A stretch of DNA of 64,000 bases from positions 1 through 64,000 of IMG/VR virus record IMGVR_UViG_3300021093_000054; one strand, given 5' to 3'. Under the pieces are notes generated by a model. The model had not been told where the DNA came from. It worked only from the letters and a program-made list of their open reading frames with translations, and searched no databases. Made by a program: the position numbers and the translations under genes. This DNA is from a virus. Positions 1-64,000 of this stretch are shown in pieces (positions within the stretch are counted from its first letter, which is position 1; each line of letters begins with the position of its first letter).

Positions 1-559
1 CTGGATTTGTTTTAAGTTCATTGATTAGGTTTGCGATTTGGTCTATTCCCTTATTACCGAATTCATCATTAAATTCTTTGTCATCAGATTTACCACCCCA
101 ATTACGCCAACCAGCCCCATACACAGGACCTAACTCACCCCACTTCTTAGCAAACTCATCATCTGTTTTGATTCTTTCAATAAACTCATCTTTAGAGTAA
201 AGTTCAATAGTTGGAACTCCGTTAGTATCCGTTGAGTATGATTTTAGATAACGGACAATGTCTTTATCACGAATAACTTTTTTACAATAGTTCTTATACG
301 CATCACCATCCCAAATATGACAATCATTATCAACAAGGTATTTGATGTTTGTATCACCACGTAAAAACCACAACAATTCTGTTACAATTCCTTTCCAATA
401 CATTTTTTTTGTTGTGAGTAATGGAAAACCGTCTGACATTTTATGTCTAATTTGTTTTCCAAAAATAGACTTAGTTTTTCCGTTACGCGTATCCTTAACA
501 GAGCCATTTTCTATAATGTCAAATAAAAGTTCAATATATTGTTTATCTAGTTGGTTCAT
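1..559 (-). CDS. thyA: Thymidylate synthase, N-terminal part (runs off window start; missing from ORF track)
   Basis: Manual translation from ATG at 559: MNQLDKQYIELLFDIIENGSVKDTRNGKTKSIFGKQIRHKMSDGFPLLTTKKMYWKGIVTELLWFLRGDTNIKYL...IWD...WGELGPVYG..W; alternative in-frame ATG at 571. Confidence 0.95.
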   Translation of the reverse strand, partial: MNQLDKQYIELLFDIIENGSVKDTRNGKTKSIFGKQIRHKMSDGFPLLTTKKMYWKGIVTELLWFLRGDTNIKYLVDNDCHIWDGDAYKNYCKKVIRDKDIVRYLKSYSTDTNGVPTIELYSKDEFIERIKTDDEFAKKWGELGPVYGAGWRNWGGKSDDKEFNDEFGNKGIDQIANLINELKTNP

Positions 560-583
560 TTTTTTATTCATTTAATTTAATTT

Positions 584-874
584 TTATAAATCCCAAATAT
601 CTTTTCTTTTTTTATTTGAATAACGATATGAAAACCATAGCATTATTTTTCTTATTAATCTTCTCATAAAAGTATTTTTTTTGGTTATAGTTTTACTGAA
701 TCTGTTTTGATTACCCATACTATCGTAATCAGTATAAGAATCTTTATAAGCCATAGGTGATGGTAAATCACTGTACTCACACCAAAAGTCATCTTTATTT
801 ATTTTTTTGTTCATATTATTTGAACTGTTTCTTGAATTTTTCATTGTTTTCCCATTTTTCAAAAAATTCTTCAA
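584..874 (-). CDS. Hypothetical protein
   Basis: ORF in the co-directional minus-strand run; true start probably one of the downstream Mets. Confidence 0.55.
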   Translation of the reverse strand: MKNFLKNGKTMKNSRNSSNNMNKKINKDDFWCEYSDLPSPMAYKDSYTDYDSMGNQNRFSKTITKKNTFMRRLIRKIMLWFSYRYSNKKRKDIWDL

Positions 875-1064
875 ATGTGTATTCTCTTACTTTATTTTGA
901 TTTGGGTCATCAATAAGAAACTCATAATCAGGTTCTTCTAATTTTTTGATAAACTTTAAATACTTTTTGTACCTTTTTTCAAAAGTATCGTCAATAATAA
1001 CCTCGACTGGTTCGACAAAAAACATATTCATCCCAACACCTAAATTAACTTCTATTGTTTTCAT
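816..1064 (-). CDS. Hypothetical protein
   Basis: ORF track, co-directional packing. Confidence 0.6.
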   Translation of the reverse strand: MKTIEVNLGVGMNMFFVEPVEVIIDDTFEKRYKKYLKFIKKLEEPDYEFLIDDPNQNKVREYTFEEFFEKWENNEKFKKQFK

Positions 1065-1073
1065 TTTTTATAT

Positions 1074-1244
1074 TTATTTTATGAGTTGATTTTTATCTTT
1101 AATTTGTACCAAATCAAGTGAAGTATGACCTGTCACATTGTTTGGTAATACATAAACAACTTTTTTTCCACCAAAGTAATGTAAATCTTTTTTAATTTCA
1201 CCATCTACTATCTGGTTATAAATTTTCAATTTAATTTTTTTCAT
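1074..1244 (-). CDS. Small hypothetical protein (56 aa, not in ORF track)
   Basis: Manual translation MKKIKLKIYNQIVDGEIKKDLHYFGGKK...; fills a gap in the operon. Confidence 0.5.
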   Translation of the reverse strand: MKKIKLKIYNQIVDGEIKKDLHYFGGKKVVYVLPNNVTGHTSLDLVQIKDKNQLIK

Positions 1245-1397
1245 TTTATAATTCCTAATTCTTTTCTGTATTTATTTATCAATTTTCTTTCTTCACAAAA
1301 CTTGTCATTATCAGTAGCTTTATGTCCCCTTAAAACTTCTTCAGTTATTTTCAATTCAGTTTTTAAAATATAAGTTAACTTCTCAGAATCTGTTAAA

Positions 1398-2612
1398 TTA
1401 TTTTCCATTTAAATCAAATTTGATTTCTTCAGATGGTATATTAGATTCGACCATTGTTTCTTTATCAATTTCATACCCATCATCATTTTTATAGTCATTT
1501 AACAACTCATCATTTGATAATGTTTTAAAATCATTTTTTAAATTATTAATATCAAGTTTATAGCTAATTTTGTGTTTAATATCTTCTATTTCAGTTACAT
1601 TTTTAATTGACTTATCTATTTGATATATAATTTTATATGGGTCAGCGTTTGAACCAGGTCTTCTATCTTCAACATAACCTTTCCAATTTTCTGCAGTTTG
1701 TTGTGGTACTCTGATTGATGCTCCTCTATCAGAAATACCCCAACTGAATTTATCAATCGATTGTGTTTCGTAATTTCCAGTCAACCTTAATTCATTTGAT
1801 GAACCGTATTCTTTGATGTGTTCCCAATGTCTTAAATCAAAACTTGCAAACAATGATTCAAAATATTCTTTTCCTCCTTCTTCTCTCATTTTCTGGTTTG
1901 AAAAATTTGTATGTAATCCAGACCCATTCCATTGTCCGTGTGTAAGTGGTTTTGGATGTAATTCAATGTGGTAACCAAATTTTTCAGAAATTTTATATAA
2001 AAAATATCTACTCATCCATAAATCATCCCCACCCTTTAGTTTACCTTTTGAGAATACTTGATATTCCCATTGACCTAATGCAACTTCGGCATTTGTACCA
2101 GTAATGTCAATACCATAATCCAAACACATATCAAGATGTTCTTCAACTAAGTCTCTTCCTATTACATTATGTCCAACACCACAGTAGTATTCTCCCTGTC
2201 CTTTTAAAATATTTCTTTTATGTCCAAGTATATTTCCGTTAATTTCTTCCCTAATGAAATATTCTTGTTCAAAACCTAACCATAAATCTTCCTGTTCTTT
2301 ACCAATTTTTGATCTCATATTGGATTCGTGTGAAGTGCCGTCAGGGTTCATTACTTCACACAAAACATATATTGTTTTGTTTTCAGAAGGAAAATTACAA
2401 TGTTTGTACAAAGCAACCGGTTTTAATATTCTGTCAGAATTTCGAGTTTCAGCCTGATTTGTTGATGAACCATCGAAATTCCAAGTTGGTAGATTGATAC
2501 CATCGTCCATATTTCTGACAATTTTTTCGTAGTCAATAATTTTTACTTTACTTCTTAAATTGGCTTCTGGTTTATAACCATCCAACCATACGTACTCTAA
2601 TTTAACTTTCAT
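1398..2612 (-). CDS. glnII: Glutamine synthetase, type II (GSII)
   Basis: Motifs LEYVWLDG, NFDGSST, GFEQEY, GQWEYQ, WNGSGLHTNFS, RGASIRVP, EDRRPGSNADPY. Confidence 0.93.
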   Translation of the reverse strand: MKVKLEYVWLDGYKPEANLRSKVKIIDYEKIVRNMDDGINLPTWNFDGSSTNQAETRNSDRILKPVALYKHCNFPSENKTIYVLCEVMNPDGTSHESNMRSKIGKEQEDLWLGFEQEYFIREEINGNILGHKRNILKGQGEYYCGVGHNVIGRDLVEEHLDMCLDYGIDITGTNAEVALGQWEYQVFSKGKLKGGDDLWMSRYFLYKISEKFGYHIELHPKPLTHGQWNGSGLHTNFSNQKMREEGGKEYFESLFASFDLRHWEHIKEYGSSNELRLTGNYETQSIDKFSWGISDRGASIRVPQQTAENWKGYVEDRRPGSNADPYKIIYQIDKSIKNVTEIEDIKHKISYKLDINNLKNDFKTLSNDELLNDYKNDDGYEIDKETMVESNIPSEEIKFDLNGK

Positions 2613-2888
2613 TTTTTTATTTTATTTATTTATATTTATTTTTTAAGTATTTATTCCACTGTTCTTGTTTTCTTCCGTTGATGAAGAACCAAACCCAATT
2701 TAGTTCAAACCATCTGTTTAATTTCTTTAACATACTATTTCTTATTTAACTTAAATGTGTCTGGATCCAAATAATCACATATTACCATCGTAATAAGTCC
2801 TGGTAATCCAACAATAAGTGCTGGAATTGCTAGAATCACTGAAATGACTCTAAGGGTGTAATAAAGTATTTTTTTCATATTAATAATA

Positions 2889-4106
2889 TTAAACAAAAAC
2901 TTTTGGTAAGTCAGCCCAAGATGTTGTATATTTTTGGGTAATATACTCTTGTTTCATTTCCCAATCTTTAATTTCATTTACTGGTGGTTCAACATAATTT
3001 ATTTCTTCTTCAAATAAAGAACACTGTATAACATTTTCTGGTGTTAATTCATTGAATATTATACCGCACTTCTTAAACTTTTCTTTTTTATCACAAATCA
3101 TTTTAAACTGGTCATATATTTGAGACCATATTTCATCACTATCACTTGTTGGGTTCTGTAAGTTTATTGTTTTTGAATAATGGTACTTATCTCCCTTGTG
3201 GTAATTACCAGAAACAAATATTGTAGCTTTATTTGCTAGTACACTAGACTGATTTAGTTTTTTTGTACCGCTAACTATATAGTTATACATAGCTTCACCC
3301 ATTTGTTCAAAGTCAGTTACGTCTTTACCAAAAGACCTTGTAGACGCAATATTTCTTTTTAATTTAGTTTGTTTTTGAATTTGGTAACAATATAACCCTT
3401 TTAGTTCTAGTTGTGTTTTAGATCCATTTACGTTTGTTAATTTCCTAACAGTATAATCACTTGTGTTAATAAATTGTCCAACTGTTTCAACACCAATATT
3501 TTTAAATTTTTTATACCATTTCCTTCCAATCCCCCAGACTTCATCAAGTGGAATTGAGTAGCATATATTTTCAAAATTTGGTACATCCCAATAAGAACAC
3601 ACACCATTATAGTTAGGTTGTTTTTTTGCAAAATATGATGTGAGTTTTGCCAGAGTTTTATTTGGTCCAACACCTATTGATACAGGTATACCAGTTTGTC
3701 TATAGACTTCATTTTTAATTCCGCGTAAAGTATCAAGTAAATGTTCGTCTGGAATGTTTGAAAAATCAACAAATGACTCATCAATTGAATATACTTCAAT
3801 GTCATTTGCAAAACTTTTAATTAGAGTCATCACTCGGTCTGACATATCACCATAAAGATTATAATTAGACGAATAAACACAGAATTTATGTTGATCCATA
3901 AAATCTCTACTTTTAAAAAATGGTTCACCCATTTTAATTCCCAAATCTTTTGCTTCTTGTGACCGAGCAATTACACAGCCATCATTATTAGATAAAACAA
4001 CCGTTGGTCTTCCAATTGATTCTGGATTAAATAATCTTTCACAACTGACATAAAAGTTGTTACAATCAATTATACCAATCTTTTTTAAACTTTTTTTAGA
4101 ACCCAT
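2889..4106 (-). CDS. umuC: Y-family DNA polymerase V catalytic subunit UmuC
   Basis: IIDCNNFYVSCERLFNP, VVLSNNDGCVIARS, YSIDESF, VWGIG; C-terminal W.MKQE...YTT.W. Confidence 0.93.
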   Translation of the reverse strand: MGSKKSLKKIGIIDCNNFYVSCERLFNPESIGRPTVVLSNNDGCVIARSQEAKDLGIKMGEPFFKSRDFMDQHKFCVYSSNYNLYGDMSDRVMTLIKSFANDIEVYSIDESFVDFSNIPDEHLLDTLRGIKNEVYRQTGIPVSIGVGPNKTLAKLTSYFAKKQPNYNGVCSYWDVPNFENICYSIPLDEVWGIGRKWYKKFKNIGVETVGQFINTSDYTVRKLTNVNGSKTQLELKGLYCYQIQKQTKLKRNIASTRSFGKDVTDFEQMGEAMYNYIVSGTKKLNQSSVLANKATIFVSGNYHKGDKYHYSKTINLQNPTSDSDEIWSQIYDQFKMICDKKEKFKKCGIIFNELTPENVIQCSLFEEEINYVEPPVNEIKDWEMKQEYITQKYTTSWADLPKVFV

Positions 4107-4411
4107 GTTATTTTACCCCATAAATTTTTTTGACCATTATATTCTCTAATTTTGAAAAATGATTTATCTATTAAAACAACCAAATCATTTTCTTTTGGTT
4201 CTTCTGACCTATCAATAACCAATGTGTCTCCATCTTTAACGCCAAATACATTAGGACCGGAATATCTGAAATAAAATGTTGTATAAATGTTTTTAACAAT
4301 TAAATCATTTAAGTCTAATCTCTTATCAACATAAGTTTCAGCTGGAGATGGAAAACCAGTTGTTTTAGCTTTAATATGTAAATTATTTTTTTTTATTTTT
4401 GTATTCATCAT
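4085..4411 (-). CDS. umuD: UmuD-like S24 family protein (catalytic Ser apparently absent)
   Basis: GFPSPA..Y...LDLN.L, DGDTLVIDRS; directly upstream of and overlapping umuC. Confidence 0.8.
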   Translation of the reverse strand: MMNTKIKKNNLHIKAKTTGFPSPAETYVDKRLDLNDLIVKNIYTTFYFRYSGPNVFGVKDGDTLVIDRSEEPKENDLVVLIDKSFFKIREYNGQKNLWGKITWVLKKV

Positions 4412-4476
4412 AAAAATATTGAATTACCCAAGATGTGAATACAAGAAAGATTACACACCACATTCCAAGTAATACA

Positions 4477-4710
4477 TTAACAAATGTCACCATTTTTAAA
4501 TTCTTCTATAAAGTTTATAATTTCTTCTTTTGTTTTTCCAGAATTAAACATTCTATATACATCCCTTGAAAATTCATCGGTTAGATAAACAGCGTCAGCA
4601 TCTAAATAGTCCATTATATTTTCAAGGTTTAATAATATACCATCTTTCTTTAAAAATCTTTTATTAAATCCCATAATTATAAATTTAACAAATATTTCTA
4701 ATAAATTCAA
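4477..4710 (-). CDS. Hypothetical protein
   Basis: ORF track; real start probably MGFNKRF. Confidence 0.55.
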   Translation of the reverse strand: MNLLEIFVKFIIMGFNKRFLKKDGILLNLENIMDYLDADAVYLTDEFSRDVYRMFNSGKTKEEIINFIEEFKNGDIC

Positions 4711-4713
4711 ATA

Positions 4714-5982
4714 TTAAAGAAACAATTTTTTTGATTGTTTTTCACGATGAAATTTAATTGCAAAACGGTGAACTTCTTCTTGAATTTTACCAAACATTGT
4801 AAAGTTCATATCATCTTTGATATCAAATTCCGAACCATCAACTTTGTGAATTATGGATGACTTGTGATTTGAATCTTTTGATATTGAAATAAGGTCAACC
4901 TGGTTTAATATTCCAAGTTCTTCAAATACTCTTCTGGCAATACCAAGTTGTCCTTTACCACCATCAATGACTACAAGATCTGGAAGTTTTTGTTTTTCAT
5001 CAATTAACCGTTTGAATCTACGATTAAGTATTTCATCAAACGATGCGTAGTCATCAATACCATCCACAGTCCTAATAATATACTTACGGTATTCAGACTT
5101 AACTGGATTGTCGTTTTGATATCTAACTGATGCTGCAACATTTGAATCTCCCTGGTTGTGTGAATTATCAAATGCCTCAATTGTTTGTGGAAGATTAATA
5201 AGACCAAGGATATTTTTAACATCAAAAGCTTTCTTGTTGTATTTCTGTAATCTTATAACATTCAACTTACTATCGATACTTTCCAAATTTGTAAGTTTCG
5301 ATAATATGTTTTGTGCTTTTTCAAATTCAAGATTGTCAGAATGATACTTCATTGTTTTTTTCAACTTTGTTTTCAAACTGGAAACATTAAGTGATAGAAT
5401 CTTTTTCACATCACGCACAATCTCATTGTAATAAAACTTTTTTATGTTATTTACACAAGGTGCATTACACCTTCCAAGGTGAAATTCAAGACAAGTTTTG
5501 AACTTTTCTTTTGTGATATTTTCTTCAGTCAAATCATACGAACAACTACGAAGTTCAAACACATCGTGAATCAGATTGTAGATTTCACGACATAACATTC
5601 CAGATGTAAAATCAAGTGACAATCTATCATCCTGTTTGTCACGGACAATCTCAAGTTTTGAGAAATCTTCTTCGGTAAAACATAAAGACCATTTTCTTGT
5701 CTTGTCGTCCTTTCCTTTGATGTTGAACTTTGGTTTGTATAATTTGATTAGTTCTTCTTCAAGGATGATTGCTTCTTGTTCTGATGATGTAATCTTGAAC
5801 TCAACATCAACAATGTTTTCAACAAGGGTTTTTGTTTTACCGATATGATTTTTTTGGAAGTAAGATGAAACTCTTTTTGGTAAAAACTTTGACATACCAA
5901 CATAGATAATTTGTTCTTTGTCATTTTTGAACAAATAACATCCTGGGTTTTGTGGTATGTTTTTAAGTTTATCCGAAATCAT
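4714..5982 (-). CDS. uvrC: UvrC-like excinuclease (GIY-YIG, Cys-rich, UVR and RNase H-like domains; no C-terminal HhH)
   Basis: PGCYLFK...IIYVG..K.L.KRVSSYF, CL.FHLGRC.APC, IEAFDNSH, DDYASF, LPDLVVIDGGKGQL, EEVHRFAI; start moved to ATG 5982, 4 nt after TATCTTTG. Confidence 0.92.
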   Translation of the reverse strand: MISDKLKNIPQNPGCYLFKNDKEQIIYVGMSKFLPKRVSSYFQKNHIGKTKTLVENIVDVEFKITSSEQEAIILEEELIKLYKPKFNIKGKDDKTRKWSLCFTEEDFSKLEIVRDKQDDRLSLDFTSGMLCREIYNLIHDVFELRSCSYDLTEENITKEKFKTCLEFHLGRCNAPCVNNIKKFYYNEIVRDVKKILSLNVSSLKTKLKKTMKYHSDNLEFEKAQNILSKLTNLESIDSKLNVIRLQKYNKKAFDVKNILGLINLPQTIEAFDNSHNQGDSNVAASVRYQNDNPVKSEYRKYIIRTVDGIDDYASFDEILNRRFKRLIDEKQKLPDLVVIDGGKGQLGIARRVFEELGILNQVDLISISKDSNHKSSIIHKVDGSEFDIKDDMNFTMFGKIQEEVHRFAIKFHREKQSKKLFL

Positions 5983-5986
5983 ATCA

Positions 5987-5994
5987 CAAAGATA
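5987..5994 (-). promoter_or_regulatory. Bacteroidota-type -7 promoter element TATCTTTG for uvrC (leaderless)
   Basis: TATCTTTG-TGAT-ATG; matches the TAnnTTTG consensus. Confidence 0.7.
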
Positions 5995-6004
5995 TGAATA
6001 ATAT

Positions 6005-6208
6005 TTAAAATAACAAACCAATCATAACACCAAATCCAAATCCAGACATAAAAAGTAATCCAGCAAGAATAAAAATGTATTTTTTCATTTTACCAAAACC
6101 AAACATATCTTGGTTTGGTAATTGTGGCATAAATGGATTTTTCTGAAAATTTTTCATCATTTCGTTCAGACCTTTGAACATATCTGGGTCAATTTTGTGT
6201 TTACTCAT
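6005..6208 (-). CDS. Hypothetical membrane protein
   Basis: C-terminal hydrophobic helix. Confidence 0.6.
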   Translation of the reverse strand: MSKHKIDPDMFKGLNEMMKNFQKNPFMPQLPNQDMFGFGKMKKYIFILAGLLFMSGFGFGVMIGLLF

Positions 6209-6209
6209 A

Positions 6210-6437
6210 TTAATTAAGTATTATAGGATTATTTTTAATTAAATTTTTTCTTTTTAATTCTATTTTATATTTTAAATCAATAATAAATGGGAGTGCTAAC
6301 ATACCATCATAATCATCTTTTTTCATTTGATTTTCAAAATTACTAATCAACTTTTCACAAGTTGTTAGTTGATCCCAATTTACTGAAGATCTAATAACAC
6401 CCTCAATCCATTTTTTTATTTGATATTTTTCTGTCAT
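6210..6437 (-). CDS. Hypothetical protein
   Basis: ORF track, tight packing. Confidence 0.6.
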   Translation of the reverse strand: MTEKYQIKKWIEGVIRSSVNWDQLTTCEKLISNFENQMKKDDYDGMLALPFIIDLKYKIELKRKNLIKNNPIILN

Positions 6438-6455
6438 TTTTTATAATTTTTAATA

Positions 6456-6860
6456 TTAATCTAGTAAAAAAATACAATCTTCAAATTCATAATTTTGTTC
6501 ACTTCTTTCTGATATAACAATAAACTTATATTTCATACCAATTATTTCGTTACCATGTGAAGTTAGTGAACCATCTTCATTTGGGGGTATAATTTTAAAT
6601 GGTGTTTCGAATTGTATACTATCGTGTGATATAATTGCTTTTACTTTATCAGTCCAAGTTGAAAGTCCATATTTTCCTTTGTACCTAAAATTTTTACCAA
6701 CCAATTGTTTCATATCAAAGGTTGGTATTACGATTTCTTCTTCCGAAAGTAAAGGATTCCTTTTTCCTGTTAGTTCCTCGTAATAAGGATTTAATTCTCC
6801 TGTTTGTGGATCGTGTGTTGGTATTTTACCCATTGTACAACGTATATAATCTTTGAGCAA
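6456..6860 (-). CDS. Hypothetical protein
   Basis: ORF; DPQTGELNPYYEELTG motif; real start probably MGKIPT. Confidence 0.6.
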   Translation of the reverse strand: MLKDYIRCTMGKIPTHDPQTGELNPYYEELTGKRNPLLSEEEIVIPTFDMKQLVGKNFRYKGKYGLSTWTDKVKAIISHDSIQFETPFKIIPPNEDGSLTSHGNEIIGMKYKFIVISERSEQNYEFEDCIFLLD

Positions 6861-7011
6861 TTAATTTTAAATCATTTTCTAACTTACCAATCCTTTTTTT
6901 ATCATCTTCAGTTAATTCAAACTTTTCTGCTTTAATATCAGCAATTTCATTTATAATTCTCCTATGTTGTTCCATAAGAGTCCCTTGCATTATTCTTTTA
7001 TCGTTTCTCAT
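6826..7011 (-). CDS. Hypothetical coiled-coil protein
   Basis: ORF track. Confidence 0.55.
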   Translation of the reverse strand: MRNDKRIMQGTLMEQHRRIINEIADIKAEKFELTEDDKKRIGKLENDLKLIAQRLYTLYNG

Positions 7012-7013
7012 AT

Positions 7014-7271
7014 TTATTTTTTATTTTTAACTATTGCTTTTGTTAATTGGTTTATTAGTCCCTGGACTTCTCCGAATTCGTAGAATCTTACATTTGGGTC
7101 CGTGTTGAAAAAATCAACATACCAGTTACCGTCTTTTATTTCTTCATTTGTTGGTGTTATAAATGTTAGACCATCAACAATATCCAAAACATAATAATAG
7201 GACTCATCTTCATCGTGTTCTCTAATTTCTTCACTTTTGAAACCTAAAAGTATTAATTCTCTTTCTGTCAT
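7014..7271 (-). CDS. Hypothetical protein
   Basis: ORF track; N-terminal TERELILLGF motif. Confidence 0.65.
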   Translation of the reverse strand: MTERELILLGFKSEEIREHDEDESYYYVLDIVDGLTFITPTNEEIKDGNWYVDFFNTDPNVRFYEFGEVQGLINQLTKAIVKNKK

Positions 7272-7516
7272 TTTATAAGTTTTACTTTGGTTACTTTTCC
7301 TTTTTTATCTGTTTTATATTTAATTCTAAAACTATCTTCAATTGTGTATTCACCTTCTTCCATATTCAAACAATACCATTCACAACTATCGTGGTGATAA
7401 AGATGAACGTGTATTTTTTCGAGTTCTTCACAACGTTGATATTCAATATCTTTATACATCCAATTTGAACAACTAGACAAAGATAGTAATAAAATTATTA
7501 AGTTCAAAATTTTCAT
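7268..7516 (-). CDS. Putative lipoprotein
   Basis: Signal peptide with LSSC lipobox. Confidence 0.6.
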   Translation of the reverse strand: MKILNLIILLLSLSSCSNWMYKDIEYQRCEELEKIHVHLYHHDSCEWYCLNMEEGEYTIEDSFRIKYKTDKKGKVTKVKLIK

Positions 7517-7779
7517 GTGTCTCTTGATGTTAATTCGTCTAATATTTCTTCAATTTTCTTTTCAGATTTTTTAAATTTTTGACTATGGTAATAATATAAA
7601 ATTATAATAGCAAATAAAAAAAGAAATAAAATTGGTAACGAGATTATTTGTAAAAAAGCTAAAATAAATTCAAAAACTAATACAACAACAAATATAACTG
7701 TTGATATAATATGGATATCCATTTTACGTATTTCATTGTAGGCTAAATCCAACAATTCTTGGTCTTTTAATTCTTTCAT
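7513..7779 (-). CDS. Hypothetical membrane protein (2 TM)
   Basis: Two hydrophobic segments. Confidence 0.6.
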   Translation of the reverse strand: MKELKDQELLDLAYNEIRKMDIHIISTVIFVVVLVFEFILAFLQIISLPILFLFLFAIIILYYYHSQKFKKSEKKIEEILDELTSRDT

Positions 7780-8018
7780 TATTCTAATTCTTTTACTTTA
7801 ATTAAACTGTGTGATGCTTCAAATCTTTTTAAGATTGTAATTAATTCTGGGATATTATCAAATGCCCATCTTTCTGTTTCTATCACATAGAAATCACCAC
7901 CACCACCATTTTGTGTTTTGATTGTGATGTATTGTTCTTTATCATCACAACAATCAGCTTCCTGGGTGAATGTCATTTGGAAATCTTGTGTCAATAGATA
8001 TTTTTTTCTATCTGTCAT
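7779..8018 (-). CDS. Hypothetical protein
   Basis: ATG at 8018 downstream of TATCTTTG (8034-8041). Confidence 0.6.
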   Translation of the reverse strand: MTDRKKYLLTQDFQMTFTQEADCCDDKEQYITIKTQNGGGGDFYVIETERWAFDNIPELITILKRFEASHSLIKVKELE

Positions 8019-8056
8019 TTTTAAATCTTTAGTCAAAGATATAAAAAATTTTCAAA

Positions 8057-8278
8057 TCAAACAAGTTTTATAATTAATTTTCCGGGATTTAAATATTCTT
8101 CCTGGTAGGTCATATTGTAATCAGAAATACATTCTTTAACAATATTTTTCATATGTTCACTGTGACCAGTAATTACCGATATTTCTTTTATTTTTTTTTG
8201 CATATTTTCCCATAGGAATTGATCCAAAATTACTTTTACATCAGAATGTCTAATCCCGTGCAAGTCCAACGAGTTCAT
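8057..8278 (-). CDS. Stand-alone Smr domain protein
   Basis: MNSLDLHG...ISVITG motifs of the Smr/MutS2 domain; start moved to 8278. Confidence 0.8.
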   Translation of the reverse strand: MNSLDLHGIRHSDVKVILDQFLWENMQKKIKEISVITGHSEHMKNIVKECISDYNMTYQEEYLNPGKLIIKLV

Positions 8279-8453
8279 CTTTAAATAGTTCTTTTGTGAA
8301 GAAATTATCTGATGGGTTGTGTTTACCAAGATTATACCTAGTATAGGTACCATCATCAAATGCTATTTTAATCATTAAAAATCCAAGATCAGATACGTAC
8401 AACTTATCCAATTTACCAACACCTTTTGGTGTTTCAATTAAAACATCATTCAT
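8250..8453 (-). CDS. Hypothetical protein
   Basis: ORF track. Confidence 0.6.
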   Translation of the reverse strand: MNDVLIETPKGVGKLDKLYVSDLGFLMIKIAFDDGTYTRYNLGKHNPSDNFFTKELFKDELVGLARD

Positions 8454-8546
8454 CTTTTTTTCCTTTTTTATATCTAATATAAAGTTCTACCGGTATTGCA
8501 AGAATTGCAACAAATAATAATCCAAATAAAATTTTTTCTAATAAAA

Positions 8547-8858
8547 TCATAAGTTATATGTTATTGTACCGTTTTCTTCAACCACTTCTAATACACCATC
8601 AGATTCTTCTTCGGTAAGTTTTTCAATTTGTTCTTGTGTCAAATTAACTTTTTCTGGACCCATATACACTTTAAATGGTTGAGTCAATGTTAATTTACTA
8701 TTCGTAATTAAATCAATTATTTGTTCATTACCACATTCAACAATTGAAGGGTATTTACCACCAACTGTTACAACAGCTTTATCACCTACTTCAAGTTTAT
8801 CTAGTGATACTAAATATGGTTTTTCATCAACGATGAATAATTTTACTTTCTTTGTCAT
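8547..8858 (-). CDS. Hypothetical protein
   Basis: ORF track. Confidence 0.65.
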   Translation of the reverse strand: MTKKVKLFIVDEKPYLVSLDKLEVGDKAVVTVGGKYPSIVECGNEQIIDLITNSKLTLTQPFKVYMGPEKVNLTQEQIEKLTEEESDGVLEVVEENGTITYNL

Positions 8859-8876
8859 TTCAATCTTTATTTATAT

Positions 8877-9191
8877 TTATAACTTCAAATCGTTTTTTGC
8901 ATTCATAGATATAATATAAGACATTAAATTTTTAACTAAAGTATCAGCATCTATATTTTTATATAATTCCGGATAACGGTCTTGAAGTATTTTATTTTCT
9001 TCATATTCCCTGCAGCTTGAAAGAATATCCGAGAGCATTGATTTTAACATATGTTCTTTATCGTATGAATCTTCAACTTTTCTTTCTAACACTTGTCCCT
9101 CAAGATCTTGTGTATATTCAATAAGTTCTTGTACTTCTGGTTTGTTAAGAAGTCCAGGATTTCTACGAAATAGTTGTTTTATGTTTTTCAA
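8877..9191 (-). CDS. Hypothetical protein
   Basis: ORF track. Confidence 0.6.
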   Translation of the reverse strand: MKNIKQLFRRNPGLLNKPEVQELIEYTQDLEGQVLERKVEDSYDKEHMLKSMLSDILSSCREYEENKILQDRYPELYKNIDADTLVKNLMSYIISMNAKNDLKL

Positions 9192-9784
9192 GTTAAATAA
9201 TTTAATATTTTTTCTTTTACTCCTAATTGTTTAATACCTTCATTAGATTTTGGTGTTAAAACGAAATTATCGATTGCCCATTCATCTTTCCACGGTTCAC
9301 CAATTTTCCCCATATTCAAATCATCTACAGAAACCCAATGTGTTATTTCAGGGTTATCGTGAAGGTATTGTTTTATTTCAATTGTTCGGGTTTGTTCCAA
9401 TTCCCATCGTGGTGACCATATAAAATTACTATCGTAATCTTTACAATTTTGTATGTTTGGTGTTAGAGCAATTGGTCGTTTGATAATCCCTTGACTCTCG
9501 TAGTAATCACCAAGTTCTTCTAATGTCGCATGAAATTTCCAATCTGAAGATACAACAATTTCACAACCAGTTTCTTCAAGAATTTCATTAAGTATCTTAA
9601 TTGCCTTTTTATCAAAATCATCAAAACGATATTCTACAGGAGCATCTTTTTTATCTTTACTACTATCTGGATTTTCACTACGATATTTCGCCCATTTTTT
9701 TAATCGTCCACCCCAATTGTTTGATAGACATATAACTGAGTCGTTATCAAGGAACAAAATTTTATGATTTTTAGTTTTTTCCAT
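9188..9784 (-). CDS. HAD-superfamily protein (HAD_SAK / RNA-repair-associated type)
   Basis: ILFLDNDSVI, IVVSSDW, WVSVDD motifs. Confidence 0.75.
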   Translation of the reverse strand: MEKTKNHKILFLDNDSVICLSNNWGGRLKKWAKYRSENPDSSKDKKDAPVEYRFDDFDKKAIKILNEILEETGCEIVVSSDWKFHATLEELGDYYESQGIIKRPIALTPNIQNCKDYDSNFIWSPRWELEQTRTIEIKQYLHDNPEITHWVSVDDLNMGKIGEPWKDEWAIDNFVLTPKSNEGIKQLGVKEKILNYLT

Positions 9785-9902
9785 TTTATATGATATTTAT
9801 AGATATAGTAATTGATTAAATGTTTTTACAAAGATAATGAAAAATGAATAAAAAAGAGTATGGTGGTTTTAAGTGGGAAGTTTTTAGATAAAAAATTATT
9901 TT

Positions 9903-10259
9903 TTAAACCCCAACAAAATCAATACAATCTAAATTGTATTTTTTTTTAACCCAATACTTAACAAAATCATATGTTTCCGAATAGTCTGTGTTTAACATAC
10001 TAAAAATTGGGTCGATTACTTTTTTTGAATTTAAAAATATTTGAAGGTTGGTTTGTTCAACTAGAAAAATTGTTGACTTATCGTCTTTATGGTTTAAAGA
10101 CTTATACTTTCCTTCTCTTGTTGTTTTTATCTCCAAATTACCATAATGTAATTCAAGGAATTTTTCAATACGATTTTTTTCTTTATCTGTCATTTTTATC
10201 AAAAAATGATTCGAATGGATGTTCGCCCATTCTTTTTTTATGTTTAAATTTATAACCAA
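9903..10259 (-). CDS. Hypothetical protein
   Basis: ORF track; real start probably MTDKEK. Confidence 0.55.
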   Translation of the reverse strand: MVINLNIKKEWANIHSNHFLIKMTDKEKNRIEKFLELHYGNLEIKTTREGKYKSLNHKDDKSTIFLVEQTNLQIFLNSKKVIDPIFSMLNTDYSETYDFVKYWVKKKYNLDCIDFVGV

Positions 10260-10321
10260 TAAATAATACTGTAAAAATTATTAACAAAATCATAGTTTAA
10301 ATATATAAAATTATTTTAAAT

Positions 10322-10354
10322 AAAAAAACCCCAACTTAGTAGTATTGGGGTTTT
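10322..10354 (-). terminator. Intrinsic terminator after the fibre gene
   Basis: AAAACCCCAA/TTGGGGTTTT stem followed by a U-run. Confidence 0.7.
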
Positions 10355-10373
10355 AATTTTTATTATTTTTTAA

Positions 10374-12581
10374 TTAAGGTACAATAAATAAACCATTTGT
10401 CGCCGGATCTCTCCATACAGCACCTGTTGGTAATCCTGATGCACTTGTTGGCACATTCATAATTGAAAGATTGTTTACAAATGTTGCGCATTGTCTATTT
10501 GTTGTTATATCAGAGCCGACTATAAATGAAAGACAATCATTAACAGAATTGTTTTTACCACCTAAAATACCAGATTTTGATTTTGTAATTTTATTACATT
10601 CACCACCTGAAATAACTGAATGCTGGGCGTAAACAGTGTTTTGGAAACCGTTACCAATTAAATTAAATCCACCATTTAAAGCTGTATTACAATAACCACC
10701 AACAATAACATCAGAACCATTTGTAGTATTATATATACCTGCACCAATAAACGCAAAGGAACCACCTTGATTAGTAGTATTATATATACCACCACCAATA
10801 ATACCATTGTCGGACCTATTTAAATTACTTGAACCCCCTACTATTGCCGCACCACAACCAATTGCTGTGTTTGAGCACCCACCAATAACAGAAGCATGAG
10901 GTCCACTAAGATAGTTAAGTTCTCCACCTAATATTGTTCCAAACCCACCAAGTTCAACATAATTGTTTTTTCCACCAACTACACTTGAAAACGAGCTATA
11001 TACTTTATTAAGGTTACCCCCAACTAATGATGAACACTGTCCTTCTACCGTATTTTTTTCACCACCTAAAATTACATTTGAACCACCGTATGGTGAAATA
11101 GTGTTACAAAAACCACCACCAACTACAGAACATTGTGCTGCTGAAATATTTCTTTCACCACCAACAACTGTTGATGACCAAAGATAACTTAAAAGACAAC
11201 TACCTGCGGTATTATATATACCACCTAGAACACTAGATCTCATACTTAATACTGTGTTATATTCACCAGCACCAATAAATCCATATTTACCAGAAGAAGT
11301 ATTATATTTACCACCAGCTATTGTTGCATAGTTACAACTTGATGTGTTATACCTACCACCACCCATAACACTATAAACCCCAGACGCAAAACTATTATTA
11401 CCAGTTCTTAAAACAGAACAAGTTCCAGAGCCAGCAACCATTACACCAGAACCACCACCAGTGCTAAATCCAGATGCTGTAACTGTAGATCCGTCTGTGT
11501 TTGATAAAGTTAATACACCTGTTCCATTATTATAAGATGCTCCAGTCAAGTAGATATCAGTAAATCCAGTTAAGAATCCAGAGACATTAAATGTATTTCC
11601 AGAGTTTGTTGTAAATGTTGCAACACCGGTATTAGAATCATACGTACCACCAGTTACAGTCATATCAGATGATAAAATACCAAGGTTTACAGTATAATCA
11701 TTTCCATCATTAACAGAAGCCGTTAAATCAAAAGTTCCAGGATTCCAAGTAAGTCCAGTTAAGAAATAATCTGTTCCACCTGTATATAATCCATTAATTG
11801 TTACAGAACCATCTTGTCTATCTAATGTTAATGTTCCATTAGAATATGTTCCACCAGTTACATAAAAATCATCTGTTAAAAACCCAGAAGTATTTAATGT
11901 ATTACCATTAGAATTTGTTAAAGTTAAAACACCAGTTCCATTATTATATGTTAAACCAGAAACAAATACATCTGTTGTTGTAACACCAGTCACAACAAAA
12001 CCAGAAGAATCTAAACCTAAATTAATCACAGCACTACCAGAACCAACATTTCTAATGTTAAGATTTGGAACATAAGCAGTATCTGGAGCTGAGGCTACAA
12101 TATTTGACCCAGCAAGAACTGATGAACAATTACCAGTAACTTTATTATTAAAACCTCCCAATACAGAACCATATGTACTAATTACTGTATTTGATTTACC
12201 ACCACCAACAGTTGAGTAATTACCTATAGAATCATTTGATTCTCCACCTAAAATTGATGAATATGTACCAAAAGCACTATGACAAAGTCCTCCACCAATT
12301 GTTGAGTAATCACCACTTGGGTTCATTCTGTTAAATCTACCACCACCTATAAAACCTCCATAAGAAAGTATTGTGTTTCCACCACCTCCGGCTACGGTTG
12401 AATATACGGTATTACCACTTATTGTGTTTTGGTATCCGCCACCAATTGTTGTGTATGTTTGTCTTGCATTATTTCCTCTACCACCAGAAACTGTTGCATA
12501 ATTAGCTGGAGCTGTATTACAATTTCCTTGTCTCACTGTTGAAGTTGAAAACCCAGGATTGTCAATGATTACATAAGCCAT
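10374..12581 (-). CDS. Tail fibre/adhesin-like structural protein with GGxxN beta-helical repeats
   Basis: Dozens of (S/T)x(I/V)xGGxxN repeats, central VTGGTY/GxLTL repeats, C-terminal PTSASGLPTGAVW. Confidence 0.75.
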   Translation of the reverse strand: MAYVIIDNPGFSTSTVRQGNCNTAPANYATVSGGRGNNARQTYTTIGGGYQNTISGNTVYSTVAGGGGNTILSYGGFIGGGRFNRMNPSGDYSTIGGGLCHSAFGTYSSILGGESNDSIGNYSTVGGGKSNTVISTYGSVLGGFNNKVTGNCSSVLAGSNIVASAPDTAYVPNLNIRNVGSGSAVINLGLDSSGFVVTGVTTTDVFVSGLTYNNGTGVLTLTNSNGNTLNTSGFLTDDFYVTGGTYSNGTLTLDRQDGSVTINGLYTGGTDYFLTGLTWNPGTFDLTASVNDGNDYTVNLGILSSDMTVTGGTYDSNTGVATFTTNSGNTFNVSGFLTGFTDIYLTGASYNNGTGVLTLSNTDGSTVTASGFSTGGGSGVMVAGSGTCSVLRTGNNSFASGVYSVMGGGRYNTSSCNYATIAGGKYNTSSGKYGFIGAGEYNTVLSMRSSVLGGIYNTAGSCLLSYLWSSTVVGGERNISAAQCSVVGGGFCNTISPYGGSNVILGGEKNTVEGQCSSLVGGNLNKVYSSFSSVVGGKNNYVELGGFGTILGGELNYLSGPHASVIGGCSNTAIGCGAAIVGGSSNLNRSDNGIIGGGIYNTTNQGGSFAFIGAGIYNTTNGSDVIVGGYCNTALNGGFNLIGNGFQNTVYAQHSVISGGECNKITKSKSGILGGKNNSVNDCLSFIVGSDITTNRQCATFVNNLSIMNVPTSASGLPTGAVWRDPATNGLFIVP

Positions 12582-12645
12582 TTTTAATTGTTTTTTTTTT
12601 ATTTATTATTTACTTTTATATAAATACATTAAAACAAATTAAAAA

Positions 12646-12683
12646 CAAAAAAACCCCAAAACTTTTTTAGAGTCTTAGGGTTA
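12646..12683 (-). terminator. Intrinsic terminator closing the putative repeat RNA
   Basis: AACCCUAAGACU/AGUUUUGGGGUU 12-bp stem (2 G-U pairs) plus U-tract. Confidence 0.7.
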
Positions 12684-12684
12684 A

Positions 12685-12841
12685 GAGTAAATTAGATGTT
12701 GTGTGATTCGAGAATTTGAGTTTTAAGTTTTGACTTACTTAAATGTTGAACGCTTGATTTTTAACTTTTGAATGCGGTATCAAATCTAACCATCGATTCT
12801 TGCAAGTTGTAGATTGAAAATCACAAACATTCTAATTACTC
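12685..12841 (-). ncRNA. Putative structured RNA with ~7-nt periodic UYAA repeats inside a long closing stem
   Basis: GAGUAAUUAGAAUGUUUGUGAUU (12841-12819) pairs with AAUCACACAACAUCUAAUUUACUC (12708-12685); eight UYAA units inside. Confidence 0.55.
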
Positions 12842-13300
12842 AGCTATTTGGTCTTCGTAAGGTTCCAAATATGTTACCGAATTATGATAATCCAGTTCGT
12901 CTTGTAATTGTTCAATTCTCGATTCCAAGAATTTAACTTCATTATCCCTTTCTACGGCAGTAATTTCACTTACTTTTACTGTTTGAGTTTCATTTCTTCT
13001 TGAATAATAATCCTCTGAAACACCATTTGTACAATCTAATGCTTTTAAATTTTTAACAACTGATTTTAATTCAGACATTAAAAAGATTTTATCATAAAAA
13101 ATAGTGTTTGCTTGATGAATTTGTGTTTTAAGTGCTGTCAACTCATCAACTTTTGTGTAAATTGTCGCAAGAGTTTCTTTTGTTGAATAATCTCTTTGAT
13201 TTCCTTCGATTACTGAATTGTTCTTATGTAATCTAACCATTAGTTCATTTACTTCGTGAACTAACTTGTTTTTTAATTTTAATGCTTGTTTTACTGTCAT
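12836..13300 (-). CDS. DIP1984/DUF6847-like coiled-coil protein
   Basis: MTVKQALKLK N-terminus, LKTQIHQAN, C-terminal LQDELDYHN; all-helical, 154 aa. Confidence 0.6.
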   Translation of the reverse strand: MTVKQALKLKNKLVHEVNELMVRLHKNNSVIEGNQRDYSTKETLATIYTKVDELTALKTQIHQANTIFYDKIFLMSELKSVVKNLKALDCTNGVSEDYYSRRNETQTVKVSEITAVERDNEVKFLESRIEQLQDELDYHNSVTYLEPYEDQIAE

Positions 13301-13339
13301 AACTTATTTTTTTGTGTTAAAATTATATTATATATTTTT

Positions 13340-13660
13340 TTAATAGTCAACATCTTCTGTCAAACAAATTTCGGTTTTTGCTAAATCACTATAAACCCAA
13401 ATTTCATATCCTAAACCGCCAGTACCTTTAAACTTATATTCAAAATTACCATACATACCATAAACACCATAAATGTGTCCCATCCATTCGTTGAGTACTT
13501 TGCTTTCTTTTGAATGAATTGTAAAAGTCATTGGTTTAAATCCATCGTCACCTAAATCTTGTTTTGCTTCTTGTATTGGTTTTGGGTTATTTCTTACCTT
13601 TTCACCCTTATCAATAATTCGTTCTCGCATTTTGTTTAATCTTTCAATTTCTCTTTCCAT
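13340..13660 (-). CDS. Hypothetical protein
   Basis: ORF track; Y.F..TGLG-like motif. Confidence 0.6.
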   Translation of the reverse strand: MEREIERLNKMRERIIDKGEKVRNNPKPIQEAKQDLGDDGFKPMTFTIHSKESKVLNEWMGHIYGVYGMYGNFEYKFKGTGGLGYEIWVYSDLAKTEICLTEDVDY

Positions 13661-13669
13661 TTCAAAATT

Positions 13670-14257
13670 TTAATTATTATTTTTTATGATTTCAGTAACC
13701 TTTAATGACCAAGGATCAAAAAAGGTATCTGTGTTACATATTTCAATTGTGTTTGTAAGAGCATTAAAATAAATGTCTCCATTTTTAATTGGTTCCATTA
13801 ATTTTTTAAGATATCTTTTACCTTCGTATTCAACATACAATCTTTCGTCCCTATGTTCATCACATAATGTATAAATCCAACCATTGATTGTATGTTGTTC
13901 TCCAGGTTCTCCACAAACTTCACAAACCTGGAATGTTTCTTTTTCTGCTTCAATAACAAAGTGAAATCCGTTTTTAGGTAGATTATCCAAAAATATACTC
14001 ATACCTCCAAACTTTTCTTTTACATTAACAAAACTTTTATCCCAACCAAGTGCAATTAACGTTTCAAATAATCTTTGGACAATACCCAACCAACCGTTAC
14101 CAATATTAAATTCATTTCTTTTAAGTATTGGTCCTTTATCAATTCTATATGATCTTTGTAGTCCTCCAATTTTTTCAAGAAAACTTTCAAACTCTTTGTC
14201 TGTTCTATGATTATTGTTCATTCTTATTCCCATTCTTTTTTCTTTCTTGTCTAACAA
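13670..14257 (-). CDS. Conserved phage protein with Zn ribbon
   Basis: VKEKFGG, CEVCG...LCDEH. Confidence 0.7.
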   Translation of the reverse strand: MLDKKEKRMGIRMNNNHRTDKEFESFLEKIGGLQRSYRIDKGPILKRNEFNIGNGWLGIVQRLFETLIALGWDKSFVNVKEKFGGMSIFLDNLPKNGFHFVIEAEKETFQVCEVCGEPGEQHTINGWIYTLCDEHRDERLYVEYEGKRYLKKLMEPIKNGDIYFNALTNTIEICNTDTFFDPWSLKVTEIIKNNN

Positions 14258-14648
14258 TAGTTAATGTATTTGATAGTGTCCAGTAAGATTCCCAGAACCC
14301 ACCTCTATCATCAAGGAAGATGTTTGCATATAACTTTCCATTAATACCATAAGGTCTATCCCATTCTGGGTGCATTTCATTTATTCCGTGGACTTCAATA
14401 CCTAAAGTTTCAACTTGTTCTTTTGCATTTTGTAATTGGTCCTTACTTCTTGCTGTGTTTATCAAAAAGTATATTCCTTGTTCTTGACATTCCAAAATCA
14501 AATCAACCATTTTTTTACAGTTTTCTTTGATTTCTTCATTATAAGGAATGATTGTATCGTCAAGGTCACAGGCAATTATTATCTTACCGTTTTTCAACCA
14601 TTCCTTAGCTAATCTGTTTGTATAAAAATTTGCGTGATGTCTAATCAT
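14211..14648 (-). CDS. HAD-family hydrolase
   Basis: IIACDLDDTI, TAR, K.YANIFLDDR. Confidence 0.8.
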   Translation of the reverse strand: MIRHHANFYTNRLAKEWLKNGKIIIACDLDDTIIPYNEEIKENCKKMVDLILECQEQGIYFLINTARSKDQLQNAKEQVETLGIEVHGINEMHPEWDRPYGINGKLYANIFLDDRGGFWESYWTLSNTLTIVRQERKKNGNKNEQ

Positions 14649-14654
14649 AATTTA

Positions 14655-15701
14655 TTAATTCCCAAATCCTACTTTACCTAAACCTTTAATTGTTGGTGTT
14701 TTTTTCAATCCTTCAAGGTTATCTATTGTTTCTTCAAAAGTTCTACCCATAACAATAACTGAAATTACAACTTCTTTTAAATGTGACAAAGACATTCCTT
14801 CAGTTTTTTTAATCCATTCTTCAATATCAATACCTTTTAAATCTTCTTCGCTTAATTTGTGTTGGATGTATGCTCTTCTGATGTCTCCATTCGGAAGTTC
14901 CACCTTATATCTTCTATCAAAACGAGATGGTCTATTGGTAATCCTTTCCTGTAATTTTTCTGGGTAGTTTGTTGTTGCAATATAAACAACACCTTCAATT
15001 TGTTTTACACCATCAAGGATATTTAATAATCTTGCAGTTTGATGTCTACCTTCACCCGCAAGTGAATCAATGTCTTCTAATAGAACAATAAGTGGTCTAT
15101 TAGGTTCAATTTTTCTAAATGTTCCAATAAATGATGTAAACATTTCAACATCTTCTTCATTTTTGATATTAATTACAATACCGTCTTTTTCAATAATTTG
15201 TTGTGATATTAGTTGGATTATCCCTGATTTACCACATCCAGGTTCACCATACATCAAAATACCTCTTTTGTGGATATAGTTATATTTTTTATAGTTGTCG
15301 GCTCTATTCCAAAAATTATCAATGTCTTTTAAAATGTCAGTAATTTCATATGACGGTAAACGGTACAATTCGTCAGTTTTGAATGGTTGTTTTTTTACGG
15401 TATATGTTGATAGGCTACTATTCCAACCTATTTCATATACACCCGCGGGAACTTTTGGTACTGTTGGGTATGCTGGTGCATATTCATTATTTTTTAAACT
15501 ACTCCAACAAGAAGGAACATCTTTGTCAACTGTTTGTTCCTCTTCCTTATCTATCACTCTACCAACAACAGGTTCATCCATTCTTTCATCATCAGTATAT
15601 TCTACAGTTTCTTCAATATATTCTTCACTCATTTTATTTCTTTTTAGAATTTCTTTTAATTCTCTTTTCCAGTTTCGTTCCATTGTTCTATTTTTTCCCA
15701 A
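14655..15701 (-). CDS. AAA+ ATPase
   Basis: GILMYGEPGCGKS, LLEDID, TTNYPE, NRPSRFD; start uncertain. Confidence 0.9.
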   Translation of the reverse strand: MGKNRTMERNWKRELKEILKRNKMSEEYIEETVEYTDDERMDEPVVGRVIDKEEEQTVDKDVPSCWSSLKNNEYAPAYPTVPKVPAGVYEIGWNSSLSTYTVKKQPFKTDELYRLPSYEITDILKDIDNFWNRADNYKKYNYIHKRGILMYGEPGCGKSGIIQLISQQIIEKDGIVINIKNEEDVEMFTSFIGTFRKIEPNRPLIVLLEDIDSLAGEGRHQTARLLNILDGVKQIEGVVYIATTNYPEKLQERITNRPSRFDRRYKVELPNGDIRRAYIQHKLSEEDLKGIDIEEWIKKTEGMSLSHLKEVVISVIVMGRTFEETIDNLEGLKKTPTIKGLGKVGFGN

Positions 15702-15856
15702 TCTTCTTTTCTTGTGGCCACTGTAATCCCATCAATATTAAAGAATACTTCATCTGTAAAAATCCTTGGATTACTTATTTTGTTTGGGTCTACATTTATT
15801 TTATCGTAGTAGGTTCCTTCATTCGCAAACCTAACATAGATTTCAACCTTGTTCAT
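15656..15856 (-). CDS. Hypothetical protein
   Basis: ORF track. Confidence 0.55.
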   Translation of the reverse strand: MNKVEIYVRFANEGTYYDKINVDPNKISNPRIFTDEVFFNIDGITVATRKEDWEKIEQWNETGKEN

Positions 15857-16958
15857 TTTCCTGTTGAATTAAGTGTTCTACAATTTGTTTTTCTAATTCT
15901 TCTTTACGGATTTCTAGTCGTAGTTTTAAATCTTCCAAATATTCTTCAGTATTTTCGTCCATAACTGGAACTTCGTCTTTTCCGTGCGGTTCAAGAACAG
16001 GCATTGGTATAATACGACCACGTCTTCTCAAACGTTGAGCCGGTGCCAATCTTGGTAATTCATCACTAACCGTAATTTTTTCTTCAGCTAGTTGTGAATC
16101 TTCTGGTAATGGTCCGTTGTGTCTTCTCATTTCATTTTTTTCATCTTCGGAAAATAATCTATAATTTGGAATTGTAGTTGGTGATTTTGAATCACATTCC
16201 ATTAGAATTATTTGCAGGATGTTCATTGGAAGACCGGTTTGTATTGTATCAATTTGTTTATCTTCCTGGTTATATGTTTTAAAAGCATAATCTTCGTGAT
16301 TATTTTCAAGTTCATATTGGTTCGGAAAATATTTATAAAATGCAAACTTTTTATTTTGTTTTTTATCAATAAGATAGATTAAAATTCCTTTTGAATGGTT
16401 ATAAAAATATGCAGAATCATTAACCATTGCAGTACACCATTTTGTTTGATAACCGTATGAACAAGATGCAGCATAAGTTAGTGGTTTAAAAATCATATAA
16501 TTATCGTCTTCAAAAATCTTATGAATTTCTTTTTTTGATTTTTTAAACATTTCACGATTCTTTGCCTCAAATAGCTGTTCTTCCAACATATCCCAGGAAT
16601 CATATTTACTAATATCTTTTTCAATGATAACACCTTTTTCCATTAGTTCTGTGAACTCAATAAATCTTTGCATTTTATTCCAAGAAAATATAAAGTCACA
16701 AAAAAAATTTCTTGACAACATATTTTCGAAAGAATCCATTGGTACTGTTTTTTCAATTGGGCTTTGGTGAATTGAGTCTGATTTTATTGGTCGAAAACTA
16801 TCTTGTTCTGATTGCCAATATTCAATTCTTTCATTCAACATTTTAACCAAAAACTGTGAATATTTTTTGGTGTTTGTTGTGTCAAATTTTGCCAACATAT
16901 TGGCAATTGTTAGATTTAAAATCTCATTTTCTTTTTTTAATTTCTTAATTCCCATCAT
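15843..16958 (-). CDS. Hypothetical protein with AS..YG..TKWC domain (paralog 1)
   Basis: FKPLTYAASCSYGYQTKWCTA; similar to 22089-23045. Confidence 0.7.
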   Translation of the reverse strand: MMGIKKLKKENEILNLTIANMLAKFDTTNTKKYSQFLVKMLNERIEYWQSEQDSFRPIKSDSIHQSPIEKTVPMDSFENMLSRNFFCDFIFSWNKMQRFIEFTELMEKGVIIEKDISKYDSWDMLEEQLFEAKNREMFKKSKKEIHKIFEDDNYMIFKPLTYAASCSYGYQTKWCTAMVNDSAYFYNHSKGILIYLIDKKQNKKFAFYKYFPNQYELENNHEDYAFKTYNQEDKQIDTIQTGLPMNILQIILMECDSKSPTTIPNYRLFSEDEKNEMRRHNGPLPEDSQLAEEKITVSDELPRLAPAQRLRRRGRIIPMPVLEPHGKDEVPVMDENTEEYLEDLKLRLEIRKEELEKQIVEHLIQQENEQG

Positions 16959-17151
16959 CTTCTTTATTTTCTATTAAACAACTTGCTAACACATACAACT
17001 GAAATAGTACGAATATTACAATCATAAGAAAACTATTCCAGATTGTCCAATTTAAAGGATTAAATTCGTCTTGAAAAAAACATATTACTGCATACCAAAA
17101 AAATTCTTTTGCAAAAAATTCTTGTTTATTTAGTGTATACCGATTTTCCAT
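16945..17151 (-). CDS. Hypothetical membrane protein
   Basis: Hydrophobic segments. Confidence 0.55.
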   Translation of the reverse strand: MENRYTLNKQEFFAKEFFWYAVICFFQDEFNPLNWTIWNSFLMIVIFVLFQLYVLASCLIENKEDDGN

Positions 17152-17393
17152 TATCTTAAGACAAAAGGATGAATAATAACTGCAATTTTTTCTACCCTAC
17201 CTTCCTGTGGTATTACAGCTCTATCTTCTTTTACAACAATATCCATAAGTCCAGAATCTTCTTTTAATCTATCGGCCTGGATTTTAACTTCTTTTTTTGC
17301 GTCTTCTTCGTTTTTGAAAAAACCGAAATACGAATCACAGTTTCCGGTTTTATCACAAACACCAAAAATGATGTTTCTTGCTGGTTTTATCAT
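17151..17393 (-). CDS. Hypothetical protein
   Basis: ORF track. Confidence 0.6.
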   Translation of the reverse strand: MIKPARNIIFGVCDKTGNCDSYFGFFKNEEDAKKEVKIQADRLKEDSGLMDIVVKEDRAVIPQEGRVEKIAVIIHPFVLR

Positions 17394-17432
17394 AATTTAA
17401 TTTTTTATAAAGTTAAAAAAAAGGTGATTCTA

Positions 17433-18563
17433 TCAATGGGAATCACCAACATTATTTTTTTCTCCATATATCAAATAGTCAGGGTTTATAACCTTTGATA
17501 CTTTTCTACGGTCACCACTTTCGTGTTTTACTACAACACCTTCGTGTGGTACTTTGGTACCTTTTATATTGTTATTGAAAACAAAACTATCTTGTTTTTT
17601 TTTATTCCACCGACCCCAATGTAAAAGTTCAACCTGTGGTAAATCTAAGACATCAAAGTGAGCAGCTTCTGCTGGATAACGTTCATATTTACCATCAACC
17701 TCAACGTCAAAACCTGCAAATTTTATATCAGTTAAACCATAGTCGTAGTTTTTTTGTATTCCTACGCCATATATTTCACCATACACTATAAAACCACTTT
17801 CAAGGTATTCGTAAGTATCTTTAACGTGAGTCCATAGTTTTTTACGTATATCATATTTTTTTGCAACATCGTCCCAAACATCAGAAGAGAAAAACCCTTG
17901 TGAGTCAGAACCTTTTTCAACATTATGAGAACCATAAACATATTCAAAACCAGCCCATCTATCACCAAAGAAAGATGTAACTCGATCCCATAAAGATAAT
18001 TTTTTCTTTCTAACTATACCGTAACGAGCATTGGTCCCATGTAACTTACGAGTTATAACAACCAAATCTTCTTCAGTAAACATATCGGGTACGTTCTTTT
18101 GATTTGGAAACTTGTAATATATGTGGAAGTTTGGATTTTGATGATACTTCATTTTACGTTCACCTGAAACCAAAGTTATAACTTTTACTGGTGGTTCGTA
18201 TTTAGTTATATCTAATACACCCATCATGTCTTGACCTTCAACAAACCCGTCTACTGACATTTTTGATTTGAAAACTTGACCTAATGACATTATTAAACAT
18301 TCAGAGTAAACTCCACGAAGTTTTACAGTTCTAACTCTTCGACCATTACGGAGGTAATTAGTAACACCTAATTCATCAGATAATTTTTGTGGTATTACAG
18401 CATCAGTAGTTGCAACAACAACAAGATCATCAACCTTATATTCTCCTTTTTTGGTTATGGCATTCCAACCACCAACAGTTACTAATTCTATATTGTCGGC
18501 ACCTAGTATTTCAGATACTGAACCTATTACTCCAACATATGCTACACTATTCTGATTTTCCAT
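17433..18563 (-). CDS. RNA ligase, DRB0094/Rnl2-like family
   Basis: N-terminal OB-like ADNIEL..VGGW...KLRGVYSECL; motif I KLHGTN, YGEIYG, FDV, EGVVVK, K.I. Confidence 0.88.
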   Translation of the reverse strand: MENQNSVAYVGVIGSVSEILGADNIELVTVGGWNAITKKGEYKVDDLVVVATTDAVIPQKLSDELGVTNYLRNGRRVRTVKLRGVYSECLIMSLGQVFKSKMSVDGFVEGQDMMGVLDITKYEPPVKVITLVSGERKMKYHQNPNFHIYYKFPNQKNVPDMFTEEDLVVITRKLHGTNARYGIVRKKKLSLWDRVTSFFGDRWAGFEYVYGSHNVEKGSDSQGFFSSDVWDDVAKKYDIRKKLWTHVKDTYEYLESGFIVYGEIYGVGIQKNYDYGLTDIKFAGFDVEVDGKYERYPAEAAHFDVLDLPQVELLHWGRWNKKKQDSFVFNNNIKGTKVPHEGVVVKHESGDRRKVSKVINPDYLIYGEKNNVGDSH

Positions 18564-18567
18564 ACAA

Positions 18568-18575
18568 CAAATATA
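18568..18575 (-). promoter_or_regulatory. TAnnTTTG promoter (leaderless RNA ligase mRNA)
   Basis: TATATTTG-TTGT-ATG. Confidence 0.7.
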
Positions 18576-18620
18576 ATTATAATATATTTAATAAACAATA
18601 TTTCCTAATATTTATTACAT

Positions 18621-19028
18621 ATGAACCTACAAGAAAACATACAGAGAATTAAACAAATGATGGGACTTCTTAAAGAAGGACTGCACGACACATCTTGGCA
18701 AAATGAAGAGGGTGATAAAATAACTCTTATGGATTTATTAGATGCGACGCAAGACATACCTGTGGAAGAATATTCGGTAGAAGAATTAAAACCACACCTA
18801 TTGACTTGGGATGGTGATGAAGATGAAATTAAAAAAATAGAAAAGTCAGATTTAAAATACCCAATATTAATATTTGTTAATGATGATGGTGAATTTATTA
18901 GTATTATTGATGGGCACCACAGAGGACAAAAGGCGGTAAGGAAAGGATTAGAGACAATTAAGGCTAAAGTAATACCAATTAATTATTTACCTAAAAAAAT
19001 AAGAAAAGTTTTTTCACATCTAAATTAA
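18621..19028 (+). CDS. ParB/Srx-like protein with N-terminal MNLQENIQRIKQMMGLLKE leader
   Basis: YPIL...IIDGHHR..KA; preceded by TATTTAT. Confidence 0.75.
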   Translation: MNLQENIQRIKQMMGLLKEGLHDTSWQNEEGDKITLMDLLDATQDIPVEEYSVEELKPHLLTWDGDEDEIKKIEKSDLKYPILIFVNDDGEFISIIDGHHRGQKAVRKGLETIKAKVIPINYLPKKIRKVFSHLN

Positions 19029-19060
19029 TCTGAACCCACAAGAAAACATACAGAGAATTA
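18622..19060 (+). repeat. 30-bp direct repeat (29/30 identical) bracketing the ParB-like gene
   Basis: tgaacctacaagaaaacatacagagaatta (18622-18651) and tgaacccacaagaaaacatacagagaatta (19031-19060). Confidence 0.9.
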
Positions 19061-19570
19061 TTCTTCAGAATATTCTTTCTTCATAGATCTTGGTTCAACA
19101 AAATCCCACTTTGTGTTTTCAAATTCTGTAACCCATTCACTAACATCTTCTCTTGTCCATATTGGACCAAAAGACGGTCTGTATTGAAATGGTAGACTAT
19201 CCCTATTTTCCCACTCATCAAGTCGTTGTGTTACATCTTCAATAAAATTTTTATTCTTAATGTATTTAATCCACTCTCTGTAATCATATTCAGATTTAAT
19301 ATACATAACATCACCGTAGTTATAAAACTCCATTTCAGGAAATTCTAAATTTGGGTTATTGGTATAAACATCAACAATACCGTTGTCTCCGTTGTATTCA
19401 CCACAAAGTTCTTTTAATGAATATAAACTGGATGGTTTTTCTTCCCAAACACTACCGAACTGACGTACAGAACAAATGTAGATATATCCATCTTTATATG
19501 AATGAATAAATCCTTCAATTTTATTTCTCAAAGAAATAAGTTCGTCCATTGTTAGTTTTGATAAGTCCAT
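19058..19570 (-). CDS. Hypothetical protein
   Basis: ORF track. Confidence 0.65.
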   Translation of the reverse strand: MDLSKLTMDELISLRNKIEGFIHSYKDGYIYICSVRQFGSVWEEKPSSLYSLKELCGEYNGDNGIVDVYTNNPNLEFPEMEFYNYGDVMYIKSEYDYREWIKYIKNKNFIEDVTQRLDEWENRDSLPFQYRPSFGPIWTREDVSEWVTEFENTKWDFVEPRSMKKEYSEE

Positions 19571-19606
19571 ATTATATTCAATTATTGATTTGTTTTAATT
19601 TTTCTT

Positions 19607-19864
19607 TCAATTAAATTTTACAAATTGTTTGAGTTTATCGTGTAATTTATAAGAATTTTGGTAGTAGTTACCCTTTTTGGTTCTTTTGAGTTCCTTATCG
19701 TGGTATCCAGAATTATATGCAATGTTTACCATATCTTCTTCATCTTTTTCCATATTTTTAATATGTTTTTGGATTTCAGATAATACATCTTTGATTTCAT
19801 CATTTGATGTATTATTCTTTTTTTGTTCTAACCATATATTGAGATTTTGACGATATGTTTTCAT
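19607..19864 (-). CDS. Hypothetical protein
   Basis: ORF track. Confidence 0.6.
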   Translation of the reverse strand: MKTYRQNLNIWLEQKKNNTSNDEIKDVLSEIQKHIKNMEKDEEDMVNIAYNSGYHDKELKRTKKGNYYQNSYKLHDKLKQFVKFN

Positions 19865-20274
19865 ATAATTTCTTTTTTAACTATTTTACCTTCAATAAAT
19901 CTTGACAGAACAAATGATTCAACCGATTTTTCAGAATTATTAAGTAATGCCATTTCCTGAAATAACTTTTCATAATCTTCTTCAGTTATTAAAGTGCCGC
20001 TCATTCTTCCTTTATCACCAACCATTTGTATTTTAAAAGAACCATATGGTTCTGGATGATGTTCTTCAACCATAATCAAATTATCAAATTCAGAACCTTT
20101 TGTTTCATCTAATTTAACTAACTTACCTTCATCATCTCTTTTATAGAAAGCACTTCTATGATACCCACAATCTGGACAAGATGAAAAAAATTCACCACTC
20201 TTATAATAATAATCTTCAAAACAATCCTGTGATTCACATCTAGGACAATCAACATAATTTATTACACTTCCCAT
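19861..20274 (-). CDS. Zn-ribbon protein
   Basis: CPRC...CPDC. Confidence 0.7.
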   Translation of the reverse strand: MGSVINYVDCPRCESQDCFEDYYYKSGEFFSSCPDCGYHRSAFYKRDDEGKLVKLDETKGSEFDNLIMVEEHHPEPYGSFKIQMVGDKGRMSGTLITEEDYEKLFQEMALLNNSEKSVESFVLSRFIEGKIVKKEII

Positions 20275-20280
20275 AATTTA

Positions 20281-20643
20281 TTATTTATCTGTATTATACA
20301 ATCCGTCTTTTTCGTCGTCTTTCATCATTTTAACTATCGCACCTTCTCTTTTGTATTTTCTCAAAAGATTGAAGATTTCCTTGATATCTGTAAATTCAGA
20401 TGGTGGCGAGTCATTTCTTCCTGGAAGAAACATCACAGTAAACCCATGGTTTGCTTGGAAATTTTCTTTAACTCTCATACCATTGATTTCACTAATATAA
20501 ACCCAAGGAAAGTTTCCTGATAGTTTTACATCTATTCCTATTTTTTTAAGCCTTTCAATAAACACTCCGAGTTTATCTGTACTTATTTGTGTGCTACTTT
20601 TTGTTTCCATTTTATATGTTCCAAATTTAGTTTTTACTTCCAT
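20281..20643 (-). CDS. Hypothetical protein
   Basis: ORF track; start moved to ATG 20643. Confidence 0.6.
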   Translation of the reverse strand: MEVKTKFGTYKMETKSSTQISTDKLGVFIERLKKIGIDVKLSGNFPWVYISEINGMRVKENFQANHGFTVMFLPGRNDSPPSEFTDIKEIFNLLRKYKREGAIVKMMKDDEKDGLYNTDK

Positions 20644-20800
20644 AACATTCAAGTTTTTTATCCGTTACATTCCACAAATCTTTTTTTCCTTCCGTCATAT
20701 GACAGTTGTGTTTCTTTCCGGTTCTTTTTCCGAACTCCACAATCATATCATTATGACGATTACGAATAAGATGAGGACATTCTTTGCAAGGTTTTTTCAT
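20627..20800 (-). CDS. Small Cys/His-rich protein (57 aa, not in ORF track)
   Basis: MKKPCKECPH...HNCHM...LECYG; TAACTTTG lies 4 nt upstream (20805-20812). Confidence 0.75.
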   Translation of the reverse strand: MKKPCKECPHLIRNRHNDMIVEFGKRTGKKHNCHMTEGKKDLWNVTDKKLECYGSKN

Positions 20801-20836
20801 GCTACAAAGTTAAGAAATGTTTTTTATTAAAACAAA

Positions 20837-21397
20837 TTATTTTTTGAAATTGTAAGATTTTTGAATTGGTCTTTTACCATATCTTTTTTCCATAAGTTTT
20901 TGGTGTAAATCCCAATTTAATATTGATTCGTTTGTTTGTTTCAGTTTTTTTGATACTTTTTTTGTTAATTCTTCGTTAAACTCTACCCCATGTCTATCAT
21001 AAAACTCATCAACCAATCTATCTGTTGACATATTGTTTTGTTTCAAAAGAATGTAAGCTCCAAGATCGGCTTCTATTTCATCTTTTTCAGAACGAGGACC
21101 GTTATGTTTCAATAATAAATGGGCAACCTCGTGTGCTTCAATAAATTTAAGGTCTTTCATATTCAGACCATCATTACCTAAAAAAATTTCCCCATCAATT
21201 ATTATTAAATTTTGTTCTGGAAAATAAAACCCATAACCATATTCATCGAAAAAATTTTTTAACTCTAAATAGTTTGTATTGTTTTCGAAAATAACTAAAA
21301 TATTAATGCCAGCTTTAAAATTACTTTCATAAGATATTAAATCTTTTTCCATTTCTTTTAATAACTTATACTGATTTTCAGTTATAATGATTTTCAT
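20837..21397 (-). CDS. HExxH metallopeptidase (ImmA/IrrE-like) with MKIIITENQY leader
   Basis: FIEAHEVAHLLL...EIEAD. Confidence 0.75.
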   Translation of the reverse strand: MKIIITENQYKLLKEMEKDLISYESNFKAGINILVIFENNTNYLELKNFFDEYGYGFYFPEQNLIIIDGEIFLGNDGLNMKDLKFIEAHEVAHLLLKHNGPRSEKDEIEADLGAYILLKQNNMSTDRLVDEFYDRHGVEFNEELTKKVSKKLKQTNESILNWDLHQKLMEKRYGKRPIQKSYNFKK

Positions 21398-21423
21398 ACA
21401 TATAAATATATTGGTGTTGTGAT

Positions 21424-22077
21424 TTAACCCACAACACCAACTAAATCATCTAGGTGATGATCTCCGGACATATCAGACCCAATCGGTCTTTTATCCATAA
21501 TTTTGATTATTTCATCAATACTATATGGGTCCAACCCATTTCCATCAACACCAACATCCATTCTTTTACCATTACCAAATTTAGCTTCCCTACCAAGATG
21601 TACATGCCCGTGTAGATGGATTACACCTTTATTTAGACCGTGCCAACTTTGTAGTGGATAATGACATAAAACAAAGTTTCTGTCATTTATTTTAACTTCC
21701 AAGTAGTGGTTTACACTTAAAAATCTATTTCGAATGTCGTCTCTGTTGTTGACTATGTGCTGGTCGTGATTTCCAAGTATTAAGTGAATGTTTTGACAAA
21801 CCAATCTATCAAGGAATAAACCAATATTATCAAAACCACCAAATGAAACATCACCTAACATTATTAATGTATCATCTTGACCGACATAATGATTTATACC
21901 ATCAATAAGCCTTTCATTCATTTGGTCTATTGTTTCAAAATCCCTAACCGAATCAACTGGTATTTCACCATCTTTTTTTCTCCAGTTTGTCACACCACGA
22001 ACAATATTTTTGTGTCCGTAGTGTGTGTCTGAAGTTATATATACTTTTCCTGTTGTTAATATTTTTTTAAAACTCAT
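21424..22077 (-). CDS. Calcineurin-like metallophosphoesterase
   Basis: SDTHYGH, LGDV, GNHD, HYP, HGHVH, DVGVD. Confidence 0.9.
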   Translation of the reverse strand: MSFKKILTTGKVYITSDTHYGHKNIVRGVTNWRKKDGEIPVDSVRDFETIDQMNERLIDGINHYVGQDDTLIMLGDVSFGGFDNIGLFLDRLVCQNIHLILGNHDQHIVNNRDDIRNRFLSVNHYLEVKINDRNFVLCHYPLQSWHGLNKGVIHLHGHVHLGREAKFGNGKRMDVGVDGNGLDPYSIDEIIKIMDKRPIGSDMSGDHHLDDLVGVVG

Positions 22078-22088
22078 AATTTTTATTT

Positions 22089-23045
22089 TTAAGGTAAATC
22101 ATCTAAATAATCTATATTATAATTTACATCTGGTCTACTACTAACTGTTTGGTTTTGTTCAGAACCAATTAATCTTTTAATTCTTTCAATCATATCATTT
22201 GAAAACATAGCCCTTATTGAATCGTTATTTGTTGGATTAATTATAGCTTCAGTATTTGTGGAACTCCAAATTCTAAGTGTTTCTTGTACAATATCATTAG
22301 CCGTTCTGGGTTCCGAATAATCAGATATTCTTCTTCTAATTGTTGATACATCATCCCCCCAACCAATTAAATCGCCGGTTGTTTTATTTTCTTGCAATTC
22401 TTTTCTAATTTTTAAAAACAATTCATCCGGAATAAAGTTAATAAACATTGGATCAACTTCTTTATCTAATTGATCCCAAGCCTGGAACTTTTCTTTTGAA
22501 AATTCCCTTGAGAAGGCAATTTTTGTATCCGTTTTTTTATTTAAAACATAAACCAATCTATGTGTTGATAAATATTGATTCCAATACCTTTCTTGTGTTA
22601 CACACCACTTTGTATTTGCTCCATACACTTGTGATGCTTCAAAACTTAATGGTGTTAAAATAAACCAGGTGTCATCTTCATAAATCTTTAAAATTTCTTT
22701 TTCAAGTTTTTTTCTATTTTCAATTTCTTCGGCTAACACAACAACTTCATTTAATTCTAAAAAATTAGTGTAATGGCTAATATCTTTATTTTTAATCCTA
22801 TTTGCTTTTGAATGTCTTTCAAATTCATTTAGAGTTTCAATTTCACCAGAACCAAATAAAAATACACCCATATAACCCATAAATTCATCTTTATTAGAAC
22901 TGTAATAGTCACTATCATTTTTAAAATTTTTAATTAAAAATTCTGTGTACTTATACGAATCCGTTGGGTCCAGAAAAGATATAATATCAATTAAAGATAT
23001 ATTCAGATCCGGATGTTGTTCTTTTAATCTATCTAATCTACTCAT
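22089..23045 (-). CDS. Hypothetical protein with AS..YG..TKWC domain (paralog 2)
   Basis: LTPLSFEASQVYGANTKWCVT. Confidence 0.7.
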   Translation of the reverse strand: MSRLDRLKEQHPDLNISLIDIISFLDPTDSYKYTEFLIKNFKNDSDYYSSNKDEFMGYMGVFLFGSGEIETLNEFERHSKANRIKNKDISHYTNFLELNEVVVLAEEIENRKKLEKEILKIYEDDTWFILTPLSFEASQVYGANTKWCVTQERYWNQYLSTHRLVYVLNKKTDTKIAFSREFSKEKFQAWDQLDKEVDPMFINFIPDELFLKIRKELQENKTTGDLIGWGDDVSTIRRRISDYSEPRTANDIVQETLRIWSSTNTEAIINPTNNDSIRAMFSNDMIERIKRLIGSEQNQTVSSRPDVNYNIDYLDDLP

Positions 23046-23431
23046 AACTTTATACTGAATCTGTTTTTCATTTGTTCTATTTTATCTTCTGGAACTCCGT
23101 GTTGGTTTTTTCCTTCGTGACGATTTTCAATTATTATTGAAAACACTTTATAACCAAATTCTTTTGCTAATTCAAAATAAGGTTCCATTTCCCATTCTGT
23201 TGTAAAGGTATTTGAAACAACAATTTTTTCAACATCGGCTTTCATATCTGTTTTTACTTTATGTTGACACCAATTATGTGCATTGCCAATTCTATTTGAA
23301 TCAAAGTTGTAGTTACTATCTTCATCCAAAAAGAACATGTCAGCTTCGTAATGATTATCAGATAAAGTTTTAGCAAATGTTGATTTACCACTTCCTGGTA
23401 TTCCTCTTACAATATATAATATTTTTTCCAT
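23042..23431 (-). CDS. P-loop kinase (polynucleotide kinase-like, AAA_33)
   Basis: RGIPGSGKST, AHNWCQ, VSNTFT, HGVP. Confidence 0.85.
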   Translation of the reverse strand: MEKILYIVRGIPGSGKSTFAKTLSDNHYEADMFFLDEDSNYNFDSNRIGNAHNWCQHKVKTDMKADVEKIVVSNTFTTEWEMEPYFELAKEFGYKVFSIIIENRHEGKNQHGVPEDKIEQMKNRFSIKL

Positions 23432-23435
23432 AGTT

Positions 23436-23648
23436 TTAAGCTTTAATCCAACTTGATTTATTTTCTGGATTTACCTTAATTAAACCCTTTTCAATTAAAT
23501 CATATGCAATACCCCAAGATTTATACGCGATGATTTTGTCTTGTCCTTTTTTATTTTTAGTCTTAAGAAATATATAATCAAAATTCCAAACTAAACCTTC
23601 TTTTTCAAGTTTGTCTAAAAATAATTGTTCTCTCTTGTTAACTTTCAT
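23436..23648 (-). CDS. Hypothetical protein
   Basis: TATCTTTG-TATT-ATG promoter at 23653-23660. Confidence 0.65.
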   Translation of the reverse strand: MKVNKREQLFLDKLEKEGLVWNFDYIFLKTKNKKGQDKIIAYKSWGIAYDLIEKGLIKVNPENKSSWIKA

Positions 23649-23695
23649 AATACAAAGATATAAATTTTTTTTTTATCTTACAAGTATTTATTAAT

Positions 23696-24706
23696 ATGAA
23701 AATTATAATTTCTGAATCACAATATAATAAATTATATTCTTATAATAATCCAGGTGTCAATTTAATTATTAATGAAGTTGCCGGTAAAAAACTTACACCA
23801 TTAAGTGAAGGTTGGTTAAATACTCTGGCCGACATTGTTGGTATTTTTGACCCAACAGGACTTGTTGATATTGGAAATGCCGTTTCATACTGGCACCAAG
23901 GAAAAAATACATTTGCCTTATTAACGTTAGTTTCTGCAATACCTGGTATTGACTGGGCAACAAAACCTTTTATTTTGGGTAGTAAAATTGTTGCTGGTGC
24001 ATCTGAAACAAAAATACTTGGTTGGTTAGTAAGAACACTTAACAAATGGATTGGTAAAGTTTTAGACAAAATAGATAAGATGTTACTTTCTAAAATACCA
24101 ATTGTTAAAAACTTTGCAGATGCTATGAGATCATTTATAAATGGTCTTAAAAAAGATTCAGAAATGAAATTAAACGAATCCAAACTTTATAAGATATTAA
24201 CTGAAGATGTTGATTTTGATAAGGCTTATCGTGAATTTTTCCCAAAAATTTATAAATCAGTATGTTTAAAATATGCAAAAGGTGATGGTGAAAAAGCTCA
24301 AGACTTTTGTCAAGATGGGTTTATAAAGGCTTACAATAAATTAAGTCAGTTTAGAGGTGATAATTTAGGTGGTTGGATTGCGATGATTGTAAGAAACAAT
24401 ATTCTTGATGAATTAAGAAAAGAAAAAGGTTCAAAAATTCAAGATTTTGATTTTGGTAGATATGATGCAAAACAAGAAGAATATGATGATTCATTTATGG
24501 GTAGATATAGTGAACAAGATATTCAAGATGCAATAAATACATTATCACCACAATTTCAAAAGGTTTTCAGAATGTATTATTTTGATGGAATGAAACACCA
24601 CGAAATTGCAAAAAAATTAGGTATTTCCGATAGTACATCAAAAACAAACTTACTTAGAGGAAAAGTAAAAGTTAAAGATTTCTTAGAAAATTTAAAGGAG
24701 GCATAA
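23696..24706 (+). CDS. ECF sigma factor fused C-terminally to a leader and a hydrophobic DPTG-containing domain
   Basis: Sigma2 AQDFCQDGFIKAY..GWIAMIVRNNILDELRK; sigma4 LSPQFQKVF..YYFDGMKHHEIAKKLGIS. Confidence 0.85.
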   Translation: MKIIISESQYNKLYSYNNPGVNLIINEVAGKKLTPLSEGWLNTLADIVGIFDPTGLVDIGNAVSYWHQGKNTFALLTLVSAIPGIDWATKPFILGSKIVAGASETKILGWLVRTLNKWIGKVLDKIDKMLLSKIPIVKNFADAMRSFINGLKKDSEMKLNESKLYKILTEDVDFDKAYREFFPKIYKSVCLKYAKGDGEKAQDFCQDGFIKAYNKLSQFRGDNLGGWIAMIVRNNILDELRKEKGSKIQDFDFGRYDAKQEEYDDSFMGRYSEQDIQDAINTLSPQFQKVFRMYYFDGMKHHEIAKKLGISDSTSKTNLLRGKVKVKDFLENLKEA

Positions 24707-24776
24707 GCCCCCTTCAAAATTGGGTCGACATTGAATGTCAACTCTCCACCACCTTGTTTCATTAAACAAGGAAAAA

Positions 24777-25217
24777 TCATTGCCTTATCATCCAGAAGTA
24801 ATAGTTGGTACCATTACCGGATCCCATTGTTATATCTGTAAATTTTAATCCATTCATAAAACCCATATTCAAATTACCTTGATATATTGTTCCACTTAAA
24901 TTACCAAAAGGTGTAAAGTTTAATGTCAAATTATAAGCCGAAGCTGTTGGGTAAAAGGAATACAGACTTTCTATTCCATTATAAGTATATGTGTTTAAAT
25001 CTAAAAAAACAATGGTGTCATTCAAAGGAATTAGATTTCCAAATTCACCAACCCTATATTGATTTATAACCCAAACTTGTCCAACCAAATTATATGCCGT
25101 ATCGATTTGTGTTGAATCCGTAACTATTGGTTCTGGTGGATTTGGTGGTCCAAAATTTTCCTTATGACAGGATGTTAAACCTAACACAATAAATAAACTA
25201 ATTAAAAAGTATTTCAT
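24777..25217 (-). CDS. Putative lipoprotein
   Basis: Signal peptide with LTSC lipobox. Confidence 0.7.
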   Translation of the reverse strand: MKYFLISLFIVLGLTSCHKENFGPPNPPEPIVTDSTQIDTAYNLVGQVWVINQYRVGEFGNLIPLNDTIVFLDLNTYTYNGIESLYSFYPTASAYNLTLNFTPFGNLSGTIYQGNLNMGFMNGLKFTDITMGSGNGTNYYFWMIRQ

Positions 25218-25218
25218 A

Positions 25219-25494
25219 TTATCTTGTTACTAATGCTTCAATTTTACTTTTAACTTGGTCTGTAATTGTAAATTCTTTAACAGATGTAATTACAACAGAC
25301 TCATTCAATACTTTAGACGGAATGTGAACCAAAAAGGTATCACCATCAAAAAATGATAAATTGTTTTCCAATTCAATGCAACCGTGAACCATCTTCAAAA
25401 ACAATTTGAACTGAATTTGATCCATAAATGTTTCATTTACCAATTCACCCATCTTTTCGTGTGTGATTCTAATATTGTATCCTTGTTTATTCAT
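25219..25494 (-). CDS. Hypothetical protein
   Basis: TATCTTTG-TCTT-ATG promoter at 25499-25506. Confidence 0.7.
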   Translation of the reverse strand: MNKQGYNIRITHEKMGELVNETFMDQIQFKLFLKMVHGCIELENNLSFFDGDTFLVHIPSKVLNESVVITSVKEFTITDQVKSKIEALVTR

Positions 25495-25527
25495 AAGACA
25501 AAGATATAAATAAAAATCAATTAAAAC

Positions 25528-25566
25528 AAAAAACCCACAAATATTTTTTTACAAACTTTGTGGGTC
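25528..25566 (-). terminator. Intrinsic terminator
   Basis: ACCCACAAA/TTTGTGGGT stem plus U-run. Confidence 0.65.
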
Positions 25567-25653
25567 TTTAAACTAAACCATTATTTTTTTAGAAGAAGGT
25601 GGATTAGGTTTTTTTGTAAAGATAAATATATAGGAGTTTTCAAAAAAATCAAA

Positions 25654-26073
25654 TTATTTTAAAACTTTTTGTATTAATTTCAATAATTGTTTGTTTTCTT
25701 TTGAAATATCAATATTTTTTTCAGAAAAATACTGACACTTAGTATGTTCGTGACCATCTTTTGCTCTTTCTAAATTTGGTAAAACTTTTTTTTTAGATTC
25801 AAATGAAAAAACATACATCATACCTTTTTTTGTTGTTCCATCATTTTTATATCTATTGATAAAACCAACTAAATCAATTTTATTTGGTAGTTTAATATTT
25901 GTTTCTTCTTTGTATTCTCTGATTGCTGCTTCCGTTGGTGATTCCTTACCTTCTATATGTCCTGAAGGTATTGACCATTGATTTGGTAATGATTCTTCTG
26001 GACTTCTTTTACAAAGTAGGACTTCATCATTGTGTTTTAAAATAACACCGGCATATCTTTTAAATTCATTCAT
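25654..26073 (-). CDS. NUDIX hydrolase
   Basis: Nudix box GHIEGKESPTEAAIREYKEETNI. Confidence 0.9.
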   Translation of the reverse strand: MNEFKRYAGVILKHNDEVLLCKRSPEESLPNQWSIPSGHIEGKESPTEAAIREYKEETNIKLPNKIDLVGFINRYKNDGTTKKGMMYVFSFESKKKVLPNLERAKDGHEHTKCQYFSEKNIDISKENKQLLKLIQKVLK

Positions 26074-26079
26074 GATACT

Positions 26080-26093
26080 ATATTTATAAATAT
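26080..26093. promoter_or_regulatory. Palindromic ATATTTATAAATAT carrying a TATTTAT motif on both strands between divergent genes
   Basis: Perfect 14-bp palindrome; only 18 bp separate the divergent start codons. Confidence 0.55.
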
Positions 26094-26442
26094 GAATGAA
26101 GTAAAAATAAATAATAACCTATTCAATGTTATCACAGTTTTAACTGATAGAGACATTCAGAATGGTATGATGGGTAAAAAATTTAATGATAAATTTAATG
26201 GAATGTTATTTGTTATGGAATCAGGTCAACATTCTTTCTGGATGAAAAACTGTGAAACGTCACTTGATATTATTTTTATAAAAGATATGAAAGTTTCTAA
26301 AATACACAAAAACTGTTTACCTTGTAGGGAACAAAAATGTCCAACATATCCAGGTGAAGGTGACTTAATATTGGAAATTGCTGGTGGTGATTGTGATAAG
26401 TACGATATAAAAGAAGGTGATTCTGTATATATTGAAGCTTAG
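26092..26442 (+). CDS. DUF192 family protein
   Basis: GMLF....FWMKN...LDIIFI...LEIAGG. Confidence 0.85.
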   Translation: MNEVKINNNLFNVITVLTDRDIQNGMMGKKFNDKFNGMLFVMESGQHSFWMKNCETSLDIIFIKDMKVSKIHKNCLPCREQKCPTYPGEGDLILEIAGGDCDKYDIKEGDSVYIEA

Positions 26443-27086
26443 TTTTTAATATGAATTATATTGTCAAGTATATTTGGATTTATTAATAATTCATTTGGTG
26501 TTGTTTTTATCATAAGAGCCTTACCACTTTTTGATTTAGAAGATTTTATATTGGAAAAATCTAAAATTTCAACTTGGAATCTAGTTATTGAAGTGTATGT
26601 ACCATTTTTTAGTTTTTCACCATAAATTGAATTAAATTCTTTTAAATAGAAAATTGTGTATTCTGGAATTTTCTTTGAAAATTCAATTCCATCGTACGTA
26701 ACCCAGTTTTCTGAATTTTTAGTATTACTATATTCTTGAAAGGAATTTTCAATAGCAATTTTTAATTTACTTAAATTTTCAAAATCGCATTCAAATTTTA
26801 TTATGTAATCTGTATAATTTTCAGATATAATGACATTTGAAATTCCGTCTTGTTTGATTAAATTTTTTTTAAAATTAAATATTTTTTGTTTTATTTCTGG
26901 TAGTTTTAAATTTTTCTTACCATTTATACTATCTAATAACAATATGGATGATACATTTGTCTTACTTTGACTCAAGTTTATAACATATTTAAACTTTCCG
27001 CTACCATCGTTGTTTAATTGTATTTCATCTATAAGTTCGACACAAGATGTCAATAAAAAAAGTAATATGAAAAAAAAATATTTCAT
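26439..27086 (-). CDS. Putative lipoprotein
   Basis: LTSC lipobox then E.I.LNNDGSG. Confidence 0.7.
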   Translation of the reverse strand: MKYFFFILLFLLTSCVELIDEIQLNNDGSGKFKYVINLSQSKTNVSSILLLDSINGKKNLKLPEIKQKIFNFKKNLIKQDGISNVIISENYTDYIIKFECDFENLSKLKIAIENSFQEYSNTKNSENWVTYDGIEFSKKIPEYTIFYLKEFNSIYGEKLKNGTYTSITRFQVEILDFSNIKSSKSKSGKALMIKTTPNELLINPNILDNIIHIKN

Positions 27087-27922
27087 TAATTTTCTAACTT
27101 ACTAATATGATTTTGTAGGTACCACATTGCTTTTTTCAAATCTTCCAGCTCTTTACTTGGGTCCTTTTTACCGGCTCTTGAAATATATTTAACGGTATTA
27201 CCAAGTGCAAAACCCAAATTCCAGGCATCAATAACTTTAATTGTTTCATATGGATTTTCTTCTCCACCGTAATGTAATGGGTGGTCAACAACTTCATATG
27301 GTCTCAAAATATCTTTAAGTGTATATATGTTTGGTTGTTTTCTTTCACCCCAAAATGCACCATCAATATAATATGTTTCAAAACTTGACCAATTAAGTGA
27401 ATCAACACCATTGTCAACATCTGGAATATTAATATTTGATGATTTATAATCATCAATATAAACAACACCACCTGGTTTTAGTCTTGGTAATGTGTTTTGT
27501 ACGTCTTGGACCAAACAATCAAATGTATGACAACCATCTATTTCTATAAAATCAAATAACAAATCGTTTGATTGTATAAACTTAGGTACTGTTTCTAGTG
27601 AGGATCCAGGAACTAAGTTTAGATAGATTTCGTGTTTTTTTGCTTCTTCTGCCAAAATTTCAAAGTTAGGTACCGTACATTCGTGTTCACACAAATCAAA
27701 TACGTGAATAGAAACTGGGTTATTAGGATATTGACCAGAGTTTTTCATAGATGCAATCACATCACAAATTAGTAATGCTGAATGACCCATATTAAATCCA
27801 ATTTGGATTAATGATTCTGGTTTATAATTTGAAATTAAATCACTTAAAGTTTTTTGTCTTTCTGGAAACCAACTAATGTTTCCTTCTTGACAATCATTTC
27901 TCATTCCTTCTAATAATTCCAT
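27086..27922 (-). CDS. Class I SAM methyltransferase fused to a DUF3310 domain
   Basis: QIGFNMGHS, FDFIEIDGCH, LKPGGVVYIDD; C-terminal VDHPLHY...GNTVKYISRAGKK..EDLKKAMWYL. Confidence 0.8.
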   Translation of the reverse strand: MELLEGMRNDCQEGNISWFPERQKTLSDLISNYKPESLIQIGFNMGHSALLICDVIASMKNSGQYPNNPVSIHVFDLCEHECTVPNFEILAEEAKKHEIYLNLVPGSSLETVPKFIQSNDLLFDFIEIDGCHTFDCLVQDVQNTLPRLKPGGVVYIDDYKSSNINIPDVDNGVDSLNWSSFETYYIDGAFWGERKQPNIYTLKDILRPYEVVDHPLHYGGEENPYETIKVIDAWNLGFALGNTVKYISRAGKKDPSKELEDLKKAMWYLQNHISKLEN

Positions 27923-27928
27923 TATTTT

Positions 27929-28057
27929 TTAATATTTTCTTTTTTTATTTTCTATTTGAATTTTACTACTAAAATTTCTGATTTTCTTACCCAAATCCAT
28001 ATCATTGGGTGTTTCTTCAATCAATTCTTTGATTTTTTCTACTGGGATTGTTGCCAT
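27929..28057 (-). CDS. Small protein (42 aa, not in ORF track)
   Basis: MATIPVEKIKELIEETPNDMDLGKKIR... Confidence 0.55.
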   Translation of the reverse strand: MATIPVEKIKELIEETPNDMDLGKKIRNFSSKIQIENKKRKY

Positions 28058-28059
28058 AG

Positions 28060-28836
28060 TTATACGTTTAATTCTTGTTTGGATTTTTTATAATTTTCAA
28101 TCATTTGTTTTTGTCCAACATAAGCAATCAACTTTCTTTTAAACATTGGTAGTAGTGTTTCATTTATTGGAAAATCACCCCTACTTATCATTTCAATTAC
28201 AGGGAGTTTCTTTTTATCTTCTGTTGTCCACTGACTAAAACTATCAATAATCTTTGGGATTGTCAAACTTTTTTTGTCTCCTGAATATATTAAATTAGTA
28301 ACAACTTTACTTTCTGGCGACCCCTTTGCTGCTGGTTTTTTTTCATATTCCCAGATGTTTATTACATTACCAATTGTAAAATAAAAATAACCTTTATTTT
28401 CTAAAATATTTTTATTGTTCTTTTTTACTTTGAGATGAATACTATCATATACAAGTTCCCAAACTGATTTTGCCATTCCAAAATATTCGTAAATTCTTGG
28501 TGCCGAATAAGATAGAATCTTTATAAATTCTTCATATTCATCTTTGGACATTACTGGAACGTCTTTGATTTTTAAATCCTTTACAAGTAATTCATCATCA
28601 ACTGTTTGGAATTTCTTATTTGTATATAGGAGTTTTTTATCTTTTACTAATGTTTGGACATTTGCTAAATGTAATGATAGTTCAATAAAACCTGGATATA
28701 ATTCCATATTATCGAGTTTTTCACCCATTTTTTGAAAGTACGATAAAAGTTTGTATTCTTTGTGTTCTCTGTCAATTGGTTTTTCAAACATCCAGTCGGT
28801 GTTCATTAAAAATTCTATTTTCTTTTTTCTTGCCAT
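28060..28836 (-). CDS. Conserved hypothetical protein
   Basis: ORF track; W.....ID.E.K.Y.LL.Y motif. Confidence 0.7.
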   Translation of the reverse strand: MARKKKIEFLMNTDWMFEKPIDREHKEYKLLSYFQKMGEKLDNMELYPGFIELSLHLANVQTLVKDKKLLYTNKKFQTVDDELLVKDLKIKDVPVMSKDEYEEFIKILSYSAPRIYEYFGMAKSVWELVYDSIHLKVKKNNKNILENKGYFYFTIGNVINIWEYEKKPAAKGSPESKVVTNLIYSGDKKSLTIPKIIDSFSQWTTEDKKKLPVIEMISRGDFPINETLLPMFKRKLIAYVGQKQMIENYKKSKQELNV

Positions 28837-28874
28837 CTGACATAATAATAATCATTTAATATAACCTGTAAATA

Positions 28875-30407
28875 TTAATTAATCCTCATAACGATATATT
28901 CAGTACTATTGATTGTTATTTCTTCATATTGACCATCGTAACCATTAAGAGTTTCACCATAGTCGGCATTATTTTTTAAATCTTCTTTGAGTTCTTCCAA
29001 ATCCATAAAATCTGAAAAATCTGTATAACCCATATCTCTTAAAAAACTTAATGCGTCTCTTTCTATATCATCCAAATAGTTTTCAACGGCTTCTCCAATA
29101 TCGTCATCACTTGGGTCACCATCTGGATTATCTTTTATTTCTTGTATTTCATATTCAATATCAGATATTCTTTCGTCTCTAGTTTCTTCTTGTTCTTCTG
29201 TGTCTTCATCGTCATAAATTTGATGTGGTGAAACAACGGCACCATTTTTATATAAAACCCAATGACTTCTTGACGAGTCGTTACTTGTATTTTTATATTG
29301 AAACCTATTACCTTCGGAATCTTCAAAATCAAAAACATTACCATCTTCTTTTGTAGGTAATGAAATTGGTGCTCTCACACCTTCATATTCATAAACCCAT
29401 TTTTCCATTTCAAGTAACCAAATTTCTTCTTCTTGGTCATCACTTAGTTGGTTTTCAACACCATACGAATCTGGAGAATCCCTAACCCATTCTTCAACAG
29501 CGTCTTCAAAATAATCTTTAACCTTTTCTGAATCAATGTAGTTGGATAAATAATCTTTACTGAAATAATCATTTGGCCTATCTAACATATCTTCATAATA
29601 TGCCTCAACAGAATCTTCAACTTCACTCATTGTTCCAACGGCATATTCATAACCAGTTGATAATGATTCAAAAGATGTCATATCATAGTGTGTTCCATAT
29701 GGGTATAAATCATAGACATCAGTTTTATCATCTGTTAAAGTTTCAATTTCTTCTTCAATTTCATCTATTTTTTCTTGCAATTCATCATACTTTTCATCAT
29801 AATCTTCTAGTTCGGTACTAAGATTTGATTGTTCTTCTTCTAATTCTTCTAATCTATTTTTTAATTCTTGTAGTTCTTCTTTTTCGTCACTATCCAAATA
29901 ATTTAGTTCATTCCTATCTGTTGCATATATAAATGCCGCGTGTGCTTTTTCGCCTTCTTCGTTAGTATCATTTAAATTCCATTCGTTTTCTTCTCTTCTA
30001 ACTTCCTGTTCATCAAATTTTGCTTTTTGTTTTCTTGCCGCAATTACTTTTTCATATGGTGTTGACCAGTATCTTTTAGATCCGAATACTTCAACATTAT
30101 CTAATGATTTTATTTTTGTATGTGATATATCGATATTTCCATTGACTTTAATTGGTCCCAAATCTGTAAGATGTATTTCATTTTTGAATGGTTGAAAATC
30201 TAAGGACCCGTCAATGACAAGTTTTTTTCCTCTAAACGCTCTTAGTTTTGGTATTAAGTTTGCTTGATAATAAACATTTTTTAATAAGACATAGTATTCT
30301 TCTGGTGAAATTACAATTTCTTGTTCACCTTGTTCACTTTGTTCTTTAATTATGTTTTTAATCAACTTAATTAGATTTGACTCTGTCAATTTCAAAACTT
30401 TTTTCAT
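28875..30407 (-). CDS. Highly acidic protein with MKKVLKLTESNL leader
   Basis: Start moved to ATG 30407, downstream of TATTTAT (30414-30420). Confidence 0.75.
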   Translation of the reverse strand: MKKVLKLTESNLIKLIKNIIKEQSEQGEQEIVISPEEYYVLLKNVYYQANLIPKLRAFRGKKLVIDGSLDFQPFKNEIHLTDLGPIKVNGNIDISHTKIKSLDNVEVFGSKRYWSTPYEKVIAARKQKAKFDEQEVRREENEWNLNDTNEEGEKAHAAFIYATDRNELNYLDSDEKEELQELKNRLEELEEEQSNLSTELEDYDEKYDELQEKIDEIEEEIETLTDDKTDVYDLYPYGTHYDMTSFESLSTGYEYAVGTMSEVEDSVEAYYEDMLDRPNDYFSKDYLSNYIDSEKVKDYFEDAVEEWVRDSPDSYGVENQLSDDQEEEIWLLEMEKWVYEYEGVRAPISLPTKEDGNVFDFEDSEGNRFQYKNTSNDSSRSHWVLYKNGAVVSPHQIYDDEDTEEQEETRDERISDIEYEIQEIKDNPDGDPSDDDIGEAVENYLDDIERDALSFLRDMGYTDFSDFMDLEELKEDLKNNADYGETLNGYDGQYEEITINSTEYIVMRIN

Positions 30408-30490
30408 ACAACAATAAATACCCAAAACTTTACAAATATGAATGTTTGAAGATATTTATATAGAAATAAACCTAATAAAAACAAATTATT

Positions 30491-30640
30491 ATGGGATGTG
30501 GTTGTAAGAACAAAGGAAACCAAGCGGCAGCACCTCAACAAGCAACAAGAACTGAACCGGCACCAAAACCAGCTGTTCAGAATCAAACTGTACAAGAGTC
30601 TGTTAAAAAAGTAATCGAAAAGTATTACAATAAAAAATAA
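30491..30640 (+). CDS. Small protein MGCGCK... (49 aa, not in ORF track)
   Basis: MGCGCKNKGNQAAAPQQATRTEPAPKPAVQNQTVQESVKKVIEKYYNKK; upstream TATTTAT, downstream terminator. Confidence 0.75.
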   Translation: MGCGCKNKGNQAAAPQQATRTEPAPKPAVQNQTVQESVKKVIEKYYNKK

Positions 30641-30663
30641 TTTCCTTTGGCCAAAGAAAAATT

Positions 30664-30692
30664 AAGGGTGGAAAATTTTTCCACCTTTTTTT
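30664..30692 (+). terminator. Intrinsic terminator
   Basis: GGTGGAAA/TTTCCACC stem plus T-run. Confidence 0.75.
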
Positions 30693-30705
30693 GTATTTAT
30701 AAGAT

Positions 30706-31830
30706 ATGGCAAAATTAGATCAATTTCTTGAGTGGTTCCACGATGGTAGAGAATATTATTACAATAATTTATTAAACACATTTCAAACGACTCGTAAATT
30801 TCTCCAAACCGTAATTAAATATGGTGAACAAGACAATATTGATATTTCATATATTCCATCTAGTGAATTTGAAGAAGATGAAGGATTATTTGACTTTTTA
30901 GCTGAAAATGGTTTTTTAGATGATATAAAATATGGAGATTTAGAAGACCATTTAAGAAATTATTATCTTCTTTGGTTGATGAATAAAGATGAAATCGGAT
31001 GTTTGAAATTTATATGTGATAATATCCTTACAGATGTTGAACCAAGAGATGATGGGTACTGGTTAAGGTTAAGGGATAGAGAAGAACTTGCTGATTTTTT
31101 TAGAAGTAGTAGTAGAAGAAGTGACTATGATTTACAAGATATTGCAAAACAAGTATTAGGTGATGGTCTTGATTATGATAGATATTGGAATACAACTGAT
31201 GATGTTTATAGAGATGTTATTGAAGAACTGGATGAAAAAAATATTCGAACTCTTGCAAATTACATTTTAGGAAGTATTGGAAATATCGATTTAAATACTG
31301 ATGATTATAATTCAGATTTTTTTGAAGAATTGGCTCAAATACAAGCTCGTGATGGTGTATTTCAAATTACCCAGGATAATGTAATGTCTTTAATTAAAGA
31401 TGATGACGCTATGAATGAATTAATGAATGGTAAGGATTTATCTGATTTGAAAAGTGATTTATATTCAATACATAGTAATGCTTATAACAGTACTTATGAA
31501 AATACGATATATAGTCAAGTTATGGAAGGGCTTAAAGAATATTTTTCATCCCCAATTGATGTAGTTGCAACAAAAGTTGGTGAAAAAACAAAATATATTT
31601 CATACATTAAAATTCGTGATTTCTACGGTAATGTTATGAAATTTATTGAAGGAAATCTTGGTGGTGGTTGGAATGAAAGTGTTTTAGAATACTTTGGTTC
31701 ATATACAGGAATGATGAATCAACTATTCAGAGAAGATGTTTATGAACCAATTGATTTTAGAATCGATGACTATCCAGATTATAGAGAAGTTGACAAAGCA
31801 ATAAATGATTACTTCAGTGACTACATTTAA
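30706..31830 (+). CDS. Acidic hypothetical protein
   Basis: Long ORF preceded by TATTTAT. Confidence 0.75.
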   Translation: MAKLDQFLEWFHDGREYYYNNLLNTFQTTRKFLQTVIKYGEQDNIDISYIPSSEFEEDEGLFDFLAENGFLDDIKYGDLEDHLRNYYLLWLMNKDEIGCLKFICDNILTDVEPRDDGYWLRLRDREELADFFRSSSRRSDYDLQDIAKQVLGDGLDYDRYWNTTDDVYRDVIEELDEKNIRTLANYILGSIGNIDLNTDDYNSDFFEELAQIQARDGVFQITQDNVMSLIKDDDAMNELMNGKDLSDLKSDLYSIHSNAYNSTYENTIYSQVMEGLKEYFSSPIDVVATKVGEKTKYISYIKIRDFYGNVMKFIEGNLGGGWNESVLEYFGSYTGMMNQLFREDVYEPIDFRIDDYPDYREVDKAINDYFSDYI

Positions 31831-31882
31831 CAACTATTTATAAATTAAATTAAAACTTGTATCCATTATAAAAAAATGGAAT

Positions 31883-32578
31883 ATGAGAAAAATTAACAAA
31901 AATTCAAGAAGAGGTATTGTAAACCTATTTGCCGATTTTATTCTTACAAGAATAGATAAAAAAGAAAATTCAATTATCCAGGTAACAGATTGTGAATCAT
32001 TTATGGTTATCCACGGACAAACAACATCAAAAGACGTATTGGATTTAGATAAAATTAAAACAGACTTTTTTGAGTGGTTTAAAGATATTTTAGATGTGGT
32101 TGGAATAAAACAGATTAATACTTTAGATATTATCCGTTACGACCAGGAAATCAACAACATTGAAAAGGGTTGGATTAATGTAAATAAAGAAGTGTTCGTT
32201 GAAGAAGATGAACCTATTCACGAACTTAATGTATCTTCTGAATTTCCATACGGTTACAGTTTAAATTGTGGTAGACTTATGACTTATTATTCACACTATG
32301 TTTTTAATCATATGTATAGTCTTATGGGTGTTGACAGTTTGAAATTTTATTTCACAAAAGAAGAAGATGAAAATGAAGATTTAAAAATTAAAATTATATC
32401 TGATTCTAAATATAACAAAGACATTATCAAATCTTTAGTACTTGACGTATTTTCTTTTGATTTAGAAGACTTTAAAGAATATGTTAAGGATTATGACCTT
32501 TTACAAGACATCTTATTTCCTGGTAAAGATAAACCATATACAAAACAAGATAAGTTAGAACACATAATAGTATTCTAA
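31883..32578 (+). CDS. Degenerate S-adenosylmethionine synthetase (MetK)-like protein
   Basis: ADFIL...FMVIHGQTTSKDVLDLDKI and FPYGYS resemble MetK N-terminal/central segments; catalytic motifs absent. Confidence 0.45.
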   Translation: MRKINKNSRRGIVNLFADFILTRIDKKENSIIQVTDCESFMVIHGQTTSKDVLDLDKIKTDFFEWFKDILDVVGIKQINTLDIIRYDQEINNIEKGWINVNKEVFVEEDEPIHELNVSSEFPYGYSLNCGRLMTYYSHYVFNHMYSLMGVDSLKFYFTKEEDENEDLKIKIISDSKYNKDIIKSLVLDVFSFDLEDFKEYVKDYDLLQDILFPGKDKPYTKQDKLEHIIVF

Positions 32579-32582
32579 AAAG

Positions 32583-32610
32583 AAACCCCACCTTTTGAGT
32601 GGGGTTTTTT
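32583..32610. terminator. Bidirectional terminator between convergent genes
   Basis: AAACCCCAC/GTGGGGTTT stem with A and T tails. Confidence 0.75.
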
Positions 32611-32612
32611 AT

Positions 32613-32897
32613 TTAATCAATTAAAAATCCTTTTATTATTTCAAAACCTTCATTGATATCGTCAAAGTCTCTATCTGGTGCAAAAAGTTCTGTATTTGGG
32701 TTATCTTCTGGAGATTCAATCAACATAAAAGCCGGAACATATTCATTACCTGTTACTTCAACAAATAAATCGTATTCCGCTTCGTGTTCGTGAATATCTC
32801 GATCAACATATGGAATATTTTCTTTATCCAACATTTCTTTTAGGTCCACACAGAAAGGACAACCTTTCATTGTGAATAACACTGCTAACTTATCCAT
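32613..32897 (-). CDS. Glutaredoxin-like protein
   Basis: CPFC and VP motifs. Confidence 0.85.
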   Translation of the reverse strand: MDKLAVLFTMKGCPFCVDLKEMLDKENIPYVDRDIHEHEAEYDLFVEVTGNEYVPAFMLIESPEDNPNTELFAPDRDFDDINEGFEIIKGFLID

Positions 32898-33207
32898 TAA
32901 TTAATTCTGTTACTAATCCGTTTATTTGTCCTTCACTTAACATACCAACTCTCGTTTCAATAACTTGTCCTGCATTAAATATTTTTACAGTTGGGATGCT
33001 TCTAACACCAAGGGCTGCACTTACTTCTTGATTTAAATCGACATTCATTGTGTACATTTTAACATCTGAAGTATTTTGATTTGCTACTTTTTCAAAAGCT
33101 GGTTTCATCATACGACAAGGTCCACACCATTCTGCCCAGAATTCAACAATAACTTTCTTTCCGGCATTAATTTCATTTTGTAAGTCAACACTACTAATTT
33201 CCATCAC
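32890..33207 (-). CDS. trxA: Thioredoxin
   Basis: FWAEWCGPC, VRSIPT. Confidence 0.92.
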   Translation of the reverse strand: MMEISSVDLQNEINAGKKVIVEFWAEWCGPCRMMKPAFEKVANQNTSDVKMYTMNVDLNQEVSAALGVRSIPTVKIFNAGQVIETRVGMLSEGQINGLVTELING

Positions 33208-33547
33208 TTTCTTTTAATTTTAATAAATTTTTTATGAAGAACTTTGTTTCTTCTATTTTATCTGGTTCAAAATAAACCTTTATTTGGTAGAATGTTTCCA
33301 TCCCATCCTTTCTTGATAAATATACAAAAATTCCGGATTTGTTTTTTAAGATTGCATCAGTATATGTTAATCCATCTTCATACATATTAATATCACAATA
33401 TTCTAATGTAAATTTTTTTTCAATAAGAAGTTCTGGTGATATTTTAACTTTGGCAAACACTCGGCTCTTTGAATAAAGTTTTCCTTCTTTTTCGTACAAT
33501 AATTTAAGGAACTCATCTTCCTTTTCAAAAAACTTTTTAGATTCCAT
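33194..33547 (-). CDS. Hypothetical protein
   Basis: ORF track. Confidence 0.6.
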   Translation of the reverse strand: MESKKFFEKEDEFLKLLYEKEGKLYSKSRVFAKVKISPELLIEKKFTLEYCDINMYEDGLTYTDAILKNKSGIFVYLSRKDGMETFYQIKVYFEPDKIEETKFFIKNLLKLKESDGN

Positions 33548-33591
33548 ATTTCAATATTAAAATGAAGTGGTGAAAAGTCACCACTTTATTA

Positions 33592-34347
33592 TTAAATCAT
33601 TGTTTCAGCCAATTCCCAAAGTTTAGTATTAATATTGTTTTGTGATATAATATTTTCAATACTTTTCATTTTTGTTATTTTACCACGATTGTTTGTTACT
33701 TTAACACCACCACGAATAAGTTTTTCTTGTATTACATTAAAAACTTTCCACATATCATCACCTTCATCATCTTTTCTATTTGGTGTTAACAATCCAAGTA
33801 TTTCTAAATCGGTCAATGTTTTTTCACTATTGAATCTGATTTTAGCCGATTCTCGAACAAAATCAATTTTTTCATCAGTTGTTAATTCACGACGCATCAT
33901 ACGACCAACCGATTGTTCAATCATTGGTAATTTTTTAGAAAATGAATCGGCCAATTGTTTAACATCGTCAAGTTGGAACTGATTATGTCTCATTGTAAAT
34001 TTTTCAGCGACTGCTGTAGGTACTGTTAAACCATTAGAACATACCAATCTAAAAAGACCTGAACCCATGGAAAACGCGGCAGTTCCATTATGTGAATTCC
34101 TAACAATTGCCTCAACTAAAGTGTCACCAATTTTTGGTAATTCACCATTACGGAATTTGATTTCGTGAAGACTATGAATACCCTTACCTGTTTGTTTTAC
34201 TGATGATACCTGCCAACCTTCACGGTCAAAAAATTCAATAACTTCTTCTGTTGGTACAAAAGTATATTTGCCAGTCATTTTTGGTGATGGTGAAGTTGCA
34301 AATACTGATGGTGCTGTAGATTTAATTAATTCTGGGGTGTATAACAT
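33592..34347 (-). CDS. DUF932/DUF945 family protein
   Basis: Y.FVPT, NSHNG, G.FRLVCSNG, W..FN..QE, N..LW. Confidence 0.85.
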   Translation of the reverse strand: MLYTPELIKSTAPSVFATSPSPKMTGKYTFVPTEEVIEFFDREGWQVSSVKQTGKGIHSLHEIKFRNGELPKIGDTLVEAIVRNSHNGTAAFSMGSGLFRLVCSNGLTVPTAVAEKFTMRHNQFQLDDVKQLADSFSKKLPMIEQSVGRMMRRELTTDEKIDFVRESAKIRFNSEKTLTDLEILGLLTPNRKDDEGDDMWKVFNVIQEKLIRGGVKVTNNRGKITKMKSIENIISQNNINTKLWELAETMI

Positions 34348-34415
34348 ATTTTAGATTTTTTTGATTACACTACAAAATTAGTAATTTTTTTTTAATTACA
34401 AAATTTTATATCAAA

Positions 34416-34706
34416 TTAATTTAAAATAATATCACCAAAGCTTGTTTTTTGAATTACTTTATCAAGATATTTTTCTTTTTGTTTTGTAATTTCTGGAATT
34501 TTTAGTTCAACAACAATACTAACAATCTGATTCCTTGAAAGTACAATGTCTTTTCCTTCTTCAAGATTCTTTTCGCACCTTTCTCTTAATTTTTTGTAGA
34601 AATCGTCTTTTTGTAAATCACCAATTAATGTAATTAAATCATTTGGGTTATTTTCAAAGAAATTGACTAACTGAGTTATATAAATTTCTAAATCAACATT
34701 TTTCAT
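34416..34706 (-). CDS. Hypothetical protein
   Basis: ORF track. Confidence 0.6.
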   Translation of the reverse strand: MKNVDLEIYITQLVNFFENNPNDLITLIGDLQKDDFYKKLRERCEKNLEEGKDIVLSRNQIVSIVVELKIPEITKQKEKYLDKVIQKTSFGDIILN

Positions 34707-34738
34707 AAAAAATTTTTAGAATTAAGTTTTTACTAATA

Positions 34739-36709
34739 TCATCCTAATTCTGAACACATGTCAAAATATTCGTCAGGTCTATTTGTGTCCCAAAGTGTTG
34801 CGCCAGGTTCAATACTAAAATAATTTTTTAGTCCGGCTGGTAGATTTTCTTCTTTAAGATTGTCTGAACCAAGAATTGATATAAAGTCTAAACAATAGAT
34901 ATCTGCAATCGATTCTGGTAAAGTTTTTAAATTTTTATTGTTTGTTAAGTTAAGGAACGACAATCTTTTTAAATTTCCAATTTCTTCTGGTAATTCACTA
35001 ATAATATTTTCAAATACCAAAGTTCTAACATTTGTAAATTTAGAAATACTTGATGGTATTTTTATTACAATAGTGTCATCTTTACTTTTATTTTCTATTT
35101 GTAAGAATCTTGTATCTTCCGGAATCAAATCAAATAATTCTTCAAGACCAAACATTCTGGCGTATTTAGCATTTGCGTCAGTTGGGTATGCAATACCAAC
35201 AAAATTTGTTTTAAAGTCAGTTGTAAGTTCGTTTCTATATTTTTGTTTAAGACTTTTTAAGTACGGTCTCATTTCTTTACTTAACACAACTTCGATATCA
35301 TTTTCTGAAAGGTCTTTCAAAGATTTTTGTAATAGTTTTTCTTTCTTCTTTGAAACATAATATGACATTCCACTTGGTGATAAACTTCTTACCATTGCGG
35401 CGCTTAATTCATTTCCAAGACCAATATATTTCTTTTGTAGTTCTTCTGGTAAATTACCAAATATATCTGCACCTTTTTGACCCATACCATTAAAGTCAGG
35501 ACCTCTAAGTTCCATCCATAATTCAATTTCTTGTTCACTTCCAAGTTCTGCTAGAGGGTCTGTTGTTGAAAGGTTGTAGTGTTTATATCTATTTAACTTT
35601 TCCTGGTCTTCTTGTGTATATGGTTTTGCTTCCAAATATTGTTTTTTACCATCTAATACCGGAACTTTTTTAGTAATTTCAGACCAAGGAATTACAGTAG
35701 ATCCAGCATATCTTCCAGAGTTAGAACCATCAGCAAGTCTCATTTCCCCATATCTATCAACCAAAATTACAGTTGCGTAATTCAAATCAGAAGAAGGTAA
35801 ATTTTTATTAATGATATAATAAAGTGTTAGGTTTTGATTCAATCTATAATTGTAATAATAGTTTCCTGAACCTTCCCAAGATGTACACCATCTTCTATCT
35901 GGTGCATGTTTTTTTCTAATGTTAATACACTTATGTTTTTGATCTGGTGCAAATATTAACACATCATCATCTTCATAAGGAATATTAACATCACTTAAAT
36001 CAATTTCTGGAACCGAATATTCACTTTCTTCCATTGGTGTATAACCATCAACAATATGTTCAAATTCTTCAAAATTCATAAACTTACTCAACTTTGAATT
36101 AATTGGTAGAAGTTCAAAGTGTCTAACAAATCTTTTCGCTCTTGGTAAGAAAGTTGTCATTGCATCTTCATCCGGATTTTCTTCGTGGAATTTTTGTGTA
36201 ATTGCAGCAACAAGTTCGTTTATTCCTTGGTTATTAAATTTCGAAAAGTATTTAGCAACTAATTCATTAAGTTCGGTAGGATTAAATGACAATACATCTC
36301 TTTTAAATTCTTTAAGTTTTGGGAAATGTGTTTTAACTTCGAAAAACTTTTTGATATTAAGTTTTGTTAATTGTAAATCAACTTGTACTGTTCCTCTCCA
36401 TTTATTGATATAATCTTGAACCATACCTTCAAGGTCTTTTTTACTTTTTTGTTTTGTAGATTTGTCAGTAATTAATTTTTTAACCTTATCATAGTCGTGT
36501 TTAAAAATGTCTCTATCTTCATTATCAAATGCTGCCTTAAATCTTTCAAAATCGGCAATTGTTTTTCTGATATCTTCTTCAGTATCTTCTGTCTGTTTAG
36601 AAAACTTATCCACAAGTTTTTTAACTGTTGATTCTGGGTATTCTAAAAGTATTTTTTTTGTTTGTAAATTTTCTTTTACAACTTTAGATAGAAGTCCAAG
36701 TAATTCCAT
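34739..36709 (-). CDS. Leader-bearing protein with a WC-motif domain and C-terminal leucine-rich repeats
   Basis: RWCTSW..NYYYNYR; LRRs ISELPEEIGNLKRLSFLNLTNNKNLKTLPESI. Confidence 0.75.
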   Translation of the reverse strand: MELLGLLSKVVKENLQTKKILLEYPESTVKKLVDKFSKQTEDTEEDIRKTIADFERFKAAFDNEDRDIFKHDYDKVKKLITDKSTKQKSKKDLEGMVQDYINKWRGTVQVDLQLTKLNIKKFFEVKTHFPKLKEFKRDVLSFNPTELNELVAKYFSKFNNQGINELVAAITQKFHEENPDEDAMTTFLPRAKRFVRHFELLPINSKLSKFMNFEEFEHIVDGYTPMEESEYSVPEIDLSDVNIPYEDDDVLIFAPDQKHKCINIRKKHAPDRRWCTSWEGSGNYYYNYRLNQNLTLYYIINKNLPSSDLNYATVILVDRYGEMRLADGSNSGRYAGSTVIPWSEITKKVPVLDGKKQYLEAKPYTQEDQEKLNRYKHYNLSTTDPLAELGSEQEIELWMELRGPDFNGMGQKGADIFGNLPEELQKKYIGLGNELSAAMVRSLSPSGMSYYVSKKKEKLLQKSLKDLSENDIEVVLSKEMRPYLKSLKQKYRNELTTDFKTNFVGIAYPTDANAKYARMFGLEELFDLIPEDTRFLQIENKSKDDTIVIKIPSSISKFTNVRTLVFENIISELPEEIGNLKRLSFLNLTNNKNLKTLPESIADIYCLDFISILGSDNLKEENLPAGLKNYFSIEPGATLWDTNRPDEYFDMCSELG

Positions 36710-36803
36710 AAATTATTTTATTTATAAATATTATAAAACATTAAAAAATTAAGTATTTATTGTTTATATGTCAAATCACATCAATTATTATTTAAAATAA
36801 AAA

Positions 36804-36965
36804 ATGGAAAATAAAGAATCAACAAAAGTAGGTTGTCAAGCCTGTAAAACAAATAAAGGTGTTATAAGAACACAAAGATTAGTTTTTACTTTAGGAACTA
36901 TAATATCAGTATTGGCTGTTTATGGTGGTATAAGATTGATTCAAGATATTTCTTCTTTATTTTAA
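36804..36965 (+). CDS. Small membrane protein with CxxC (53 aa, not in ORF track)
   Basis: MENKESTKVGCQACK...LVFTLGTIISVLAVYGGI. Confidence 0.6.
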   Translation: MENKESTKVGCQACKTNKGVIRTQRLVFTLGTIISVLAVYGGIRLIQDISSLF

Positions 36966-37888
36966 TCCCTATGATATTTGACAAATTGGTTAATTAATAA
37001 ATCACCAATAGTTTCTAATTTAAAACCTTTTGATTTAACTCTGAGTGGTTTTGAAGTATCAAATGTCTTTGGAAATTTTATTGTTAAGGGTCCGTCTGGA
37101 TGTGGGATTTCAAAAGATTGTCCTTTTAAATCTTCTAAATCAAAATAAATATCATAAACAAGGTTGTTACCATACTTTTGGAAATTATTTTCTTTTTCCA
37201 ATTGTATTCTAACAATCAAATCACCAAAAATACCATTTCTAAAATCACCCATTGATTGTAATCTCAAAAATTGTCCGTCATCAATGCCGTGTGGTATTTT
37301 CACTTCAACATTTTTCATTTCGTCTTTGGTACCACTTCCAGAACAAACAAAACAAGGGTTTACCAAAACGTGTCCAGAACCACCACAACCATTACATTGC
37401 ATTGAAACCATCTGAATAAACATTCCATTACCCATCTGTTTTAATATTTGTCCAGATCCATTACAAGTCGCACAAACCCTTTTATCACCACCACTTCCAC
37501 TACAAGTATCACAACTTGTTTTTCTTTTGAATGTTATATTTTTCTTCTGACCTAAATATGATTCAAGTGTACCAATATTGACAGTTATATTTGTTGTGTG
37601 TGTTCTTTTTTCTTGTCTTTGATTGAACATAGAATTGAACATTTCCTGGAAAGTGGTTCCAAATCCACCATTCATTCCTGCAAAAGGATTTTTTCTTTCA
37701 ATATCATACCGTTGTCTTTTTTTTTCATCACCAACAATATCGTATGCAACTGAAATTTGTTTGAATAGTTCTTCGTCGCCACCTTTATCCGGATGGTTTT
37801 CTTTAACTAACTTTCTATATGCTTTTTTTATTTCATCTTGTGCTGCAGTTTCTTCAACACCTAATATCGAATAATAATCAGTATTCAT
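36962..37888 (-). CDS. dnaJ: DnaJ chaperone
   Basis: J-domain HPD, four CxxCxGxG repeats, C-terminal domain. Confidence 0.93.
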   Translation of the reverse strand: MNTDYYSILGVEETAAQDEIKKAYRKLVKENHPDKGGDEELFKQISVAYDIVGDEKKRQRYDIERKNPFAGMNGGFGTTFQEMFNSMFNQRQEKRTHTTNITVNIGTLESYLGQKKNITFKRKTSCDTCSGSGGDKRVCATCNGSGQILKQMGNGMFIQMVSMQCNGCGGSGHVLVNPCFVCSGSGTKDEMKNVEVKIPHGIDDGQFLRLQSMGDFRNGIFGDLIVRIQLEKENNFQKYGNNLVYDIYFDLEDLKGQSFEIPHPDGPLTIKFPKTFDTSKPLRVKSKGFKLETIGDLLINQFVKYHRD

Positions 37889-37901
37889 TTATTGTTTCTT
37901 T

Positions 37902-38573
37902 TTGATATTTTTATATAAAGATAAAAAAAATTTTATGAAATATCTAATAGTTCTATTCAAAAATAAAGAAAGGAAAAAAATAATCAAGAAGTTTAAAACC
38001 TATGAAAGGGCTAAAAAATTTTTAGATAATAGAATTTCTAACAATAATATTGTTTTTGATAAACAGATTGAAAATGGTAAGACTTGTAGTTTTGAAATTG
38101 GTCTATTGGAAAAAAATTCAAGTAATTTTGATTTATATTTTGTAAAAGATGAATTAGGTAGACAAGTCAAAGTAGATTTAGATGATTCTGAATATAAAAT
38201 TTTACAGATACAAAAATATCAAATAGAAGAATTAATTTTTGATATTTCAAAAAATAAAAAATTAACAATAGATGAATTCATTTCTAATTATTTAAAACGC
38301 GGTTCAATTAAATTAATATCAAAACTAAATAATAAAATTGTTGTCCAGGATGACGATAATTTTAATTTATTTTCACTTAAGAGTGAAGAAGATTGTTATC
38401 GATTTACCCAAGTATTGCAAACGTATATGTTAGAAAAGAAAAGAGGTGATTGTATTATTGTTTTAGATTCATCTTTACCTCAAAAAAAATACCTTTATTC
38501 TCTTTTAGAGTCCAAAGGTATTTCAAAATCAATTCTATATAAAAAATCAACTACTTTTTTTACTGGTGAATAG
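37902..38573 (+). CDS. Hypothetical protein
   Basis: ORF track; real start probably MKYLIV. Confidence 0.65.
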   Translation: MIFLYKDKKNFMKYLIVLFKNKERKKIIKKFKTYERAKKFLDNRISNNNIVFDKQIENGKTCSFEIGLLEKNSSNFDLYFVKDELGRQVKVDLDDSEYKILQIQKYQIEELIFDISKNKKLTIDEFISNYLKRGSIKLISKLNNKIVVQDDDNFNLFSLKSEEDCYRFTQVLQTYMLEKKRGDCIIVLDSSLPQKKYLYSLLESKGISKSILYKKSTTFFTGE

Positions 38574-38867
38574 TTTTCTTAGTTTAGAAAAAAAAGTTTC
38601 TTTTATGATTTCTTCTTCAATCATTATAGGTTCTTCTTTGTATGAATTTTCCAATATGAAGACAATTTCGGTACCAGATATATCTATTTTAATCTGAGTA
38701 TCATCAATTTTTAAATTTCTAAAATTTGATTTAACAAAATTAAAATCGATTTGGTTTAATTCATATATCAATACAGACTTACTTCTTGGGAATAACCCTT
38801 GAATACCATCAACAATTAAAGCCAACTTTCCTAATGAATCTTCAAAACTGTTTTGATTCTCTGCCAT
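38547..38867 (-). CDS. Hypothetical protein
   Basis: ORF track. Confidence 0.6.
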   Translation of the reverse strand: MAENQNSFEDSLGKLALIVDGIQGLFPRSKSVLIYELNQIDFNFVKSNFRNLKIDDTQIKIDISGTEIVFILENSYKEEPIMIEEEIIKETFFSKLRKLFTSKKSS

Positions 38868-39022
38868 AGTGAAATTTTTTCTTTTTTAATTGGTGTTATT
38901 TCTTCTTTCTTTAATTTTTTAATCTGTTGAATGAAGTTTAATTTTTCTTTTTCTAAACTTTCCTGATCTTTTTTAATTTCATTCATTAACCACTCCATCT
39001 GGTTTTCCTGTTTGGTCTTCAT
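38831..39022 (-). CDS. Hypothetical protein
   Basis: ORF track. Confidence 0.5.
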   Translation of the reverse strand: MKTKQENQMEWLMNEIKKDQESLEKEKLNFIQQIKKLKKEEITPIKKEKISLWQRIKTVLKIH

Positions 39023-39407
39023 CTTCTAACCGTAAATTAAATTCTTTTATATCAAATTTTAAAGTTTGTAATTTGTCTAAGTTTTGTTTTTCAAAAATTT
39101 TCTTCAATTCTTCTACTTTGTTGATAAATAAAACTTCTTTTTCTTCTAATTCTTTATTATAGTCAATAATAGATTTTATATTATTAATTGTTAGTGAAAC
39201 TTCTTTTTCATGGAAATCACTAACAAATGAAATTAGTCTCATATTTGGTTGTGGATTGTCTTGTTCAACAACCTTGCCTTCAACAGTAAACTTTTTTGGT
39301 ATTTTCCAATTTTGTGAAATTTCAACATCAATTGATAAATAACCTTTGAGTTTTCTAATTGATTTCATATAAGGAAATATTTTTTCTAATTCTTTAAAAA
39401 ATGTCAT
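38979..39407 (-). CDS. Hypothetical protein
   Basis: ORF track. Confidence 0.65.
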   Translation of the reverse strand: MTFFKELEKIFPYMKSIRKLKGYLSIDVEISQNWKIPKKFTVEGKVVEQDNPQPNMRLISFVSDFHEKEVSLTINNIKSIIDYNKELEEKEVLFINKVEELKKIFEKQNLDKLQTLKFDIKEFNLRLEDEDQTGKPDGVVNE

Positions 39408-39412
39408 AATTT

Positions 39413-39598
39413 TTAATTTAAAAGGTAAGTTATTATATAAGAAAGAAAAACACCAAAAATAATAATTTCAATCTTTGAAAAAGTTAATACTGTAGGTGGG
39501 TCATTGAATAATGACAAAATAAACATAAAACTGATTCTTGTTACACTTAAAATTGAAAAAACAAAAAGAAATAAAAAAATATTATCTACACCAAACAT
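39413..39598 (-). CDS. Small membrane protein
   Basis: Two hydrophobic helices. Confidence 0.6.
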   Translation of the reverse strand: MFGVDNIFLFLFVFSILSVTRISFMFILSLFNDPPTVLTFSKIEIIIFGVFLSYIITYLLN

Positions 39599-39600
39599 AA

Positions 39601-39777
39601 TTAATTTTTTCTTGATTCCAGAACTTCTTTTCTTAACACTTGCATCAAATCTTTTAATTCTTGTGCTGTTTTTCTAACTCTTGTTCCAGCTGTTTTGTTT
39701 CCTTTTTCAAATTTGTCATAATCAAAACTTAATGACTCCACAAGGGTTTTAACTTTTTGAATTGTTGTCTCCTCCAT
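39601..39777 (-). CDS. Histone H1-like Hc1 family protein (58 aa, not in ORF track)
   Basis: MEETTIQKVKTLVESLSFDYDKFEKGNKTAGTRVRKTAQELKDLMQVLRKEVLESRKN; KGNK.AG.R.RK signature. Confidence 0.85.
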   Translation of the reverse strand: MEETTIQKVKTLVESLSFDYDKFEKGNKTAGTRVRKTAQELKDLMQVLRKEVLESRKN

Positions 39778-39831
39778 TTTTTTATTATAAAAGTTTATTT
39801 TTAATATAATTTAATATTTTATTATACATTG

Positions 39832-40305
39832 TCAATAGATAACTGTCATATTACTATCTATGGACCTATATATTGTTAAAATAACATCTAAATCTGATTT
39901 TGTGAATGGTTTTTTTCTATCGAACATATCAACAAAAAATTCTGGTATTGATTTTTTAACTTTGTCTTCTGGGTGATTATAAAATATTTCCTTAAAGAAG
40001 TCTTTGAAGTAATCATAGTGTTCACCGGTTTCATTAATTAAGATATTTTCTTTTTCAAATGTTTCTATTGTTTTTTTCCAACACCAATTAAAGTGATTGA
40101 GGTTGTCTTTGTCAGACATTTCTATTTTACTTTCTCGTTCTTCTTCACTACCGCCAAGGTATGTGTCATATAGTATTGTAACGAGTGTATATGTAAAATC
40201 ATAAAATAGGTCCATTTTTTCAAATACAATGTTATTTGTTTTGAACCAGATATCAACTTCACTATATTCTAATTGTTGTGTCAGGTAATTAAAAAAATTC
40301 TCCAT
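39832..40305 (-). CDS. Hypothetical protein
   Basis: ORF track. Confidence 0.7.
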   Translation of the reverse strand: MENFFNYLTQQLEYSEVDIWFKTNNIVFEKMDLFYDFTYTLVTILYDTYLGGSEEERESKIEMSDKDNLNHFNWCWKKTIETFEKENILINETGEHYDYFKDFFKEIFYNHPEDKVKKSIPEFFVDMFDRKKPFTKSDLDVILTIYRSIDSNMTVIY

Positions 40306-40354
40306 AAGATGTGTTCTTATGGAGAATAATAAGTTTAATTATGACTTTTGTAAA

Positions 40355-41749
40355 TTATTGTGTCCTTTTTGAATAATTCATTAATTCTGAAATTCTTTTA
40401 AATTCTTCCTTAACTTTTTTACGTTTTTTAGGTTTTTCATCAAAAACGGGACTTGGTACTCTACCATATGATTCGTCTTTCCATTTTGATAATTGGTCAG
40501 ATGCAAAATATTCGCCAAATTTATCATTAACACCTGTGTTTTCTGCGTTTACCCAATCTTGGTTATTTCCGTTGCTTGAACTCCCTTTGATTTGTTTTTC
40601 AATGGTATCTTTTTTAGGTTTTATTTCATCATAATCAGGAATATTTTGTCCACCAATTTCAATATTGTAATCTGTACCTTCTTGATCAATTTCATAAGCC
40701 TTTTTATCCATTTTAGCTAACTGACCATTTCCTTTTGGAAAATGTTTTGGGTTTGTTTCATATTTACCTTTTGACCCATCTTTAATGTAATCTATCATCT
40801 TTTTTGCGACAGATTTTAAATAGTCTTTATTTTCTTTTCCAGATTCTTTATGAATTTTTTCGTACTTTCCAAGACCTTTTGGTGTTGCACCTTTTTTGAT
40901 ATTATCTTTTTCTTCTTTTACAATATTTTCAATAATATCAATAACTTCACTTTCACTAAACAAAGCACTTTCATCACCATCAACTAATCTATATAGTGTT
41001 TCTTCTAAATTAGAATTATCGGTGTATTCTTTATCACCCATTTTAAATTTACCTCCTTTAGGTGTTTGTTTTAATTTATTGGTAAAAGCATTTCCTTCTT
41101 CCATTTCTTCATCAACATCAACTTTACCTTTTCCTGGCCATCCTTTTTTGGATCTTTTTGCAAAATATAGTTCAGACATTTTTTCTTTTAATCTTTTAGG
41201 GACTTTTTCACCTTTTTCTTGATATTTTTGAGTTAAATCCTTTAAACTTCTAATTTGTAAATCTATATCTGCAATTGATTTACCAGCATGTTCACCAGTT
41301 TTTTTAACTTTGACATCACCTTTCCATTTTTCATCTAATGGTATACCACCAGTACCAAACTGACCACCACCACATTCTTCACACATTTTACCTTCCATAT
41401 AATCACCTTTCATACTACCACCACATTCCATACAATCTTTTTCTTGTACATCACCTCTTAACATTTTAAAGTCTTGTCGGTCTAATCTTCCGTTTCTATT
41501 TTTATCAAGTTTACGCTGTCCTCCGTGAAGTTTTTCAAGCATTTCAGCACCACCACCTTTCATAGCACCACATTCAACACATTCACCTTCATAAAATTCA
41601 TTACTACCACATTCACATACATTACCTTCTGCAACATAATCAAATGAATCTGATTTTATTTTTTCCATAACTTTATTGGCTTTATCCTCTAAAGTTTCAA
41701 GAATTATTTTATTTGCTAGTCTTTTTAAATATTCTTTAGAATTTCTCAT
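40355..41749 (-). CDS. Leader-bearing protein with CxECG repeats and an EF-hand-like loop; probably head-associated
   Basis: CECG, CVECG, CMECG, CEECG; DKNRNGRLDRQDF; multiple xxE sites; upstream TATTTAT. Confidence 0.65.
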   Translation of the reverse strand: MRNSKEYLKRLANKIILETLEDKANKVMEKIKSDSFDYVAEGNVCECGSNEFYEGECVECGAMKGGGAEMLEKLHGGQRKLDKNRNGRLDRQDFKMLRGDVQEKDCMECGGSMKGDYMEGKMCEECGGGQFGTGGIPLDEKWKGDVKVKKTGEHAGKSIADIDLQIRSLKDLTQKYQEKGEKVPKRLKEKMSELYFAKRSKKGWPGKGKVDVDEEMEEGNAFTNKLKQTPKGGKFKMGDKEYTDNSNLEETLYRLVDGDESALFSESEVIDIIENIVKEEKDNIKKGATPKGLGKYEKIHKESGKENKDYLKSVAKKMIDYIKDGSKGKYETNPKHFPKGNGQLAKMDKKAYEIDQEGTDYNIEIGGQNIPDYDEIKPKKDTIEKQIKGSSSNGNNQDWVNAENTGVNDKFGEYFASDQLSKWKDESYGRVPSPVFDEKPKKRKKVKEEFKRISELMNYSKRTQ

Positions 41750-41770
41750 TTCGTTTTTTATTATAAATAT

Positions 41771-42469
41771 TTAGTACTTTGGATTTGACTTAAATTCCTT
41801 AGATATAATTTCTTTAATTTCATTTTCAGTCAATCCGTATTTTTTTGACATAGTTTCAATAACCTTTTCAGTTGTTGATTCATTGAAGATATCAAGCGCT
41901 TTAATGTCTCCTTGATTACAATAAGGAAATCTTTTACATTTTTTTTTAACCTGGACAAACTTGCCGCCTGGTAATTGTGTTTTACGCCATGATCTACCTT
42001 TTCCTTTGGGTGTATTACCTTTCATTTTAATATCTTGAAAACTATTGGTATCATACTGACCACTAGAGCTTGAAGATGTTGCTTCTTTAAATTCTTTTTT
42101 TGAGAATAGTGGTGTATTATCTAATGCCGCATATCCACCACCGGTTCCCATCGCCTCTTTATTTTCTGATTTTTTACCTTTACTATCTAATATTGACCTT
42201 AAAAATGCTTTTAATTCACTTGGTTCTTTCAAAAAATCTTTTATTTTTTCTTTAATTTTATTTGCTGAAAGTTTTTTATTTTTTGCCAACAAATAAATTT
42301 CTTTCATATCGTCTGAATGAATTAAATAATCTTCTGGTGAATTTCTTTCTGTGCCTTCATCTTCTGTAAATTCTTTTTTCATATTCGACACATCAGACCC
42401 CCTTAGACCAAGGTCGTTTGCTTGTCTACCAAGTTCAGATATAAACATATCTCTAAGTGAATCACTCAT
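41771..42469 (-). CDS. Hypothetical protein (probably late/virion)
   Basis: KEAT.SSSSGQY, KCKRFPYCNQG. Confidence 0.65.
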   Translation of the reverse strand: MSDSLRDMFISELGRQANDLGLRGSDVSNMKKEFTEDEGTERNSPEDYLIHSDDMKEIYLLAKNKKLSANKIKEKIKDFLKEPSELKAFLRSILDSKGKKSENKEAMGTGGGYAALDNTPLFSKKEFKEATSSSSSGQYDTNSFQDIKMKGNTPKGKGRSWRKTQLPGGKFVQVKKKCKRFPYCNQGDIKALDIFNESTTEKVIETMSKKYGLTENEIKEIISKEFKSNPKY

Positions 42470-42714
42470 AACCCTTTGAATTTAGATTCCCAGAAACTTC
42501 TTTGTTGATACATAATTGTATAGAATTCTCTGAAAGATTTTATTATTAAGTCTTTGACTTCACCATTTAATTTACCATTTTTTTTCATTTCTTTGGTAAT
42601 TCTTTCAACCAATTTATCTTCAAATTGTTTTGCAGTATTTGACCCAAGAAAGTCTTTCATTTCTTTTTTAATTAATGATTCAATTTCTCTTTTATCTGCT
42701 TGACTAAGTGCCAT
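42466..42714 (-). CDS. Hypothetical protein
   Basis: ORF track. Confidence 0.65.
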   Translation of the reverse strand: MALSQADKREIESLIKKEMKDFLGSNTAKQFEDKLVERITKEMKKNGKLNGEVKDLIIKSFREFYTIMYQQRSFWESKFKGL

Positions 42715-43124
42715 TATTTGAATAATTGTATATAAGTTATGGTTGCAAAAATAACCCCAGAAACAATTTCTATTATATTGTTTTTAATTTTAACGTTTTT
42801 AATTTCTTTTCTTAAATCCTTATTGTCTTCTTCTAATAATTTATATTTTTCTTCAGTACTTTTAATAATAACTTCATTATTTCTATCTTTTTGTTCAAGT
42901 TTTGAAATTATTGAGTCCTGGTCTTTTACTTTTTTTTCAAATTCTTCTATTTCTTTTTTATCCAAGATGTTTGTTTTTCTTAACTTATCCAATTCGTTAA
43001 GATCCTTTAAAACTTCCTTACCAATTTCTGTTGGAAAACAAATTATTGTTGTATCGACATTTGTTTTTTGGCTAAAACCAAAAAAACAAAGTGACAAGAA
43101 AATAAAAAATAGTATATTCTTCAT
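42714..43124 (-). CDS. Signal peptide, coiled coil and C-terminal TM (spanin-like candidate)
   Basis: Topology, and position near the amidase. Confidence 0.45.
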   Translation of the reverse strand: MKNILFFIFLSLCFFGFSQKTNVDTTIICFPTEIGKEVLKDLNELDKLRKTNILDKKEIEEFEKKVKDQDSIISKLEQKDRNNEVIIKSTEEKYKLLEEDNKDLRKEIKNVKIKNNIIEIVSGVIFATITYIQLFK

Positions 43125-43126
43125 AA

Positions 43127-43480
43127 TTAATATTTGTATCTAACCCTAAATGCACTATCAACTTGTTTGTTTGTCCATTTAGGAATTTCTTTTTCTTTTA
43201 TTTCGTAATAGTTATTTATTGTTGTTTTTTGTGACCTAATATTGTCAATATTTTCATTTATAATTTTAATATTTTTTTTGTAAACCGATATCGAATCGTC
43301 CAATTCTTTTTGTTTATTTTTCAAATCCAAAATCTTTTGGTCCAATTGGTCAAGTTTATATTTTAAAAGTTCACTTTTGTCTGGTGCTGGTGTGTAAACT
43401 TTAATTAACAAAAAAACAACCATACCAATTAGTACGACTAATAAAATTTCTCTAAAATATTTTATAAAAAATTCTTTCAT
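43127..43480 (-). CDS. N-terminal TM plus coiled coil (i-spanin-like candidate)
   Basis: Topology, and position near the amidase. Confidence 0.45.
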   Translation of the reverse strand: MKEFFIKYFREILLVVLIGMVVFLLIKVYTPAPDKSELLKYKLDQLDQKILDLKNKQKELDDSISVYKKNIKIINENIDNIRSQKTTINNYYEIKEKEIPKWTNKQVDSAFRVRYKY

Positions 43481-44121
43481 TATTCTTTTGTTTTCTTTCT
43501 TACCGCAATTACTTTAGACCATTTAGTTTTGAACTTTTCATAATATTGTTTAAGTTTATTCATCATTTTTAGAAATTCTTCATCAACTTGCATCATAGTA
43601 CCGTTAATGTACACACCATTGTTTTCACCAATTGAAAAGAAAAATTCCAAATCATATTCAGTGATTTTTCCAGACCATTCGACGTTGTTTGGATATAAAT
43701 TCAATTTATTAAAATCAACAATTTCAGCAACCTCATTAACAAATTCATCCATACTTTCTTGGAAGGCTATCTTATCATCTGTTGTTAGTTGTAAATCTTT
43801 TTCACTAGCTCCGTGGATGTATAAAATTCCACCAGAAATTCTATATCCTTTTTTCTTATCTGATTTTTTTTCTTCTTTATCATCACCTGGTTCACCATCA
43901 TCCGCAGTTTCATATTCAATGTCCTTTTTAATACTATCCATAGGATTATCCCTTTTGGTAATATTATTTGGTTCATCTATTTTTCCAGTCTCATCTTCTG
44001 GCTGTTCCATTATAAGACCATATCTTTTTTTAATTTCATAAGATTCTTTGATCATCTTTTCACCACCTAACATAGTTCTGGATGCTTTAAGTAAATTTCT
44101 AATTTCTTCGTAATTATTCAT
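43480..44121 (-). CDS. Hypothetical protein with leader-like N-terminus
   Basis: MNNYEEIRNLL...IKE...IME. Confidence 0.7.
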   Translation of the reverse strand: MNNYEEIRNLLKASRTMLGGEKMIKESYEIKKRYGLIMEQPEDETGKIDEPNNITKRDNPMDSIKKDIEYETADDGEPGDDKEEKKSDKKKGYRISGGILYIHGASEKDLQLTTDDKIAFQESMDEFVNEVAEIVDFNKLNLYPNNVEWSGKITEYDLEFFFSIGENNGVYINGTMMQVDEEFLKMMNKLKQYYEKFKTKWSKVIAVRKKTKE

Positions 44122-44710
44122 TGTCTAATTTTTTTATAAAATATTCAAAATCAAAAGCAGGACTCAAGTCTGTGGATTCTTCATCAATATTTGATCTTGT
44201 GATAATCCCACTAAATGTTTCCAGTCTATTTGTTTTTGTATTATGTCCAATACAAATTGGTTCTATATTAAACTTTTTAGATAACTTAATACAAAGTTCA
44301 GCTGTTTTATCCAACTGTATTTGTGTATAAGGTTCCCAAAAAAAATAGTCTCTCCATTTCTTACTGAACACTTTCTCTTTATAAATACTCCCCAACCAGT
44401 TAATGTGATGATTTTTTAGTGGTTGTTTTTCTAACCAACCAAGATTTTCCAAAGAAATGATAATAGACTGTTTATCATACACAGTATTGTTTAACATTTT
44501 ACCATAATGTTCATCATCCATTGTTTGTAAAACAATACCTTCTTTTGTTACAATGTAATGTGGTAATTTATCATATTTCTTGTTGTGTCTATTTCTCAAT
44601 GCTGTTAAATATTCATCAGCATTTCTTGATGTGTGGGTTAAAACTATCTGAATTTTATTTTTTTCTACACCGAAATTATTGTTAATTTTTTTATCTAAAA
44701 TTTCAAACAT
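44114..44710 (-). CDS. N-acetylmuramoyl-L-alanine amidase (Amidase_2)-like protein
   Basis: IVLTHT, PHYIV..EG, SLEN.G, YT..Q, D..PAFDF; second His ligand is ambiguous. Confidence 0.7.
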   Translation of the reverse strand: MFEILDKKINNNFGVEKNKIQIVLTHTSRNADEYLTALRNRHNKKYDKLPHYIVTKEGIVLQTMDDEHYGKMLNNTVYDKQSIIISLENLGWLEKQPLKNHHINWLGSIYKEKVFSKKWRDYFFWEPYTQIQLDKTAELCIKLSKKFNIEPICIGHNTKTNRLETFSGIITRSNIDEESTDLSPAFDFEYFIKKLDNE

Positions 44711-45752
44711 TCTTTTTATATGTAAGTCTTTTTATACCACCAATATCATTTGTTGTTGTAGTTGTTTCCATAGGAACGTCTATCCAATAATCAACATTAT
44801 CAAATAAATCTTCATCATCTACTTGGTCGGTACTTGGTCGGTACTTGGTCGGTACTTGGTCGGTTTCTTCTTCAACTTGGGGGGTACTTGTGGGTTGGTT
44901 GTGGATTGGTTGTGGGGTTGGTAGATTGGTTGATTGAAAATTTTCATCTTCTTTTCTACTGGACTTGAATGCTTGATTTGTTGCAATAACCAAAGTAATT
45001 GCCAATGGATCAAAAACAAAAATCAGAATTAAAATAAAAAGATTTGCAGTTCTTTTTATTTCCCAATCTAAAAGTTCACTTACGTATTTGATTGCACCAA
45101 GTTCACTATTCCCAATGTCTTGTGATTCCATATCTAAAATCTGAACATCAAGTTTTGTTATACTATCGTTATAACCATCGATTCTTTTTGAAATTGTATC
45201 TCTTCTTGATTGTGCTTCTTTTAATTGTCCTTCAAATGATTTTCTATTTGCATTATTTGCTCTTGTAATTAATTGCCCAGTTCTTTGGTCTACAGTTTGT
45301 GTTGTTGTATTTGTAGATAGTCCATCCCTTAATTTTGTAATATCACCATCGAGGGTTATTTTTTCTTTTGTTAATTCGGTTTTTATTTCTTCAAATCTTT
45401 TCTTTTTAACTTCAACATTCTTTACTTGTTTTTCACTTATTTCAAGTTTTGCAATATTTCCTTGGAATCCGGTACTAAGTAATCCATAGATACCCAAAGA
45501 AGTAATAATTGATAATATTATAAGTGCAATTGTCATATAAATTTTTAAGACACCATATGTTTGTTTCCATTTATCGTGAAGATATGTAGCTATTGCTATT
45601 TTAGAAATTTCAAGGAAGGATCCCATTATTATTACCGGAATTGCAACACCGACAAACACAATGGACAAACCAACAACACTATAATATGCTGCGGTTGCTG
45701 ATAAACCAAGAGCACAAAATAACATAAACCAGGGTAAAAATTTTTCTTTCAT
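44703..45752 (-). CDS. Multi-TM coiled-coil membrane protein
   Basis: SATAAYYSVVGL, LEISK, TSLGIYGLLS, FVFDPLA. Confidence 0.75.
   Translation of the reverse strand: MKEKFLPWFMLFCALGLSATAAYYSVVGLSIVFVGVAIPVIIMGSFLEISKIAIATYLHDKWKQTYGVLKIYMTIALIILSIITSLGIYGLLSTGFQGNIAKLEISEKQVKNVEVKKKRFEEIKTELTKEKITLDGDITKLRDGLSTNTTTQTVDQRTGQLITRANNANRKSFEGQLKEAQSRRDTISKRIDGYNDSITKLDVQILDMESQDIGNSELGAIKYVSELLDWEIKRTANLFILILIFVFDPLAITLVIATNQAFKSSRKEDENFQSTNLPTPQPIHNQPTSTPQVEEETDQVPTKYRPSTDQVDDEDLFDNVDYWIDVPMETTTTTNDIGGIKRLTYKKNV
44820..44864. repeat. 11-bp tandem repeat (TACTTGGTCGG)x4 in the coding region
   Basis: Four exact copies. Confidence 0.95.
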
Positions 45753-45792
45753 ATTATATTAATATAGTTTATAAATACTTATTATAAAGGAT

Positions 45793-46176
45793 ATGAAAAA
45801 TTCACTACTAAGGGAATCAATTAGGAAACATTTATTGTTAGAAAAAAGGATTGCAACATTGAGGTCCCAGATATCGATTACATTTGAAGTTAGATTAGAC
45901 AAGGGTGGACATACTCAAGATAGACAAGTAGAGAGAAATGTTAGTAGGGGTGATATTAATTTATTATTGGGTAAAGCTGTTGATGAAATAACAACAAAAA
46001 TTATTTTAAAAGAAATAAAAAATGGTGATGTTTTTATTGTTAGAAGTAAATCTGATAATTTATTCATCCCGGTCATACTGATTGAGGAAGACCCTTATAA
46101 TTTTGTATTATTAACAAAAACTGTAATCAGAAAAAACGCTCAAGGTAGACCACAATTAACAATTTGGGTTGATTAA
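45793..46176 (+). CDS. Leader-bearing protein with possible RelE/BECR-like fold
   Basis: MKNSLLRESIRKHLLLE leader; H..DR..ER.V and C-terminal KTV pattern. Confidence 0.55.
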   Translation: MKNSLLRESIRKHLLLEKRIATLRSQISITFEVRLDKGGHTQDRQVERNVSRGDINLLLGKAVDEITTKIILKEIKNGDVFIVRSKSDNLFIPVILIEEDPYNFVLLTKTVIRKNAQGRPQLTIWVD

Positions 46177-46305
46177 GTAGGATAGGACATTAGTATCTGA
46201 ATCGTCTTCCATCTTCCTATCGACTTAGGCTTGTTCATTCCTAAATCACTTCTACTTAACCCACCACCTAGAGCTCGTTAGTGACTTTTAACCCTCGTTG
46301 TTTGT
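46166..46305 (-). ncRNA. Putative promoter-driven three-way-junction ncRNA
   Basis: TATCTTTG at 46310-46317 with no adjacent start codon; stems UUAAGUAG/CUACUUAA, GAUUUAGG/CCUAAGUC, GAUAGGA/UCCUAUC. Confidence 0.55.
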
Positions 46306-46328
46306 GATACAAAGATATGTTGTTTTTT

Positions 46329-47231
46329 CTAATTTACCAAACTTTTTTGATAAATATTTTGGAATATGTAAGAAATTACATCAACGGTCCATCCATTACC
46401 AATCATTTTTTTTCTTTGGTTTAAAGTTGCAATTGATGTGTAGTTATCTGGTAGTGTTTGTAATCTTTCGTATTCCAGAATATTAAGTTCCCTTAAATTT
46501 CCATCAACAACAACACCATAGTTACAGGCCGTGTTTAGTGTATTTGTTTTACCGTGACTTACTCTACCTCTTCTTGTTTTACTCTTCGGAACTTCAAGGT
46601 TTACACAATCACCATTATTAGCATACAAATATCCTTGTTTTGTTCCATTCCTTATTTTAAAACCTTCGTCGTTTATATCTAACACAACAAGGTGGTCGTT
46701 TATTATTTTTTCTGAACCATCTGGTTTTAAAATATCTAAAATGTGAATGTTCTTATCTTCCATATTCTTATCAATTGGAATGTTAGTCCAATAAAGTCTT
46801 TGTCTTTTTTGAGCCGAAAAAAATTTACTGTCAATCATTATTGGTTCAACACCAATTGCGTCTGTTATAATTTTTTCCCATTCTTTTTTCATTACAACAT
46901 TTTCTAAAAGAAAATATGTTGGTTTTACTTCATTTAATATTCTAACATATTCCCAAAATAAACCACTCTTTCCGTCAAATCCTGTATTGTCACCTGACCT
47001 ACTAAATGATTGACATGGTGATCCACCTATAAGTAAATCAATTTTTGGTAATGTTGAGGTATCCAAACCTACAACACTACCTAATTGGATTGTATTTGGG
47101 AAATGGTGTTGTGTAAGGGAAATTGCGTGTTTATCAATTTCTGAAGCAAAATAATTATCAACTTCAATACCAGCTCTTTGTAGTGCTAGTTGTCCGCAGG
47201 AAATACCATCAAATAGACTCAATATATTCAT
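46329..47231 (-). CDS. DNA cytosine-5 methyltransferase (paralog 2)
   Basis: LSLFDGISCG, GGSPCQ, LLENV, Q.R.RLYW, GNGW. Confidence 0.93.
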   Translation of the reverse strand: MNILSLFDGISCGQLALQRAGIEVDNYFASEIDKHAISLTQHHFPNTIQLGSVVGLDTSTLPKIDLLIGGSPCQSFSRSGDNTGFDGKSGLFWEYVRILNEVKPTYFLLENVVMKKEWEKIITDAIGVEPIMIDSKFFSAQKRQRLYWTNIPIDKNMEDKNIHILDILKPDGSEKIINDHLVVLDINDEGFKIRNGTKQGYLYANNGDCVNLEVPKSKTRRGRVSHGKTNTLNTACNYGVVVDGNLRELNILEYERLQTLPDNYTSIATLNQRKKMIGNGWTVDVISYIFQNIYQKSLVN

Positions 47232-48027
47232 ATTTCATATTTTTGAATATATGTTCTATAATACCTACGGTCCAACCATTTCCTAACATTTTATATCTTT
47301 GAGTATTGGAAACAACTGAAGAATAATTATCTGGAACATTTTGTAATCTTTCGTATTCAACTGGTGTTAGCATTCTAATATTACCATTATCCATAACACC
47401 ACTCATTTGTTGATTACCAAATCCTTTATAATCTCTAGCAAGTAATGTTGCCGATTTATCACCACCAGGTTTATGTGTCTTTTTTTGGTTTGACACAATT
47501 ATATGTTGACCACTTAAAAGTATATCAGACATTTTTACATTTTTATCTTCTGGTTGTTTTATATTTGAAATGTTGGTCCAGTAGAGTCGTTTTCTATTTT
47601 GTGCAGAAACAAGATTACTATTTATTAAAATTGGTTCAACACCCATATGTTGTGTAATAACATCTTCATATTCTTTTTTCATCACAACATTTTCAAGTAA
47701 AAAGTATTTTGGTTTACATTCTTCCATTAACCTAACAAATTCAAAGAACAATTTACTTCGTTCGTCTTCGAAATTTAATTGTTTACCAGCAAATGAAAAT
47801 CCCTGACACGGACTACCACCAATAAGTAAATCAATTGGTGGTAGGTCAGTTCCTTTAACTTGTGTAACATCACCAATTTGTATTGTTTCTGGATAGTTAT
47901 GTTGTGTTACTTGTATTGCAAACTTATCTATTTCTGATGCAAAGTACTTATCATATTTAATACCAGCTTTGTTTAGTGCAATTTGTCCACAGGACATTCC
48001 ATCAAATGAAGAAAGTACATTCATCAT
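47209..48027 (-). CDS. DNA cytosine-5 methyltransferase (paralog 1)
   Basis: FDGMSCG, GGSPCQ, LLENV, QNRKRLYW, GNGW. Confidence 0.93.
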   Translation of the reverse strand: MMNVLSSFDGMSCGQIALNKAGIKYDKYFASEIDKFAIQVTQHNYPETIQIGDVTQVKGTDLPPIDLLIGGSPCQGFSFAGKQLNFEDERSKLFFEFVRLMEECKPKYFLLENVVMKKEYEDVITQHMGVEPILINSNLVSAQNRKRLYWTNISNIKQPEDKNVKMSDILLSGQHIIVSNQKKTHKPGGDKSATLLARDYKGFGNQQMSGVMDNGNIRMLTPVEYERLQNVPDNYSSVVSNTQRYKMLGNGWTVGIIEHIFKNMKYEYIESI

Positions 48028-48824
48028 AGATAGTCAAATAGTTCAGATGATTCATTACGAAGTCTACGAAGAGCTTTTTCTTTGATTTGTCTAACTCTTT
48101 CTTTTGTTAAGTTAAAATCTGACCCAATGTCTTCCAAAGTTCTTGGTGTACCAGTAAGGCCAAAATAGTCACCGATGATTGATTTTTCACGGTCGTCCAA
48201 AACATTAAGTAATGACAACAACTTGTCTTTAAGAATGTCTTTTGTATTAAACCCAGCGTCTGGAGCTACAGCATCTGGATTTTCAATAAGATCAATAAGT
48301 GTATCACCTTCTTCGTTGATATTCATATCAAGATTAATTATTGAAGGAAGTCGGGCAAACTTATCATCCAGTTTTTTACCGGATTGTTCAACTTCTTTTT
48401 TTGCTTTTTGTAAATCCTGGACAACATTAACTGGGAGTCTGATTGTTCTTGCATTGTCATTTAGGGATTGAATAATTGATTGTTTAACCCACCACACAGC
48501 ATATGAAATAAATCTTAAGTCTTTATTCCAATCAAAATTTTTAATTGCTTTCATAAGACCAAGGTTTCCTTCGGCAATAAGATCCGATAAATCAAGACCT
48601 TGATTCTGATACTGTTTTGCAACAGTGATAACAAAACGAAGATTTCCTTCCAATAGTTCGTCTTCTATTTTTTTTCTTTCTCTTTCCGAAATCTCTTCAG
48701 ATTTCATTTTCAAAGCAAGCTCCTTCTCACGATCTGGAGTCATAACTTTAATCTTTCTAATGTCTTTTAGGTAGTGATAAATTTCGTCCTGATTAATTGG
48801 GGCACCGATGTTCTTTTCCTTCAT
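48024..48824 (-). CDS. RpoD-family sigma-70 factor
   Basis: YLKDI, NLRFVITVAKQY, DLIAEGNLGL, RFISYAVWW, ARTIRLP, LTKERVRQIKEKALRRLR. Confidence 0.93.
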   Translation of the reverse strand: MKEKNIGAPINQDEIYHYLKDIRKIKVMTPDREKELALKMKSEEISERERKKIEDELLEGNLRFVITVAKQYQNQGLDLSDLIAEGNLGLMKAIKNFDWNKDLRFISYAVWWVKQSIIQSLNDNARTIRLPVNVVQDLQKAKKEVEQSGKKLDDKFARLPSIINLDMNINEEGDTLIDLIENPDAVAPDAGFNTKDILKDKLLSLLNVLDDREKSIIGDYFGLTGTPRTLEDIGSDFNLTKERVRQIKEKALRRLRNESSELFDYL

Positions 48825-48826
48825 AT

Positions 48827-49363
48827 TTATATTTGTTTCGAATATTCGTCTAGTTTGTCTTTCTCAGCTCTTGTTAATGAGCCAATTCCATTCTGTAAAA
48901 TCTTATCCAAAATTTCGTCAAGAGTCAAGTCACATACTTGATTTTTCAAAAATTCTTCAACACGAGTATTATGTTCTTCCATAAATTTCTTTATGTCAAA
49001 AATAGGTTTCTTATCCATAAATATTTCTTTAACACGATTTTTGGTTTTTGGTTTCCTACCTTTTTTGTTTAATTTCTTCAAATGTTCCAAGTGTTCTGGA
49101 AGCATATTTGATGTCATAAATTTTGTTGTCTGAACAAGAACATACATAAAATCTGGTTTTTCATTATGTATTAAATCAACGTAGATTGTAAGTTCTGGTT
49201 GACACATATCAGATTCAAAGTGAAATATTGTATGGTTGTCACCAAAGACATAGGTAATATCATCAGATTTTGAAATTGTTGACAGTTCTTCAGCGATTTT
49301 TTGGTTGGTTTCTTCTTTGTCCCAGTTATTGTCGCAGGGATAGACGAATAGTAAGTATTTCAT
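48827..49363 (-). CDS. Hypothetical protein with C-terminal DUF6576-like motif
   Basis: LDEILDKI...G..SLT..EK..L; own TATCTTTG promoter at 49384-49391. Confidence 0.7.
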   Translation of the reverse strand: MKYLLFVYPCDNNWDKEETNQKIAEELSTISKSDDITYVFGDNHTIFHFESDMCQPELTIYVDLIHNEKPDFMYVLVQTTKFMTSNMLPEHLEHLKKLNKKGRKPKTKNRVKEIFMDKKPIFDIKKFMEEHNTRVEEFLKNQVCDLTLDEILDKILQNGIGSLTRAEKDKLDEYSKQI

Positions 49364-49445
49364 AGATTTTTATTTTGGTTCAACAAAGATAGTGAAAATA
49401 TTGGTTTCTAAACTAACTTTTTTTAAAAAATATTTTCAGACTATA

Positions 49446-49744
49446 ATTGTGATTACATTTTATTTGTTGATGGTTCACAATAAACAACCTCTAAACCGAA
49501 CTAACTAAATAGTTGTGATTACCTTCCATTTAAGTATGATTCACAATTTTATTAAATATGGATAGTATATTGTCCGAGTTGTGATTACCTTTCATTTAAG
49601 GATGATTCACAATGCGCACTGCCGGTTTGTCCGAACGATTTTTGTTGTGATTACCTTTCATTTAAGGATGATTCACAATTTCAATCGTTGGGGATGAATT
49701 ATACGGCAGTTGTGATTACCTTTCATTTAAGGATGATTCACAAT
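49446..49744 (-). CRISPR. CRISPR array: 5 repeats (36 bp), 4 spacers (29, 30, 30, 30 bp)
   Basis: Minus-strand repeat ATTGTGAATCATCCTTAAATGAAAGGTAATCACAAC, identical at 49709-49744, 49644-49679 and 49578-49613, 2 mismatches at 49512-49547, degenerate at 49446-49481; the degeneracy gradient points away from tnpB. Confidence 0.97.
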
Positions 49745-49851
49745 GTGAATTAGGAAACTTTACTATTGAAAGGTTCTTATCATCAACAGAAGTTGTAACC
49801 AACTTCCTCCGAATAATTAAATTGGATGTCACACCACCCAGTTTTTGTTTC
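49745..49851 (-). ncRNA. Putative tracrRNA/omega-RNA-like scaffold and leader between tnpB and the array
   Basis: Hairpin GAAGUUG-GUUA-CAACUUC (49789-49806) and anti-repeat GUUGAUGAUAAGAACCUUUCA (49787-49767), complementary to the repeat 3' part UGAAAGGUAAUCACAAC. Confidence 0.65.
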
Positions 49852-51030
49852 CTATTTTTTTAAACTGTCAAAGAACTTTTTTGTCCCTAAATCTCTAATG
49901 TTTAAGGCAGCATTTAAATCTCTATTCAAAATTTCACCACAATTTTCACATTTCCAGATTCTATCTTTTAATTCTAAATTTTTATTAATTGTCCCACAAC
50001 AATTACATTTTTTACTTGTTGGTTCAAATCTACCAATTTCAACTAAATATTTTCCACTATTTTTTGTTTTATAACCAATCATAGTTTTAAATTTACCAAA
50101 ACCAACATCAATTATACTTCTATTCAATCCAGATTTTTGTTTTACATTTTTACCAGGATTTTCTTTTGTACCTTTACTTGATTTTGTCATCCCTTTAACA
50201 TTTAAATCTTCCATACAAATCAAATCATAATTATCTACTAATTTTTTTGATTCGTTATGTAAAAAATTTTCTCTTGTATTAGCTACATTTTCATGTATTT
50301 TTGAAATGTTTTTTTTTATTTTTTTATAGTTGTTTGACCCTTTTTTTGCTCTTGCTAATTTTCTTTGTAAGACAGTTAGGTGTTCTTGATTTTTAGTTAA
50401 ATGTTTTGGATTTTCTATTACTTCGTTATCTGATGTGACAACAAATGCTTTTACCCCCAAATCTATACCAACACTTTTTTTAACTTCAACTTTTTTAAAA
50501 TTATTTGTGTACTCAACCATAATTGAGACATAATATTTATTGTGTTTTTTTGAAATTGTTACGGTTTTGATTTTACCTTCAATAGGTCTATGATATTTAA
50601 TTTTAATTAATTTTTCAACCTTTGGTATTTTCAAATAGCCGTCATATGTAATATATAAATTTTTAGAATTTTGCTTTGTACTTGGTCTTGTTGTAAAACT
50701 TTGAGTGGTGTCGGATTCTTTTTTGAATTTTGGGTAACCCCCTTTATTTTTAAAAAAATTTTTATATGCCTTTGATAAGGCCTTCATTTCATTACAATAT
50801 ATGTTTACATCATATTCGTTTAGAAATGGTGCTTTTACTCTATAATTTTTTATATGATAATTTAATCCAAAATGTGATAAATTTGATTTACCACCCAACT
50901 GATAAATTTGTTTTTCACAATCTAAAGAAACATTATAAACATATCTTCCGGCTTTGAAAGCCCCTTCAAAATATTCTATTTGTTTCTCTGTTGGGTAAAT
51001 CCTATATTTATATGCTTTATTTTGTTTCAC
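49852..51030 (-). CDS. tnpB: TnpB-family RNA-guided nuclease, CRISPR-associated, RuvC intact
   Basis: AYKYRIYPT HTH; RuvC-I GIDLG, RuvC-II MEDL, Zn finger CNCCG..CENCG, RuvC-III RDLNAALNI; GTG start. Confidence 0.93.
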   Translation of the reverse strand: MKQNKAYKYRIYPTEKQIEYFEGAFKAGRYVYNVSLDCEKQIYQLGGKSNLSHFGLNYHIKNYRVKAPFLNEYDVNIYCNEMKALSKAYKNFFKNKGGYPKFKKESDTTQSFTTRPSTKQNSKNLYITYDGYLKIPKVEKLIKIKYHRPIEGKIKTVTISKKHNKYYVSIMVEYTNNFKKVEVKKSVGIDLGVKAFVVTSDNEVIENPKHLTKNQEHLTVLQRKLARAKKGSNNYKKIKKNISKIHENVANTRENFLHNESKKLVDNYDLICMEDLNVKGMTKSSKGTKENPGKNVKQKSGLNRSIIDVGFGKFKTMIGYKTKNSGKYLVEIGRFEPTSKKCNCCGTINKNLELKDRIWKCENCGEILNRDLNAALNIRDLGTKKFFDSLKK

Positions 51031-51049
51031 AATACAAATATAGGATTTA
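50996..51049. repeat. 14-bp perfect inverted repeat around the tnpB start codon
   Basis: taaatcctatattt (50996-51009) / aaatataggattta (51036-51049). Confidence 0.8.
51035..51042 (-). promoter_or_regulatory. TAnnTTTG promoter for tnpB (leaderless)
   Basis: TATATTTG-TATT-GTG, same 4-nt spacing as five other genes. Confidence 0.7.
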
Positions 51050-51053
51050 TTTT

Positions 51054-53432
51054 TTAATTGGTCAAAAGTTTTGAGATATTATTTTGTTTTGTAATTTTTA
51101 TCACACAATCTGCCCATTGTGAGACCATAGGATTGTGAGTTATTACAAACACTTTATCAAAGTATTCCTTAATCTTTACAAAAAATTCAGACACCATCTC
51201 CAAGTTGTCATTACTTATTTTACCAAATACTTCGTCGAATACAATCAGATTGGGTTTTGGTAGAGAACATACTTTACTCAAAACTGATCTTAAGGCGAGT
51301 GATGCAATTGTTTTTTCATATCCGGACCCACTAACCATTAACTTTTCAACACCAGTATTATTATCTACCTGGATAAACTCAACCTCGGATTTATCATTAA
51401 TTCTGATTTCTAATTTGAAGTAACAAGAATCTTCCATCAACCTTTGTAATTCAGAGTTAATAAGTGGCATCATAGTTTTCATAATAATTTTACTAACACC
51501 ATTCTTACCATAACTTTCAAGATACATTTTATAAATCTTATCCTTACTTTCTTCTTCTTTAATTTTTACAATTAAATTTTTGTTATTGGTAATCTTTTCC
51601 TTATTTGATTTAATTGTATATTCATTTGTGTTAATCTGGTTATTCTTTTCTTTTAAAAGTTTATCATAACTTTCAAGTTTCAAGTCAGCTTTAATTAACA
51701 TAGAATCAATCTGGTCGTTTGTTTTAATCTTGTCCTGGACCTCACCCCACCTTTTTAATTTATCTTCAAACCCAGAAATTTTCAAGTCACAACTTTCAAC
51801 ACTCAAATCATATTTTTCTTTGATAAGTTTGTTTTTCTCATACTCATCAAATTGTCTTTTTGTCTCAACAAATTCTTTTTCTTTGTTGGTTAAATCCGTC
51901 ATTAACTTCTCAATAACCTTTTTTTGTTGTGTAAATCCATCAAGTTCAGATATTTTTTGTTGTGTAATTGCTGCGTTCATAAGTTCAATTCCACAGTGTT
52001 CACATTTAATACCACCCTTTACTTCTGACTTTAATTTTTCAATACCAGAAATCTTTGTTTCAAGTTCTATTTTTGAATGGAACTTAGTTTTATACTCATC
52101 TTTTACTTTGTCGTGTTTATCTTCTTCATAAAATTGTTCTGGTTCAACAACCTTTAGTGTTGAAAGTAGGTCAACATAAGATTGTCTTTCTTTTTTCAAA
52201 GTTTCTATTTGTGATTTTGTTGTTTCTGGATTAAGTAAGGCAATTTCTTTATCGATGTCTGAATGTTTCTTTTTTAACATCGAATCTCTATAATCTTTTC
52301 CTTTTGCTATACCATCCTCAATTTCTTTTACTTCACTTTTAAGAATTTCAATTTGTCCTTCAAGTTCTGTGATTTTACTTTCAAAAGATTCAATATCTTG
52401 TTTTAATTCTTCTGAATTATAGATATTTGATAATTTTGACTTACTAAATGATGAATAAATTTCTTTTGCAACTTCTTCCTTTTTCTTTAAAAATTCAAGA
52501 CCCATAAATCTTGAAAGAACTTGTCCTCTGGCTGTTGGTTTTGCTTCTAATAATTCTTCTAGGTTTGTTGCCGTTGTAAGAATTGTCATTAAGAAATCTT
52601 CCTTGGTCCCAATTGAACTTTTAATGAAGGCTTCAGTTTCTCTTCTTTGTTCTCCGGTAAAGTTCTGTAAAGAACCATCGTGTAGTTTTTTAAAGAAATC
52701 AAGTTCTGTTTTAACATTCCATTCACCTTTCTTTGATTTTTTTCTTTCAATTTTTCTTAAAATTATATAATCTTCACCATCAATTGTGATTTCACCTTTA
52801 ACAACAACCTCATCTTTATCAGAAAATCTATTAAAAACTTCTTCAGCTTTTGATGTCTTTGTTGTTTCATTGAAGAACAAGAACATTAGTAAATCCACCG
52901 TAAGAACCGTCTTGCCACCAAAGTTTGGTGGGTCCGATTCAACAACAACAATTCCATTCAACTTGTCAAAATCAAGTCGTTGGTTTTCGCCATATGATAA
53001 GAAGTTGGAGAACTCAATGTTTCTTATGTACCACTTTTTAAACTGTGTTGTTTCAGAATCATCTTCTTTCATTTTATTCTCAACCATTTTATTCAAATCA
53101 AGAATTTCTGTAAGATGTTCTCCATACCCTTTGGATTCCAAAAATTTCTTTAACAAATCAAGTTGATAGTTAACGTCAGTTATGTTCATTGATACATCAA
53201 CTGTTTGCATAGTTTCTGTGTCAACATTTTTTACTTTTGTAACAACATTAACATTTGTAGTGTTATACTTTTTTTGAAAGTAGTGTTTAACACTCTTCAT
53301 TTTGTCTTGTGTGAAATTTTCTTGTAGGTCTTCCCACACCACCTGGATAGATGGGTTTTCAAACTTTGAAAAATCCAAATCTTTTATCATAATATTGTAA
53401 TTGTATAATTTTGGTGGATTAAATAAATCCAT
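51054..53432 (-). CDS. sbcC: SbcC/Rad50 (T4 gp46-like) ATPase with N-terminal extension
   Basis: FSNFLSYG, NFGGKT Walker A, long coiled coil with CEHC hook, SGYEK signature, VFDEVFG, ITH. Confidence 0.88.
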   Translation of the reverse strand: MDLFNPPKLYNYNIMIKDLDFSKFENPSIQVVWEDLQENFTQDKMKSVKHYFQKKYNTTNVNVVTKVKNVDTETMQTVDVSMNITDVNYQLDLLKKFLESKGYGEHLTEILDLNKMVENKMKEDDSETTQFKKWYIRNIEFSNFLSYGENQRLDFDKLNGIVVVESDPPNFGGKTVLTVDLLMFLFFNETTKTSKAEEVFNRFSDKDEVVVKGEITIDGEDYIILRKIERKKSKKGEWNVKTELDFFKKLHDGSLQNFTGEQRRETEAFIKSSIGTKEDFLMTILTTATNLEELLEAKPTARGQVLSRFMGLEFLKKKEEVAKEIYSSFSKSKLSNIYNSEELKQDIESFESKITELEGQIEILKSEVKEIEDGIAKGKDYRDSMLKKKHSDIDKEIALLNPETTKSQIETLKKERQSYVDLLSTLKVVEPEQFYEEDKHDKVKDEYKTKFHSKIELETKISGIEKLKSEVKGGIKCEHCGIELMNAAITQQKISELDGFTQQKKVIEKLMTDLTNKEKEFVETKRQFDEYEKNKLIKEKYDLSVESCDLKISGFEDKLKRWGEVQDKIKTNDQIDSMLIKADLKLESYDKLLKEKNNQINTNEYTIKSNKEKITNNKNLIVKIKEEESKDKIYKMYLESYGKNGVSKIIMKTMMPLINSELQRLMEDSCYFKLEIRINDKSEVEFIQVDNNTGVEKLMVSGSGYEKTIASLALRSVLSKVCSLPKPNLIVFDEVFGKISNDNLEMVSEFFVKIKEYFDKVFVITHNPMVSQWADCVIKITKQNNISKLLTN

Positions 53433-53435
53433 ATT

Positions 53436-53759
53436 TTATTTTTCTGATTCAGAAATTTGGTCTTCAACTTGTGGTTCTATTCTATCTTCAATTGAAAATC
53501 CACTACTATCAAATTGTGCTTCAAACATTTGAGTATTTTCTTCCTTAAATTCAACAATAGAATTCAACTCTACATCATTAACAATACTAAACGGAACTTC
53601 TTGTTCGCCAACCGAAACGTTAAGACTTTCAGCTTCTTGTTGTTCTGCCATTTGTTTCATCATTTTATTTAACGCATTCTGCATTGCATATCTTTCTTGT
53701 GTAATTCTTCTGTTTCGTTTTGCAACCTTTGCTCGGTGCTCTTTAGCTTTTTTTCCCAT
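53436..53759 (-). CDS. Hypothetical protein
   Basis: ORF track. Confidence 0.65.
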   Translation of the reverse strand: MGKKAKEHRAKVAKRNRRITQERYAMQNALNKMMKQMAEQQEAESLNVSVGEQEVPFSIVNDVELNSIVEFKEENTQMFEAQFDSSGFSIEDRIEPQVEDQISESEK

Positions 53760-53771
53760 TTTTATTTATAT

Positions 53772-54167
53772 TTAATCGTTTAAAATTTCTTGTTCAGTTT
53801 CTGGTTCTTCGTAGTGTTGGACTTTTTGTGGTCTATTTTCTTCAAACCATTCAATTATTGAATTTATCGCCCAGACAGATCCGGCCGATAACATTCCATC
53901 AAAAAATACGGAAACATATTCATTAAGTCCAATAAAATTATGAATAGGTGAAAAGAAAGTTAATGATAGAAAAAAACCAACCCATGTTGATGTACATAAC
54001 ATACATTGTATCAATTCTGAAATAAATTTTCCAAGACCATTAAAAGCCATGTAGTCACTATTACCCCAATTATGGATTGATTGTCTTAATCCGTTAAAAA
54101 TTGATCCGTAGACCAGAATGGTTGTCATTCCATATGCAACCAACATAAAAATTACTAATTGTATCAT
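53772..54167 (-). CDS. Membrane protein with CxxC (DUF1360-like)
   Basis: ELIQCMLCTSTWVG, TM helices. Confidence 0.65.
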   Translation of the reverse strand: MIQLVIFMLVAYGMTTILVYGSIFNGLRQSIHNWGNSDYMAFNGLGKFISELIQCMLCTSTWVGFFLSLTFFSPIHNFIGLNEYVSVFFDGMLSAGSVWAINSIIEWFEENRPQKVQHYEEPETEQEILND

Positions 54168-54805
54168 AATGTATCATTTAAATTTGAACCTCTCAAGAAT
54201 ACTGCATTTAATTTATTTTGTCTAGTATTTTGTAGGTCCTGGTTTATTTTTGTTAATTCTTTTATTTTATCATTTTTTTCCGTGAGTTCCTTTCTCAATT
54301 TTTGAAGTGTTTCCTGGAGCATTTTTTCATTGCTGTCGTCTAACTTAATGTCTAAACTTTGTCTAAATTCATCTAATTCTTTATCCTTTTTAGATATTTC
54401 ATCTTCCAACCTGGCGATTTTTTCACCAAGTTCATTTTCATTACTTTTATCATAAACAGTAACTACTTTTTCTACAATTTTTTCAACTGGAACTTCTTTA
54501 ATTATTTCTTTTTCAACAATAACTTCCTTTATAACCTCAATAGGAACTTCAACCCGTTTTTCAATAATAACTTCCTTTATTAATTGTTTTTCATCAATAA
54601 CATCAGTTTTTAAGTCATTTTTACCCTCATTAAGTGTTTCTCCTAATAATCCGTATTTTTTTATATCAAAACCTTGTTTAAAACATTTATATATAAAACC
54701 ATCAATGTCTTTAATTTTATTTTCAGAACAAAATGCCGACACTGTCTGCATTATCTTTTCATTAAAGATTTTTGAGTAATTCGGTTCCATTTTCAATATC
54801 GTCAA
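54164..54805 (-). CDS. Coiled-coil protein with EV(I/P)(K/V)E repeats
   Basis: IKEVIIEKRVEVPIEVIKEVIVEKEIIKEVPVEK. Confidence 0.65.
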   Translation of the reverse strand: MTILKMEPNYSKIFNEKIMQTVSAFCSENKIKDIDGFIYKCFKQGFDIKKYGLLGETLNEGKNDLKTDVIDEKQLIKEVIIEKRVEVPIEVIKEVIVEKEIIKEVPVEKIVEKVVTVYDKSNENELGEKIARLEDEISKKDKELDEFRQSLDIKLDDSNEKMLQETLQKLRKELTEKNDKIKELTKINQDLQNTRQNKLNAVFLRGSNLNDTL

Positions 54806-55541
54806 ATGAATTTATTGAGAATTTTAGAAATGGTCTTGGGTTTTCAAGATCGGTATATGTATATTCCTTGGTTTCGAAATCATAAATTCCGAACCCGTGG
54901 TTTCTAATACTTTCACCTATGTTCTGTTGAATTGGTGATCCAATCATATATCCTTTACCTGTTTTGAATTTAAATTCCTGTCTTTTATGAATATCACCAC
55001 ATAATACAATATCAAGTCCGTTGAACTTTTCAACATCATATGCTTCTTCACCAAAGTCAAACCCTAAATCCGTTTTCATGCCTTGGATTGGTCCGTGAAA
55101 TAAACCAACTTTAATACCTGTTGCAACATTCAAATCTGGTGGAATATTACCCTGGTATTGTGAATAAACACACCAACTAACATTTTCATCTTCATAAACA
55201 CCTCTATCTCTATAATAGACAATATTTTTGTTATTTAATGAATTAATTATTGGTGTTAAGGTATCCAGCCTATCTAAATTATTTATGAGTGCGTCGTGGT
55301 TCCCTGGGATGATAATTGTTTTTGTGATTTTGGAACATTCGGTCAATACCCAACTTACAATTTCTATTAATTCAGGACTAACAGTGTTTTTTGAATGAAC
55401 GAGGTCTCCAGTAAATACAATTCTATCTGGTTCAATCTCTCTCCATTGATTGAGTGCATCTTCCATAATTGACCTATAAAGGTCGTGGTCTTTAAATAAT
55501 CTGATATGAAGATCAGAGAAATGACAAATGGTTTTGATCAT
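54762..55541 (-). CDS. sbcD: SbcD/Mre11 (T4 gp47-like) nuclease
   Basis: SDLH, GDL, PGNHD, FHG, GDIHK, YMIGS..QQN.GE. Confidence 0.88.
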   Translation of the reverse strand: MIKTICHFSDLHIRLFKDHDLYRSIMEDALNQWREIEPDRIVFTGDLVHSKNTVSPELIEIVSWVLTECSKITKTIIIPGNHDALINNLDRLDTLTPIINSLNNKNIVYYRDRGVYEDENVSWCVYSQYQGNIPPDLNVATGIKVGLFHGPIQGMKTDLGFDFGEEAYDVEKFNGLDIVLCGDIHKRQEFKFKTGKGYMIGSPIQQNIGESIRNHGFGIYDFETKEYTYTDLENPRPFLKFSINSFDDIENGTELLKNL

Positions 55542-55632
55542 ATTGTTTGTTTTTTTAAAAAATATACAAAATATTTTAATTTTTCAATACTTAAAAGATA
55601 TGTATATATATAAATGTATTAATATTTTTATT

Positions 55633-56475
55633 ATGAAAAAAAATACTTGGACTAATGAAGAAATTGAATTTTTAAAGGTAAATTACCCAATAAAAGGTGT
55701 TGATTTTTGTGTTGATAATTTAAATTACACAAAATCTAAAATATTTGCAATGACTCACAAACTAAAACTTAAAATGTTACCTAACATTAAGAAAAAATAT
55801 ACGGGTAAACCAAACAATCTATGCAATGTAAATCCTTCAAAATTTGAAAATATTGTTGATAAAGATGTTTCTTATTTCCTTGGTTTGTTATGGGCTGATG
55901 GTCATATAATACATTACAAAAGAAATTACCATATTGTTTTAACTATGTTAGAAGATGATATTATGAATATTAAATGGATTTTAGATAAAGTTGGTAAATG
56001 GAACTATAATAAAATTAAAAAAGGGTCAGAAAACTGGAAAAATCAGATTCGGATTACAACAAACAATAAGAGAATATACGATATATTATATAAATATGAT
56101 TTTACTAAAAAATCAAAGTTTTCACCAGAAAAGTTGTTAAATTCTATACCTAATGAACTACATAGTTACTTTTATTTGGGACTCATAGATGGTGATGGTT
56201 GTTTTTACATCGGTAGAACAAAAAAATCAACAGTAAGACAATTTTCAATTTCATCAACCTACGAACAAGATTGGTCTTATCTTGAAAAATTGTTTAATTC
56301 AATGGATATCAAATTTTCTATTAATAGGTATAATAGGAAATCTGGTAGTTCTTATTCTTTTATTAGAGTTTCAAATAAAAAAGACATTACAAAAATTGGT
56401 GAATATATCTATAAAGATATTGATAGATTTGGTTTAGATAGAAAGTTTTTTAAGTACAACCAAATAATTTCATAA
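55633..56475 (+). CDS. Free-standing double-motif LAGLIDADG homing endonuclease
   Basis: YFLGLLWADG and FYLGLIDGDG; N-terminal WTNEEIEFLK; opposite strand to neighbours; start moved to 55633. Confidence 0.85.
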   Translation: MKKNTWTNEEIEFLKVNYPIKGVDFCVDNLNYTKSKIFAMTHKLKLKMLPNIKKKYTGKPNNLCNVNPSKFENIVDKDVSYFLGLLWADGHIIHYKRNYHIVLTMLEDDIMNIKWILDKVGKWNYNKIKKGSENWKNQIRITTNNKRIYDILYKYDFTKKSKFSPEKLLNSIPNELHSYFYLGLIDGDGCFYIGRTKKSTVRQFSISSTYEQDWSYLEKLFNSMDIKFSINRYNRKSGSSYSFIRVSNKKDITKIGEYIYKDIDRFGLDRKFFKYNQIIS

Positions 56476-56478
56476 ATT

Positions 56479-56718
56479 TTACATTACAATTTTTGGTGGT
56501 GTTCCTAAATCATCGTATCCATCTTCCTTGAATGGGTTTGGTGGTACAGGTACTGGTTCAAATCTGGGCGGAGCAATTGTTCTTGGATTTGAAAAAAATG
56601 GATCAACATCTTTGACTATATTCATTTTTTCAACTATAGGTGTGATGTCTATGTTTTTGTTTTCAAGTTTACCGTACAAGTAACCTTCTAACCAGGCAAA
56701 AAATTCTTTGTGTGTCAT
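56479..56718 (-). CDS. Hypothetical protein
   Basis: MTHKEFFAWLEGY motif. Confidence 0.65.
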   Translation of the reverse strand: MTHKEFFAWLEGYLYGKLENKNIDITPIVEKMNIVKDVDPFFSNPRTIAPPRFEPVPVPPNPFKEDGYDDLGTPPKIVM

Positions 56719-56900
56719 ACTAATTCTCTATTATAAAGATTTACTAAAATAATTCTTGCGAATTTAAAATCTTTAGCTTTATTTAATTTTAATCCATAAG
56801 CAAGTGCTACACTTTTAAGGTGTGGATATGCTTCACTTATTGTCATTTTTCCTATTTCCATATTAATCAAATAATTCAAATTCTTCATTAACAAATCCAC
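56715..56900 (-). CDS. Hypothetical protein
   Basis: ORF track; real start probably MEIGK. Confidence 0.5.
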   Translation of the reverse strand: MDLLMKNLNYLINMEIGKMTISEAYPHLKSVALAYGLKLNKAKDFKFARIILVNLYNRELV

Positions 56901-57075
56901 AGTTGTTACACATATAAGTTGGAAATGGGACTATGGTATCTTCATGACTTCCGGTTAATAGTTTTGGTACTTTCTTCAATAATACAACTTCTTTAAAATA
57001 CTTTGATTTACATTCTGTGCATTGAATTGTTTCTTGTTCTCTTAAATTGATTTTTGGTTTAATAATGTCTTCCAT
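56863..57075 (-). CDS. Zn-ribbon protein
   Basis: CTEC...CNNCG. Confidence 0.7.
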   Translation of the reverse strand: MEDIIKPKINLREQETIQCTECKSKYFKEVVLLKKVPKLLTGSHEDTIVPFPTYMCNNCGFVNEEFELFD

Positions 57076-57080
57076 TTTAT

Positions 57081-57944
57081 TTATTTTTTAAGCTTATTAA
57101 GCATTGGTCTTATATTCATATTAAGTATAGTATTTATTGTGGATTTATCAACTCTGTATTCAACATATTCACGGTCTTCTGTTAATCTAACAATAATGCA
57201 ACCAAATAATTTTATATTTTCGTATTTTGAACCTTCAAGCATTTTAAGAAGTAATTTACCATATAATGGAAGTTGTGTTTTATAGTGACCTAAAGCATTA
57301 TTTGGTAAGTATTCAAATGGTGATCTCATAGGTTTAATGTACTTTTGGACTATGAAGTTTTTTTCCTGGTTTGTTTTCCAGTCTGTGATTAATAATCCTA
57401 TCTCACCACTTGTTCCGACCACTAACCAAACCTTATCTGGTTGTCCGGTATAACCAAGTTCTGGATGTCCCAAAACAATTTCAGTATCAATTAAAACACA
57501 ACCCCTCTGTTTTAATAATTCAACATAGTTTTTTCCAGCAACAATCATTGTGTCACTTATAACAATTTGTTCTGCGTCACACTCAAATATTGGTTGTCTT
57601 AATTGTTTATTAACCTGGAACACTTTTAGGGTGTGGTCTTCTAAAAAATAATGAACTCTGGACCCCATATTTGTTGATCTTGTTCCTTTTTCCGCCCATT
57701 CAGCAAGTAGTTTTTCTGTTTCATCTGGGTCACCACCAGACATTTCAAAAGCTTTTTTTTCTGATGGAAACTCATCATAAAAAAGTTTCATTACCTTTGA
57801 TACTGAAGGAAAATTAGAGTGTAATTTACCATCCAAATCAAGCATTGTGTATTTGTGTGTATCTTCTTCAAAAGTTAATTGTACCTCTTTTCGTCTTTTG
57901 GATAAGATATCTCTTATTTCTTGTGCTACTTTATATAAATCCAT
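57081..57944 (-). CDS. PD-(D/E)XK exonuclease
   Basis: F.E..H.Y, PSVS, G..VH, E, GQPD, DWKT, Y..QL.LY. Confidence 0.8.
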   Translation of the reverse strand: MDLYKVAQEIRDILSKRRKEVQLTFEEDTHKYTMLDLDGKLHSNFPSVSKVMKLFYDEFPSEKKAFEMSGGDPDETEKLLAEWAEKGTRSTNMGSRVHYFLEDHTLKVFQVNKQLRQPIFECDAEQIVISDTMIVAGKNYVELLKQRGCVLIDTEIVLGHPELGYTGQPDKVWLVVGTSGEIGLLITDWKTNQEKNFIVQKYIKPMRSPFEYLPNNALGHYKTQLPLYGKLLLKMLEGSKYENIKLFGCIIVRLTEDREYVEYRVDKSTINTILNMNIRPMLNKLKK

Positions 57945-58846
57945 TAATCTCTTATTTCATAATAATATTCGTTTATTTGTCCTTTTAAATCACAGACATC
58001 TCTATCGTTTGGAAGTTTTACAATTTTAACTTTACCCCACAATTCTCCACCATTTAATTCGTGATATAATCTTACGGCATTTTCCCAGGCATCACCATCC
58101 AAACAAATTATAACATTTCCTTTTGCATTATTGTAGATTGTTTCAAAAAGAAGTTCTGACATATGTTTTCCAAGCATAACAACTGGATTATCCAAAAACA
58201 TTCCATCAAATGCACCTTCAACAAGATATATGTCTTTATTCCAATCAATAAGATTTTCCCAAAATATTATTTGGTCTTTTTCGGCTTCGGGATTTCTATA
58301 TTTAGCTCTACTATTTGGGTCCCAACTTCTTCCAACATAATAATTTAGTTCGCCTTTTTTATTATATGATGGTATAACTATTCTACCCATATGACTTCCT
58401 TTGTCACAAAAACCAATACCAAATCTTTCGATTATTTCATCGGTTATTCCACGACTTTTTAAATAGTTGTATGCTTGTTTTCTTACGGGATATATTGGAT
58501 GTGAGTCTTTGAATAGGGTAAAGTTTTCTGGAAGAACTACTTTTGGTTTTTTTACCTTTACAACTTTTTCATTTTCTTCTGGTCTTAAAATTAAATAAAG
58601 TTTTTTTAATTTTTTATTACCAAATTTATCAAAAAGTTTTCCTAAATTTCCGTGTGTTCCTTCGCTATCACCACAGGCCCAACATTTATAAACACCATCA
58701 AAGTAATTTACTTCAAGGTTATGTTTGTTTCTTTCGTCATCACATACTGGACAATTAAAAGAAATTTGACCACGATTCGGATAGTGTAATCCGTGGTCGC
58801 CTAAAACTTCTTCTAATAATTCTACGATTGCTTCTTGTTCATCCAT
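57944..58846 (-). CDS. dnaG: DnaG-type DNA primase
   Basis: Zn finger CPVC...CWAC, YLKSRGI, RIVIP, TOPRIM VEGAFD and LDGD. Confidence 0.88.
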   Translation of the reverse strand: MDEQEAIVELLEEVLGDHGLHYPNRGQISFNCPVCDDERNKHNLEVNYFDGVYKCWACGDSEGTHGNLGKLFDKFGNKKLKKLYLILRPEENEKVVKVKKPKVVLPENFTLFKDSHPIYPVRKQAYNYLKSRGITDEIIERFGIGFCDKGSHMGRIVIPSYNKKGELNYYVGRSWDPNSRAKYRNPEAEKDQIIFWENLIDWNKDIYLVEGAFDGMFLDNPVVMLGKHMSELLFETIYNNAKGNVIICLDGDAWENAVRLYHELNGGELWGKVKIVKLPNDRDVCDLKGQINEYYYEIRD

Positions 58847-58874
58847 TCACTATAATATAAGTGAATTTTTTAAC

Positions 58875-59399
58875 TTAATCAAATATTAATTTTTTTCCGT
58901 TTCTTTTTGATTCATATAAATCGGAAACGTTGATATAATGTTTTAGAAATCTTTTTTCTTCAATTGAATTTGCATCGATTTTAATATTTTCATCTTTGTG
59001 TTCACATTTTGAAACCTGGATTGTGGACCAAATCCATAAATTTTCATATAACCAGGTATTAACCATATAATCATAATCCCAATTATTTTTTTCACATTCT
59101 TTATGAATATGTCTGCCAATTTCTACAGTACCAATTACGTGATCACCCAACTTTTCCCTTTTTTCAATTGATTTTTCGGTTCTAATTGCAAGACTAAGAC
59201 CACTTTGTGTCCCAATACCCATATAACCTAAACCACGATATGAATCAAGTTTCAAATCAGCTTCTGGTGTGTTTAAATTTATTGCATTTTTTAAATCTAT
59301 TAGTTTTCTGTAGAAATACCTTTGGTATTTTTCTTTGTTTTCATTCCAATAGTGGTCTCTTCTAAATTCATTGAAATATTTTTTTACGTCTATACCCAT
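58875..59399 (-). CDS. Hypothetical protein
   Basis: ORF with TATATTTG upstream (59420-59427). Confidence 0.65.
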   Translation of the reverse strand: MGIDVKKYFNEFRRDHYWNENKEKYQRYFYRKLIDLKNAINLNTPEADLKLDSYRGLGYMGIGTQSGLSLAIRTEKSIEKREKLGDHVIGTVEIGRHIHKECEKNNWDYDYMVNTWLYENLWIWSTIQVSKCEHKDENIKIDANSIEEKRFLKHYINVSDLYESKRNGKKLIFD

Positions 59400-59486
59400 A
59401 TTCGAATTATATTATTCTACAAATATAAGTAAAATATTTTAATTATACAACTTCACAAGATTTTTTGATTATCTATATTTATTTAT

Positions 59487-59708
59487 ATGCCAATAGACAT
59501 AACAATTAACGATATTTCTGGACAAACACCTTTTGATATATATGTATGTAACACAGGACAAACTTATTGTGTGTATTCGGCAACAATAAATTCTGGTGAC
59601 TTACCTTACACGTTTGAGGTTCCAATACCATTTATAAATTCTGAAGGTGTTAATTTAAGAATTGTTGATGATAATGATTGTCAGATAAATGAAATACTTC
59701 TAATATAA
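59487..59708 (+). CDS. Small Cys-containing structural protein
   Basis: TATTTAT upstream; translationally coupled to the next gene. Confidence 0.7.
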   Translation: MPIDITINDISGQTPFDIYVCNTGQTYCVYSATINSGDLPYTFEVPIPFINSEGVNLRIVDDNDCQINEILLI

Positions 59709-61873
59709 TGGCTTGTATTGAAAATAATTTTTGTATAAATTCTGGTGGTAATTTATTTGATGGACAATATACCACAGATAGTAATACTTATAATGGTTTT
59801 ACATCATATACAGGTGATAGTGTACCATTTTTTATTTATTATTCATTAACAGAAGATAGATGGTGTTTATCAACAAGTTTTGGTGGTAGTTGTTTACAAT
59901 TTGGTCCAGTCGGTGTTGGGAGTGATTGTCCTGATTTTGACGAAAGTTTTTTTATTACCGGTGTCTGTATTACAACAACTACAACAACATCACCTTGTGA
60001 TGTTTTTAATTTTGAAGCTATTTTTGATTGTTTGGTTCCAACAACTACAACAACAACTAAGTTACCACCAACAACCACAACAACGACAACAATTCCTTTT
60101 GATCCTTGTACTGGTGTTTCGGTTAGTGCATCAATTACTGCTTATACAACTACAACTACCACAATTCCAGTAACTACAACCACAACAACAGGAGTTATCA
60201 GGCCTTGTAATTTTGATGGCATTGTTACTTTCAATACGTTTGACGAATATATGAGATGTGGTAATAGTAAGAAATTTAAAGATTGTTTAACTGGGTTTGA
60301 ATATTTTTCAAATGGATTAATCTTCAATGAATCTGGTGACACTTTGATTCAAAATTGGGTTTATAAATCAACAATTAATGGTATTTCTACTTGTGTTTCG
60401 TTTTTAGGTCTTGTCGATAACATTAGTGGTTCAGATTTAGTTGTGATTAATGAAACATTGGGTTCTGAATTTCAAGGTGCTTGTTTAGAATGTGTACCAG
60501 ATTCTACGACAACAACAACGACCAAAGGACCTGCTGACTACTTTGTTGAGTGTGGTGATGGTTTTTGTCCTTTCGGTAATGTAAATTTTGGCCCTAGAGA
60601 CAATCTTTCAACACTATTCAATTCTTGGAATAGATTTGCTCTTTTTGCCCCAAATAAATATCCTGGTTTATCCACATTAACTGGATTACAATCTAATGGT
60701 ATTCTTATAACTAATGATCCATCTTATTATTTTTGGACTGGTAGTACCAATTATTTGGGGGCATTTAATCTTGTAATGACAGAAGGTGAAAATGTTGGTC
60801 CAGTAGCTTCAGATTTTAGTAATGTTGATAAGTTTTATTATAACACGTATATTAATAAAATGATTTTTTCTTACGATGTTGGTGGAAGTAGTACATATCG
60901 ATGGTCTACGTTTGACCCAACAGCCAATGTAAGTACCGCTTTAGGTAACCCAACAACAACACAATATTTAACAACTTCATCAAATTGGAAAATATCTGGC
61001 TTAACAAGTGTCCAATATACTGTCAGTGGAACTAGTAATACCGTTGTGTTAGCACAACAAAAAATACTTGATGCTGGTGGTACTCCTGAAATGATTCAAT
61101 GTGTTCAAAATAGTGCTTTTGGAAATGGATTTTATAGTAATTGTGAATACACTAATTATGTACACGAAGTTACTTTAGGTAGTACTGATAATGATAATGA
61201 TAAGATTGGTATTGTTTTAGCAGCTAAAAAAGGTTTAGGTAACAATCCTAAGGTTACTGATATGTTATCTTTAATCTTTAATGGTACAAATAATCGTGTT
61301 AATGTTGATTATAATCCATACCAAGATGTTTATGCGTTTAACAATAATATGGGTTTAACAAGTGTTACGATAATGACTGGAGCAACAAATCCATTTGGTG
61401 CTGGTAATTATAACGTTAAGGGTCAAGTCAGAATTAAAATTATTAAAACAAATACTACTATTAGTATATATACAACACAACGTATGGGTCCATTAGGTAT
61501 TGTACAGTCTGGAAATCCAAATCCATACACTCTGTTATATCAATTTGACTTAACAGATAAAACTACTTGGAATGCAGCACCTAATTATGCTTTGGGTAAT
61601 GAACTTTTGAAATTCACAGGTGGGACAAGTTTTGGTTATCTGACAACATCACAACGTAAAAGTCAATTTTATGACATTTTATTTTCGAGCACACAACAAC
61701 CTTCTGGTATTTTATATAGTAAAACAGTTTCGAATCCTATTTTAGGTAAAGTTTATTCATTTATTGATGTTGATGGTTGTTTCATATATAGTGGCAGTAC
61801 GTTTAATTTTTCAAATTCTGATTTGGTTGATTTAACGATTGAAACTGTTAATAATAGTTGTCAAGATTGTTAA
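59708..61873 (+). CDS. Cys-rich, poly-Thr-linker structural protein with possible C-terminal lectin-like beta-sandwich
   Basis: Multiple TTTTTT linkers and Cys modules; DNDNDKIGIV segment. Confidence 0.7.
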   Translation: MACIENNFCINSGGNLFDGQYTTDSNTYNGFTSYTGDSVPFFIYYSLTEDRWCLSTSFGGSCLQFGPVGVGSDCPDFDESFFITGVCITTTTTTSPCDVFNFEAIFDCLVPTTTTTTKLPPTTTTTTTIPFDPCTGVSVSASITAYTTTTTTIPVTTTTTTGVIRPCNFDGIVTFNTFDEYMRCGNSKKFKDCLTGFEYFSNGLIFNESGDTLIQNWVYKSTINGISTCVSFLGLVDNISGSDLVVINETLGSEFQGACLECVPDSTTTTTTKGPADYFVECGDGFCPFGNVNFGPRDNLSTLFNSWNRFALFAPNKYPGLSTLTGLQSNGILITNDPSYYFWTGSTNYLGAFNLVMTEGENVGPVASDFSNVDKFYYNTYINKMIFSYDVGGSSTYRWSTFDPTANVSTALGNPTTTQYLTTSSNWKISGLTSVQYTVSGTSNTVVLAQQKILDAGGTPEMIQCVQNSAFGNGFYSNCEYTNYVHEVTLGSTDNDNDKIGIVLAAKKGLGNNPKVTDMLSLIFNGTNNRVNVDYNPYQDVYAFNNNMGLTSVTIMTGATNPFGAGNYNVKGQVRIKIIKTNTTISIYTTQRMGPLGIVQSGNPNPYTLLYQFDLTDKTTWNAAPNYALGNELLKFTGGTSFGYLTTSQRKSQFYDILFSSTQQPSGILYSKTVSNPILGKVYSFIDVDGCFIYSGSTFNFSNSDLVDLTIETVNNSCQDC

Positions 61874-61888
61874 AATCACATTAAAAAA

Positions 61889-61940
61889 AAATATCGTCTA
61901 AAAAGACGATATTTAAAATTATCATTATTTTAGACGATAT
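61889..61940. terminator. Hairpin between convergent genes, with an alternative second arm
   Basis: aaatatcgtct/agacgatattt; the left arm can also pair with ttttagacgatat (61928-61940). Confidence 0.55.
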
Positions 61941-62257
61941 TATCTTCTTCTTCTAAGATATCTTGATTCCGTAATTTGTTCTGATTCCATACTATCTTGA
62001 CCCCAATTTTGGTTTGGTCTTTCACTTGCAACACCCATATCGTTTTTTTCACTTCTAATTGCAAATTCCAATTCTTTTAAGTCAGACATTATTTCATCTG
62101 GTGTTCTCGCACCCAATGTACCACCTCTTTCTTCTAAGAAACTTCTTACAAAGTCCATAGCACTTCTTTGTTCCATTTTTTCATCTTCAATTTCAAAAAT
62201 GGTTCTTTTGATTATTCTTGATAAGTCTCTTTCTGTTAATCTGACTATTTTTTTCAT
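61940..62257 (-). CDS. Leader-family protein MKKIVRLTERDL
   Basis: Shared leader and upstream TATTTAT. Confidence 0.7.
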   Translation of the reverse strand: MKKIVRLTERDLSRIIKRTIFEIEDEKMEQRSAMDFVRSFLEERGGTLGARTPDEIMSDLKELEFAIRSEKNDMGVASERPNQNWGQDSMESEQITESRYLRRRR

Positions 62258-62300
62258 ATCTTTTTTTATTATAAATATATAGATATTCTAAAAAAATAAT

Positions 62301-62909
62301 TTACTTCCAAATTTCCTTTGAATTCATATACCCTAATACACAGGTGTAGGCATCTGTCTGGTCAAAATTTTCTTTTTTGAGTGTGTTATTTTTAGTATAA
62401 CCCCAGGTTATTTGTGGTTCACGTTTTGCAACTTTTTCCCAGATTAACATTTTTTTATCAATGTCTTTTGGTAATCCACCAAATAAAACGTATTTACCTT
62501 TATCATTTTCTTTAACCAACTCTGGCCAAGCATATTTTCTTGCGTTATACGTTGAAATAAATTCTGGAACAATTCCTAAAATATCATAAACTTCTTTACA
62601 AATAAAACTATTAAATCTTAGTAGAGTTTGTATTGTATAGATATTATTTGAATTTAATAATGGTTCTTCAATTATTACTTTAACAATCCCTAAATTAACA
62701 TATTGTTTTAGTTTTTCAGCAAAAATTTCTGATTTAAAAATTAACTCTTTTACTTTATCATCATTACCTTTTTCCATTTTTGGTCTTGGTGAAATATGTG
62801 TAAGTTCTAAAAGTTCTCTTCCTTGAATGTCAAATAAAGCCCAACCAATTGTTTTAGTTGATATGTCTAAACCTAAGACTTTTGGTGAATTTTTAATTTG
62901 TTTTCCCAT
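62301..62909 (-). CDS. RuvC-like Holliday junction resolvase
   Basis: VLGLDISTKTIG, IIEEP, DQTDA. Confidence 0.8.
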   Translation of the reverse strand: MGKQIKNSPKVLGLDISTKTIGWALFDIQGRELLELTHISPRPKMEKGNDDKVKELIFKSEIFAEKLKQYVNLGIVKVIIEEPLLNSNNIYTIQTLLRFNSFICKEVYDILGIVPEFISTYNARKYAWPELVKENDKGKYVLFGGLPKDIDKKMLIWEKVAKREPQITWGYTKNNTLKKENFDQTDAYTCVLGYMNSKEIWK

Positions 62910-62958
62910 AAATAATATTTTATTAAGATAATAACTTAAAAGGAATAAAACTAAATAA

Positions 62959-64000
62959 TTAGATGTCTATCTTAACTACGTATTGTTGGATACCTTGTCT
63001 TAAAGTCGGTGATTGTAATTTAGACATAACAAGAATATCTTTATTGTCATCAAGTAGCGCAATTTCAGTGACATACGATTTTGTACCTAGTGTCCAGCTT
63101 GGATTTGTTGAAACTTGGAATTCACTTGAACTTAGATTTATTTTATATTTCATTTCATAAATTGTTGCTTGAATATCTGTTTCGAAAGACCCATAAAAAT
63201 AGTATTCATCACCAAAATTTAATGATTGTCCGGTATAGCCAATCGGTGTTAAACTAATATAATCATCCAAGTTGTAATATGGTGCTGAATCATAGTTATC
63301 TGGAGAAATAATAAATGTTGTCCCAGTTAACGAACTTTGAGTTATAAAACCATCTATGAAACTATTTTGGATTTGTGTTGTAAAATCTATTTTTTTCCAC
63401 ATTGCCGGATTGGGTCTTTGGCCTGTTTGTACTTTTTGAACGAGGATTTCAAATTCATCACCAAAAAATCCATTGGGTGTAATACAGGGTTCACAATTTG
63501 GTAAATAATTTGTTGTTGTAGTTGTTGTCATTGGAAATATAGTTGTGGTTGTTGTTAAACATCCACCACATTCATCAACCAAATCAATAATCAAATCACC
63601 AGTTGATTGAATACCAGTAGTTGAACAAACTACAGTTCCAGTGTTTCCTGGTAATGTAAGTGGTGATGTTTTTGTTTCATCACAACAAGGTGTAAAAATA
63701 ATTTTTGTACTTCCAGTTAATTCTGTGTTAGTAATTTGATATCTACCACAAAATGGATTAGTTGTTGTTGTGGTTGTTGAACATCCACCACATTCATCAA
63801 CCAAATCAATAATCAAATCACCAGTTGATTGAATACCAGTAGTTGAACAAACTACAGTTCCAGTGTTTCCTGGTAATGTAAGTGGTGATGTTTTTGTTTC
63901 ATCACAACAAGGTGTAAAAATAATTTTTGTACTTCCAGTTAATTCTGTGTTAGTAATTTGATATCTACCACAAAATGGATTAGTTGTTGTTGTGGTTGTA
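62959..64000 (-). CDS. Structural (tail/baseplate-like) protein, C-terminal part; starts beyond the window
   Basis: Frame open to the window edge; C-terminal TNPSW...YVTEIALLD...MSKL..P motif; Cys/Thr repeat modules. Confidence 0.7.
   Translation of the reverse strand, partial: TTTTTTNPFCGRYQITNTELTGSTKIIFTPCCDETKTSPLTLPGNTGTVVCSTTGIQSTGDLIIDLVDECGGCSTTTTTTNPFCGRYQITNTELTGSTKIIFTPCCDETKTSPLTLPGNTGTVVCSTTGIQSTGDLIIDLVDECGGCLTTTTTIFPMTTTTTTNYLPNCEPCITPNGFFGDEFEILVQKVQTGQRPNPAMWKKIDFTTQIQNSFIDGFITQSSLTGTTFIISPDNYDSAPYYNLDDYISLTPIGYTGQSLNFGDEYYFYGSFETDIQATIYEMKYKINLSSSEFQVSTNPSWTLGTKSYVTEIALLDDNKDILVMSKLQSPTLRQGIQQYVVKIDI
63558..63999. repeat. Exact tandem duplication with 222-bp (74-codon) period
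   Basis: 63558-63777 is identical to 63780-63999. Confidence 0.95.

Follow-up and report, generated by a model that had tools for sequence, protein, structure and literature searches.

A stretch of viral DNA (the window: 64,000 nt, positions 1 to 64,000 of IMG/VR record IMGVR_UViG_3300021093_000054) carries a tnpB gene followed on the same strand by a structured segment and a short CRISPR array, and we consider it likely that together they form a TnpB-CRISPR cassette of the TranC or type V-U kind, domesticated and carried by a phage. Three relatives of the encoded protein, at loci L008, L167 and L168 (53%, 55% and 54% identity), are each followed by a scaffold homologous to that of the window and, on the same strand, by an array in which 36-nt repeats alternate with unique spacers of 30 nt; judged from this sequence comparison, the pairing of tnpB and array is not a chance neighbourhood. 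Half-way TnpB-CRISPR systems of this kind are already in print as type V-U6 to V-U45, TranC and TranC9. What the present analysis adds to an earlier, sequence-only reading of the same DNA is the apparent kinship of the repeats with those of type VI-B (Cas13b) arrays.

Organisation of the cassette

The protein of the window belongs to the TnpB (IS200/IS605 OrfB) family, with its domains, its acidic triad and its CxxC...CxxC motif all present (Table 1). Three Pfam profiles score above cut-off (HTH_OrfB_IS605 at 45.8, OrfB_IS605 at 97.5 and Cas12f1-like_TNB at 73.1 bits) and the NCBIfam model guided_TnpB reaches 295.9 bits against a cut-off of 100; the Cas12f2 and C2c8 models of NCBIfam stay far below theirs (63 versus 450 and 158 versus 350). 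The RuvC triad (D190, E274 and D371) and the zinc ribbon (C342, C345, C361 and C364) are invariant in an alignment of 43 clade members, and both sets of motifs line up with a TnpB-like PDB chain. The best structural matches to an AF2 model of the protein (mean pLDDT 84.3) are ISDra2 TnpB (8h1j; TM 0.71/0.76) and ISFba1 TnpB (8iaz; 0.73/0.74), with AsCas12f (0.66/0.62) and LaTranC (0.65/0.55) behind them. LaTranC, the sole TranC sequence compared, thus fits less well in structure than ISDra2 TnpB, and in sequence it aligns over the C-terminal part alone (residues 230-381, 75 bits). The sequence-only reading had described a 392-aa TnpB of classical IS605-OrfB architecture with all RuvC acidic residues and a zinc finger, and ORF, Pfam profiles, invariant residues and structural matches agree with it: the fold is classical and the active site intact.

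Table 1. Features of the cassette, in window coordinates
Feature	Position	Strand	Basis
Cassette promoter: TTGACC (51065-51060), 17 nt, TATATTTG (51042-51035), 4 nt, GTG start	51035..51065	-	consensus scan and four-cassette alignment
tnpB, 392 aa, HTH + RuvC + zinc ribbon	49852..51030	-	ORF call (GTG start), Pfam/NCBIfam profiles, alignment
Conserved 107-nt scaffold (tracr-like or leader)	49745..49851	-	alignment with L008, L167, L168
Scaffold stem 1	49823-49840	-	four-sequence alignment
Scaffold stem 2	49789-49806	-	four-sequence alignment
Scaffold segments complementary to repeat	49766-49774 and 49745-49751	-	four-sequence alignment
Repeat 1, perfect, tnpB-proximal	49709..49744	-	repeat search and pattern match
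Spacer 1, 29 nt	49680..49708	-	sequence, spacer comparison
Repeat 2, perfect	49644..49679	-	repeat search and pattern match
Spacer 2, 30 nt, G+C 53%	49614..49643	-	sequence, spacer comparison
Repeat 3, perfect	49578..49613	-	repeat search and pattern match
Spacer 3, 30 nt	49548..49577	-	sequence, spacer comparison
Repeat 4, 2 mismatches	49512..49547	-	repeat search and pattern match
Spacer 4, 30 nt	49482..49511	-	sequence, spacer comparison
Repeat 5, terminal, degenerate: 29/36, internal CCTT/AAGG stem gone	49446..49481	-	hand count on letters

The repeat search returned a single family of five copies with periods of 66, 66, 66 and 65 nt, counted from the distal end, and the perfect copies were matched by the forward pattern, with no match for the reversed-pattern control. 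Between the tnpB stop codon (49852-49854) and the first repeat lie 107 nt. Recomputation therefore returns what had been read from the letters, namely five same-strand 36-nt repeats and four unique 29-30-nt spacers at that distance from tnpB, with the identical copies nearest the gene and the degenerate one distal. All four spacers differ from one another. Searches of the phage collection INPHARED for protospacers of the window, L167 and L168 arrays gave chance-level matches only (E 0.5 to 5); 15 spacers, compared at up to four mismatches with the 73-kb record and all local loci, had no match outside the arrays they come from; and in a comparison of the window array with five phage records the repeats matched and no spacer did. 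No other copy of the exact 36-nt repeat was found among viral contigs, in a search that may have left out the record itself. The consensus scan recognised no terminator downstream of the window array. In the L167 and L168 arrays the last repeat is truncated, and behind it, on the tnpB strand, come a G+C hairpin and a T-run; this terminator fixes the direction of transcription for those two loci.

The segment between gene and array appears to be maintained as a structured RNA. In the alignment of the four sequences, from which the structure itself was drawn, pairing holds in 93.7% of cells, compared with 45-50% for slid partners, and nine pairs show compensatory changes, compared with one to three; at the four loci the scaffold helices and both scaffold-repeat helices stay paired through such changes. 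The window scaffold folds with z = -3.26, and Rfam returned nothing below E 0.2 on 49300-51200. Duplexes between each linker and its own repeat reach -13.9 to -15.7 kcal/mol; shuffled sequences give -8.1 to -11.0, and out of 1000 shuffles 14 to 66 do as well as the own duplex. Among the window, L167 and L168 the crossed duplexes are as good as the own ones. The complementarity would fit a tracr anti-repeat and a type VI-B leader-first-repeat hairpin equally. Pairing of the leader with the first repeat is a reported feature of type VI-B (PMC13187072), and the bacterial VI-B leaders folded here were also complementary to their first repeats.

On its upstream side, the conservation of the four cassettes ends about 45 nt before the tnpB start, at the promoter, with no left-end structure. 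The consensus scan lists this promoter as TTGACC-17-TATATT at 51065..51037. The layout common to all four aligned cassettes is TTGAC or TTGCA, TAnnTTTG, 4 nt and the start codon, and TAnnTTTG at -12 to -5 is the flavobacterial sigma-A -7 box (PMC9723704); the tnpB mRNA would be leaderless. In the window the promoter overlaps the last codons of an sbcC-like gene, whose stop codon (51054-51056) lies 23 nt from the tnpB start (51030). The earlier observation on this side, of 23 bp to sbcC with little room for an IS left end, survives recomputation of the distance and alignment of the cassettes, in which the promoter alone is conserved. Around the tnpB start the window has an inverted repeat of 18 nt (50996-51013 / 51032-51049); it is not conserved in the three relatives and is not taken for an IS left end.

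Kinship of the repeats and origin of the array

The window repeat is identical at 22-27 of 36 positions to repeats that adjoin Cas13b genes in Bacteroidota, a level reached by none of 200,000 shuffles. The L008 repeat, which was not the search key, agrees in register with repeats linked to Cas13b at 21-27 of 36 positions, a score equalled by no more than 7 of 200,000 shuffles. Repeats of 36 nt with spacers of 30 nt are also the dimensions of the VI-B arrays of Bergeyella, Sphingobacterium and Capnocytophaga, and the orientation to the upstream effector gene is the same. With the arrays of Bergeyella zoohelcum, Sphingobacterium hungaricum and Capnocytophaga stomatis the window further shares 12-17 nt of the repeat 3' end and the complementarity between leader and first repeat, but its effector is a TnpB and not a Cas13b, and the nearest bacterial repeat found is identical at 27 of 36 positions. 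In its 36-nt repeat of the Bacteroidota VI-B family and its spacer length the array agrees with type VI-B, yet no cas13b gene adjoins it: the Cas13b model NF038190, which finds its target in the Bergeyella and Sphingobacterium genomes used as positive control, has no match in the four TnpB records or in the further phage record described below.

The sequence-only reading had called the system a candidate nascent type V effector. Nascent would imply an array born from the guide RNA of TnpB itself, and this is not supported, the repeats being of the VI-B kind and not significantly similar to the ends of the omega-RNAs that belong to the nearest ordinary TnpBs. An idea formed by eye, that the repeat derives from the canonical omega-RNA 3' end, was dropped when z values from local alignment, with shuffles as the reference, ranged from -1.9 to 1.5; the scaffold, compared with the canonical omega-RNA of ordinary TnpBs, gave z of -1.3 to 1.5. 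Because the repeats resemble those of VI-B arrays and do not resemble ordinary TnpB guide-RNA ends, the array probably goes back to a host-type array, by capture or copying, and was not grown from the omega-RNA of its own TnpB.

The same repeat family is found beside another TnpB-derived effector. In a 362.6-kb phage record (G806), a Cas12f-like protein of 509 aa, TnpB-derived and unrelated to the TnpB lineage of the window, is encoded 255 nt upstream of about 18 repeats of this family. A scan for the window-type repeat end returned the arrays L176, L181 and L187, of the TnpB-linked subtype, all accompanied by a TnpB-derived gene. As a separate observation, other phages have the window-type repeat 3' end together with a type I-Fv-like effector set.

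A wider scenario is unlikely but worth stating. A TnpB lineage confined to phages could have taken over a VI-B-style host array together with its leader hairpin and now parasitise the spacer acquisition of the host; the transcript may serve both the phage TnpB, against DNA, and the host Cas13b, against RNA, and with a common "repeat currency" arrays could pass between unrelated effectors in Bacteroidota and their phages. If true, this would illustrate concretely how TnpB may lead to Cas12 through insertion near a pre-existing array.

A first alternative explanation is a dual-use or parasitic array of true VI-B type, with its leader hairpin, in which TnpB reads repeat-then-spacer to cut DNA, host Cas13b reads spacer-then-repeat to sense RNA and a host Cas1-Cas2 of II-C type loads the spacers. 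The repeat matches of the window and L008, the common sizes and orientation and the leader pairing known for VI-B (PMC13187072) all agree with it, as does the gain of spacers in trans by VI-B arrays of Flavobacterium columnare, via II-C Cas1 (PMC8092290). We nevertheless regard it as improbable, given that the best bacterial repeat reaches 27/36 whereas hijacking mini-arrays reportedly match host repeats exactly (PMC11656645), and that the last repeat of L167 and L168, being without its 3' half, would make the last spacer useless to an effector that reads spacer-then-repeat and not to one that reads repeat-then-spacer.

Conservation of the cassette among relatives

Whether close homologs adjoin arrays could be answered for three loci with retrievable flanks, all on viral contigs: an array stands next to tnpB in each and an ordinary IS right end in none, which goes against the possibility, left standing by the sequence-only reading, that such homologs never neighbour arrays. 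A TnpB-like clade with a conserved downstream same-strand array, as in TranC and type V-U, is therefore present. The count of four cassettes in four refers to the window and three loci out of about 46 clade clusters, none of them from subclade P0003-P0018 (16 rows), and the four cassette-bearing members make up at least three clusters at <80% identity; the other clusters include P0001, a 95% relative. The loci have no flanking protein in common with one another and lie in unrelated gene contexts.

In a quick maximum-likelihood tree of 85 rows, all four array loci fall within one clade of 46 rows (SH-aLRT 100, stem 0.88), and all 13 loci with a canonical IS right end lie outside it, IS_L061, a mistranslated row with 32 stops read as X, being left out of this count. 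TnpB relatives at 36-45% identity outside the clade have no array, and have their omega-RNA inside the ORF tail and a GTTCAY end just past the stop codon; no right end of this type occurs in the cassettes. Among 160 loci of more distant TnpBs, a k-mer script detected arrays immediately behind the gene at two, L008 and L124, and L077 has an array of the L124 type that the script missed. Profile scans of metagenomic and viral sequences with the 43-sequence alignment were swamped by generic TnpB motifs and gave only relatives at 30-45% identity, except for L008; neither scans that used one protein at a time (that of the window, P0011 or P0016) nor a scan for the L008-type repeat pattern added clade members. 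At E<=1e-60, none of 401 sampled Sphingobacteriales genomes yielded a member of the clade, and in two of 401 Flavobacteriales genomes TnpBs were matched that are just 36-40% identical.

The cassette shows neither the TnpA or multiple copies nor the ends of an IS200/IS605 mobile element. Domains of Y1 transposase, Cas1 and serine recombinase are absent from the whole 73,218-base record, about 25% of the genome by CheckV, while the same searches gave matches in 6, 7 and 12 of 14 control genomes; of the earlier statement that the DNA holds no Y1 or serine transposase and no cas1/cas2, it is the part on Y1, serine recombinase and Cas1 that stands, for this record. Across the four TnpB records, which are fragments 8-64% complete, there is no Y1_Tnp or Resolvase and no TnpA, Cas1 or Cas13b, and tnpB is single-copy in each.

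These patterns bear on a second alternative, in which the array works solely with a host Cas13b (or Cas9) as a hijacking mini-array and tnpB is what is left, next to it, of an IS that had inserted into the array leader. Viral arrays that exploit host effectors exist (PMC11656645, PMC7162821), and like the window array they are short, lack adaptation genes and have host-like repeats; the host VI-B character of the window repeats and the VI-B-like leader-repeat hairpin would suit this explanation. Those mini-arrays, however, have host-identical repeats and no effector of their own, whereas the window cassette includes a conserved effector gene (PMC11656645, PMC7162821). What makes the alternative decidedly improbable is that tnpB, scaffold and array have been kept at the same spacing and strand across 45-55% protein divergence and four genomic contexts, and that it leaves unexplained the intact active site of TnpB and the Cas12f-like effector with the same repeat family; the constant company of a TnpB-derived gene at L176, L181 and L187 also counts against it. 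An ordinary, possibly decaying tnpB-only IS200/IS605 element beside an unrelated array is very improbable, for although NCBIfam and PHROGs label the protein TnpB or transposase and TnpBs are very frequent in phages, there is one copy per record without left end, GTTCAY-type right end or TnpA, and the array is kept in all four clade members with flanks and is rare downstream of the 160 more distant TnpBs.

Proposed mode of action and place among known systems

As a domesticated TnpB-CRISPR cassette, the locus would be transcribed from its Bacteroidota-type promoter, starting at or beside the tnpB start codon, into one transcript that presumably covers tnpB, the roughly 107-nt scaffold and also the array. 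TnpB is expected to bind the scaffold, two segments of which would pair with the 5' and 3' parts of the repeat, leaving the spacer 3' of the repeat as guide; this register is a prediction and follows the order in TnpB and Cas12. The RuvC site D190/E274/D371 would then cut matching DNA beside a TAM/PAM, the likely targets being competing phages or other mobile elements of a putative freshwater Bacteroidota host. The array, perhaps with its leader, may come from a host-type VI-B array, capture or copying being the most likely origin given the VI-B kind of the repeats, and new spacers may be supplied by host Cas1-Cas2.

The closest published counterparts are the TranC systems, described as transposon-CRISPR intermediates (Jin et al., Cell 2025, via PMC13565253; bioRxiv 10.64898/2026.03.27.714800). 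They share with the window a TnpB-like nuclease followed by a short same-strand array, a scaffold or tracr between the two and the lack of adaptation genes. CauTranC9, from a Caudoviricetes genome, comes nearest, as it is TnpB-sized (clade average 414 aa) without REC/WED expansions and, like the window cassette, phage-borne with five repeats (bioRxiv 10.64898/2026.03.27.714800); repeats of TranC clade 9 are, however, 38 bp long, versus 36 nt in the window. The available parts of PMC13565253 and bioRxiv 10.64898/2026.03.27.714800 make no mention of VI-B-type repeats in TranC. Types V-U6 to V-U45 are branches of TnpB in which an array is conserved downstream and cas1/2/4 are lacking (Altae-Tran et al. 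2023, PMC10691335), and the window resembles V-U and Cas12f systems in its TnpB-type effector with a downstream array, although the Cas12f2 and C2c8 models fall short here. That survey left out arrays linked to non-type-V systems, and the window repeat family is shared with VI-B (PMC10691335). The TnpBs of ISDra2 and ISFba1 (8h1j, 8exa, 8iaz) agree with the window protein in fold and size (TM 0.71-0.76, 28-30% identity), triad, zinc ribbon and a guide expected 3' of the scaffold; the window cassette differs from them in having neither TnpA nor ends, in a scaffold that lies past the stop codon and not in the ORF tail, and in several array guides in place of one fixed by the flank.

Two routes by which TnpB-derived effectors may have acquired arrays, duplication of an omega-RNA segment or insertion near a pre-existing array, were named and left open by Altae-Tran et al. 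2023 (PMC10691335). The array clade offers a testable case for the second, because its repeats are like those of a host CRISPR type that works with another effector, and unlike the guide-RNA ends of the nearest ordinary TnpBs. A natural multi-guide nuclease of 392 residues would, if active and content with a short PAM, be a candidate for a very compact, multiplexable editor, and the cassette suggests that freshwater Bacteroidota have phages which bring an effector of their own and may rely on the adaptation genes of their hosts.

One RNA-library run held only pieces of a tnpB variant of about 96% identity and does not show transcription of the cassette. In three DNA runs examined, contigs break inside the array, with no alternative spacer content; the window stretch itself is present in 21 lake-water DNA sequencing runs.

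A conserved tnpB-array cassette in phages

The pairing of a TnpB gene with a CRISPR array in the window is real: the coordinates and the layout of repeats and spacers given by the sequence-only reading were reproduced. The 392-aa protein is, judged by its sequence, a textbook TnpB, with three Pfam domains and a score of 296 bits against the NCBIfam guided_TnpB model (cut-off 100), and it falls far under the cut-offs of both the Cas12f2 and the C2c8 models. The three RuvC acidic residues that the reading had picked out (D190/E274/D371) are invariant across 43 aligned relatives, and so are the four zinc-ribbon cysteines. The structures closest to the AF2 model (pLDDT 84.3) are ISDra2 TnpB (TM 0.71/0.76) and ISFba1 TnpB (0.73/0.74), while AsCas12f (0.66/0.62) and LaTranC, one of the transposon-CRISPR intermediates (TranC; 0.65/0.55), rank lower.

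The gene lies 23 nt past the stop of an SbcC-like gene, and its own stop is followed after 107 nt by the array, in which a repeat search found five 36-nt repeats with a period of 65-66 nt. Three repeats are identical, one has two mismatches and the tnpB-distal one matches at 29 of 36 positions (counted by hand); the four spacers, of 29-30 nt, are all different. The IMG/VR record behind the window is a virus fragment with a length of 73,218 bases (29% G+C, estimated completeness 25%), and it carries T4-like replication genes. The window stretch was found in 21 lake-water DNA runs, all from one year; the sequencing runs examined yielded nothing on cassette expression or array turnover. No protospacers were found, either for the window, L167 and L168 arrays in a phage collection or for spacers in local loci and five phage records.

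A homology search returned one relative at 95% identity, about 43 clusters at 52-64% and the next at 46% or less. Flanks were obtained for three relatives, all on viral contigs: L008 (53% identity), L167 (55%) and L168 (54%). Close homologs do neighbour arrays, since the tnpB-then-array layout is the same in all three. The L008 array (36-nt repeats, 30-nt spacers) starts 146 nt past the tnpB stop and is preceded by a half-degenerate "repeat 0". L167 and L168 have five and six full repeats, respectively, each plus a truncated one, with unique spacers, and both arrays are followed on the tnpB strand by a G+C hairpin and a T-run. No two of the four loci have a flanking protein in common. What is conserved is the cassette and not its neighbourhood, and the adjacency of tnpB and array is meaningful.

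Coordinates of features in the window and in other retrieved loci
Feature	Location	Strand	Remarks
tnpB ORF, 392 aa	49852-51030	minus	GTG start
Gene 3' of array, 178 aa	48827-49363		no family match
TAnnTTTG-type box TATCTTTG of the 178-aa gene	49364-49400 (region)		~22 nt before ATG; read by eye
Two adjoining C5 DNA methyltransferase genes (300 and 272 aa, 23-nt overlap), then a sigma-factor gene	46329-48824 (region)	minus	just downstream of array
HNH-type endonuclease gene	55528-56475	opposite	adjoins SbcD-like gene
Inverted repeat, 18 nt, 94% complementary	50996-51013 / 51032-51049		brackets tnpB start
Short periodic word, three copies (k-mer scan)	59974-60145		inside 721-aa ORF 59708-61873
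Two blocks of type I-E-like 29-nt repeats, period ~61 nt	L124:5375-6219; L077:4373-5159		after TnpB
Cas12f-like gene and array of G806 (362.6-kb phage record)	L187:1-900; L211:4022-6104		array crosses contig ends
3-4 periodic repeat units	L020:2784-2957; L026:2687-2931		directly upstream of distant TnpB genes; viral contigs

Promoter and absence of transposon features

Relatives outside this group (36-45% identity) have the classical arrangement, with the omega-RNA written into the ORF tail and ending in GTTCAY a few bases past the stop codon, beyond which the sequences diverge. A quick ML tree (85 rows) groups all four array loci in a single clade of 46 rows, with an SH-aLRT of 100 and a stem of 0.88. 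The 13 correctly translated loci that have canonical IS ends all branch outside this clade; one further row, which was mistranslated, is disregarded. The reported absence of transposase and cas1 was borne out: domain searches for Y1 transposase, serine recombinase and Cas1 were empty in all four records, with positive controls detected, and each record has a single tnpB of this kind.

Upstream of tnpB, conservation among the four loci is limited to about 45 nt and reveals no left-end structure, only a promoter (TTGAC(C/T) or TTGCAC, 17-18 nt, TAnnTTTG, 4 nt, start codon), in keeping with the earlier remark that there was little room for an IS left end. TAnnTTTG at -12 to -5 is the flavobacterial sigma-A -7 box (PMC9723704), and its spacing to the start codon predicts a tnpB mRNA that would be leaderless or nearly so. 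The inverted repeat at the tnpB start was rejected as a left end, as none of L008, L167 and L168 preserves it. Of its two arms, one is the spacer between the genes and one codes for the conserved KYRIYP motif; the structure could mask the start or terminate the sbcC transcript. On the other side of the array, the 178-aa gene has its own TAnnTTTG-type box, and the array transcript probably need not extend into it.

Host-type repeats and the likely mode of action

CRISPR-associated TnpB is a kind already in print, of which the window cassette is a further member. Altae-Tran et al. (2023, PMC10691335) describe 40 TnpB branches (V-U) with downstream arrays and without other cas genes, and TranCs, which arose repeatedly from IS605 and IS607 TnpBs, have the omega-RNA split into tracrRNA and crRNA (PMC13565253). 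TranC9 of a Caudoviricetes genome, with phage-targeting spacers (bioRxiv 10.64898/2026.03.27.714800), resembles the window in its TnpB-sized effector, phage setting and five repeats, though these are of 38 bp and not 36 nt. The first interpretation, a domesticated phage TnpB using CRISPR guides, was largely right, though for a known kind; the most interesting feature of the cassette is its host-type, VI-B-like repeat family. In excerpts of the literature searched we found no statement of a TnpB-type effector with VI-B-type repeats, which does not prove that there is none.

A scan of one-genome-per-species prokaryote contigs took as key the 12-nt 3' end of the repeat, required twice at the distance expected in an array, and gave 11 loci in 10 genomes, all labelled Bacteroidota. 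Among selected ORFs checked within 2-kb flanks, five of these genomes have a Cas13b above the NCBIfam cut-off immediately upstream of the array and on its strand: Bergeyella, Chryseobacterium, Sphingobacterium, a Bacteroidales MAG (also with Csx28) and Capnocytophaga stomatis. The L008 repeat, which lacks the key, agrees in register with the Cas13b-linked ones at 21-27 of 36 positions, a level reached by at most 7 of 200,000 shuffles; for the window repeat the figure is 22-27 of 36, and 15 of its 24 non-key positions agree with Sphingobacterium. Compared with the omega-RNA of the closest ordinary TnpBs, neither scaffold nor repeat is significantly similar (z -1.9 to 1.5). The array thus seems to have been taken over, or copied, from one of VI-B type, and the term "nascent", in the sense of an array grown from the effector's own guide RNA, is not supported; Altae-Tran et al. 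(2023, PMC10691335) leave both routes open.

The 107-nt scaffold between stop and first repeat is alignable across the four loci. RNAalifold predicts two hairpins within it, and two helices that join its last ~30 nt to the first repeat, one to the 3' part and one to the 5' part. With this structure 93.7% of cells are paired, a share that drops to 45-50% when partners are slid, and nine pairs have compensatory changes, against one to three. Own linker-repeat duplexes are stronger than shuffled-linker ones, which reach them in 14-66 of 1000 cases. This pairing fits a tracr-like anti-repeat without proving it, because there are only four sequences, the alignment used to score the structure also supplied it, the linkers of the window, L167 and L168 are interchangeable in pairing with one another's repeats and, above all, leader pairing with the first repeat is a described VI-B feature (PMC13187072) that also appeared in the bacterial leaders folded here.

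We consider it probable that the cassette is domesticated: a single transcript would carry tnpB, scaffold and array, the scaffold and one repeat would form the body of the guide RNA of TnpB, the spacer on the 3' side of that repeat would be the guide, and the RuvC site of TnpB would cut matching DNA. A repeat-then-spacer reader is favoured by the last repeat of the L167 and L168 arrays, which lacks its 3' half: a TnpB-type reader is thereby spared a superfluous guide, whereas an effector that reads spacer then repeat, such as Cas13b, would lose the use of the last spacer. The same truncation weighs against dual use of the array by TnpB and host Cas13b, which is unlikely. It is quite doubtful that the mini-array depends on the host alone and that tnpB is the relic of an IS next to it; this leaves unexplained why tnpB, scaffold and array stay linked and why the active site is intact. 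Chance adjacency, set against the layout shared by the relatives, is very improbable.

Other effectors beside the same repeats

The same key matched 19 loci on 12 viral contigs, two of which are L167 and L168. On four (L169, L171, L175, L183) the array is flanked by Cas7fv-, Cas6- and Cas3-like genes; L172, L177, L180, L182 and L184 are placed with them by the same ORF pattern. These arrays have 36-nt repeats, 30-nt spacers and up to 21 repeats, two or three arrays occur on each of three contigs, and the L171 repeats have a 15-nt duplication of the 3' end. The repeats share their final 14 nt with the TnpB- and Cas13b-linked ones, and the contigs look like a phage type I-Fv-like system with the same repeat end.

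G806, also among the 12 contigs, has about 18 repeats of the family, and 255 nt upstream of them a 509-aa Cas12f-like protein (Pfam TNB 82 bits; PDB CnCas12f1 8e-36); a search of the record gave no match to Cas13b. Its array crosses the contig ends, and the closing unit of the contig is identical to the opening one; the "direct terminal repeat" on which its 100% completeness call rests may therefore be no more than the CRISPR repeat.

With arrays beside Cas13b, TnpB, Cas12f-like and Cas7fv/Cas6/Cas3-like genes, one repeat family is shared by at least four kinds of effector in Bacteroidota and phages. Dependence on a common host adaptation machinery would fit this pattern but is not shown by it. 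Flavobacterium columnare VI-B arrays gain spacers in trans through II-C Cas1 (PMC8092290), and use of host Cas proteins has been proposed for huge phages with host-like repeats (PMC7162821).

Among 160 distant-TnpB loci, a k-mer script found arrays directly downstream only in L008 and L124; L077, which the script missed, carries the array of L124. The TnpB of L124 and L077 (contigs of 267-306 kb) is of a different lineage, 35% identical to that of the window, and these loci add another, unrelated instance of a TnpB next to an array of host style. The periodic word in the 721-aa ORF of the window is probably a coding repeat.

Follow-up and report, generated by a model that had tools for sequence, protein, structure and literature searches.

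A phage tnpB gene followed by a predicted omega-RNA-like scaffold and a short CRISPR-like array

The idea of intermediates between TnpB, omega RNA, and CRISPR arrays is not new, having been put forward for TranC (Jin et al, 2025) and for type V-U. TranC systems (Jin et al, Cell 2025, doi 10.1016/j.cell.2025.09.004), as portrayed in citing papers (PMC13565253, PMC13639567, and two bioRxiv preprints), are transposon-CRISPR intermediates with proteins reported at about 300-600 aa. According to the available part of a further account (bioRxiv 10.64898/2026.03.27.714800), CauTranC9 of TranC clade 9 (clade mean 414 aa) stems from a Caudoviricetes genome, has no expanded REC or WED, is predicted to fold similarly to ISDra2 TnpB, and is accompanied by an array of five repeats, the native spacers of which match phages; in the same part, a consistent tracrRNA structure is given only for TranC clades 3 and 11. 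The groups V-U6 to V-U45 and Cas12f are described, in the accessible text of Altae-Tran et al (2023; PMC10691335), as TnpB-like effectors with a short downstream array and without cas1, cas2, or cas4, and two origins of V-U arrays are named there, duplication of an omega RNA segment or insertion beside an existing array. In the omega RNA of ISDra2 TnpB, nucleotides −5 to −3 pair with a 5′ portion of the scaffold in a pseudoknot, and the guide-PK-stem 4 corresponds to guide-PK (R:AR-1)-stem 5 (R:AR-2) of Cas12f, as stated in the sections available of PMC10097598.

Here, a lake-water phage record was analyzed in which a gene for a TnpB-type RNA-guided nuclease is followed by a leader RNA with a predicted fold and then by a short CRISPR-like array. 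On the minus strand of the window (the whole stretch of DNA analyzed, 64,000 nucleotides), a TnpB gene for 392 aa (51030..49852) comes first, then a leader of 107 nt, and then an array in which five repeats of 36 nt alternate with spacers of 29-30 nt. The locus is probably a domesticated single-copy TnpB module in the phage genome, comprising promoter, tnpB, omega-RNA-like scaffold, and mini CRISPR array, that is, a minimal type V-like (TranC/V-U-like) RNA-guided DNA nuclease. Its gene and promoter-like site are located as follows:

49852..51030, minus strand: tnpB-like gene P0001, 392 aa, GTG start, with RuvC residues D190/E274/D371 and a CxxC..CxxC zinc finger
51037..51065, minus strand: promoter-like site TTGACC-17-TATATT, then TTGTATT and GTG, just upstream of the tnpB start (10/12 consensus matches)

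Judged from its sequence and modeled fold, P0001 is a TnpB. It carries the Pfam domains OrfB_IS605, Cas12f1-like_TNB, and HTH (PF12323, PF01385, PF07282), scored 296 bits against NCBIfam guided_TnpB (NF040570; cut-off 100), and has the TnpB architecture of HTH/WED, RuvC, zinc finger, and D-E-D triad. The catalytic residues D190, E274, and D371 and the four cysteines were invariant across 43 relatives. When an AF2 model (pLDDT 84.4) was compared with PDB folds by Foldseek, ISDra2 TnpB 8h1j (TM 0.71/0.77) and ISFba1 TnpB 8iaz (0.75/0.77) were the top matches; LaTranC and Cas12f structures (the latter with TM of about 0.6-0.67) ranked below them, and the modeled fold is that of a minimal TnpB core in which REC and WED are not expanded. 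Identity as Cas12f (type V-F) was rejected, the Cas12f2 model NF049972 giving 63 bits (cut-off 450) and the TM values lying below those of TnpB. Against NCBIfam C2c8, the score was 158 bits (cut-off 350). The PADLOC models Cas12u4 (298 bits) and Cas12f (295 bits) matched P0001, but these models may match ordinary TnpBs as well.

Scans of viral, metagenome, and genome collections for relatives yielded only three related records, phage loci with 53-55% protein identity and the same layout (L161, L162, and L165; the proteins of the latter two have 415 aa, that of the window 392). The array directly follows tnpB in 4/4 loci of >50% identity compared as DNA (the window and these three), and a RuvC effector beside a downstream CRISPR array is conserved in this clade. 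In L161 the first unit is fused, and of the repeat it contains no more than the 3′ 16 nt. Judged by printed coordinates, the other 158 of the 160 TnpB loci scanned had no array-like signal directly downstream. Among the loci fetched in two of these scans, none besides L162 and L165 exceeded 44% identity to P0001, and among the 25 best GenBank phage records listed none exceeded 39% (all 419 records were below 60%). L170, L171, L163, L164, and L166-L169, considered as relatives, turned out to be chance motif matches.

Immediately 5′ of the start codon, the layout TTGAC.. / TAnnTTTGTAyT recurs in 4/4 loci. Its TAnnTTTG element, a putative Bacteroidota −7 box, is not in general excess genome-wide (81 and 64 observed versus ∼71 and 46 expected). 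An SbcC-like gene lies upstream of tnpB at a distance of only 23 nt, and the genes flanking tnpB and array differ among the four diverged loci. The gene is single-copy in each of the four phage records (G000-G003), and no Y1 TnpA (PF01797) was found in them, all being fragments; the P0001 locus did not present the hallmarks of a mobile IS (transposon ends, TnpA, several copies). An Rfam search of 48500-51500 gave no match below E = 0.3. In one metatranscriptome run (n = 1), the contigs all fell within the ORF for TnpB, in a 95-97% variant; contigs are no proof of transcription.

The leader and the first repeat contain the following elements:

49847..49857, minus strand: 5′ arm of helix P0, AAAUAGGAAAC, spanning the stop codon; partner 49758..49748 (inverted repeat I11, 10/11 bp)
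49823..49840, minus strand: hairpin SL1, UGGGUG-GUGUGA-CAUCCA (helix 1, 6 bp, 100% paired)
49788..49807, minus strand: hairpin SL2, containing GAAGUUG-GUUA-CAACUUC; place conserved, sequence differing per lineage
49775..49784, minus strand: linker GAYRAYAAGA (GAUGAUAAGA here), conserved and predicted single-stranded, including UGAU and AAGA of the initial annotation
49767..49774, minus strand: anti-repeat core ACCUUUCA, predicted to pair with UGAAAGGU (49725..49718 in repeat 1)
49745..49758, minus strand: leader end, with the P0 3′ arm GUUUCCUAAUU (49758..49748) and AUUCAC (49750..49745)
49709..49744, minus strand: repeat 1, 36 nt, 3′ part UGAAAGGU-AA-UCACA-AC, candidate pseudoknot strand UCACA at 49715..49711

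The leaders of 4/4 loci, each ending in repeat 1 or its 3′ part, share one predicted fold: a 6-bp hairpin comes first, next a hairpin that varies but has compensated stems, then the stem of the 8-nt anti-repeat with the repeat, and last an unpaired 3′ tail; independent MFE folds returned SL1, SL2, the anti-repeat:repeat stem, and the free tail in 4/4 loci. In alignment A3, 93.7% of the structure cells were paired and nine pairs were changed on both sides, with a set of four loci (three lineages) and a structure derived from the same sequences used for counting. This pairing level was reached by 0/500 shuffles, and slid controls were 38-50% paired. The SL1 helix contains one compensatory change (U-A to C-G, in L161). 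SL2 is a 7-9-bp hairpin found in the same place in 4/4 folds, and five pairs of its helix 3 were changed on both sides, the unpaired cells reflecting loop-length misalignment in L162 and L165. For the repeat tail, a pseudoknot with the SL1 loop UGUGA (49833..49829) is proposed; the resulting 5-bp helix 2, UGUGA:UCACA, was 100% paired in 4/4 loci and covaries in L161 (UGUAA:UUACA, a G-C to A-U switch), which is the one compensatory event in its favor. The 3′ part of repeat 1 would provide the 3′ arm of the guide-adjacent stem in addition to the pseudoknot strand. Helix P0 closes a tracr-like domain of ∼110 nt (the MFE of 49863..49745 gives z = −2.92); it is present in L162 and L165, both its arms are missing in L161, and no covariation was seen. 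Folding z-scores of the cis scaffold were modest (−1.55 for the window, −1.31 for L162, and −1.43 for L165), and canonical omega RNAs of 41-44% relatives shared no sequence with the P0001 scaffold. An omega RNA with a pseudoknot and a guide-adjacent stem is predicted 3′ of tnpB in 4/4 loci.

Parts of this anatomy had been pointed out in the initial annotation of the sequence, and all the elements it listed lie on the minus strand where it had put them: the hairpin GAAGUUG-GUUA-CAACUUC (49806..49789), the anti-repeat GUUG-A-UGAU-AAGA-ACCUUUCA (49787..49767), and the repeat end UGAAAGGU-A-AUCA-CAAC, in which repeat 1 (49744..49709) does terminate. The pairing proposed there between AUUCAC (49750..49745) and GUGAAU of repeat 1 (49741..49736), helix 5 with 6 bp, was 100% paired in the three loci having it, one pair being changed on both sides. 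A competing 9/11 stem is likewise present in the window but not conserved in the relatives. The notion that leader and first repeat fold in cis like an omega RNA held in 4/4 related loci (in L161 with the 3′ part of the repeat), and its reading as a “natural single guide” is supported because L161 keeps a fused, omega-like first unit. Covariation across relatives, suggested as a check, was found as compensatory changes in the structure, but the anti-repeat helix itself (helix 4; 96.9% of cells paired) varied mostly by wobble, with three pairs changed on one side to wobble and one on both sides.

When only the last 17 nt (3′ end) of the repeat are considered, the best leader-repeat duplex is the one originally proposed (−14.1 kcal/mol), a value reached by 11/2000 dinucleotide shuffles of the leader and by 12/2412 genomic 107-nt segments, the repeats themselves not being excluded. 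Against the whole 36-nt repeat, another duplex is best and not unusual (445/2000 shuffles, 232/2412 segments), and a perfect 8-mer complement alone occurred in 386/5000 shuffles. Thus, leader-repeat pairing is moderately better than chance in this genome, the G+C content of which is 29%. Stronger support for the anti-repeat core comes from the relatives: the core lies within the best leader-repeat duplex in the window (reached by 7/1000 shuffles), in L162 (19/1000), and in L165 (56/1000); in L161 the anti-repeat is A/U-only and not part of the best duplex (219/1000). In cofolds, another check suggested at the outset, the anti-repeat duplex formed in 4/4 loci when the crRNA had a 20-nt repeat tag (net gain −0.4 to −4.4 kcal/mol) but in 0/4 when all 36 nt of the repeat were included; in 4/4 of the latter cofolds, P0 and the hairpin internal to the repeat prevailed over trans pairing. 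From these models, use of the scaffold in trans as a tracrRNA is plausible.

Downstream of repeat 1, the array is composed as follows:

49446..49708, minus strand: array beyond repeat 1, four spacers and four repeats
49680-49708, 49614-49643, 49548-49577, 49482-49511, minus strand: spacers
49644-49679, 49578-49613, minus strand: repeats 2 and 3
49512-49547, minus strand: repeat 4, with 2 changes
49446-49481, minus strand: repeat 5, degenerate, leader-distal

Repeats 1-3 share one sequence, no two spacers are alike, and spacer length is constant at 29-30 nt. In repeat 4, UGAAAGGU is replaced by UGGAAGGU, and pairing with the anti-repeat persists there as a U-G wobble. The polarity of the array is marked by the degenerate repeat at its tnpB-distal end, and there is no second array in the 73-kb record. 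Read by eye, G+C hairpins and then T-runs lie 3′ of the L162 and L165 arrays on the tnpB strand. A contig from another run showed 0 differences over 49708-49831 (repeat 1 and leader), yet 27 nt beyond repeat 1 differed. For none of the spacers was a protospacer found in the phage collection or the four phage records; partial matches of the distal “spacer” of L162 (22/24 in its own record; 26/∼30, gapped, at G000:68411) are A+T-rich and were judged to be chance. The four phage records, all fragments, yielded no cas1, and they are without cas9. The exact 11-mer of the repeat end, doubled, occurred in 0/3 and 0/401 genomes searched, and a literature text search for the repeat-end sequence returned no related paper.

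The phage repeats belong to the same family as the VI-B (Cas13b) and II-C repeats of Flavobacteriales, the likely host bacteria. Compared ungapped with the Cas13b-linked repeat of the Flavobacteriales genome G417, those of the window, L162, and L165 were identical at 25/36, 25/36, and 28/36 positions, a likeness reached in 5, 6, and 0 of 20000 fixed-end permutations, respectively; the L161 repeat (20/36) was no better than chance. Identity to the Cas9-Cas1-Cas2-linked array G441 was 23-25/36. The arrays of the window, L162, and L165 have, like VI-B arrays, 36-nt repeats of the Cas13b-linked family and 30-nt spacers. A search for cas13b (NF038190) gave no match in G000-G003, a blank that is weak because the same family search was silent in all 14 control genomes. 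VI-B arrays of Flavobacterium columnare acquire spacers in trans via II-C Cas1, according to the part available of Hoikkala et al (2021; PMC8092290).

The family likeness of the repeats suggests capture of an array and spacer uptake by host Cas1-Cas2. The initial annotation had proposed splitting of an omega RNA as the origin; this is weakened because the repeats resemble host VI-B and II-C repeats, and capture of an existing array fits this likeness at least as well. It is possible, if less than probable, that the array was captured from, or recombined with, a host-type II-C/VI-B array instead of arising by omega RNA duplication, and that the anti-repeat and pseudoknot loop of the scaffold were afterward adapted, by evolution, to the foreign repeat. 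In a bolder reading, phage transcripts would also feed host Cas13b, one array serving a DNA-cutting and an RNA-cutting effector. No published report of TnpB beside VI-B-like repeats was found in the literature covered, in which Jin et al (2025) figured through citing papers.

In the mechanism we propose, transcription on the minus strand would proceed from tnpB through into the array, and the ∼110 nt after the stop codon would constitute the tracr-like part of the guide scaffold (SL1, variable SL2, the linker GAYRAYAAGA, and the 8-nt anti-repeat ACCUUUCA). The SL1 loop UGUGA would form a pseudoknot with UCACA immediately upstream of the guide; the 3′ 17 nt of the repeat (UGAAAGGU-AA-UCACA-AC) would act as second strand of guide-adjacent stem and pseudoknot, and the 29-30 nt following it as the guide. 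With spacer 1, the scaffold may form a natural single guide in cis; use of spacers 2-4 would require it to pair in trans with processed repeat-spacer units. Processing, trans pairing, and DNA cleavage are steps we infer, and a role against competing phages or plasmids is likely. Since the repeats are of the host II-C/VI-B family, host Cas1-Cas2 probably supplies new spacers. The observations behind this mechanism are the anatomy of the locus and its conservation in 4/4 loci, covariation in the RNA structure, catalytic residues that are intact, and a TnpB fold.

The pairing as originally proposed, in which a 16-bp interrupted duplex (GUUG:CAAC, UGAU:AUCA, and ACCUUUCA:UGAAAGGU) would be the whole interaction and no pseudoknot would form, is quite improbable. 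It places the repeat tail on GUUGAUGAU, whereas the pseudoknot model places it on the SL1 loop. Although it ranks first among leader-repeat duplexes of the window (−14.1 kcal/mol; 11/2000 shuffles) and GUUG also occurs in L161, only its 8-bp core recurs in L162 and L165 (and, weaker, in L161). The GUUG:CAAC and UGAU:AUCA pairs of the 4+4 extension, which compete with the 5-bp pseudoknot UGUGA:UCACA, are not conserved: L162 and L165 carry GACAAC there, and the 4+4 bp are therefore lost in both, and the CGAC of L161 is unable to pair with AUUA (read from the alignment). In contrast, the tail UCACA/UUACA matches the SL1 loop UGUGA/UGUAA in 4/4 loci, with one compensatory change, and solved omega RNA and Cas12f guides, as depicted in the available sections of PMC10097598, put the guide-adjacent nucleotides in a pseudoknot. 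On these sequence grounds, a pseudoknot between the repeat tail and the first hairpin loop is more likely than pairing of the tail through the 4+4 bp.

That the array is an orphan of the host VI-B/II-C family, borne by the phage, used chiefly by host effectors such as Cas13b, and resupplied with spacers by host Cas1-Cas2, with TnpB merely adjoining it or using the first unit only, appears unlikely. Repeats 25, 25, and 28/36 identical to that of G417 and 23-25/36 to that of G441, repeat (36 nt) and spacer (30 nt) lengths equal to those of host VI-B/II-C arrays, and spacer uptake in trans as described for F. columnare in the accessible part of PMC8092290 would all agree with such an orphan; so would the failure to find cas1 or cas13b in the phage records, although the cas13b blank is weak, with 14 control genomes silent as well. 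However, tnpB and array are adjacent in 4/4 diverged loci despite differing flanking genes, the SL1 loop and the anti-repeat change in step with the repeat sequence, and the first unit of L161 holds only that part of the repeat which the scaffold would need. Without the first repeat, moreover, the TnpB scaffold would lose a strand of the guide-adjacent stem, the pseudoknot strand, and any guide. An orphan array and a TnpB module are, in addition, mutually compatible. Very improbable is a decaying, non-functional remnant, in which a few repeats either lay where TnpB landed or were produced by it, and shared ancestry and A+T-rich sequence account for the pairings. The arrays are short, distal repeats have decayed in the window and L161, folding z-scores are modest, and no spacer targets were found; against decay, the catalytic residues are invariant in 43 relatives, repeats 1-3 are identical and the spacers unique at a fixed 29-30 nt, the module with its own promoter motif is kept at 53-55% protein identity, compensatory changes occur in three helices, and the leader-proximal spacer differs in another sample.

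The step from TnpB to CRISPR Cas12 is now under study (V-U groups, TranC), and the clade to which this TnpB module belongs adds small phage examples of 392-415 aa. One family presents a graded series, from a fused, omega-like first unit (L161) to a full repeat with a closed tracr-like domain (window, L162, and L165), and yields for a compact effector an RNA model that is explicit and open to testing, consisting of pseudoknot loop, 8-nt anti-repeat, and closing helix. The likeness to VI-B/II-C repeats bears on the origin of the array (de novo versus capture) and on the spacer supply of Cas1-less phage mini-arrays. If capture were true, the locus would exemplify in nature the route to type V on which a “transposon lands beside an existing array,” and a phage TnpB could be re-armed by host Cas1-Cas2.

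As in TranC, with which the locus was compared by description only, a TnpB-derived nuclease of TnpB-like size lies beside a CRISPR array, and, as in the citing papers' account of TranC, the predicted omega/reRNA-like scaffold may be read as tracrRNA plus crRNA; solved LaTranC is distant from P0001 (75 bits, C-terminal part only; TM 0.65/0.55). CauTranC9, going by its description in the part of the preprint available, shares phage origin, a 5-repeat array, and an ISDra2-like fold, the repeat being 38 bp there and 36 here. An effector followed by a short downstream array, with no cas1 found, is what P0001 has in common with the type V-U groups as these are described. Flavobacteriales VI-B/II-C arrays have 36-nt repeats with GTTGTG...ACAAC ends and 30-nt spacers as does the phage array; unlike in these, the neighboring effector in the phage is TnpB, and the guide, in type V/TnpB style, would sit 3′ of the repeat part. 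ISDra2 TnpB (8h1j, 8exa; 164 bits full-length) and ISFba1 TnpB are closest to P0001 in structure. The order of guide, pseudoknot, and guide-adjacent stem predicted here and an RNA encoded at the 3′ end of the gene are features of the ISDra2 omega RNA as given in the sections available of PMC10097598. Unlike ISDra2, the P0001 locus is without transposon context (no TnpA found, one copy per record, no left-end room), its scaffold lies almost wholly 3′ of the stop codon, and further repeat-spacer units follow; where the guide-adjacent stem of ISDra2 is described with a UUUA tetraloop, that predicted here is closed by a loop of 44 nt, which includes half a CRISPR repeat.

The module occupies the minus strand of a 73-kb IMG/VR virus record (CheckV completeness 25%; G+C 29%) and is arranged as follows:

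Upstream of tnpB, minus strand: SbcD- and SbcC-like genes
51030..49852, minus strand: tnpB-like ORF, 392 aa, GTG start
49851..49745, minus strand: leader, 107 nt
49744..49446, minus strand: array of five 36-nt repeats and four spacers of 29–30 nt
3′ of the array, in minus-strand order: unknown ORF, then sigma factor, then two DNA methyltransferases

The degenerate repeat is the last one, farthest from tnpB, and no second array was found anywhere in the 73-kb record. The sigma-factor gene and the two adjacent methyltransferase genes (both phrog_116) lie directly downstream of the module at 46329–48824. Within a 349-aa ORF (44703–45752) for which no PHROG match was found, an 11-nt unit (TACTTGGTCGG) is repeated perfectly in tandem at 44820–44864 (4.1 copies), with a looser tandem repeat nearby at 44888–44922.

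The 392-aa protein is a TnpB. It contains the Pfam domains HTH, OrfB_IS605, and Cas12f1-like TNB, and scores 296 bits against NCBIfam guided_TnpB (cut-off 100), while Cas12f2 (63 versus 450 bits) and C2c8 (158 versus 350 bits) remained below their cut-offs. Across an alignment of 43 relatives, no substitution occurs at D190, E274, D371, or any of the four zinc-finger cysteines. The AlphaFold model derived from this alignment (pLDDT 84.4) is nearest to ISDra2 TnpB (8h1j; TM 0.71/0.77) and ISFba1 TnpB (8iaz; 0.75/0.77), with Fanzor2, LaTranC, and Cas12f ranking behind. At the sequence level, ISDra2 TnpB matches over its full length (164 bits), whereas the match to LaTranC is confined to the C-terminal part (75 bits).

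Unnamed proteins of 52–94% identity to this TnpB form a clade in the protein database. Three relatives, all from IMG/VR virus records (L161, identical to L002; L162; and L165; 53–55% protein identity), were compared at the DNA level, and in all three an array lies directly 3′ of tnpB. Among 160 TnpB loci scanned, only the window locus and L002 carried spaced repeats directly downstream, as judged from coordinates. In the next relatives (41–44% identity), the omega RNA is of a canonical type distinct from this scaffold, with GTAGTTCAT or GTAGTTCAC at its end, and none of their 17 listed flanks contained an array. In eight of them (L003–L007, L014, L081, and L087) the omega RNA is well conserved, ∼95 nt long, and situated downstream of tnpB, starting within the ORF end and stopping at GTAGTTCAT; covariation is visible in its inner stems. 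Some other tnpB genes, distant from this one, also have spaced direct repeats in three to four copies just upstream of them (L047, 2284–2457; L077 and L135, 2187–2431; L132, 29–201).

The same promoter-like layout precedes tnpB in all four loci, TTGAC.. followed by TAnnTTTGTAyT (which could be read as a Bacteroidota-type −7 box), ending directly at the start codon (51030–51070 in the window). Such an arrangement points to a dedicated promoter and an mRNA with almost no leader. In L162 and L165, the array stops at a truncated repeat, after which a G+C-rich hairpin and T-run were recognized by eye (∼9205–9240 and ∼1000–1035, respectively), resembling a terminator for the tnpB strand. The flanking genes differ among the four loci, the module is present once per record, and neither a Y1 transposase nor Cas1 was found in these four records, all of which are fragments.

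The initial annotation had proposed that an anti-repeat in the leader pairs with the 3′ part of the repeat over 4+4+8 bp, folding in cis like an omega RNA and possibly acting in trans as tracrRNA. The underlying observation is real, and every motif named is found at its assigned position. When the four leaders were folded separately through the end of repeat 1 (for L161, the leader plus the retained 3′ 16 nt of the repeat), the same architecture was predicted in 4/4, which agrees with an omega RNA-like fold in cis:

SL1: 6-bp hairpin with loop GUGURA, in all four folds
SL2: hairpin of 7–9 bp, in all four folds, its sequence unlike in each lineage
Linker: GAYRAYAAGA, conserved, 3′ of SL2
Long-range stem: leader ACCUUUCA (GCCUUUCA in L162 and L165) with repeat UGAAAGGU (UGAAGGGU in L165)
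Free tail: AAUYACAAC, adjoining the guide

Covariation was counted on alignment A3 for this structure plus a pseudoknot in which the SL1 loop and the tail form 5 bp. With the structure derived from the same four sequences (three lineages) on which it was scored, 93.7% of cells were paired and nine pairs had changed on both sides, values reached by 0/500 shuffles; slid controls gave 38–50% paired. In L161, U-A is replaced by C-G in the SL1 stem and G-C by A-U in the pseudoknot (UGUGA:UCACA to UGUAA:UUACA). The pairing of AUUCAC with GUGAAU across the leader–repeat junction is likewise kept in the three loci having it, with one pair changed on both sides. Variation in the anti-repeat helix consists mainly of wobble pairs; one C-G pair has become U-A through changes in both strands, and one cell is unpaired, each in L161.

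The proposed duplex itself held in part. It is the best leader duplex against the 3′ 17 nt of the repeat (−14.1 kcal/mol; reached by 11/2000 dinucleotide shuffles and 12/2412 genomic segments), but against the whole repeat it is outdone by another, unremarkable one (445/2000). Its 4+4-bp extension, GUUG:CAAC plus UGAU:AUCA, is gone in L162 and L165, where GACAAC stands; these pairs occupy the same tail as the pseudoknot. On the predicted structures, the tail more likely forms the pseudoknot than an anti-repeat extension. The competing local stem that had also been noted is present, yet not conserved across the loci. Its GUUUCC can instead pair with GGAAAC at the stop codon in a closing helix, P0 (10/11 bp), which is the minimum free energy fold of 49863..49745 (z = −2.92). 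P0 is kept in L162 and L165 without covariation, and both of its arms are absent from L161.

At the 3′ end of tnpB, 9 nt (GTTCTTTGA; 49865–49873, minus strand; columns ∼57–65 of alignment A2) are identical in 4/4 loci, despite being read in another frame in L161 (..RRSLIEI* against ..KKFFDSLKK*). Either an element acting as RNA or DNA, or just a frameshift that arose recently in L161, may account for this block.

Of the repeat, the first unit of L161 keeps just the final 16 nt, which a short loop connects to the anti-repeat; as modeled, this unit is a natural single guide of the omega type, and true repeats come after it. In the window, L162, and L165, the repeat of the first unit is complete. 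Extending the folded sequence by a few nucleotides into the ORF end gives, as the fold of lowest energy, a P0-closed leader with repeat 1 folded on itself, which, beside the omega-like fold, makes both a cis-paired and a P0-closed state plausible for these three loci. As to action in trans, cofolding of the leader with repeat 2 and 20 nt of spacer 2 returned the anti-repeat duplex in 4/4 loci with the repeat trimmed to 20 nt (gain −0.4 to −4.4 kcal/mol), but in 0/4 with the full repeat; use in trans would thus need processing or protein.

For comparison of the repeats, 201 genomes of the order to which a Flavobacteriaceae MAG belongs were screened with a generic pattern (36 nt, GTTG and ACAAC ends, spacers of 28–32 nt). 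It matched in 4/201, and three of these matches are arrays: one with a Cas13b gene (NF038190, 505 bits versus cut-off 150) ∼270 nt away, one after Cas9-Cas1-Cas2, and one on a 1.2-kb contig. Identity to the Cas13b-linked repeat was 25/36 for the window, 25/36 for L162, and 28/36 for L165, reached by 5, 6, and 0 of 20000 permutations, respectively (ends fixed, better of two orientations); by comparison, 29/36 positions agree between the repeats of the window and L165. The phage repeats thus appear to belong to a host CRISPR family, the likeness of the L161 repeat (20/36; 6748/20000) not being significant. A VI-B array without a Cas1 of its own gains spacers via the II-C Cas1 in Flavobacterium columnare (PMC8092290). 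On this likeness and this precedent of uptake in trans rest three readings: the phage host is probably a member of Bacteroidota, host enzymes could, by analogy, renew the phage array, and capture, rather than derivation from omega RNA, may be how that array arose. Both array origins, capture and derivation from omega RNA, are given by Altae-Tran et al (2023; PMC10691335).

The window stretch was found in many lake-water metagenome runs from 2018. A contig from a different, 2025 run matches repeat 1 and the leader without a difference (49708–49831) and has 27 unlike letters at the expected position of spacer 1, and a further run contains a repeat with a different neighbor at 49643. Spacer turnover at the leader end would look like this, contigs being weak evidence. 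In a lake-water metatranscriptome run, parts of the tnpB ORF (49847–51095) were covered by contigs of a variant with 95–97% identity, one of them ending at 49847, beside the stop codon; such contigs cannot show transcription or RNA ends.

The proposed interpretation is right in outline, a TnpB whose predicted guide scaffold would serve a CRISPR-like array and use the first unit in cis, and it needs two corrections: the tail would lie in a pseudoknot rather than extend the anti-repeat, and the repeats appear to be of a host CRISPR family. Nakagawa et al (2023) describe omega RNA as a natural single guide, liken its guide-PK-stem 4 order to the guide-PK (R:AR-1)-stem 5 (R:AR-2) of Cas12f, and propose that tracrRNA and crRNA arose by omega RNA splitting. 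Such intermediates were named TranC by Jin et al (2025), and CauTranC9, described in a 2026 preprint, comes from a Caudoviricetes genome, its clade averaging 414 aa without added domains, with five repeats and phage-matching spacers; a consistent tracrRNA structure is reportedly limited there to clades 3 and 11. The idea is therefore already in print.

Follow-up and report, generated by a model that had tools for sequence, protein, structure and literature searches.

Small TnpB-derived nucleases encoded beside a CRISPR array are the closest described relatives of the phage locus presented here. The V-U variants, Cas12n (type V-N), and TranC are described, in the excerpts of the reports drawn on here (PMC10691335; PMC12216341; bioRxiv 10.1101/2025.09.28.678669), as combining a small TnpB-derived RuvC nuclease with a downstream array and a scaffold encoded at the 3′ end of the ORF or beyond it, without cas1 or cas2, and the phage locus has the same layout. 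Excerpts of PMC10691335 assign arrays downstream of TnpB-like effectors without cas1 and cas2 to the V-U variants and state both possible origins of such arrays; those of PMC7162821 mention V-U variants in phages as well as phages whose repeats are host-like. The phage protein differs from these effectors in being of plain TnpB size (392 aa), with similarity to ISDra2 TnpB over its full length; its N-terminal half barely matches RdCas12n, and the phage repeats belong to the host II-C/VI-B family and are not omega-RNA-like.

The locus also resembles three other kinds of system. With the TnpB of IS200/IS605 elements and its omega-RNA it shares the protein family, protein size, catalytic residues, a structured RNA from the 3′ end of the gene, and a guide 3′ of the scaffold, and in one sister locus described below (L122) the scaffold is likewise fused to a single guide. 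Unlike these elements, the phage module is without TnpA in the four records searched and without recognizable transposon ends, and it has several exchangeable guides separated by CRISPR repeats. The type VI-B (Cas13b) arrays of Bacteroidota have in common with the phage array the 36-nt repeat, the 30-nt spacers, and the leader-distal end (...ACAAC), and type VI-B loci, like the phage module, have no adaptation genes of their own and place the effector gene ahead of an array in the same orientation. The phage effector, however, is by its sequence a DNA-cutting TnpB and not a chromosomal Cas13b, and a structured anti-repeat scaffold sits at the leader position. In Flavobacterium columnare the VI-B array is filled in trans by the II-C Cas1, as excerpts of Hoikkala et al. 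report (PMC8092290), which agrees with what the first-pass annotation of the present locus had stated about II-C-driven acquisition into a Flavobacterium VI-B array; trans-adaptation is shown there, whereas we infer it for the phage array. Finally, plasmid type IV-A3 systems borrow host adaptation, and these systems with their I-E hosts and phage systems without Cas1/Cas2 likewise have host-like repeats and no adaptation module (excerpts of PMC11656645 and PMC7162821). In contrast to such borrowing, the repeat family used by the present phage is class 2 (II-C/VI-B), its user is a nuclease of TnpB size, and the same repeat end is also found on phage class 1 (Cas7fv/Cas6) arrays. A full-text literature search found no paper on TnpB coupled to a VI-B/II-C-family array; the branch may be among V-U6 to V-U45.

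The locus lies in a phage record of 73,218 bp in IMG/VR (CheckV completeness 25%, GC 29%), and the term window denotes the first 64 kb of that record (64,000 nucleotides), the whole stretch of DNA analysed. The evidence favors, without settling, a reading in which the array stores the guides of a minimal type V-like module (TnpB/Cas12n-like) that the phage carries and that uses a captured array of the II-C/VI-B family. The parts of the module, a promoter-like element, TnpB, a scaffold of ∼110 nt, and the array, occur together in four unrelated phage contexts.

The CRISPR array and the TnpB gene

Repeat spacing, a shuffle test, and a spacer check confirm that the feature at 49446–49744 on the minus strand is a real CRISPR array. 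It consists of five 36-nt direct repeats with start-to-start distances of 65–66 nt, which, taken from the TnpB side and all on the minus strand, are R1 (49709–49744), R2 (49644–49679), R3 (49578–49613), R4 (49512–49547), and a decayed terminal repeat (49446–49481), the copy farthest from the TnpB gene. Three repeats are identical, R4 has two mismatches, and the leftmost is the decayed one. Between them lie spacers S1 (29 nt, 49680–49708), S2 (30 nt, 49614–49643), S3 (30 nt, 49548–49577), and S4 (30 nt, 49482–49511), so that the locus has the generic makeup of a CRISPR array, namely at least three near-identical repeats in the 23–50-nt range and unique spacers of constant length. With 3 or fewer mismatches allowed, 4 copies of the 36-mer are found in the window and none in any of 100 shuffles, and the 36-mer is absent from the rest of the 73,218-bp record, the array being its sole site. 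The minus-strand sequence of the repeat is ATTGTGAATCATCCTTAAATGAAAGGTAATCACAAC, whose ends TTGTGA and TCACAA can pair. The first-pass annotation had described a 36-nt repeat with self-complementary ends and spacers of ∼30 nt; four copies and the decayed fifth were recovered, and the spacers (30, 30, 30, and 29 nt) have exactly the sequences given there. No ORF of at least 50 aa overlaps any part of the array, and an Rfam search of the window returned no family. The window stretch is present in 24 lake-water metagenome runs, all of them DNA, of which up to 14 are possible sources of it; some sequencing runs are without cover of parts of the array.

The gene upstream of the array (49852–51030, minus strand, GTG start) encodes a 392-aa protein of the TnpB family of RNA-guided nucleases, identified by Pfam, NCBIfam, and PDB matches. 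Its Pfam domains are PF12323, PF01385, and PF07282, its score with the NCBIfam model guided_TnpB is 295.9 bits (cut-off 100), and in the PDB it aligns over its full length (residues 2–379) with ISDra2 TnpB (8bf8, 5.2e-47). Residues D190, E274, and D371 of the phage protein align with D191, E278, and D361 of ISDra2 TnpB, which we take to be the catalytic residues of the latter. The RuvC triad and four cysteines of the zinc finger do not vary among 25 relatives. With HTH, OrfB, and TNB domains, the RuvC D-E-D triad, and the zinc finger all in place, the phage TnpB appears to be a catalytically intact nuclease.

Comparison with the known CRISPR effectors derived from TnpB gives a partial likeness. 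The match to RdCas12n (9J09, 1e-52) spans residues 151–387, including the insertion ENPGKNVxQKSGLNR, and residues 5–36 add only a stretch of 5 bits, so that the similarity to Cas12n does not extend over the full length; 9J09 is the Cas12n of Rothia dentocariosa, type V-N (excerpts of PMC12216341). LaTranC matches residues 230–381 only (5e-20). Cas12p ('hacker') and Cas12f were considered as close relatives and set aside as distant (2e-6 and 0.003). As to a transposon, the phage TnpB has neither a Y1 TnpA nor recognizable transposon ends beside it, and a search for Y1 TnpA found none in any of the four TnpB-array records, all of them incomplete. TnpB is surrounded by genes usual for a phage, which encode an SbcC-like ATPase, two C5 methylases, a sigma factor, and a DUF6576 protein. 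A megablast of 6 kb against GenBank phages gave no match, the best TnpB identity in GenBank phages is 39%, and the TnpB search of 401 Flavobacteriales genomes gave 2 matches, at 36–40% identity.

Directly upstream of the GTG start, at 51031–51066 on the minus strand, lies a promoter-like element composed of TTTG, 20 nt, and TATATTTG. It fits TTTG-N18-21-TAnnTTTG, which we take to be the Bacteroidota promoter consensus, and it is kept in all four TnpB-array loci, in which similarity upstream of TnpB begins ∼36 nt before the start codon and the DNA beyond is unrelated. Across the window the promoter pattern is not significantly enriched (9 sites, 5.2 ± 2.4 expected).

Sister loci and the scaffold RNA

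Related loci were sought in public collections with a pattern consisting of the last 12 nt of the repeat in two successive repeats, which in IMG/VR returned 19 stretches on 12 contigs. IMG/VR contained no match to an exact repeat pattern in which both ends were fixed, and the only relatives recovered in an initial scan of viruses with the TnpB protein were 36% identical and had no arrays. A tblastn search of the window TnpB against the 32 loci that the scans of genomes and viruses had yielded (L087–L118) gave three matches. L107 encodes a TnpB that is 55% identical, with a same-strand array beginning 111 nt past the TnpB end and a repeat agreeing at 32/36 positions; in L112 the corresponding values are 54%, 110 nt, and 29/36. 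The third, L117, encodes a TnpB of only 37% identity, whose gene is 1 kb away from the array and on the strand opposite to it. A further locus, L122, was found through a pattern back-translated from the family-specific peptide PGKNVKQKSGLN, which yielded 16 viral loci, all with TnpB-like genes, in 7 of which an array adjoins; the L122 TnpB is 53% identical, and an array of 36-nt repeats follows ∼150 nt downstream on the same strand. As background, 82 more distant TnpB loci (L005–L086), taken from a metagenome scan on generic motifs and encoding TnpBs at most 43% identical to that of the window, include a single one with an adjacent array (L026).

Wherever the scaffold motif is found together with TnpB in IMG/VR, in 4/4 loci, an array is present; 8 other matches of the degenerate motif, without TnpB, were rejected as chance. 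The four loci (the window, L107, L112, and L122) have unrelated flanks: when all ORFs of at least 80 aa of the 73-kb record were compared, only one weak ORF match to L107 (E ∼3e-6) was seen beyond TnpB and an opposite-strand ORF. A conserved TnpB-like effector with a downstream array in unrelated contexts, the arrangement of the V-U, V-N, and TranC types, is thus present in 4/4 scaffold loci. In each of them the proximal repeats are identical to one another, the arrays are short (4–6 spacers) with decayed distal repeats, and the spacers are wholly different between loci. A maximum-likelihood tree separates the 28 rows of the family, as a clade (100/99), from 7 generic TnpBs, which were picked as outgroups from the 82 background loci, the rest being left out; the four array-linked rows, those for which the locus context is known, fall on either side of the deepest split of the clade. 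In one 2025 lake run, 49391 is joined to 51151 on a contig from a diverged relative (39 differences over 287 nt), and because of this joint the relative is without array, scaffold, TnpB, and promoter together, which hints at insertion or deletion of the whole module; the joint is a single contig with a depth of 6.2, a 40-nt side, and 86% identity.

Between the TnpB stop codon and R1 lie 107 nt (49745–49851, minus strand) that are predicted to form the scaffold of a guide RNA, similar to an omega-RNA or tracrRNA. The first 37 nt past the stop codon are nearly identical in the window, L107, and L112, whose proteins are only 54–55% identical, and the scaffold core motif recurs in L122 with compensating changes. 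RNAalifold on the four sequences yields two hairpins, located in the window at 49823–49840 and 49780–49816 (minus strand), together with a helix between an anti-repeat, ACCUUUCA (49767–49774, minus strand), and repeat positions 20–27, UGAAAGGU (49718–49725 in R1), to which it is complementary. The consensus has 24 pairs with 95.8% of cells paired, compared with at most 54% in slid controls, and 7 pairs have changed on both sides, compared with 2.1 ± 1.2 in shuffles, of which 0/500 reach 7; this covariation test uses 4 sequences and a structure derived from the same alignment. In the anti-repeat:repeat helix of 8 pairs, one pair is compensatory, three are kept as wobbles, and 96.9% of cells are paired, and in L122 the anti-repeat changes track the repeat changes. 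A duplex-energy scan over 4 kb did not place the 8-bp anti-repeat site among its top five.

In L122 the 3′ half of a repeat is joined directly to the scaffold, with a 30-nt spacer and full repeats coming next, a fusion that looks like a natural single guide or omega-RNA placed ahead of an array. A covariance model of the scaffold matches these four loci and, weakly, L049, in which the match lies directly after the stop of an array-less TnpB (E 0.2 in the full search, 0.001 for the locus alone); it is too weak for L049 to be used as a further scaffold. No similarity was seen between the scaffold and the leaders of host VI-B arrays. The covariation across the four loci shows the scaffold to be a conserved structured RNA, evidently under strong selection.

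The repeat family and alternative users of the array

The repeat connects the phage array with Bacteroidota. The repeat-end scan of genomes returned 13 stretches, of which 10 are Bacteroidota arrays with a 66-nt period ending in GGTAATCACAAC, from Bergeyella, Capnocytophaga, Chryseobacterium, Sphingobacterium, and several MAGs; the other stretches (L092, L093, and L099) were rejected as irregular coincidences. In all four of the arrays tested (L087, L088, L089, and L097) a cas13b gene adjoins the array (E ≤1.7e-238), and the last 16 nt of the phage repeat, 12 of them fixed by the search pattern, are identical in L088, L089, L090, and L091. A BLAST search independent of the pattern, with the whole array as query and 401 sampled Flavobacteriales genomes as subjects, gave matches at the ends of the repeats in arrays with 46-nt repeats and 30-nt spacers, and such arrays adjoin cas9 in G065, G184, and G401. 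These II-C arrays end in TGAAAGGAAATCACAAC or similar, one sharing 16/17 terminal positions with the phage repeat, and they have the 30-nt spacer length as well as the repeat end in common with the phage array. According to excerpts of PMC8092290, a leader-distal repeat end is common to II-C and VI-B arrays across species and the two kinds of array are read in opposite directions. The phage repeat, 36 nt long with spacers of ∼30 nt and the family repeat end as in type VI-B, thus combines VI-B length and spacer size with the leader-distal end that II-C and VI-B arrays share. The resemblance to Bacteroidota type VI-B repeats noted in the first-pass annotation is borne out by these matches, and its absence, which would have spoken against that annotation, was looked for and the resemblance found instead.

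The first-pass annotation had also offered, as an alternative, a mini-array that loads a host effector, possibly Cas13b, and the same evidence bears on it: the VI-B-style crRNAs would load the host RNase against competitors, with TnpB a mere neighbor. Repeat length, spacer length, hairpin layout, and the 16-nt 3′ end found beside cas13b all fit such a use, as does the orientation of the array to its upstream gene, which is that of cas13b loci, and excerpts of PMC7162821 propose that huge phages with host-like repeats use host Cas proteins. Viral mini-arrays that exploit host effectors have repeats identical to those of the host (excerpts of PMC11656645), however, and the best host repeat found shares only 27/36 positions with that of the phage; the 5′ two thirds of the phage repeat are unlike all host repeats found, and the whole repeat is matched in none of the 401 sampled Flavobacteriales genomes, a sample that may not include the host. 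A Cas13b gene (NF038190), as expected of a type VI-B locus, was detected in 3/3 host genomes and in none of the four TnpB-array records, which are incomplete. The same repeat end is found, moreover, on other viral arrays with different 5′ parts that adjoin Cas6b-like and Cas7fv-like genes, and because unrelated phage effectors thus carry one common repeat end, a shared adaptation signal fits better than a shared effector. Together with the coupling of TnpB and anti-repeat scaffold kept in all four loci, these observations make supply of a host Cas13b unlikely, and it does not stand as the main reading.

Equally unlikely is that TnpB and array are neighbors by history alone, the TnpB element having landed by an array and the pair having been inherited or moved together while the array is inert or decaying and TnpB uses a fixed omega-RNA guide. 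Insertion of tnpB near an existing array is one possible origin given in excerpts of Altae-Tran et al. (PMC10691335), the shortness of the arrays and the decay of their distal repeats agree with it, and so does the lack of spacer targets in the collections searched. Within the 73-kb record no protospacer was found at up to 8 substitutions on both strands, which extends to the whole record the first-pass observation that no spacer matches the window; in GenBank phages none was found for the spacers of all four arrays (best E 0.09 to 4); the 401 Flavobacteriales genomes gave only repeat-end and AT-rich chance matches (E ≥2.6e-4); and exact 22-mers of spacers 1 and 2 do not occur in IMG/VR. With no protospacer in these collections, they provide neither a target nor a TAM. 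Database searches, proposed as a check in the first-pass annotation, thus succeeded for the repeat, through the matching Bacteroidota VI-B/II-C ends, and not for the spacers. Variant spacers between samples were not seen in contigs from 4 runs, which break inside the array. An inert array is nevertheless difficult to reconcile with proximal repeats that are identical within all four loci despite ∼54% TnpB identity and different spacers, with anti-repeat changes in L122 that follow the repeat changes, and with the conserved gap length and layout.

Less likely still is that a plus-strand array feeds a host type II-C Cas9, or acts as a Racr-like decoy for host Cas9 or Cas13b: the plus-strand repeat does start with GTTGTGATTACCTTTCA, 1/17 positions off the II-C repeats beside cas9, and II-C arrays are transcribed from inside the array toward the leader (excerpts of PMC8092290), but the phage repeat has 36 nt compared with 46–47 nt in these II-C arrays and resembles them only over the first 17–25 nt, decoys are described in excerpts of PMC11656645 as single repeat units and not as arrays with regular 30-nt spacers, and the conserved coupling of TnpB and scaffold would be left unexplained.

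Proposed module, adaptation, and significance

Under the preferred reading, that of a guide store for the phage TnpB, transcription would enter the array from the tnpB side after passing through the scaffold. The latter would act as the omega-RNA or tracrRNA part of the guide, in cis for the first and newest repeat-spacer unit and in trans for processed downstream units through ACCUUUCA:UGAAAGGU pairing. The 3′ tail of the repeat (AAUCACAAC) and the spacer would then direct TnpB to cut double-stranded DNA beside a TAM, the most likely targets being competing mobile elements or the host. New spacers would be inserted at the scaffold-proximal repeat by the type II-C Cas1-Cas2 of the host in trans, and the array itself would most likely have been captured from the host repeat family and not grown from an omega-RNA.

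The part played by the host follows the main proposal of the first-pass annotation, in which the array borrows the host adaptation machinery. That annotation would have been contradicted by cas1 or cas2 elsewhere in the phage genome, and neither was found in the assembled part (the record being 25% complete). Cas1 was found in none of 9 viral records with this repeat end, which are fragments of 8–77% completeness, and neither Cas2 nor Cas9 in any of the four TnpB-array records, the Cas2 and Cas9 searches being positive in host genomes; because these four records are 8–64% complete by CheckV, cas genes could lie elsewhere. As a phage without adaptation genes keeps the host-type repeat, spacers, and leader-distal end, the II-C Cas1-Cas2 of the host would be the probable source of spacer insertion, and filling by them is a reasonable proposal given the host-type repeat ends, the lack of cas1 and cas2, and the F. 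columnare precedent. Taken by itself, host-mediated adaptation of this array is given slightly less than an even chance. In F. columnare the acquisition motif lies 5′ of the target in the VI-B orientation because II-C and VI-B arrays are read oppositely (excerpts of PMC8092290). The phage array is in the VI-B orientation relative to its upstream gene.

A more far-reaching proposal, judged rather less likely than not, is advanced tentatively. A TnpB lineage may have turned into a CRISPR effector by capturing a host II-C/VI-B-family array, without omega-RNA duplication, and may then have evolved the anti-repeat of its scaffold. The leader-distal end would be an adaptor shared by unrelated phage effectors, TnpB here and the Cas7fv/Cas6 class 1 modules of other lake phages, through which all of them could be reprogrammed by the Cas1-Cas2 of the host Cas9 system. 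Because the array is read in the VI-B direction, the host acquisition motif would come to lie 5′ of the target, the side from which TnpB recognizes its TAM.

If the reading of the locus as a TnpB guide store is true, it would provide a natural example of the second proposed route to type V systems, in which TnpB joins an existing array, at a protein size of 392 aa. It would also extend trans-adaptation from host VI-B arrays to phage-borne DNA-cutting nucleases. On the practical side, a very compact nuclease with a short scaffold may accept CRISPR-style guides. For the phages of freshwater Bacteroidota, the findings suggest that several phage CRISPR modules, though unrelated, gain access to host Cas1-Cas2 through one shared repeat end.

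Phage arrays with the same repeat end

Arrays whose repeats end in AAGGTAATCACAAC are found in other phages, where they are adjoined by Cas6b-like and Cas7fv-like genes (viral loci L100, L103, L108, L113-L115; L102; L101, L106, all from the scan for this repeat end). More than one array ending in AAGGTAATCACAAC can occur on a single large phage contig, with two or three on some of them. Cas1 was found in none of the five such records searched, which are incomplete.

The type VI-B array of Bergeyella zoohelcum (L087, 1703-4247), a Bacteroidota locus with cas13b, is built of two alternating repeat forms that have only their last ~18 nt in common, and its spacings are 66 nt and also 118 and 236 nt.

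Arrays beside more distant TnpB genes

Arrays also occur beside TnpB genes less similar to that of the window, with which all identities here are calculated. A bioreactor metagenome contig (L026) contains four repeats of 38-39 nt with spacers of ~34 nt at 2687-2942, and this array stops 58 nt upstream of a TnpB gene of 37% identity. Four viral loci (L125, L126, L127, and L134) encode TnpB-like proteins of 29-32% identity that have the PGKNVKQKSGLN insertion, each with an adjacent array; the repeats of these arrays are unrelated, and one of the arrays has 19 repeats.

Other genes and repeats of the window

A tandem pair of genes for C5 cytosine DNA methylases, with a 23-nt overlap, occupies 46329-48027, and after it comes a gene of the phage sigma-70 family (48024-48824). 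The 11-nt tandem repeats at 44820-44922, comprising 4.1 copies of TACTTGGTCGG and then a related unit, fall within an ORF for a 349-aa membrane protein (44703-45752), and a second tandem repeat, with 2.1 copies of a 222-nt unit at 98% identity (63542-63999), extends nearly to the window end. A 315-aa ORF (55528-56475) lies on the strand opposite to its neighboring genes, and its translation, judged by eye, has motifs that look like those of a LAGLIDADG homing endonuclease.

Spacer words common to two arrays

Comparison of spacers (window 49548-49643) with those of the array downstream of TnpB in viral locus L107, whose TnpB is 55% identical, reveals that GTTCGGACAA is present in window spacer 2 (49614-49643) and in spacer 3 of the L107 array, and that TCGGACAA additionally begins window spacer 3 (49548-49577). 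The common words contain GC, and their flanks differ at each occurrence. These words may reflect a recurring motif in the targets.
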